8,009 nt of DNA from Chthonomonadales bacterium (GCA_038217285.1 JBBQPO010000279.1:1-8009), one strand, 5' to 3'. Counted from the first letter of the stretch, positions 1-8,009 are shown. Notes: generated from the sequence alone by a model not told the origin. Translations and numbers: made by a program.

Positions 1-9
1 CCTGTCCAT
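1..9 (-). CDS. istA: First three codons (M-D-R) of the probable IS21 transposase, truncated by the window edge
   Basis: The minus strand reads ccAAGGAGagccca-ATG GAC AGG, a good SD plus ATG in the position expected for istA inside an IS21 left end. Only 3 codons are visible, so the identity comes from context. Confidence 0.55.
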
Positions 10-67
10 TGGGCTCTCCTTGGGCTGGATTTCTCCCCTTACAGAGTAGCCGCGAAAGTGACCGGAG

Positions 68-136
68 GTGGGCCATTTTAGAGTATCGAAGTGGACCAAT
101 TTACGGTATCGAAGTGGGCCAGTTTATTATATCAAA
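68..136. repeat. Three tandem imperfect 23-bp repeats (probable transposase-binding sites of the IS21 end)
   Basis: 68-90 gtgggccattttagagtatcgaa; 91-113 gtggaccaatttacggtatcgaa; 114-136 gtgggccagtttattatatcaaa. They abut with no spacers and are followed by acca (137-140). Confidence 0.9.
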
Positions 137-405
137 ACCAATGATATAAGACATCGAAAAAGGGCGTGGGAAGACATGCTTCGGCACTACTGAACATCCA
201 TCTCCAACTTGCTCATAAGAAGGATTACCAACCAACAGGCATAAAATACTCAACAGTCTGAACTGCAGCAGGCCATAGCTCTACTGGACAGTGCCGCCCC
301 GTTTAAGGTATCTTCCTGGCAGGCTCCTCACTGCGTCTTCGTGCCTGGTTATCGGGCGCGGACAGAAGAAGATCCTGTAGGACCGGTTGGGTAGGGAGGG
401 CTGCT

Positions 406-1377
406 GTGCGGAAGTGGATCGTGCTGGGGATCGTGCTGCTGTTGGTGCTGGGGCTGGCAACGTGGTGGGCTCGCAACCGCAGGGGGGCGTTCCACGCCGC
501 CAACAAACCAACGCATATCTATATCGCGGATACCATGAATAACCGCATCGTTCGCATCGACGACATGATGGGCAAAGGCTGGAAGTCGCTGGGAACGGTG
601 GCGAGCACAGAGGCCAACCATTTCGATAAGCCACATAGTCTCTACGTCGACGAAGATGACCATATCGCCATTGCCGATACGGGCAACTGCCGAATCGTAC
701 GCATGGACGATATGACCGGACTGAACTGGCAGATCTTCGGCCGACGCGGCGATGGCGCCTCGCAGTTCAATCAGCCGGCCTCGATCTTTGTGGACGGTAA
801 CGACCATCTCTATATCGCCGACCGCAACAACGACCGCATCACCGCCACGGACGATATGGCCGGAACGCACTGGATAGAACTCGGTAAGCAAGGAACCGGG
901 GTCAATGAGTTCAGCTTTCCGACCGGAATCTTTGTAGACGCCTCGGAACATATCTACGTTGCGGACACGATGAACCTCCCCAATAACACCATCAATAACC
1001 GTATCATTCGCATGGACGATACGTATGGCCTCAACTGGATCAGTTTTAAAGGCCCCTTTGCCACTCCCTCCGCCCTCTATGTCGACCACGCGAATCACAT
1101 CTATGTCGCAGACAGCCTCAATCACCGCATCTCTCGTATGGATGACATGAACGGGAAGAACCTGATGTTTCTGGGGAAACCGGGCGGCGGAGATCTGCAC
1201 TTCAACCAGCCAACCGGCCTCTTCGTCGATGATGACGGACGCATCTATATCGCCGACACCGGCAATGATCGTATTGTGCGTGTAGACGATATGACGGGCA
1301 AAGGCTGGGTCACCTTCGGAACTTCGGGAAGAGGCGCCCATCAACTCAACGCCCCTGGGGGCGTTTTCGTCCGCTAA
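406..1377 (+). CDS. NHL-repeat six-bladed beta-propeller protein with N-terminal signal/membrane anchor (323 aa)
   Basis: GTG start after a GGGAGG SD. N-terminus MRKW + hydrophobic IVLGIVLLLVLGLATWW + basic RNRR. Six ~47-aa repeats of F-x-x-P-x-x-(I/L)-(F/Y)-VD...IYIADTxNxRIxRxDDMxG. Confidence 0.92.
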   Translation: MRKWIVLGIVLLLVLGLATWWARNRRGAFHAANKPTHIYIADTMNNRIVRIDDMMGKGWKSLGTVASTEANHFDKPHSLYVDEDDHIAIADTGNCRIVRMDDMTGLNWQIFGRRGDGASQFNQPASIFVDGNDHLYIADRNNDRITATDDMAGTHWIELGKQGTGVNEFSFPTGIFVDASEHIYVADTMNLPNNTINNRIIRMDDTYGLNWISFKGPFATPSALYVDHANHIYVADSLNHRISRMDDMNGKNLMFLGKPGGGDLHFNQPTGLFVDDDGRIYIADTGNDRIVRVDDMTGKGWVTFGTSGRGAHQLNAPGGVFVR

Positions 1378-1386
1378 CGATCTGCG

Positions 1387-1395
1387 TGGTATAAT
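1387..1395 (+). promoter_or_regulatory. Extended -10 promoter element (TGnTATAAT) for the response regulator gene
   Basis: TGGTATAAT at 1387-1395 is a perfect match, in the AT-rich gap ~60-80 bp upstream of the regulator start. There is no convincing -35. Confidence 0.65.
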
Positions 1396-1455
1396 AACTT
1401 AAGACGTACTGTTATCTGCAATAAGACTGGCTTTCTCAGCTCCTGAGTCCGCGAG

Positions 1456-2151
1456 GTGGAGAGCCAGAGAGGAACCGTGCAGCCCTTGGATGATCTCAAA
1501 ACCCGTCCGGTCATTTCCGTTATGGTAGTCGACGACCATGAGATATGGCGAGACGGCGTTCGGAGTATGCTTAAAGATACTGAATTTGAAGTCGTCGGCG
1601 AAGCGGCCTCCGGAAAGGAGGCGATCGAGACCGTTGGCGATATCCTGCCGCGACTGGTGCTCTTGGACATCCGCATGGCCGGCGGCGACGGATTCGAGAC
1701 GCTGACGGCTCTGAAAGCAAGCCGCCCGCAGATCTCGGTCGTCATGTTGACGACCTACAGCAATCCCACTTTCATGGCGCGTGCCGTGGCGGGGGGAGCC
1801 TCCGGCTATCTTCTCAAGGGTGTCAAACGGCAGGAACTCCTAGATGCCCTGCGCGCCGTGGCCGACGGGGAGACGCTGCTCTCAAGAGAAGACCTGGTCC
1901 ATTCACTGCGCTGTGTCAGCGACAATAGCCACGGGTCGGAGGAGCTGGCGGAACCGCTGACGCCAAGAGAAGTGGAAGTGCTTCGTCTCCTGGCGACCGG
2001 GCTTTCCAATCGGGACATCGCGTCCCTGCTCTTTATCGGAGAAGGCACGGTCAAGACGCACGTCGAACACATTATCGGCAAACTCTCTGTCTCCGATCGG
2101 GTGCAGGCGGCTGTCTGGGCCGCTCGACAGGGTCTTGTACAGACGCTCTGA
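1456..2151 (+). CDS. NarL/FixJ (LuxR-type HTH) two-component response regulator; the true start may be GTG at 1477
   Basis: Receiver motifs VVDDH, LVLLDIRM (phospho-Asp), MLTT and GYLLKG. C-terminal LuxR HTH LTPREVEVLRLLATGLSNRDIA...TVKTHVEHI..KL. AGAGGA SD precedes in-frame GTG 1477. Confidence 0.96.
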   Translation: MESQRGTVQPLDDLKTRPVISVMVVDDHEIWRDGVRSMLKDTEFEVVGEAASGKEAIETVGDILPRLVLLDIRMAGGDGFETLTALKASRPQISVVMLTTYSNPTFMARAVAGGASGYLLKGVKRQELLDALRAVADGETLLSREDLVHSLRCVSDNSHGSEELAEPLTPREVEVLRLLATGLSNRDIASLLFIGEGTVKTHVEHIIGKLSVSDRVQAAVWAARQGLVQTL

Positions 2152-2177
2152 TTACGGGGAAGAATGCTCTCCACCGT

Positions 2178-2210
2178 GTAACGGCCCGCCTTCCAAAGGC
2201 GGGCCGTTAC
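2178..2210. terminator. Perfect 15-bp inverted repeat between convergent genes; probable bidirectional terminator or stabilising hairpin
   Basis: gtaacggcccgcctt-cca-aaggcgggccgttac, 26 nt after the regulator stop. Only a weak U-rich tail (tctgtt) on the + strand. Confidence 0.65.
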
Positions 2211-2325
2211 TCTGTTAGGCGGGAATACGGCGGTTTTGCCAGCCCCGATAGTCTCGCAAACCTCTCCGAAATCGTCCCGAAGATCCTTGGCATGCGTGCC
2301 CCTGGAGAGGGCGGTCTCTGCAGGG

Positions 2326-4500
2326 TCAATCGGGAACCGGAAATACGGCTCTGATTCGTGTGCCCTCCCCGGGAACGCTCCATATCTCAAAGCTTCCATG
2401 CAGCAGATTCACGTGCTCCGCCATGCTGTGAAGGCCCAGATGATTGTACTCCTTGCGCTTGGCCTGCGCCTCGAAGCCTTTGCCCCAGTCGCGTACCTCC
2501 AGCGTCAGACGCGAAGGACCGGACTGCGTGGCAGGCTCATTTCTCAACAGTACCTGGACTTGATCTGTTTCCGCGTGTTTACGGGCATTGGCGAGCGCCT
2601 CTTGCGCCACCCGATAAACGGCGGTTTCCAGAACCGTCTCGAACCGCTGGATCGGAATGTTATGGTGCAGTTCCGCCTTCTGCCAGCCTGCACGCAGCTT
2701 CTCTTCCGTCAGCAGTTGTTCCAAGGCCCCTGTCAATCCCAGATCATCCAGAACGAGAGACCTCAGGTTGTTGACCACGCGGCGCGCTTCGACCACGGCC
2801 TGAGAGAGGTATTTCAACCCCTTTTCCAGGTCTTCCGGCATCTGTTCCTGCGTCGCCCGGTAGCGCTCGGCATACGTGTCCATAAACGCCTGGGACGCCA
2901 TGACATACTGGGTTAAACCGTCGTGCAGATCATAAGCCATCGCCCGGCGTTCGTCTTCCAGCATATTCATAAAACCATGGGTCAGCAGTTGCTGTTGCTT
3001 GCGAATCTGCTCCTCTGCCTGTTTGCGTTCGGAGATATCGACCGTTACTCCCCGCAGACCGATCGTCTGGCCGCCCTCATCTTGAATAGGCAGCAGACGG
3101 GTCTCGACCCAGAGCGGCTGTCCCTCTTTGGTCATCCAGAGAAAATCGAGATCCCGTCGTTCGCCGTTGCGCCGAATCTCGTTGAGCTCCTGCACAACCA
3201 TAGCATGGTCGTCCGGATGAACGATCTGAAGCCAGAAATCTCGACTGTCGAGCCACTCCGAGAGAGAATAACCCAGCATTGTGCCGACATAACCGCTGGC
3301 GAAGTCCGACCGAAGTGAGCGGATCTCTTCGCCTTCCCAGACCTCCCAGATAACGGCAGGCACCTGGACGAGAATGTCCCGCAGTCGCTCCCCTTTTTGA
3401 TGCAACTGCTGCGTCAAACGCAGGTTTTCGAGGGCAATCCCGGCTTCGTTCGTGAAAACGGAAAGCAGTCTTACCTCCTCTTCCGGGATTGGGGACGACC
3501 TGTCGGTCTGATTGTGACGCAGTATGCTGAGCGTCCCGATAACGCCTGTCCGATCTCGCATAGGCGCGATGACGGAGGAGCCCACCAGGCCGTACTTCTC
3601 CACAGTGGGCTTATGATGACGTGGCGACAGCAGATCGGCCGCCACCAGAGTCGTCCCGGTGCGCCACACGTAGGCATGCACATCTTCGTCCAGATCTTCC
3701 TCGTCGTACAGTGCGCGGACGGTGTCGCGCACGGCCCCGGGTGGAAACCCATGTCCTGCGACGCCTTCTATCACACGCTCGCCCTGGTTCACAATACAGA
3801 GCATGACCCAATCCAGGGGAAAGACGCTGCTGACGGCCTCTACGATGAACTGATAGAGCTGATTCAGAGTGGTGGCTTCATGCAGTCGGGCGCTATGACG
3901 CTCGAGAAGAACGAACTGGGCATTGTGGCGTTGCAGAGCCTGCTGCGACTGCTTACGCTCCGTGATATCGAAGAGGGCGATCCGAAAGCGGTCGCCGGAC
4001 GCTTCGGCGCCGCCGACCGCAATGCCTTCCAGTTGGCCGTAAAAGCTGTGTCCCGTTTTCGCGACGAAGCACAGTTCGCATGTCTGTTTTACGCCGGTTT
4101 CCACCAGTCGCTTCCAGTAGGCGGGGCACTCCCTCCGAGAAGCGGTATCCATAAAGTCGATCAGCGGCAGATTCTGCAAGGTCCGGACGTCACTGCCCAG
4201 GAGAGCCGCACCCATGAGATTAGTTTCTCGTATGCGTGTCTCTGAATCCAGCGTGAAATAGCCGATCGGAGCGAGATCGTACATATCGCTGTATCTGGCG
4301 CGAAACCCTTCCGCTTCCAGACGAGCCTGCAGCAACGCCTCATTGAGCTGCTGTAGAGAGACATGGCCCTGCCCGCCTTCCTGATGCAGGAGGGCAGGCC
4401 CCGAAACTGCTTTCGGGGCGGCAACGCTCTGCAGGCCGGCTGTGATGAGTTCTGAACTTCCCGGATCTGGTTTCATAACTTCACGATCTATCCAATACAC
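2326..4500 (-). CDS. Soluble multi-sensor histidine kinase, PAS-GAF-PAS-HisKA_3-HATPase (NarX/UhpB-like class); alternative start ATG 4476
   Basis: PAS1 (YDLAPIGYFTLD...FDITERK), GAF (IAPMRDRTGVIGTL...EEEVRLLSVFTNEAGIALEN) and PAS2 (VHPDD...WVE...DISERKQAE). H-box ERRAMAYDLHDGLTQ, N-box QEALANARKHA, G boxes DWGKGF, GLHSM and PGEGT. No transmembrane segment is apparent. Confidence 0.95.
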   Translation of the reverse strand: MYWIDREVMKPDPGSSELITAGLQSVAAPKAVSGPALLHQEGGQGHVSLQQLNEALLQARLEAEGFRARYSDMYDLAPIGYFTLDSETRIRETNLMGAALLGSDVRTLQNLPLIDFMDTASRRECPAYWKRLVETGVKQTCELCFVAKTGHSFYGQLEGIAVGGAEASGDRFRIALFDITERKQSQQALQRHNAQFVLLERHSARLHEATTLNQLYQFIVEAVSSVFPLDWVMLCIVNQGERVIEGVAGHGFPPGAVRDTVRALYDEEDLDEDVHAYVWRTGTTLVAADLLSPRHHKPTVEKYGLVGSSVIAPMRDRTGVIGTLSILRHNQTDRSSPIPEEEVRLLSVFTNEAGIALENLRLTQQLHQKGERLRDILVQVPAVIWEVWEGEEIRSLRSDFASGYVGTMLGYSLSEWLDSRDFWLQIVHPDDHAMVVQELNEIRRNGERRDLDFLWMTKEGQPLWVETRLLPIQDEGGQTIGLRGVTVDISERKQAEEQIRKQQQLLTHGFMNMLEDERRAMAYDLHDGLTQYVMASQAFMDTYAERYRATQEQMPEDLEKGLKYLSQAVVEARRVVNNLRSLVLDDLGLTGALEQLLTEEKLRAGWQKAELHHNIPIQRFETVLETAVYRVAQEALANARKHAETDQVQVLLRNEPATQSGPSRLTLEVRDWGKGFEAQAKRKEYNHLGLHSMAEHVNLLHGSFEIWSVPGEGTRIRAVFPVPD

Positions 4501-4538
4501 GCGTCAATGAGTCGGAAAGGCGACGATCAAACAGATCT

Positions 4539-4588
4539 ATTATAGCCCTCGAATCCGATTTTTGCCGTCTGCTGTTCGGCAGATTTTG
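4539..4588 (-). promoter_or_regulatory. Putative kinase promoter: palindromic operator (4565-4588) plus -10 TATAAT (4544-4539)
   Basis: The minus strand reads caaaatctgccgaacagcagacgg, then 20 nt, then a perfect TATAAT. Confidence 0.72.
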
Positions 4589-4654
4589 CGTTATAAATCG
4601 CACACCTGCCGACGGCTCTCTCCGCCCGCAAATCCTCCCTTTCGCCTCCTCGCT

Positions 4655-4703
4655 CAAAATGTGCCGTTTCGCAGATGTTTTCCTGAGCCTGTCCTGACAT
4701 ACT
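4655..4703 (+). promoter_or_regulatory. Putative pilBC promoter: palindromic operator (4655-4678) plus extended -10 TGaCATACT (4695-4703)
   Basis: caaaatgtgccgtttcgcagatgt, then 19 nt, then CATACT. The motif is 23/24 identical to the copy at 7686-7709. Confidence 0.72.
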
Positions 4704-4732
4704 AAACCAGGCGTGAAGAGAGGAACAGCGCA

Positions 4733-6445
4733 ATGGTCACTATGGACGTAAAATCCTATAAACTGCCTCTGGGCGAGCGCCTTGTCGCTCAAGGGCTGAT
4801 AAATGAGCGCCAGTTGGCGCAGGCGCTGGAGTACCAGCAGGAGAGCCACACTTTTCTCGGGCAGGCGCTGGTCTCATTAGGGTTTCTCACGATGACGGCC
4901 GTCGGCCCGATTCTGGAAGAGACCTCCGGATTTCCTTACGTTGACCTTTCCAGTACCGATATAGATATGGAAGCCGCGCGCCTGCTTCCCGAGACGCTGG
5001 CGCGCGAGAAGCGGGTGCTGCTGTTCGCCGCTACCGAAACCACGGCGCGTGTGGCGATGATGGATCCCCTGAACCTGACTCTCGTGGATGAGCTGCGAGG
5101 CCGCCTGCACAAACGGGTGTTTCCCTACGTCGTCTTCGAAACCGACTTGATGGACGCCATCGGACGTGTCTACGATATTCGCCTGAGAACGCAGAAGGTG
5201 CTGGACGAGATCGCCGAAGTGCCCAATGTGGATCCAGAACTGTCGGTGGACGCCCTGATCAATATGGCCGAAGATGCGCCCATTGTCCGACTGGTCAACA
5301 GTCTCATTCAATCGGCGGTTTCGTCGGGGGCCAGCGACCTGCACATCGAGCCGCAAGAGAAATCGGTTCGCATTCGCTTTCGGCAGGACGGGGTACTGTA
5401 CGAGCAGGCGACGATCCCGCGCCAGCATCTGGCCGCCGTCGCTTCCCGCATCAAGATCATGGCACAAATGAATATCGCGGAACGGCGGCGCCCCCAGGAC
5501 GGCAGAATCGCCTTTCGTTCGGCCAACGGTCAGCAGTACGATCTCCGTGTCAGCTCTCTTCCTCTTATTTACGGCGAGAAAATCGTTATGCGCGTTCTGG
5601 CCAAGAACGGCTCCTTTGCCAACTCCGCGACCCTGGGATTTTTTCCGCAGCAGAAGGAGATGTTCGAGAAATTCATCCGGCAGGCGCACGGACTGATGCT
5701 GGTGACCGGCCCCACGGGATCGGGGAAATCCACGACACTGTTCGCCGCACTCAACCAGATCAACGACTCCACCCGCAACATCAATACCGTGGAAGACCCG
5801 GTCGAGTACAACGTGCCCGGCGTCAACCAGATGCAGGTGAATACGCAGATCGGAGTCACCTTCTCCGCCGGACTGCGCACCCTCCTCCGCCAGGACCCGG
5901 ATGTGGTCATGGTCGGAGAGATTCGCGATCACGAAACCGCCGAGATGGCGGTTCAAGCGGCTCTGACAGGCCACCTTGTCCTCTCGACGCTCCACACCAA
6001 CAGCGCGGCGGGAGCGCTCACCCGCCTGCTGAATATGGGGATCGAACCTTTTCTGATCACCTCTTCGCTGATCGGATCTATAGGGCAGCGGTTGTTACGC
6101 ACCATCTGCCCTAACTGCCGCGAATCCCAGCCGGTCGATCGCGCCAAACTGGCCATACTGGGCGATATACCAGACGCGAGGATTCCGGACACGCTGCCGG
6201 TCGGACGCGGATGCGAAAAGTGCGGAGGCCGTGGCATGAAGGGCAGAACCGCCGTCTATGAGCTTATGCCCATGACGGATACGATTCGCGAGATGGTGAT
6301 GCGGAACGCACCGACCGAGGATATTCATCATCAGGCCGTCGCCGCTGGAATGATCACTCTGCGCAACGCTGGCCTGGAGAAGGTGCTGATGGGACAGATT
6401 ACGCCCGATGAGCTGTTGCGCGTTCTGTTTTCGGAGGGGGTTTAA
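4733..6445 (+). CDS. pilB: Type IV pilus assembly ATPase PilB / GspE-family ATPase with N-terminal MshEN-like domain (570 aa)
   Basis: LGERLVAQGLI..QLAQAL..Q MshEN-like motif, ASDLHIEP, ERRRPQDGRI, Walker A GPTGSGKS, Asp box TVEDPVEY, LRQDPDVVMVGEIRD, His box TGHLVLSTLHTN, and tetracysteine Zn motif CPNC...CEKC. SD GAGAGG upstream. Confidence 0.95.
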   Translation: MVTMDVKSYKLPLGERLVAQGLINERQLAQALEYQQESHTFLGQALVSLGFLTMTAVGPILEETSGFPYVDLSSTDIDMEAARLLPETLAREKRVLLFAATETTARVAMMDPLNLTLVDELRGRLHKRVFPYVVFETDLMDAIGRVYDIRLRTQKVLDEIAEVPNVDPELSVDALINMAEDAPIVRLVNSLIQSAVSSGASDLHIEPQEKSVRIRFRQDGVLYEQATIPRQHLAAVASRIKIMAQMNIAERRRPQDGRIAFRSANGQQYDLRVSSLPLIYGEKIVMRVLAKNGSFANSATLGFFPQQKEMFEKFIRQAHGLMLVTGPTGSGKSTTLFAALNQINDSTRNINTVEDPVEYNVPGVNQMQVNTQIGVTFSAGLRTLLRQDPDVVMVGEIRDHETAEMAVQAALTGHLVLSTLHTNSAAGALTRLLNMGIEPFLITSSLIGSIGQRLLRTICPNCRESQPVDRAKLAILGDIPDARIPDTLPVGRGCEKCGGRGMKGRTAVYELMPMTDTIREMVMRNAPTEDIHHQAVAAGMITLRNAGLEKVLMGQITPDELLRVLFSEGV

Positions 6446-6448
6446 CTC

Positions 6449-7660
6449 ATGGCTGTGTTCAGTTATGTCGCCCGCGATCAAGAGGGTAATCAGCGTCTGG
6501 GTACGATCGAGGGGCGCGACCTGGGAGACGCCCGCGAAAACGTGCGTGCCCGCGATCTCTACGTCGTCACGATCCAGCGTAAAGCGGATACGAGCAAGCA
6601 GTTCTCGCTCTTTCGTAAAAAGAAGGTGAAACTGGGAGACCTCGTTGTGATGAGCCGCCAACTGGCCACTCTGTTCCGGTCGGGCATCTCGCTGTTGGAC
6701 TGCCTCTATGCCGCCTCTCGCCAGTCCGAAAGCCCGATGCTCGCCCAGGCGCTGGAGGGGGTGCGCCTGGCCGTCATGGGTGGCAGTACGCTGACCGATG
6801 CCATGAAACAGTTTCCCGACGTGTTCAGCGGAAAGTTTATCGCTCTGGCCCAAGCCGGCGAGGCAGGCGGTGTCCTGGACCAGACGCTGGAGGTGGCTGC
6901 CGATCAGTTCGACCGCGAGGCGGACCTTCAGGAAAAAATCAAGGCCGCTGCCGTCTACCCGACCATCGTCATGTGCGCCTGCGTCGGGGTCGTGATCTTC
7001 ATGCTGGTCTTCATCGTGCCAGTCTTCGCGACGGTTTACACGCAGTTCCACGCCAAGCTGCCACCTCTCACGACCCTGTTGATCAACGTCAGTGACGTTC
7101 TGTTGACCTACTGGTGGGCGGTGTTGATGACCGTGGTCGTTACCACCCAGTTAAGCAAGAGGTTCATTCGCACTCCTTATGGAATGCGGTGCTATCATCG
7201 CTTGCAGCTCAAGATCCCGCTGCTCGGCAAGCTGAACCGCAAGGTGGCAGTCGCCCGGTTTACCGAAACCTTCTCGGGAGCGGTCACGGCAGGCATTCCG
7301 ATCCTGCAGGCTCTCTCCGTCTCCGGCCAGACGACCGGTAACGTCATCATCATGGACGCCATCGAGCGAGCCGCCACGCAGGTGCAGGAAGGCGCTCCGC
7401 TGGCTCCCTCTCTGGAACAGTCGGGGGAGTTTCCCCCGATGATCATCTATATGATCGCCGCAGGCGAGCAGTCCGGCAGCCTGGATATCATGCTAGCGGA
7501 GATCACCCGGTTCTACAGCCGGGATATCGAGTATGCAGTCGGTAAACTCACGCGCGCCATGGAACCCCTGATGACCATTCTGATCGGTATCATCGTGCTC
7601 TTCATTCTGCTCGCGCTCTATATGCCGGTCTTCAATATGACCCAGGTCATTCAGAAGTAG
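6449..7660 (+). CDS. pilC: Type IV pilus inner-membrane platform protein PilC / GspF family (403 aa)
   Basis: RQLATLFRSGI, AGEAGGVLD..L, KIKAAAVYP, LP..T..L, AGEQSGSLD.ML and C-terminal MEP..T...G..V...LALYMPVF, with three hydrophobic segments. Starts 3 nt after the pilB stop, with SD GGAGG inside the pilB end. Confidence 0.96.
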   Translation: MAVFSYVARDQEGNQRLGTIEGRDLGDARENVRARDLYVVTIQRKADTSKQFSLFRKKKVKLGDLVVMSRQLATLFRSGISLLDCLYAASRQSESPMLAQALEGVRLAVMGGSTLTDAMKQFPDVFSGKFIALAQAGEAGGVLDQTLEVAADQFDREADLQEKIKAAAVYPTIVMCACVGVVIFMLVFIVPVFATVYTQFHAKLPPLTTLLINVSDVLLTYWWAVLMTVVVTTQLSKRFIRTPYGMRCYHRLQLKIPLLGKLNRKVAVARFTETFSGAVTAGIPILQALSVSGQTTGNVIIMDAIERAATQVQEGAPLAPSLEQSGEFPPMIIYMIAAGEQSGSLDIMLAEITRFYSRDIEYAVGKLTRAMEPLMTILIGIIVLFILLALYMPVFNMTQVIQK

Positions 7661-7685
7661 ACACCCGTTCTCGTGCGGGTCGAGA

Positions 7686-7735
7686 CAAAATCTGCCGTTT
7701 CGCAGATGTCGCCGCGCTGTCCGCTCCGCTACAAT
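7686..7735 (+). promoter_or_regulatory. Putative pilin promoter: palindromic operator (7686-7709) plus -10 TACAAT (7730-7735)
   Basis: caaaATCTGCcgtttcGCAGATgt contains a perfect ATCTGC-N6-GCAGAT dyad, followed by 20 nt and then TACAAT. Confidence 0.75.
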
Positions 7736-7807
7736 AGAGCCATCGAAGCAGAGCCGGTCTGAATTTGAACACTATGTACGCGCTTCGTATTTACCAAGGA
7801 GGCTTCC

Positions 7808-8009
7808 ATGTTTCGTAACCAACTGCGCACCGCCGCTCGAAACCGCAAAGGTTTCACGCTCATCGAACTGCTCGTCGTCGTTCTGATCCTCGCCATCCTC
7901 ATGGCCGTCGCCATGCCGCTCTACCTCAGCGCGGTCGCCGACTCTCAACTGAAGACCTGCCGCGCCAACATGCAGACCATCGCCAACGCCGTGCAGGCAG
8001 CCCGTACCA
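7808..8009 (+). CDS. Type IV pilin (prepilin-type N-terminal cleavage/methylation protein), probably the major pilin; 3'-truncated by the window edge and absent from the ORF track
   Basis: Manual translation gives MFRNQLRTAARNRKG|FTLIELLVVVLILAILMAVAMPLYLSAVADSQLKTCRANMQTIANAVQAART. It has a 15-aa basic leader, G|F cleavage site, E5 and P22. Perfect SD AAGGAGG at 7796-7802. Confidence 0.95.
   Translation, partial: MFRNQLRTAARNRKGFTLIELLVVVLILAILMAVAMPLYLSAVADSQLKTCRANMQTIANAVQAART

Follow-up and report, generated by a model that had tools for sequence, protein, structure and literature searches.

In Pseudomonas, Myxococcus, Xanthomonas and Lysobacter, the major pilin is under the control of PilS-PilR, a two-component system whose genes lie close to those of the pilus, and PilR is an NtrC-type activator that works with sigma-54, in agreement with a published title that names RpoN2 together with PilRX. 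A passage on the Lysobacter protein indicates that PilR also couples pili to c-di-GMP (PMC8035640). A similar layout is found in the 8,009-nt stretch of DNA analysed here (the window), which belongs to an uncultured soil bacterium of the Chthonomonadaceae (6.2-Mb genome, assembly 95% complete). It encodes a NarL-type response regulator (1456..2151, + strand), a cytoplasmic sensor kinase (2326..4500, - strand), a PilB-type assembly ATPase with T2SSE and MshEN domains (4733..6445, + strand; PF00437, 2.8e-135), a PilC-type platform protein (T2SSF; 6449..7660, + strand; PF00482, 1.2e-55) and a small pilin with an N-terminal methylation motif (7808..8008, + strand; PF07963, 1.3e-10), cut by the contig end. 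However, a PilS-PilR type of control was rejected for this locus, as the window regulator has only REC and GerE domains and no AAA+ domain. The genome's one strong PF00158 gene lies on another contig (C50), and no -24/-12 element (GG-N10-GC, at most two mismatches) occurs in the intergenic regions of the window, the three weak matches found all being inside the kinase ORF and at chance level. A preliminary description of this DNA had proposed sigma70-type promoters instead of NtrC/sigma54 control, and this agrees with finding neither a sigma-54 promoter nor an NtrC-type activator at these promoters.

Among solved structures, the best matches to the window regulator are VraR/LiaR from Firmicutes (E 3e-42), which share its REC plus GerE architecture. 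Nonetheless, VraS and LiaS are membrane kinases, whereas the window kinase is cytoplasmic and carries GAF/PAS domains, and the gene sets described below give no hint of a cell-envelope stress regulon. A NarL-type regulator together with a GAF-containing HisKA_3 kinase, as here, is also the arrangement of DevR/DosR with DevS/DosT in Mycobacterium tuberculosis and of OsdR/OsdK in Streptomyces coelicolor. According to a passage of PMC3029386, the promoter-proximal copy of the palindromic DevR box commonly overlaps the -35 element, and a passage of PMC5069765 has the DevR/OsdR regulon genes grouped near the regulator gene, with universal stress proteins, nitroreductases and redox proteins among them. 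These gene types match a second set of sites in this genome (class B, see below) and not the class A sites of the window, which serve pilus and c-di-GMP genes that are absent from the same passages (PMC3029386, PMC5069765). The box differs as well, being AGGGCCGATCGGCCCT for OsdR in the passage of PMC5069765 and AATCCGCC-N4-GCGGAT here. Moreover, DevR ranks no higher than fifth among the solved matches (E 6.6e-33), after VraR and NarL, so that orthology to DevR is not established; the system would work like DevR, yet membership of the DevR/DosR type does not follow from the likeness.

The promoter geometry can be compared with class II activators, for example CRP, centered at -41.5, and LuxR, whose lux box is at -42.5. 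At class II promoters, which have a -10 element but no -35 of their own, a dimeric HTH protein occupies a dyad next to or overlapping the -35 region, at a constant spacing from the -10. The arrangement here is likewise, with a predicted dimer and a position deduced relative to a predicted start, although the operator shows a conserved asymmetry and a single orientation. CtrA of Caulobacter crescentus is an OmpR-type cell-cycle regulator, and the pili of that organism are of the Tad/Cpa type. In a passage of PMC11264516, CtrA activates pilA from the -35 position without sigma-54, and the case proposed here resembles it in having a response regulator at the -35 position, a pilin gene and no sigma-54. 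However, the regulator here is NarL-type and the machinery is of the PilB/PilC/PilT type.

The window holds three copies of a 24-mer, all intergenic and pointing at pilB, the pilin gene and the kinase gene, with the coordinates, strands and spacings that the preliminary description had given. The class A operator before pilB-pilC (CAAAATGTGCCGTTTCGCAGATGT; 4655..4678, + strand; 37.1 bits) lies 19 nt upstream of CATACT, the -10-like hexamer of the predicted pilBC promoter (4698..4703, + strand). The one before the pilin gene (CAAAATCTGCCGTTTCGCAGATGT; 7686..7709, + strand; 39.1 bits) has the top PWM score of the whole genome and lies 20 nt upstream of TACAAT, the -10 hexamer of the predicted pilin promoter (7730..7735, + strand). 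The third, before the kinase gene and divergent from the pilB operator (CAAAATCTGCCGAACAGCAGACGG; 4565..4588, - strand; 26.2 bits), lies 20 nt upstream of TATAAT (4539..4544, - strand). The two + strand copies are at most one mismatch apart, and in a chance test on them none of 200 shuffles of the window contained any match at up to three mismatches. In agreement with the earlier remark that no good -35 is present, a consensus scan of positions 4400-8009 gave no sigma-70 type -35/-10 pair. The dyad had been written as ATCTGC-N6-GCAGA(T/C); the dyad as such is present, but its first half is variable, being ATGTGC at pilB and ATATGC or ATCCGC at other sites. Counted to the first base of the -10 hexamer, its center is 31-32 bp upstream and would therefore fall at about -42.5/-43.5 if transcription starts 7 nt past the hexamer, a start predicted from the -10 hexamers alone. 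In the related locus L027, the position of the pilB operator is kept, the pilin operator is conserved and the kinase operator has a degenerate copy at the matching place, with TATAAT 19 nt from it. Also, a divergent version precedes pilB in genus g3.

About 40 promoters of the genome carry the 24-mer (dyad ATCYGC-N6-GCRGAT), at a density of approximately one site per 130 kb. PWM scores are bimodal, in that 95 matches score 8-13 bits, 5 score 14-19 and 49 reach 20 or more, and the kinase site, at 26 bits, falls within the upper group. Of the 40 best sites, 35 have a -10-like hexamer at an offset of precisely 19 or 20 nt, any other single offset accounting for 0-3 of the 40, and these sites show no conservation outside the 24-mer. 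The promoters behind the operators have TAnnnT -10 boxes, and G or C predominates in the columns directly before the hexamer, which leaves no prominent conserved TG of an extended -10. A degenerate class A consensus found 24 genome matches at up to four mismatches; the reversed pattern gave none and 20 column-permuted patterns gave zero or one each. Moreover, the asymmetry of the operator is conserved (A-rich distal flank CAAAAT, central TTT, proximal GATGT), and its orientation relative to the gene is always identical, which a plain palindrome would not require. For example, each member of a divergent promoter pair has its own oriented site (4565/4655 in the window, 4174/4227 on contig C370 and 9134/9187 on C154). 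The preliminary description had considered that the motif might be a common dispersed repeat; tested against this, the fixed offset and the unconserved flanks mark the 24-mer as a promoter-coupled operator and not such a repeat.

Two classes of sites are separated by their upstream (promoter-distal) half, class A being CAAAATnTGCC (23 sites) and class B CACAATCCGCC (13 sites). Positions 3 and 8 co-vary, with A,T in 23 sites, C,C in 11 and the remaining combinations in 6 of 40, and seven hybrid sites join the class A distal half (A at 3, T at 8) to a G at position 19. Seven class A sites stand before pilus genes and two directly before GGDEF genes, and a third GGDEF-HD_5 gene of this set comes after a pilin. 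The class A gene set comprises five small pilins, pilBC, a PilT-like ATPase, three c-di-GMP enzymes (GGDEF/HD-GYP), two double-zinc-ribbon proteins, a second NarL-type regulator and the window kinase. Five of the six small pilins found in the genome are behind a site, namely the cut pilin of the window and four complete ones paralogous to it (C49, two on C67, and C198); among 36 complete prepilin-like ORFs, four are behind a site, every one of the 133-138 aa class. Class B sites, in turn, are found three times before tandem universal stress proteins and never before pilus genes, their set including universal stress proteins, a truncated globin, a ferredoxin (Fer4+Rieske), a nitroreductase and P-type ATPases, with no overlap with the class A set. 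In relatives, the class B-type sets hold USP, ScdA/hemerythrin and COX1, and the class B set can be called DosR-like. The pilus regulon suggested in the preliminary description keeps its link to pili, but its scope was too small, since the putative class A regulon has about two dozen promoters, including those of c-di-GMP enzymes. No description of such a regulon was found in print.

The proposed operator-binding protein is the window regulator, a NarL-type protein by its Pfam domains (receiver PF00072, 1.4e-25, residues 22-132; C-terminal HTH PF00196, 6.1e-20, residues 167-222). Its receiver residues, identified by eye, are DD (VVDDHE), D (LLDIRM), T (MLTTY) and K (YLLKG), and VraR, NarL and DevR, its closest solved structures, align over the full length. 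The regulator gene has no operator of its own and is convergent with the kinase gene, the two not forming one operon. In the kinase, Pfam detects GAF, PAS, HisKA_3 (PF07730) and HATPase_c domains. Its first ~200 residues resemble a PAS domain on visual inspection, and there is no N-terminal hydrophobic segment. This kinase is presumably the partner of the window regulator: its orthologue adjoins the regulator in L027, L028 and L075, and GAF-HisKA_3 kinases adjoin it in genus g3. The regulator family is conserved across Armatimonadota. In the tree, the window copy forms a clade with L027, L028 and L075 (100/98 support), which L031 and L047 of genus g3 join with lower support (93/78), all of these being called the A-clade. 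A Gly/Ser difference before the recognition helix matches the site class imperfectly, with Gly found beside CCGCC/ACGCC sites in L034, L072 and L073.

The co-occurrence of motif and regulator, a check proposed in the preliminary description, gave a consistent picture. A site lies from -16 to +400 nt past the regulator stop in 22 of 54 loci at 59% identity or more, and in none of eight homologue loci at 45-49% identity. The 18 Chthonomonadaceae genomes in which no regulator reaches 58% identity are all devoid of strict class A or B matches, and class B matches are present in 12 of the 24 genomes where one does. A loose class A pattern is found in 7/7 genomes of genera g1 and g3, with 4-13 matches each, and outside them as a single match in one of the 35 other family genomes, the reversed control giving none in 42. 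Class A sites are thus confined, save for that match, to the two genera that hold the A-clade; these genera are related, so the phyletic match possibly reflects one evolutionary event and the kin are not independent. Regulators from other genera (18 of 19 classified) are all nearest to non-A-clade proteins. As in the genome of the window, class A sites in the congeners G031 and G033 stand before pilus genes (seven pilins and a PilT-like ATPase), and also before a GGDEF-HD_5 protein, a divergent TPR/zinc-ribbon pair and an orthologue of the second regulator. In g3, the order is pilin, pilC, pilB, site, regulator, site, pilin and GAF-HisKA_3 kinase, and the promoters of pilBC, the pilins and the kinase carry sites. 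By comparison, for the PilB orthologues of G016 and G017, which have no A-clade regulator, nothing within 1.5 kb scores 10 bits or higher.

These comparisons suggest that the window regulator is a paralogue specific to its lineage, since it is found in two genera of the Chthonomonadaceae. As its parent, we propose an Armatimonadota-wide regulator encoded with a (PAS-)GAF-HisKA_3 kinase and having the class B operator CACAATCCGCC, which would lie before universal stress protein, haem/iron-sulfur repair and ion-pump genes. For example, in the class B-type loci L044, L049, L052, L071 and L065, a (PAS-)GAF-HisKA_3-HATPase gene is directly upstream of the regulator.

From these data, it is fairly probable that the 24-mer is the operator of the regulator encoded at 1456-2151, which would activate pilus and c-di-GMP promoters in the class II manner. 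The neighboring cytoplasmic kinase (GAF, PAS, HisKA_3) would phosphorylate the regulator, and a regulator dimer would then bind the dyad, overlapping the place of the missing -35, and recruit the housekeeping RNA polymerase to promoters that have a -10 element only. In this genome it would drive the approximately two dozen class A promoters, and, because the class A genes include pili, c-di-GMP enzymes and the kinase, the system may switch a pilus and c-di-GMP programme and feed back on its own sensor.

Who reads the sites, and how many classes one protein reads, admits other answers. It is rather unlikely, yet conceivable, that the window regulator reads both classes in this genome, A and B being affinity or context variants of one regulon. 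This would fit its being the only family member found in the 95% complete assembly, the seven hybrid sites that bridge the classes, and a recognition helix (TVKTHVEHII) identical in both sub-families. Indeed, with one family regulator and at least 13 class B promoters in the assembly, a picture of one paralogue for each class is unsupported in the genome itself. However, in each of the congeners G030, G032 and G033, an A-clade copy (81-86% identity) is accompanied by one or two of class B type (67-70%). In G031, class A sites coexist with no more than a divergent regulator of the Gly type (63% identical); a copy of class B type is present there too, L098, which shares 81% identity with L032 and L044. 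As these class B-type copies are often on short contigs, one in the genome of the window may be unassembled. Moreover, positions 3 and 8 co-vary sharply, the gene sets are disjoint, and genera with class B-type regulators only have no class A sites. We consider it unlikely that the operator is read by another factor, the window regulator being just a neighbor. The second NarL-type regulator (on contig C3, and on contig C50 of G033) sits behind a class A site, is a conserved member of the class A regulon in G000 and G033 (63% identical to each other) and occurs in five of five g1 genomes, where it could be the binder. Nonetheless, it has no match in the two g3 genomes (E 1e-50), although class A-like sites there flank pilB, pilins and the A-clade regulator, and it is present in G007, G008 and G039, where class A sites are absent. 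A Crp/Fnr-type dimer is the other candidate reader: the genome encodes at least five Crp-type HTH proteins that pass the Pfam cut-off, a protein with a weaker match is encoded on C7 immediately upstream of the globin gene's class B site, and the 5-N6-5 geometry of Crp/Fnr-type sites is so similar that geometry alone cannot tell GerE-type from Crp-type dimers. However, no Crp-type gene adjoins the sites as the regulator does in the 22 of 54 loci, and strict sites are missing from the 18 family genomes without the regulator family.

With the window regulator as the reader, it appears improbable that it represses or acts dually, blocking RNA polymerase over the -35 until a signal arrives. NarL-family regulators can repress, and the promoter-proximal end of the operator overlaps the -35 place, a position that repressors also use. 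However, these promoters show no -35 match and no conserved extended -10 TG, and alone they should therefore be weak, as is typical of activator-dependent promoters. The one orientation and one spacing (35/40) would be required by face-of-helix contacts with polymerase and not by simple occlusion, and DevR, a functional analogue, activates from the same position in the passage of PMC3029386. Finally, a structural role of the dyad, as an RNA or DNA hairpin, an antisense intrinsic terminator or a small dispersed repeat, seems extremely improbable. When the other strand is read, terminator-like calls are obtained for two of the three sites in the window, with a stem of 6-7 bp and TTTTG after it, and positions 8 and 19 often change jointly (T/A 16, C/G 10). 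However, position 7 varies (C 26, A 8, G 6) and its would-be partner, position 20, is G in 40/40, so 14 of the 40 sites would have a broken stem with no compensating change, and the T run comprises just four bases. Moreover, the element is always upstream of a gene, co-oriented and at a fixed distance from a -10 box, and has neither the flank conservation nor the target duplication expected of a mobile repeat.

The reading of a NarL-type system that controls pilus genes is thus supported at the level of sequence, where each test that could be made agreed with it, and the observation of three copies proves larger than first thought, the signal marking about 40 promoters in the genome. Comparison with relatives points to the neighboring two-component regulator as the reader of the 24-mer, and the class A regulon would have branched off from a phylum-wide stress regulon whose operator is almost the same.

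The window occupies one entire contig (C279, 8,009 bases) of an assembly of 6.21 Mb in 459 contigs that is 95% complete. Its genes, identified from Pfam matches, encode an NHL-repeat protein (406-1377), a response regulator with a receiver domain and a GerE/LuxR helix-turn-helix (HTH) (1456-2151), a sensor kinase with GAF, PAS, HisKA_3 and HATPase domains that is convergent with the regulator (2326-4500, minus strand), PilB (4733-6445), PilC (6449-7660), and a pilin with an N-terminal methylation motif, truncated by the contig end (7808-8008). The preliminary description placed three related 24-mers upstream of the kinase, pilB, and the pilin, and they are indeed present at 4565-4588 (-), 4655-4678 (+), and 7686-7709 (+), with CATACT (pilB), TACAAT (pilin), and TATAAT (kinase) beginning 19, 20, and 20 nt downstream, respectively. 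A chance origin does not explain these sequences: none of 200 window shuffles contains a match at up to three mismatches and, in the whole genome, a degenerate consensus of the type found here (class A, with the distal half CAAAATnTGCC) gives 24 matches at up to four mismatches, the reversed pattern giving 0 and each of 20 column-permuted patterns 0 or 1.

A position weight matrix built from the genome matches and scored over the same genome reveals a bimodal distribution, with 95 sites scoring 8-13 bits, 5 scoring 14-19, and 49 scoring at least 20. The 40 best sites (at least 23 bits) include 35 that are followed by a -10-like hexamer (agreeing with TATAAT in at least four of six positions, among them the second-position A and the last T), the offset being 19 nt in 18 cases and 20 nt in 17; every other offset between 0 and 33 has such a hexamer in 0-3 of the 40 sites. 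The 24-mer is thus a promoter element. Also, a consensus scan of window positions 4400-8009 finds no -35/-10 pair, in agreement with the earlier remark that a good -35 element is lacking, and no conserved TG is seen in the columns preceding the -10 hexamer of the 40 best sites. Divergent gene pairs carry two separate opposed sites, each correctly spaced from its own -10 box (4565/4655 in the window, 4174/4227 in contig C370, and 9134/9187 in contig C154). The dyad has the consensus ATCYGC-N6-GCRGAT, and the asymmetry of the 24-mer is conserved as well, with CAAAAT or CACAAT in the distal part, a central TTT, and a proximal GATGT.

Sequence conservation among the 40 best sites stops abruptly at both ends of the 24-mer, which excludes a mobile repeat with longer arms, and the dispersed-repeat reading was rejected for this lack of conservation beyond the element. 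A hairpin or terminator is similarly rejected as unlikely, because position 7 is variable (C in 26, A in 8, and G in 6 sites) while its would-be partner stays G in 40/40. Two of the operators score as terminator-like on the strand opposite to the promoter (4567-4584 on the plus strand and 7707-7690 on the minus strand), as a hairpin followed by TTTTG with only four T; these calls are probably a by-product of the dyad plus its A-rich distal flank.

Positions 3 and 8 of the 24-mer co-vary among the 40 sites (A,T in 23; C,C in 11; C,G in 2; other combinations in 4), and we distinguish 23 class A sites (CAAAATnTGCC) from 13 class B sites (CACAATCCGCC or CACAATCGGCC). Gene identities in this GC-rich DNA are based on Pfam matches, and promoters whose downstream ORF had no Pfam match were scored as unknown. 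The expectation that the motif would recur upstream of pilus genes holds in the own genome, where class A sites front five pilins of 133-138 aa (with a PAS-GGDEF-HD_5 gene after one and a PilM-containing operon after another), pilBC, and a PilT-like ATPase. The same class fronts a Reg_prop-GGDEF-HD_5 protein, a PAS-GGDEF protein, the window's kinase, double-zinc-ribbon, TPR, ankyrin, and sacsin-like proteins, an operon including a second NarL-type regulator, and eight genes without a Pfam match or truncated at contig ends. Class B sites precede three tandem universal stress proteins (a nitroreductase following one of them), two P-type ATPases, a YflT protein, a Fer4-Rieske pair, a truncated globin with a reductase, an acetyl-CoA hydrolase, and four unknowns, these genes being found in contigs C154, C339, C238, C1, C7, and C143 (loci L009, L010, L018, L022, L023, and L017). 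No pilus gene stands behind any of the 13 class B sites, and no stress protein behind any of the 23 class A sites. The class B operator (CACAATCCGCCATTTCGCGGAT) marks a predicted second regulon, with a DosR-like gene content.

Among complete prepilin-like ORFs, only 4 of 36 have a site, all of the small-pilin class, the truncated pilin of the window being a fifth. Four of the 40 sites fall outside both classes. Three of them are probably false, two being located within long ORFs and lacking a -10 box and another having this box displaced to offset 25; the fourth fronts a second zinc-ribbon protein in contig C10. In C370 (2822-4250, locus L006), two divergent class A promoters serve, in one direction, a double-zinc-ribbon protein of ~420 aa and, in the opposite direction, an unknown protein; a TPR gene is near. 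This zinc-ribbon/TPR arrangement repeats with its sites in the related genome G033 (locus L102), and its genes appear as steady members of the regulon.

The putative class A regulon is conserved in congeners. The strict class A pattern, at up to two mismatches, is matched in all five genomes of the own genus (12, 5, 6, 15, and 13 matches) and gives a single match, of CCGCC type, in the 37 other genomes of the family, the reversed control giving 0. Moreover, a looser pattern (CAAAATNTGCYRNNNNGYAGA, exact) is matched in 7/7 genomes of the own genus (13, 5, 8, 12, and 10) and of a second Chthonomonadaceae genus, g3 (4 and 6); elsewhere in the family it occurs once in 1 of 35 genomes (G011, without a regulator of the family), with reversed controls at 0. 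In locus L027, the closest relative of the window (regulator 86% identical), the pilB and pilin sites are kept, and the kinase site is kept in a degenerate form with TATAAT 19 nt away. The sites of two congeners were retrieved. In G033, the genes behind class A sites are those of two pilins, a GGDEF-HD_5 protein, an orthologue (63% identity) of the second NarL-type regulator, and a divergent TPR/zinc-ribbon pair resembling that of C370. In G031, such sites precede five pilins and a PilT-like ATPase as well as a regulator of the window's family; the only regulator of the Gly type (described below) in this genome is a divergent one (63% identity), with a site before its own gene. At the level of the phylum, the exact core pattern ATCCGCCRNNNNGCGGAT is matched in 50 of 201 sampled genomes versus 3 for the reversed control, but this core is too blunt a marker because most genomes gave single matches with unrelated central bases.

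Orthologues of the window's regulator at 59-86% identity are found in Chthonomonadaceae, Capsulimonadaceae, Abditibacteriaceae, Armatimonas, and other Armatimonadota, and homologues at 45-49% in Chloroflexota, Bipolaricaulota, and Rubrobacteraceae. A site of at least 15 bits, on the same strand and starting from 16 nt before to 400 nt after the regulator stop codon, adjoins the regulator in 22/54 loci of at least 59% identity and in 0/8 loci at 45-49%, an adjacency far beyond chance given a density of ~1 site per 130 kb in the own genome. The genes behind these adjacent sites encode ScdA/hemerythrin (three) and universal stress proteins (three), a P-type ATPase, cytochrome oxidase subunit I, BON, alcohol and 2-hydroxyacid dehydrogenases, DoxX, a weak cupin match, a pilin (L031), and a PAS-GAF kinase (L075), with six lacking a Pfam match. 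Five class B-type loci were examined, and each has a gene for a (PAS-)GAF-HisKA_3 kinase immediately upstream of the regulator gene, with other genes that bear sites on the flanks of this pair. A regulator of at least 58% identity is present in 24/42 Chthonomonadaceae genomes; a strict class A or B match occurs in 0/18 genomes without it, and class B matches in 12/24 with one. Together with the adjacency, this supports the co-occurrence of the motif with orthologues of the regulator that had been proposed as a check.

The kinase was previously taken for a soluble PAS-GAF-PAS protein, which seems reasonable since its N-terminus looks PAS-like by eye. It has no N-terminal hydrophobic segment, the most hydrophobic 19-residue stretch lying within the GAF domain, although the first ~200 residues give no Pfam match at E 0.001, and comparison with solved structures returns only generic PAS and HATPase matches. 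The kinase orthologue of L027 (10712-12334) aligns to residues 183-723 of the window kinase only, lacking the first ~180 residues, that is, the PAS-like part, so the sensor input may differ between close relatives. The NHL-repeat gene directly upstream of the regulator occupies the same position in L027 and L075 (Pfam NHL in both), an order that is, by these gene predictions, conserved synteny. Upstream of this gene, near the contig start (68-126), there is a tandem repeat with a 23-base unit (GTGGGCCAATTTACAGTATCGAA; 2.6 copies, 83% matches).

Regarding mechanism, a phosphorylated dimer of the NarL-type regulator would bind the dyad and activate transcription in a class II-type manner. This fits with the -10-only promoter, the position of the dyad, whose center lies 31-32 bp before the -10 hexamer, the strict orientation and spacing, and the intact-looking receiver. 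In this scheme, the class A system would also feed back on its own kinase. Transcription starts are predicted near 4710 and 7742 (plus strand) and 4532 (minus strand), and a search for public RNA runs covering window positions 4400-8009 listed none. The C3-type regulator, the second NarL-type protein (31% identical to the window's regulator), which is encoded behind a class A site in contig C3, could alternatively be the reader of class A sites, as a conserved member of the class A regulon in the own genus; however, no copy of it was found in g3, and genomes that lack class A sites also have it. Another candidate reader would be a Crp-type HTH protein, since several are encoded in the genome and their site geometry would fit, but none of them shows site adjacency of the kind seen for the window's regulator. 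Control here does not follow the sigma-54 route: the regulator has no AAA+ domain, -24/-12-like matches occur in the window only within the kinase ORF and at chance level, and the single strong sigma-54 activator of the genome is encoded elsewhere. In C3 (14039-15662 and 18658-23251, the start being in locus L008), a cluster of PilB-/PilT-like ATPases lies ~3 kb beyond the operon of the C3-type regulator, which follows a class A site, and this arrangement could form a cascade to a second pilus or secretion system.

Returning to the NarL-type regulator of the window as the candidate reader, a maximum-likelihood tree of 59 regulators groups it with L027, L028, and L075 (100/98 support), and L031 and L047, both of g3, join this A-clade at lower support (93/78). 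Its members, including those of g3, have a Gly preceding the recognition helix (EGTVKTH or EGTAKTH), whereas most other regulators have a Ser; the rule is imperfect, being Gly in L034, L072, and L073 beside CCGCC or ACGCC sites. This residue aligns with a Lys of DevR that we take to be base-contacting. Of 19 regulator stretches from other genera, 18 were read (all but L134, of genome G019), and all have Ser or Cys and are nearest to regulators outside the A-clade. In g3, the regulator is flanked by pilin-pilC-pilB and, on its opposite side, by a pilin together with a GAF-HisKA_3 kinase; class A-like sites are located before pilB, after pilC, and after the regulator. For the PilB orthologues of G016 and G017 (59-62% identity), genomes with no A-clade regulator, no site of at least 10 bits is found within 1.5 kb. 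Nonetheless, a PilB-like paralogue of G016 (44% identical to the window PilB) has a class B-like site (CAAAATACGCCGTTCCGGGGATGA) ~110 nt before it (3274-3297 of L115, contig C47 of G016), which hints that the tie of the family to secretion ATPases may predate the duplication considered next. The association of A-clade, pili, and class A sites is suggestive rather than statistical proof, because it comes from two related genera and possibly a single origin.

The class A system seems to be a duplicate of the class B system, redirected to pili and c-di-GMP enzymes. A tentative reading, which we consider plausible though short of probable, is that a DosR-like system of GAF kinase and NarL-type regulator, Armatimonadota-wide, was duplicated in Chthonomonadaceae, and that one copy came to control type IV pili and c-di-GMP turnover and was insulated from the parent system by a two-base change in the distal half of the operator (CACAATCC to CAAAATnT), the remainder of which is identical, perhaps with the Ser-to-Gly change before the recognition helix. 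A class B-type regulator copy is present in all four congeners; the own 95% complete assembly has one family regulator and at least 13 class B promoters, and a search of it for a class B-type regulator or its kinase found only the window's genes and a kinase fragment, apparently a related kinase gene divided between the ends of contigs C348 and C423. Either the class B-type copy is missing from the assembly, or both classes are served by the regulator of the window.

A promoter-proximal box over the -35 element is reported as a common feature of DevR targets (PMC3029386), and the DevR and OsdR regulons contain universal stress proteins, nitroreductases, and redox proteins grouped near the regulator gene (PMC5069765). 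Based on the overlapping -35 box and the similar regulon content, the class B system would work like these two. However, the box sequence here differs, and the likeness is put forward as functional rather than as orthology; VraR and NarL outrank DevR as solved matches to the window's regulator. Chthonomonadaceae, Capsulimonadaceae, Abditibacteriaceae, and Armatimonas-type genomes have the class B-type operator next to the regulator. With its genes for universal stress proteins, a globin, and iron-sulfur repair, the parent regulon appears to be the functional equivalent of the dormancy regulon of mycobacteria, in a phylum unrelated to theirs.

Among the matches listed in open-access full text, there is no description of the operator, of a NarL-type pilin regulator, or of a Chthonomonas/Armatimonadota regulon, and the Fimbriimonas genome paper gives type IV pilus and response regulator genes as a list. 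The kind of system, a NarL-type two-component activator at a class II position, is well known; what is new is its operator, its wiring to type IV pili and c-di-GMP, and the pairing of near-identical operators that have separate gene sets. Textbook control of pilin is by PilS-PilR and sigma-54; the route predicted here would be unlike it, and would place pili and c-di-GMP enzymes under one switch. Gene regulation in Armatimonadota is, to our knowledge, almost entirely uncharted; most of the phylum is uncultured, and neither the own genus nor g3 has a known cultured member. Here a whole testable regulatory unit is obtained from sequence alone: a sensor kinase, a regulator, a 24-bp operator at single-base resolution, a promoter rule, and a gene list. 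Moreover, near-identical operators with non-overlapping gene sets offer a natural system for studying how paralogous regulators avoid cross-talk. If the reading of duplication and insulation is true, this would be a natural, sequence-resolved case of co-divergence of regulator and operator, and pilus production in the phylum would answer a redox or gas signal of the kind sensed by GAF/PAS kinases.
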